From Promethearchaeota archaeon (lineage in GTDB: Archaea; Asgardarchaeota; Thorarchaeia; Thorarchaeales; Thorarchaeaceae), in NCBI GenBank assembly GCA_027031765.1, contig JALVPN010000006.1:15472-21500 (forward strand): a stretch of DNA of 6,029 nucleotides, written 5' to 3'. Position numbers and translations under genes: made by a program. Shown one piece after another: positions 1-6,029 of this stretch. Below the pieces are notes generated by a model that saw only the letters and a program-made list of their open reading frames with translations, did not search any database and was not told the origin of the DNA. Each line of letters starts with the position of its first letter. Within the stretch, counting starts at the first letter, position 1.

Positions 1-891
1 CATAAGAACAGCCAGGACAAGAGATACCATCGAGAAGAGTGCGAAGACAAACACGGTCTTGAGCAGGATGTCAGTCTTTTCTCTGTTCACTTCGGCAGAC
101 TGACACTGTGGCCTGAGCTGCTCCGCCCTGGTCCGTAGGGTGACAATCTGGCTCCGGTCGTATTCCTTCCTCTCCTCCAAGAGCTCTTCCATCCTGCGGA
201 TGCTGTTTCGAGCTTCAACAATATCGTGCCGGGCCTTGGCCCGCTCAAGTCCTTCACGACGCCGTTTCAAGTCATCGAGCTGCGCCTGTTTCTCGACCAG
301 AAATCGCTCCAACTCCTCATATTCCTCCATCTCGGGATTTCGGCAGAACTCATCAATCTCTTGGAGAAGGCCGGTGGCAAGTCTGACACGGTCTGCAAGT
401 TTTCCCTCTTCTTTGCGATTGGTCAATCGGCCTGAGGGCTTTATGCGTCCCTCGCTCCGGAGTCCCTCCATTATCTTCTCGATTTCGGCCATCCGGGCTC
501 CTGATATTCGGTCCACAAGCGTTTCGAGGTACTTCGGAGTATCGTGAGTCCGGAGATCCGAGTCTCGAATGATGAAGATGTTCCTCAGGTCATCTACTGT
601 GAGTCTAGCCTCATCCAGCTTGACCACATCAACTAGGGACTTGGAACCAGTGAGCTCTACTTCTTCGCCTCCACACTCTAAGAGCACGTAGCCGTTGGGT
701 CTTGACTCAACACGGTCGACGTCCCATCTCCGGATTCTCCGCCGTCCCAGAAGGAGCTTGATCAGTGCATCTATTGAGAGTGTCTTGCCCGACTCATTTG
801 GGCCGTAGATGAGATTGACGCCCTCCTCAAACGTGAGCCTGCGGTCTCTTACGGGCCCGTATCGGATGATGTTGAGCTCCTTCAACCTCAT
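1..891 (-). CDS. Rad50/SbcC-like (YhaN/AAA_27-type) SMC-family ATPase, N-terminal 297 codons; continues beyond the left window edge
   Basis: Manually translated; absent from the ORF track because there is no stop in the window. ATG at 891-889 overlaps the TGA of the upstream nuclease gene (ATGA). Starts MRLKELNIIRYGPVRDRRLTFEEGVNLIYGPNESGKTLSIDALIKLL, the typical SMC/Rad50 N-terminal strands plus Walker A GPNESGKT (781-804). A charged heptad-like region follows (EEYEELERFLVEKQAQLDDLKRRREGLERAKARHDIVEARNSIRRMEELLEERKEY), then hydrophobic TVFVFALFSMVSLVLAVLM (1-57). The frame is open from 891 to 1. Confidence 0.9.
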   Translation of the reverse strand, partial: MRLKELNIIRYGPVRDRRLTFEEGVNLIYGPNESGKTLSIDALIKLLLGRRRIRRWDVDRVESRPNGYVLLECGGEEVELTGSKSLVDVVKLDEARLTVDDLRNIFIIRDSDLRTHDTPKYLETLVDRISGARMAEIEKIMEGLRSEGRIKPSGRLTNRKEEGKLADRVRLATGLLQEIDEFCRNPEMEEYEELERFLVEKQAQLDDLKRRREGLERAKARHDIVEARNSIRRMEELLEERKEYDRSQIVTLRTRAEQLRPQCQSAEVNREKTDILLKTVFVFALFSMVSLVLAVLM

Positions 892-1940
892 AAGTCCAGC
901 TTCCCCTCTTCCGCCAGTCGGGACACGACCGTGAGCACCATCATATCTACCGTCTGCTTGTCGGTAATCTCGTCATCATCAAGTAGTCGCTGTTTGAACC
1001 TCTGATATATCGGGTATCGGAGGATGTTCTCTATGCCACGGACACGAAAGTCAACGGGAATTCCCCCGGCCGCCGCCTCAATCTCCTGTTTCAGCTCGGC
1101 TTCCGGCATCTCGGTGAACCCTCTGGCAATGACCCTGACATCACAGTCTTGTCCTTTGTGACGCTCGGCCCATTGTTCGACTTGCTTGACCCACGCTTTC
1201 TCTGTGCCAGGAGATATGGTGAATTCCAACTCGTCATAGTAGAATGTAGAGAGCTCTATGACTCGTGTCTTCCTGCTCGTCGTGTCAATGAGATAGGCCG
1301 ACCGCCGCCCTCGCTCCCTCCTTGTCAGAGAAACTGGTGATCCCGGGTACACGAATAGTCCTCCGTTTGCAAGCTTCTGTTCGTGCAGCCAAGAGTGAAA
1401 GTGGCCTGCTAGGATGTAGTCAAAACCGAGCCCGGCCAGCCTGGCTGAAGACACAGGCATGTAGCGAGTCGCGTCCTCTTCGCCAAAGCCACCGCTCCCG
1501 AGGCCGACATCGAGAGTGCAGTGGAGCAAGAGGATCTTGGTGCCTGCGGAACCCGATTGTTCTCGGATTCGCAGTGCTACCTCGTCGTCAAACCTCTCAC
1601 GGAATGGCACGCCCGCGATGAGGAGGTCTTCGTATTCTCTGGCAGTAACAGGCCTGTCAATCAACGTGTCGACGTCACTGCCGTAGAATGTATTCTCCGT
1701 AAAGGCTGTAGCGTCGTGGTTCCCAGGGAGGACAAGGATTTCAAAGCCGTTTCCGGATAGCAAATCTCTCAGCTGTGGCCGGAGTTCGTTTGCATCTGCG
1801 GCAGAGTCGAACATGTCGCCGGCAATCGTGACGGTGTCTGCCTTCTCTTGCCTTGCCACATCCAGGATGTGTTCGAGAGCAGCGAGGGTTCGCGGGTTGG
1901 CCGCACTGAGATGGATATCTGACGTGTGGAGTACCCTCAA
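888..1940 (-). CDS. sbcD: Mre11/SbcD-family DNA repair exonuclease (calcineurin-like metallophosphoesterase), about 350 aa
   Basis: All five phosphoesterase motifs are present: HTSDIHL, IAGDMFDS, LPGNHDA, LLLHCTL, ILAGHFH. They are followed by YPGSPVSLTRRERGRR, typical of Mre11/SbcD. The ORF track starts at ATG 1976, but TTG at 1940-1938 gives MRVLHTSDIHL, the usual N-terminus for this family, and has GAGGGG 6 nt upstream, so I prefer 1940. It is coupled to a Rad50-like ATPase. The symbol is a family-level assignment, and orthology to E. coli sbcD is not shown. Confidence 0.93.
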   Translation of the reverse strand: MRVLHTSDIHLSAANPRTLAALEHILDVARQEKADTVTIAGDMFDSAADANELRPQLRDLLSGNGFEILVLPGNHDATAFTENTFYGSDVDTLIDRPVTAREYEDLLIAGVPFRERFDDEVALRIREQSGSAGTKILLLHCTLDVGLGSGGFGEEDATRYMPVSSARLAGLGFDYILAGHFHSWLHEQKLANGGLFVYPGSPVSLTRRERGRRSAYLIDTTSRKTRVIELSTFYYDELEFTISPGTEKAWVKQVEQWAERHKGQDCDVRVIARGFTEMPEAELKQEIEAAAGGIPVDFRVRGIENILRYPIYQRFKQRLLDDDEITDKQTVDMMVLTVVSRLAEEGKLDL

Positions 1941-1946
1941 AGATGA

Positions 1947-1952
1947 CCCCTC
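1947..1952 (-). promoter_or_regulatory. Shine-Dalgarno-like site (GAGGGG) for the TTG start of the SbcD-like gene
   Basis: The minus strand reads GAGGGG-TCATCT-TTG-AGG-GTA-CTC-CAC, a 6 nt spacing. Confidence 0.55.
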
Positions 1953-2094
1953 AAACAATGTATGCGCATCAGGCATTTAGACGTTTTGGCACAAAGCCAG
2001 TACCATGTCCGTCGAAGCCTCGGGGCTGCTAGTCGCGTCACGCTCGACGCCGGTGGACTCTCACCCCGGGGCCTCTCGGCATACGAAATCAGTT

Positions 2095-2122
2095 TTGCCC
2101 AATAGGGTTTGTTTGGTAAGAT
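2095..2122 (+). promoter_or_regulatory. Candidate sigma70-type promoter facing ago (TTGCCC-N16-TAAGAT with extended -10 TG)
   Basis: TTGCCC at 2095-2100, TG at 2114-2115 and TAAGAT at 2117-2122, in a locally AT-richer patch. This is a consensus match only, and it lies about 555 nt upstream of the ago start. Confidence 0.3.
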
Positions 2123-2128
2123 ATTGGG
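2098..2128. repeat. Perfect 7-bp inverted repeat CCCAATA-N17-TATTGGG, possible operator
   Basis: CCCAATA (2098-2104) and TATTGGG (2122-2128) are exact reverse complements and overlap the -35 and -10 boxes of the candidate promoter. The repeat is certain, but its function is inferred. Confidence 0.4.
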
Positions 2129-2163
2129 AATTGTAGTCGAAAGAACCTTACCCAGATACTGTC

Positions 2164-2192
2164 TTGACGTAGTGACGGGGCTATGGTTCAAT
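2164..2192 (+). promoter_or_regulatory. Second candidate sigma70-type promoter (TTGACG-N17-TTCAAT with extended -10 TG)
   Basis: TTGACG at 2164-2169, a 17-nt spacer, TG at 2184-2185 and TTCAAT at 2187-2192. The -10 lacks the conserved A at position 2, so support is weak. Confidence 0.25.
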
Positions 2193-2663
2193 CAGCTTGA
2201 CTATGTGTGTGACGATTCCTTCGGCTGTACTGCAGCCGCGTCCTTGTTGTTCAGCTTGCCTGAGAGTTTCCTCAATCGCAGCATCTCGACTCCAGCGTTT
2301 CTCTTCGTTCCGTAGTCCTTGCGCTACTGCTCCACTATAGAGTCGAAAAGGTCGCCGCCGACTTCATGACTGTTCACTCAAGGTTGGTCTGAAGACAGGC
2401 ATACATCGAAGTGACCGTGGGAATCAAGCGCGCAGGAGTTAACCACACTGAAACGCAAGTCGGGCATGCGGAATGGCCTCAACGACCACCCCCAGATTTC
2501 ACCATCAGAATGAACGGCATAGGATTCCTGCTTGCACGGAAGGTAGACAGAACAGCCAGTAGCTAAGGCATTGCATTGCGCACCTTCCCAACGACTCGTC
2601 TGGGCCGAGTGAAAATGAGATATCAGTTGGTGGTTTCACATAGGCAGTCATCAGACCAATGCC

Positions 2664-2669
2664 AGGAGG
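2664..2669 (+). promoter_or_regulatory. Shine-Dalgarno site of ago (AGGAGG)
   Basis: AGGAGG lies 8 nt upstream of ATG 2678. Confidence 0.8.
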
Positions 2670-2677
2670 CAAGATAG

Positions 2678-4771
2678 ATGACGTATGCCTTCGCTGAGGT
2701 GTTTCCGCTTCAGACTGAAACATTCCCTCCCCTGCAAGCATTTCGCCCCATTGTCAGGGGATTCGAGGAGCAACTGATTGGTGGCAAGCTTGCATACCAC
2801 CTGTCCAGGACGACCGGTGGGCATTGGGTCTGGACAGGCGACCATCTACTGACGGACTGTCCCATATCGCGGCATGAGCTGACAGGGTTGCTCTCGGAGC
2901 TATGGCACAGTCACCCAGAAGTCTACGGGCATCTCGAAGATATCCGCCAGAATCCGGACTATCGGCCATCTCCCATTGCATTGGCAAAGGTCGGAGCGTT
3001 CGGGTTCTCAAAGGATTACACGAAGATGATACGCACAATCCTGTCCAAGGAGCGTAGTGACTTCGGTTCAGTCTATGTCGACCGAGTTCACAACATAGCA
3101 CCACTCGTAGTCAAGGGTACTCCGTGTCTGTCGATTTCGGTCTCGTCACACATTGTGCTGAAAGACGATGCCTACGAGTACCTTAGGACTCGTCCTGACC
3201 CCTCAGAGATAAAGGGCAAATGGGTGAGAGACAAGTATTCCGGCTTCAAGGGCGAGGTCGTCGATGTTGTGGGGAGTCTGGAAAGGCACCGCGAAAGACT
3301 CCTTTCTCTTGCAACAAACGAATCGACTCGGGAAGCTCTAAGGAAGAGTAGCGACAATGTCCCCGTCGTGCGGGTTGGTCGCGAGGGATACGACTATGCG
3401 GTAACTTGCCTTGATATCATTCTACGGATGGAGTACATTGACGAGTTTGGAATCGACGCTTCTAGGGCTCAGCGCGTCCTGAGGATTGCGCCGCCGGACA
3501 GGTGGAGGATTGTGCTCGGGATAGCAAGGTACCTCAGGATGGAAAGGCTGATTCGATGGGAATGCGGCTCCTACAGGCAGCCTGATGTCTTTCTTGGCCT
3601 CTCGTCCTTGGGCGTTAGGCCGAATGTCAGGTTGGGTGATGGCAAGGTCGTGCCTCACGACACGCGGATTCTGCATCACTTGAAGGAACACGGACTCTAC
3701 AGAGTGGCACCAGAGTTCTCTCAGGGGTCACCCATTAGGGTTGGCATTCTTGACTCGACTCGTGAGCCATCGGTTCAGGATTTCGTGAAACGTCTGGAGC
3801 ATGAGGTCACCAGTCTAGGAATCCGTTTTCAGGTCACCGGGGAGCAGTATGTCACGGGCGGATCCCGATACAATCTTGAGCACGCCATTGACAAACTCTC
3901 AGCAGACGGTGTCGACCTTGCACTGGGATTCTTCCACAGTGGCCACGACTACTACCAGTTCAAGCAGCTGACCGTGGGAAGAGGAATTGCTAGCCAGTTT
4001 GTGCTCGCCGACACTATGCGCAACAGATACGCCATGCCCAATGTCGTCCTAGGAATAGTTGGAAAGACCGGTAGTATCCCGTACGTCTTGGAAAAGCCCC
4101 TTGAGTACGCAGATGTTGTCGTGGGGATTGATATTGCCCGAAGGCCCAAGGAGAGGCTCGACGGTAGCGTAAACGTGGCGGCCGTCGCCCGAATATATCT
4201 CAGCAATGGGGAGTTTGTGAAGTACGTCCTTCACGATGAACCGATTGATGGAGAAACTCTTCCGCCCGAGCTGCTGCAGAACATGTTTCCTTCCAGCGAG
4301 TTTGGCGGAAAACGGGTAGTCATTCACCGCGATGGCCTGTGGAGAGGAAAGGAGAAGCGCATTCTTGTGGACTGGGCAGAAGAGATAGGGGCAACATTTC
4401 ATCTCGTCGAAGTGATCAAGTCAGGGGCACCACGGCTGTACTCCTGCAGGTCTTTCGAGAGAGGACCGGACGGAGTCGGTCAACCAGAGAAGGGCACCAC
4501 CCTGAAGCTGAGCCCCCGCGAGGCCATAATTGCCTCTACCCCGCCTTCTTCTGACAATGCAACAACTAGACCCCTCAGAATCAGGACGGAATCCAGCCTG
4601 ACAATCGAGGAGGCCCTCCATTCGGTAATGTCCATGACCCTCCTTCACTATGGTTCGGTCCGCCAGCCGAGGCTACCTGTGACGGTCCACTACAGCGACG
4701 AGATAGCAGGACTGGCCCTCATGGGCGTGAAACCAAGGGATTTGGTCGGTAAGAAACTGTACTGGTTGTGA
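2678..4771 (+). CDS. ago: Long (N-L1-PAZ-L2-MID-PIWI) prokaryotic Argonaute, predicted catalytically active (long-A type), 697 aa
   Basis: PIWI motifs: VVVGIDIA (D485), PIDGETLP (E526), RVVIHRDG (D552), VEVIKSGAPRLY, and RLPVTVHYSDEIA (D674), giving a DEDD tetrad. MID pocket: Y425-x3-K429, SQ440 and GK463, plus N455. It has a PAZ-like region (KGKWVRDKYSGFKGEVVDVVG...VVRVGREGYDYAV), a hydrophobic C-terminus (KKLYWL) and a strong RBS. Confidence 0.97.
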   Translation: MTYAFAEVFPLQTETFPPLQAFRPIVRGFEEQLIGGKLAYHLSRTTGGHWVWTGDHLLTDCPISRHELTGLLSELWHSHPEVYGHLEDIRQNPDYRPSPIALAKVGAFGFSKDYTKMIRTILSKERSDFGSVYVDRVHNIAPLVVKGTPCLSISVSSHIVLKDDAYEYLRTRPDPSEIKGKWVRDKYSGFKGEVVDVVGSLERHRERLLSLATNESTREALRKSSDNVPVVRVGREGYDYAVTCLDIILRMEYIDEFGIDASRAQRVLRIAPPDRWRIVLGIARYLRMERLIRWECGSYRQPDVFLGLSSLGVRPNVRLGDGKVVPHDTRILHHLKEHGLYRVAPEFSQGSPIRVGILDSTREPSVQDFVKRLEHEVTSLGIRFQVTGEQYVTGGSRYNLEHAIDKLSADGVDLALGFFHSGHDYYQFKQLTVGRGIASQFVLADTMRNRYAMPNVVLGIVGKTGSIPYVLEKPLEYADVVVGIDIARRPKERLDGSVNVAAVARIYLSNGEFVKYVLHDEPIDGETLPPELLQNMFPSSEFGGKRVVIHRDGLWRGKEKRILVDWAEEIGATFHLVEVIKSGAPRLYSCRSFERGPDGVGQPEKGTTLKLSPREAIIASTPPSSDNATTRPLRIRTESSLTIEEALHSVMSMTLLHYGSVRQPRLPVTVHYSDEIAGLALMGVKPRDLVGKKLYWL

Positions 4772-4797
4772 CATCTGCAGTGTGTGTCAGATGTTTG
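4771..4797 (+). terminator. Possible weak intrinsic terminator or stem-loop immediately after the ago stop
   Basis: ACATCTG (4771-4777) and CAGATGT (4788-4794) form a perfect 7-bp stem with a 10-nt loop, followed by only a short T run. The loop is long and the U tract poor, so termination would be leaky at best. Confidence 0.3.
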
Positions 4798-4936
4798 ACA
4801 TGTACAGGGTTGCCGTAGCCATCTGCTGATGGAAACCACGGTGGAATGACCATACATCTGGGACAATAGAGTGCGCCACATTGCGAGGTCAAGGAGTGTA
4901 TGTGAACACGCAACAGTAATATGATGCAATGACTGC

Positions 4937-4942
4937 GGAGGT
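4937..4942 (+). promoter_or_regulatory. Shine-Dalgarno site (GGAGGT) for the ORF starting at 4949
   Basis: GGAGGT lies 6 nt upstream of ATG 4949. A second GGAGGT at 4969-4974 precedes an alternative in-frame ATG at 4988. Confidence 0.6.
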
Positions 4943-4956
4943 GGGTGCATGCACCC
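4943..4956. repeat. Perfect 14-bp palindrome GGGTGCATGCACCC overlapping the predicted start codon
   Basis: The sequence equals its own reverse complement and contains ATG 4949-4951. Confidence 0.5.
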
Positions 4957-6029
4957 TAGACTGGAGAGGGAGGTGCAACCTGTCAGAATGGACTCTGTTA
5001 CAGTCACGAATCGCAAGAGGTTGCTGAGGATTTGGAGAGTACTCGCGGCCCTTGACCACATGCGCTGGAACGAGCAGTCCTACGTCCCGTTGATTAACTA
5101 CTGCTGCAATGGGCTTACGGACGACCAGAAGCTCCTCACGCATTACTTGTGCTACATAACAGACCGGATGACAAACACTAGGCCCGTCTGGGAGGTCGGT
5201 GGCTACGTTGTTTCTCACATTGTATGCCGGTATGCATCTCGCAAGGACAACGATGTATGGGTGGATGTGCTGGAGCCTCACGTCAAAAAGGGGGACAGCG
5301 GCAGCTCTGGGACTAAGGGAGGTGATCCTGCTAAGATTCGGCTTTGCGCCCCGCCACCGGGGAAAACAAACCCGCGACTGCGTCGATTGGGCAGAGAGGA
5401 GTCAAATGTGGAGTACTCATCGCGCTTCATGAAGGAAGACTTGCTGAGGATCTACCGGACGCTGCTATATCTGGACCAGCACCACGGACGAAGATTTGGC
5501 AACTTCCTGCGGAGCGTCCTAGAAGAAGCAGACTCAAAGCATGGGTCGACTGTAGCCCGCGGGATTGAAGGGATGGCGGTTCTCCTCAGTAAGCTGACCT
5601 ATGACGAGTTGCCCCTGAAGACTGGTGCAACCTTTGAAGAGCAGAAGGATGCAATCAAAGGGCAGATAGAAGCCCTTGACTTTGACTTCGATTACGAGCG
5701 ATTCAGAGTGCGCTTCAAGCGAAAACGCCTCTGGTGCTCCATCCGTGACTATCTCAAGTCAGCCGAGTTCAACGGCGTGTTCGTACGAGCACTTAGGTCA
5801 GCGGGCTACTCCGACTGGGAGAAGTGGCATAGGGACTCTAGAGAGCTGCAGGAGGGGCTTTGGGTTCTAGAGCTCCCAGGTGACATATGGAACAATTCGC
5901 CGGAGCTCAGGCACGGCTTGATGGAGCCCTGCCTGTCTGTCCACAGAAAGTCTTGGAAAATGCCCAGAATAGTGCGTGAGGCATACAGTTGTCTTGACAA
6001 CGGTAATGACGACATGCAAGGTCTATACC
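4949..6029 (+). CDS. Hypothetical protein (at least 360 codons, truncated by the right edge); tentatively an HhH-GPD/AGOG-like DNA glycosylase fold
   Basis: Manually translated; absent from the ORF track because there is no stop in the window. The frame is open from an in-frame TGA at 4922-4924 to the window end: MHPRLEREVQPVRMDSVTVTNRKRLLRIWRVLAALDHMRWNEQSYVPLINYCCNGLTDDQKLLTHYLCYITDRMTNTRPVWEVGGYVVSHIV...YSSRFMKEDLLRIYRTL...RFKRKRLWCSIRDYLKS...LWVLELPGDIWNNSPELRHGLM.... It has a good RBS and a globular, helix-rich composition. The coding call is firm. The fold call rests only on remembered motif resemblance (about 0.3 confidence). Confidence 0.85.
   Translation, partial: MHPRLEREVQPVRMDSVTVTNRKRLLRIWRVLAALDHMRWNEQSYVPLINYCCNGLTDDQKLLTHYLCYITDRMTNTRPVWEVGGYVVSHIVCRYASRKDNDVWVDVLEPHVKKGDSGSSGTKGGDPAKIRLCAPPPGKTNPRLRRLGREESNVEYSSRFMKEDLLRIYRTLLYLDQHHGRRFGNFLRSVLEEADSKHGSTVARGIEGMAVLLSKLTYDELPLKTGATFEEQKDAIKGQIEALDFDFDYERFRVRFKRKRLWCSIRDYLKSAEFNGVFVRALRSAGYSDWEKWHRDSRELQEGLWVLELPGDIWNNSPELRHGLMEPCLSVHRKSWKMPRIVREAYSCLDNGNDDMQGLY

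Follow-up and report, generated by a model that had tools for sequence, protein, structure and literature searches.

The 6,029-nucleotide stretch of DNA analysed here (the window) carries a long-A prokaryotic Argonaute (pAgo) gene next to a divergent pair of nuclease and ATPase genes, and a two-part partnership between the pAgo and this end-processing pair is plausible, although in our judgement it is about as likely to be wrong as right. At its core, a cutting-competent Argonaute would be expressed divergently from two genes whose products, a nuclease of the SbcD/Mre11 type and a Rad50-like ABC ATPase, together process DNA ends. The coiled-coil tip of the ATPase is a predicted transmembrane hairpin.

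Gene content of the window

The window makes up the final 6 kb of a 21.5-kb contig (C6) in the MAG of a Thorarchaeota-like Asgard archaeon. The GC content of the contig is 54%, compared with 59% for the genome, and RAMP proteins and AAA_15/21 ATPases are encoded upstream on the same contig, which is a defence island. The window probably represents the right-hand end of this island, low in GC and horizontally acquired. All four reading frames of an earlier sequence-only reading are present as first described, and all four genes have the DNA-acting character that it gave them.

Table 1. Features of the window, with position, strand and basis of assignment.
Feature	Position	Strand	Basis
SbcE/YhaN-like (Rad50-like) ABC ATPase, N-terminal 297 codons	1..891	-	Pfam AAA_27, AAA_23
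SbcD/Mre11/SbcF-like metallophosphoesterase, 362 aa	888..1976	-	Pfam Metallophos, 6.7e-15
Upstream region of the nuclease gene	1977..2172	.	Homologous to OLD-SbcD intergenic region of relative G004
Pseudogene scar, last ~80 codons of an OLD-family nuclease gene	2173..2420	-	tblastn and nucleotide alignment
~255 bp upstream of pAgo, presumed pAgo promoter region	2421..2677	+	Counterpart absent in G004
pAgo, long-A type, 697 aa	2678..4771	+	Pfam Piwi; PADLOC pAgo model; PDB Argonautes
ORF4949, first 360 codons of a ~420-450-aa protein, unannotated family, predicted HhH-GPD (DNA glycosylase/Qng1-like) fold	4949..6029	+	AF2 model of a homologue

The best NCBIfam matches of the nuclease (350 aa if an internal start codon is used) were SbcD/Mre11 models, all under their cut-offs. 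Its metal-binding motifs are complete (D20/H22, G53-D54, G85-N86-H87, H152 and G191-H192-x-H194) and invariant or nearly so across 40 homologues. The gene overlaps the start of the ATPase gene by 4 nt, indicating translational coupling, and the two genes were adjacent in 12 of 12 loci. The ATPase gene (C6 14345-16362) runs past the window over a 10-N scaffold gap. Its N-terminal part scored 50.3 bits with Pfam AAA_27 (cut-off 22), also matched AAA_23, and contains Walker A (GPNESGKT), a coiled coil and the first helix of the central transmembrane hairpin; the C-terminal half, which extends to C6 14345, contains the signature LSRGATDQ and Walker B (FFVMDDPF). Both halves match single homologues of 650-667 aa, and the whole protein should measure ~670 aa, within a range of 650-680 aa. 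The zinc hook of Rad50 was looked for in the ATPase and not found, the predicted transmembrane hairpin taking its place, and a mid-protein hydrophobic hairpin was present together with the ABC motifs in all ten homologous ATPases checked. The Mre11/Rad50-like operon described earlier is a real, coupled nuclease/ATPase pair that is closer to Bacillus SbcF/SbcE (YhaO/YhaN).

The PADLOC pAgo model (627 bits) spans the full length of the Argonaute, and PDB Argonautes matched it strongly (9iad, 3e-63; Aquifex 1yvu, 1e-37). The protein is full-length and, as claimed before, has an intact DEDD tetrad, D485/E526/D552/D674. The glutamate is best assigned, by position and invariance only, to E526, which is invariant and lies in a G-E motif aligning with the Aquifex Argonaute. 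The MID 5'-phosphate pocket is formed by Y425, K429, Q440, N455 and K463, and all tetrad and pocket columns were invariant or at least 90% conserved in an alignment of 30 homologues. From the intact tetrad and pocket, the pAgo is predicted to be cutting-competent.

Linkage of the pair and the Argonaute across genomes

The pair is accessory: of 400 genomes in the phylum only 11 have it, and within the family it was found in 5 of the 85 other genomes. These low counts argue against its being the double-strand-break repair nuclease of the cell, alongside which the pAgo merely landed. Homologues are annotated 'DNA repair exonuclease', and Bacillus SbcE/SbcF has a role in break repair (PMC2811018), as a housekeeping role would have it. 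Nevertheless, we regard that role as very improbable, given also the location of the pair on a low-GC island and the presence in the source genome of a separate candidate housekeeping set, an Mre11 (447 aa) with a Rad50-like protein, on contig C3.

Only two pAgos were more than 51% identical to the one in the window, those of loci L051 (59.5%) and L052 (57.4%). Both loci have the identical layout, with ATPase and nuclease genes divergent from pAgo, and the adjacency noted in the sequence-only reading thus recurs in three of three sub-clade members. The three pAgos form one clade with 100% support, and the nuclease identities (61% and 57.5%, respectively) match those of the pAgos. These are the only known cases of linkage, and two of the three come from a single metagenome; the three loci are equidistant, and such distances do not separate co-inheritance from transfer. 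The gene downstream of pAgo differs in each of the three, those of L051 and L052 being unrelated and on the opposite strand. Given this turnover in the downstream DNA and the fast rearrangement of the island, the kept adjacency of pair and pAgo is informative.

Beyond the sub-clade, in the census of pAgo neighbours suggested by the earlier reading, no SbcF/SbcE-like pair was found at ~100 loci whose pAgos are related at 30-54% identity, and most related pAgos stand alone. Conversely, ten of the eleven Asgard genomes with the pair carry it without a pAgo of this clade, next to varied neighbours such as an OLD nuclease, a 1538-aa unknown protein, TnpB and others. Such self-sufficiency of the pair weakens the proposal that the SbcCD-like complex is a dedicated pAgo partner. 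One of the ten, the relative G004, has a nuclease 86% identical to ours, with an OLD nuclease gene at the upstream position.

That relative also informs the junction. By blastn, window positions 1-2411 aligned with G004 L061 11109-8697 at 78.7% identity, and the homology stopped at a breakpoint at ~2420. The OLD gene of G004 is intact (ABC ATPase and TOPRIM; Pfam AAA_15, AAA_21 and OLD-like_TOPRIM), and tblastn with its protein matched window positions 2187-2418 in shifted frames at 49-71% identity; the reading frame of the remnant is disrupted by three deletions, which removed 5, 4 and 4 nt. The 0.7-kb gap reported earlier is present between divergent genes, but it is not a clean promoter, as it holds a decayed OLD 3' end (~2173-2420). 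In the remaining stretch, 2421-2677, neither an Rfam match nor any repeat of note was found. The destroyed OLD gene, with the breakpoint inside it, marks a recombination scar between pair and pAgo, whose current arrangement therefore came about through a deletion or an insertion.

This scar, together with the self-sufficiency of the pair elsewhere and the defence-island setting, makes chance co-location a serious rival, as the sequence-only reading had cautioned. An autonomous SbcF/SbcE-like module, serving defence or accessory break repair, and a stand-alone immune pAgo would then share a hotspot and be temporarily co-inherited. The stand-alone state of most related pAgos, the low GC of the contig, the divergent rather than operonic arrangement and the RAMP and AAA_15/21 genes upstream are all consistent with it, unrelated systems being known to cluster in such islands. 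We nonetheless hold it to be somewhat less probable than the partnership, since all three loci have kept the adjacency even though their proteins have diverged by ~40% and the other flank varies.

A further argument against chance is that at least four other pAgo lineages have end-resection genes next to pAgo that are equivalent in function without being orthologous, some of them in tight co-directional operons. The nearest outgroup pAgo (Thorarchaeota, 50% identity) has a NurA gene 48 bp downstream. Non-orthologous Mre11/Rad50 genes adjoin pAgo in three further clades, two of them with NurA/HerA: a 7-member clade has the order pAgo, NurA, HerA, Mre11-Rad50, sometimes fused; L138 and L071 have a divergent NurA-HerA-Mre11-Rad50 operon by pAgo; and in L041, pAgo is followed by one other gene, Mre11 and an SbcC-like gene.

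The gene downstream of the Argonaute

ORF4949 follows pAgo on the same strand after 177-213 bp, its likely true start being M13 at 4985. As the window stops at the contig end, the cysteine-rich C-terminal ~60-90 residues are missing. ORF4949 had no Pfam, NCBIfam, PADLOC or PDB sequence match; its family comprises 81 homologues. An AF2 model of one of them, P0008 (pLDDT 91), was used for a structure search, and the top 22 of 48,161 chains all belonged to the HhH-GPD superfamily (Z 10.5-5.3). The earlier glycosylase-like call for ORF4949 was thus supported, as were the other gene identities. Language-model neighbours of the family bear HhH-GPD, DUF2400 'iron-sulfur cluster loop', AGOG and Q_salvage. 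The family has eight conserved cysteines, including a C-terminal cluster, an LPGD hairpin-like motif and a DVTFDF motif with a conserved Asp. We predict from the model a HhH-GPD glycosylase-type fold, and ORF4949 is probably a base-excision or modified-base N-glycosylase. The predicted fold matches this superfamily (Endonuclease III/MutY with a 4Fe-4S loop, AGOG, Qng1/DUF2419, DUF2400) first and exclusively, but the family is ~200 aa larger, has eight rather than four conserved Cys, carries an insertion between hairpin and Asp, and is recognised by no sequence model.

Such a fold, encoded on the pAgo strand, would suit a three-component system, as proposed earlier, in which a lesion introduced by the glycosylase starts the process, the SbcCD-like complex carries out resection and guides are taken up by the pAgo. 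None of 85 other genomes in the taxonomic family has ORF4949, so it too is an acquired gene. However, no member of its family was found within 10 kb of pAgo at any of ~124 related loci, none of three ORF4949 homologue contexts (a Thorarchaeota contig, a defence island and a glycoside-hydrolase gene set) had a pAgo, and the downstream genes of L051 and L052 are unrelated to it. A second copy lies on another contig of normal GC. We give the three-component system very little credence; ORF4949, HhH-GPD/Fe-S-like, would rather be an unrelated neighbour acquired separately.

Proposed mechanism and related systems

In the two-part partnership, the membrane-anchored nuclease/ATPase complex would engage DNA that is either incoming or broken at its ends, whether these are free or blocked, and degrade it to short 5'-phosphorylated pieces. 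The Argonaute would load these as guides and cleave complementary invader DNA, and the fresh ends would feed back to the nuclease. Because the pair can also work alone, the Argonaute would be an add-on to the pair, not the reverse. By analogy, the pair would have the role of RecBCD/AddAB for CbAgo-type pAgos and of the Cas4-family ACE1 for cyanobacterial pAgos. To our knowledge, archaea have neither RecBCD/AddAB nor an ACE1-type complex.

Like the stand-alone long-A CbAgo and TtAgo, our pAgo has a DEDX tetrad, a YK-type 5'-phosphate pocket and full-length architecture, and by analogy DNA-guided DNA interference with guides from processed double-strand ends would be expected. CbAgo guides are fed by RecBCD/SbcCD-made breaks (10.1101/2020.03.01.971358). 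In contrast to pAgos fed by RecBCD/AddAB, the host here is archaeal, and end processing would fall to the product of adjacent genes instead of a housekeeping complex.

In cyanobacteria, APACE1 combines a long-A pAgo with the Cas4-family nuclease ACE1, a dispensable accessory proposed to process guides in hosts without RecBCD/AddAB (PMC12094033). Our locus similarly co-encodes a catalytic-type long-A pAgo with a DNA-repair-type nuclease. The partner, however, is a metallophosphoesterase with a predicted membrane-anchored ABC ATPase rather than a PD-(D/E)xK nuclease, the genes are divergent rather than in one operon, and the partner is common without pAgo.

The pair shares with Bacillus subtilis SbcE/SbcF the gene order, nuclease then ATPase, and the SbcD-like partner, and both ATPases match AAA_27, lack a CxxC zinc hook and have a hydrophobic central domain between coiled-coil arms. 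Besides repairing breaks, SbcE/SbcF act at the cell pole where DNA is taken up (PMC2811018), a precedent for the partnership. SbcE is 963 aa long, whereas the archaeal ATPase is shorter with much shorter coiled coils, similarity being confined to the heads; SbcE is conserved in Gram-positive bacteria, whereas the archaeal gene is sporadic and on an island. Mre11-Rad50/SbcCD and the archaeal herA-mre11-rad50-nurA operon belong to the same enzyme superfamilies, with nuclease and ATPase coupled, and genuine NurA-HerA-Mre11-Rad50 sets accompany some other pAgo clades. Our pair falls far under every NCBIfam Mre11/SbcD/Rad50 cut-off and is without HerA and NurA, and a predicted transmembrane hairpin replaces the zinc hook.

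Gene content and setting of the window

The window (G000:C6:15472-21500) is the final 6 kb of a 21.5-kb contig, C6, in the host genome G000, a 2.95-Mb MAG that is 95% complete. The GC content of the whole contig is 54%, compared with 59% for the genome. Close homologues bear NCBI names of Candidatus Thorarchaeota, which makes the host an Asgard archaeon of this group. The genes noticed in the sequence-only reading, namely an Mre11/Rad50-like pair divergent from an intact Argonaute (pAgo) gene that is followed by an unannotated ORF (ORF4949), were all recovered, with corrections regarding the gap between the nuclease and pAgo genes, the continuation of the ATPase, and the end of the contig.

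Coordinates of the window genes and of the related gene sets detected elsewhere
Feature	Sequence	Coordinates	Strand	Match or remark
ATPase, N-terminal 297 aa	window	1-891	-	Pfam AAA_27, 50.3 bits (cut-off 22), and AAA_23
Nuclease, 362-aa calcineurin-type phosphoesterase	window	888-1976	-	4-nt overlap with ATPase start
OLD gene remnant, last ~80 codons	window	~2173-2420	-	homology to the OLD gene of G004
pAgo, 697 aa	window	2678-4771	+	PADLOC pAgo model, 627 bits, full length
ORF4949, open at contig end	window	4949-6029	+	
447-aa Metallophos protein, then same-strand Rad50-like N terminus running off the contig start	G000, contig C3	379-2383		
pAgo, NurA-like protein (356 aa, no Pfam match), HerA, ~1190-aa fusion of Mre11-type phosphoesterase and Rad50-like ATPase, in this order	L139	644-9532		gaps <100 bp
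Same gene order	L137	9626-18427		gaps <100 bp

Upstream of the pair on the contig (G000:C6 1058-13573) are genes for three proteins of the RAMP superfamily, of 299, 339, and 408 aa, for two AAA_15/AAA_21 ATPases, of 699 and 615 aa, and for a 960-aa protein that gave no Pfam match. These genes may represent a CRISPR type III-like or RAMP-containing defense cluster, and the setting of the window is a defense island. The 615-aa ATPase and its 154-aa neighbor are 75% and 59% identical to the products of genes found in a different order near the pair of G004, a genome of the same family but another genus.

Window positions 1 to 2411 are 78.7% identical to G004 at the nucleotide level. In G004, a nuclease gene 86% identical to that of the window is preceded, 199 bp upstream and on the same strand, by an intact gene for an OLD-family nuclease (AAA_15, AAA_21, and OLD-like_TOPRIM). 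The window has no intact frame for an ABC ATPase with a TOPRIM domain; what is left of the OLD gene contains three frame-breaking deletions, and homology to G004 ends around position 2420. The DNA directly before the pAgo start, only ~255 bp, is unrelated to G004. The remnant and the end of homology indicate that the junction between pAgo and the pair was made by a deletion or an insertion that destroyed the OLD gene. No pAgo was detectable in G004: a genome-wide profile search was empty, and tblastn beside the OLD gene yielded only E values above 0.2 and no remnant. Rfam gave no match in the window, a repeat search of the spacer between nuclease and pAgo returned short chance repeats only, and this spacer has no nucleotide similarity to those of L051 and L052, the loci of the two closest pAgo homologues.

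Features of the encoded proteins

The pAgo has a PIWI domain (Pfam Piwi, 1.7e-17) with a complete DEDX tetrad: among 30 homologues, D485, E526, and D552 never vary and D674 is at least 90% conserved, and all tetrad residues align with the Aquifex Ago motifs. The glutamate finger, at first placed at E512 (GEFVKY), was reassigned to the invariant E526. The 5'-phosphate pocket of the MID domain is a YKQTNK-type motif (PMC6299218); its counterparts in the window pAgo are Y425, K429, Q440, and N455, which show no variation in the 30 homologues, and K463, which is at least 90% conserved. Residues 5 to 697 cover positions 4 to 683 of the 683-position PADLOC pAgo model, consistent with a full-length N-PAZ-MID-PIWI architecture; among solved structures, 9iad_A (3e-63) and the Aquifex aeolicus Argonaute (1e-37) come closest. 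From its tetrad, pocket, and architecture, we class the protein as a putative catalytically active long-A pAgo predicted to perform DNA-guided DNA cleavage. A C-terminal remnant of a window-type pAgo (63 to 72 codons, 67% identical to residues 629 to 697) was found among unrelated membrane and metabolic genes in G011, a genome of the same family (G011:C60 5584-5790; L003 1498-1689, minus strand), a sign of earlier pAgo loss.

The calcineurin-type motifs I to VI of the nuclease are intact (D20/H22, GD54, GNH87, H152, GH192, and H194, conserved in 40 homologues), and its Pfam Metallophos match exceeds the cut-off. None of the curated SbcD/Mre11 cut-offs of NCBIfam was reached, the best score being 49.4 bits for TIGR00619 sbcd, against a cut-off of 77.65, with far lower scores for the Mre11 models.

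Just outside the window, the ATPase gene is interrupted by a run of 10 N. Beyond this gap, the C-terminal 371 aa contain the ABC signature LSRGATDQ and the Walker B motif FFVMDDPF; Walker A is in the N-terminal half, and the ABC head is thus split by a coiled coil. Since both halves match single 650- to 667-aa proteins of other loci, they belong to one gene, and a full-length homologue gave SMC_N and AAA_23 matches. Hydrophobic helices are found at the end of the N-terminal half and at the start of the C-terminal half, and in each of the 10 full-length homologues checked, strongly hydrophobic 19-mers, one or two in number, lie exactly at mid-protein, which predicts a transmembrane segment of one or two helices. 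This segment occupies the site of the Rad50 zinc hook; no CxxC hook is present, and Rad50_zn_hook matched neither the ATPase nor any other protein of G000. The SMC-like protein SbcE (YhaN) of Bacillus subtilis is without a CxxC motif, and its central domain is hydrophobic and insoluble; its gene adjoins yhaO/SbcF, which codes for an SbcD-like nuclease, and SbcE functions at the DNA-uptake pole and in the repair of double-strand breaks (PMC2811018). The AAA_27 match, the predicted transmembrane hairpin, and the overlapping nuclease gene directly upstream are all SbcE/YhaN-like. Likened to SbcE through that published description, the pair fits best as an archaeal analogue of SbcF/SbcE with short arms. 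As a by-product, this predicted membrane-anchored relative of Bacillus SbcEF may be useful in its own right.

ORF4949 belongs to a family of 81 homologues of ~405 to 430 aa, all without a Pfam domain, from Thorarchaeota, Planctomycetota, Verrucomicrobiota, and Syntrophales. Its members share the motifs LLTHWLCYITDR, KRLWCSxRDYLKS, LELPGDVWNN, and YPEQLDVTFDFVPRMC and, after these, eight conserved cysteines, a region missing from the window copy because of the contig end. L-P-G-D is invariant and D345/D349 of the DVTFDF motif are nearly so; assigned by eye, L-P-G-D is a candidate helix-hairpin-helix, D345/D349 are candidates for the catalytic Asp, and the cysteines are a candidate Fe-S loop. 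ORF4949 found nothing in Pfam, NCBIfam, PADLOC, or the PDB by sequence or profile; the Pfam models HhH-GPD, AGOG, DUF2400, and Q_salvage gave no match at E ≤ 1 in 40 family members, Foldseek against the PDB gave none at E ≤ 0.001, with weak DUF2419/AGOG rows only, and an Atlas fold search retrieved only the family itself. We exhaustively compared the AlphaFold (AF2) model of P0008, a homologue 42% identical to ORF4949 (pLDDT 91), with 48,161 chains. The top 22 all belong to the HhH-GPD superfamily (Z 10.5 to 5.3, 171 to 235 residues aligned), the best being Qng1/DUF2419 (Z 10.5), endonuclease III (10.1 and 9.5), and AGOG (9.2), and NTHL1, MIG, ROS1, MutY, MagIII, OGG1, and AlkA are also among them. 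Language-model neighbors of the family are labeled HhH-GPD, DUF2400 "iron-sulfur cluster loop", AGOG, and Q_salvage. The suspicion that ORF4949 might be glycosylase-like is right at the level of the modeled fold, and an unannotated family of ~410 aa with a predicted HhH-GPD glycosylase fold and eight conserved cysteines may be a second useful by-product.

None of the other 85 genomes in the family of the host has an ORF4949 relative. G000 contains a second copy, which begins mid-gene at the start of C95 (2-523; L007), a 4.8-kb contig of genome-typical 59% GC; the two copies are 78% identical in nucleotides and 74% in amino acids over their overlap. The end of C6 coincides with a ~17-nt stretch identical in both (GCAAGGTCTATACC), and paralogy may therefore have broken the assembly. 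Elsewhere, the bacterial homologue P0020 lies in an island densely packed with DNA-acting genes (L009 1-21236: HIRAN, WYL, RmuC, NOV_C, NucS-like, GIY-YIG, REase-ARP, HNH, and PLD), and P0046 lies among glycoside hydrolases.

Linkage of the Argonaute and its neighbors

The pAgo loci surveyed comprised 39 from genomes, 80 from metagenomes, and five obtained by exact look-up; we searched their ORFs by profile for relatives of the nuclease, the ATPase, and ORF4949. In favor of a link, the only pAgos more than 51% identical to that of the window, in L051 (59.5%) and L052 (57.4%), share its layout, the nuclease and ATPase genes pointing away from pAgo across 0.3 kb. In a tree of 104 pAgos the three form one clade with 100% support and a long stem, and their pairwise nuclease identities (61%, 57.5%, and 57.4%) parallel those of the pAgos (59.5%, 57.4%, and 60.1%). 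The pair therefore accompanies pAgo in 3/3 loci of the sub-clade, only three being known so far and two of them from one metagenome. In all three, pAgo and the pair are divergent and 0.3 to 0.7 kb apart, not a same-strand operon. The genes downstream of pAgo are unrelated in the three loci; those of L051 and L052 are related neither to each other nor to ORF4949. A complex prediction from alignments of full-length pAgo and nuclease residues 1 to 300 scored 0.00, which, without controls, says nothing either way.

Among 400 genomes from the phylum, 11 have the pair, as have five of the other 85 in the host's family; it is always a tight two-gene unit with variable neighbors. It is accessory, and a second pair in G000, on contig C3, is likely the housekeeping Mre11-Rad50. 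Ten of the 11 carriers have the pair without pAgo, and it is clearly able to work alone. That none of these 10 other Asgard genomes has a pAgo of the window's clade counts against the link and would suit mere co-location of pAgo and pair in an island, to which we give somewhat less than an even chance. In G001 and G021, large proteins without a Pfam family precede the pair on the same strand (1538 aa, L063 2421-8969, and at least 591 aa, L062 10504-12279, respectively), and a TnpB/Cas12f-like gene also adjoins it in G001; these may be alternative partners.

The sequence-only reading had proposed a system of pAgo, end-processing pair, and glycosylase-like protein. Its first part is plausible, as the pair lies beside pAgo in 3/3 sub-clade loci, but the glycosylase part did not hold: the ORF4949 family occurs near no other pAgo locus of those screened, three homologue contexts are without pAgo, and ORF4949 is a bystander. 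For the two-part partnership of pAgo and the end-processing pair, we see about an even chance.

End-resection genes in other clades and a proposed source of guides

Counting against a link, resection-type neighbors are lacking in 85 of the 104 pAgo loci of the tree, in a set where only 71 of 103 retrieved loci have a flank of 3 kb or more on either side. Closest outside the window clade is a Thorarchaeota pAgo fragment of 50% identity (L160 1-2615, contig JBHLRI010000658.1), which a NurA gene follows after 48 bp (24.8 bits, cut-off 21, match over the entire profile); beyond it the short contig shows nothing more. Seven pAgos of 30 to 32% identity form a well-supported clade with the order pAgo, NurA-like, HerA, Mre11-Rad50; Mre11 and Rad50 form a single ~1190-aa protein in L137 and L139 and two separate ones in L130. 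In L138/L071 (42% identity), a NurA-HerA-Mre11-Rad50 operon is divergent from pAgo. L041, from Rhodothermales, has pAgo followed by an unknown gene, Mre11, and an SbcC-like gene; because its pair is only 26 to 30% identical to the window's, has a longer ATPase, and is absent from the sister locus L038, we rejected it as an orthologue and treated it as a weak, separate case. The modules of these other clades are not orthologous to the window's pair (26 to 30% identity at best) and differ in gene order; this pAgo lineage has therefore become associated with end-resection enzymes more than once, indeed several times, which also favors a link.

A separate conserved context was observed for pAgos 35 to 38% identical to that of the window (L091 3075-12127; also L093, L115, and L032). 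Directly upstream and co-directional are genes for a DNA methylase, two small unknowns, an IrrE/M78-like protein, a 402-aa unknown, and a HerA-type ATPase. In L025, a C5-methylase, HerA, and a 717-aa unknown precede pAgo.

To our knowledge, RecBCD and AddAB are absent from archaea. The guides of CbAgo come from breaks that I-SceI or SbcCD introduces and RecBCD then processes (10.1101/2020.03.01.971358), and the Cas4-family nuclease ACE1 of cyanobacteria binds pAgo and trims guides (PMC12094033). By analogy with both, the predicted membrane-anchored nuclease/ATPase would degrade incoming or cleaved DNA from its ends, giving 5'-phosphorylated fragments, which pAgo would load. It may be, and we put this tentatively at a little under an even chance, that long-A Argonautes of lineages lacking RecBCD/AddAB repeatedly recruit private, interchangeable end-resection machines, SbcEF-like in the window and NurA, NurA-HerA-Mre11-Rad50, or Mre11-Rad50 fusions elsewhere. 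The Asgard version would be membrane anchored, so that guides would come from DNA as the cell takes it in. If this is true, membrane anchoring would give a spatial basis for discriminating foreign from self DNA. Only in bacteria that possess RecBCD/AddAB are the guide source and invader preference of DNA-guided Argonautes settled; in cyanobacteria that have ACE1 they are settled in part. The sub-clade beside the pair makes the archaeal guide question directly testable, since only three genes need to be expressed, as do its sister clades with NurA/HerA/Mre11/Rad50 sets.

We found no description in the literature of a pAgo system with Mre11, Rad50, SbcD, HerA, or NurA. Two surveys of pAgo gene contexts do not mention Mre11, Rad50, SbcC, HerA-type partners, or NurA (PMC6299218, PMC2743648), and the paper on APACE1, the cyanobacterial long-A pAgo with ACE1, names only "helicases, phosphatases, phospholipases, and nucleases" (PMC12094033). 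Compared with known proteins, the window nuclease has motifs I to VI of SbcD/Mre11 but scores below every curated cut-off for them, and the ATPase shares the split ABC head of Rad50/SbcC, with a predicted transmembrane segment at mid-protein instead of the CxxC zinc hook. The ORF4949 homologue model shares the fold of HhH-GPD glycosylases, whereas the Pfam models of that superfamily do not match the family. A nuclease gene lies beside pAgo in the window, where the genes are divergent rather than in a same-strand operon as expected of an APACE1-like system. The SbcEF-like, predicted membrane-anchored version is a further variant of the theme of pAgo with an accessory nuclease.
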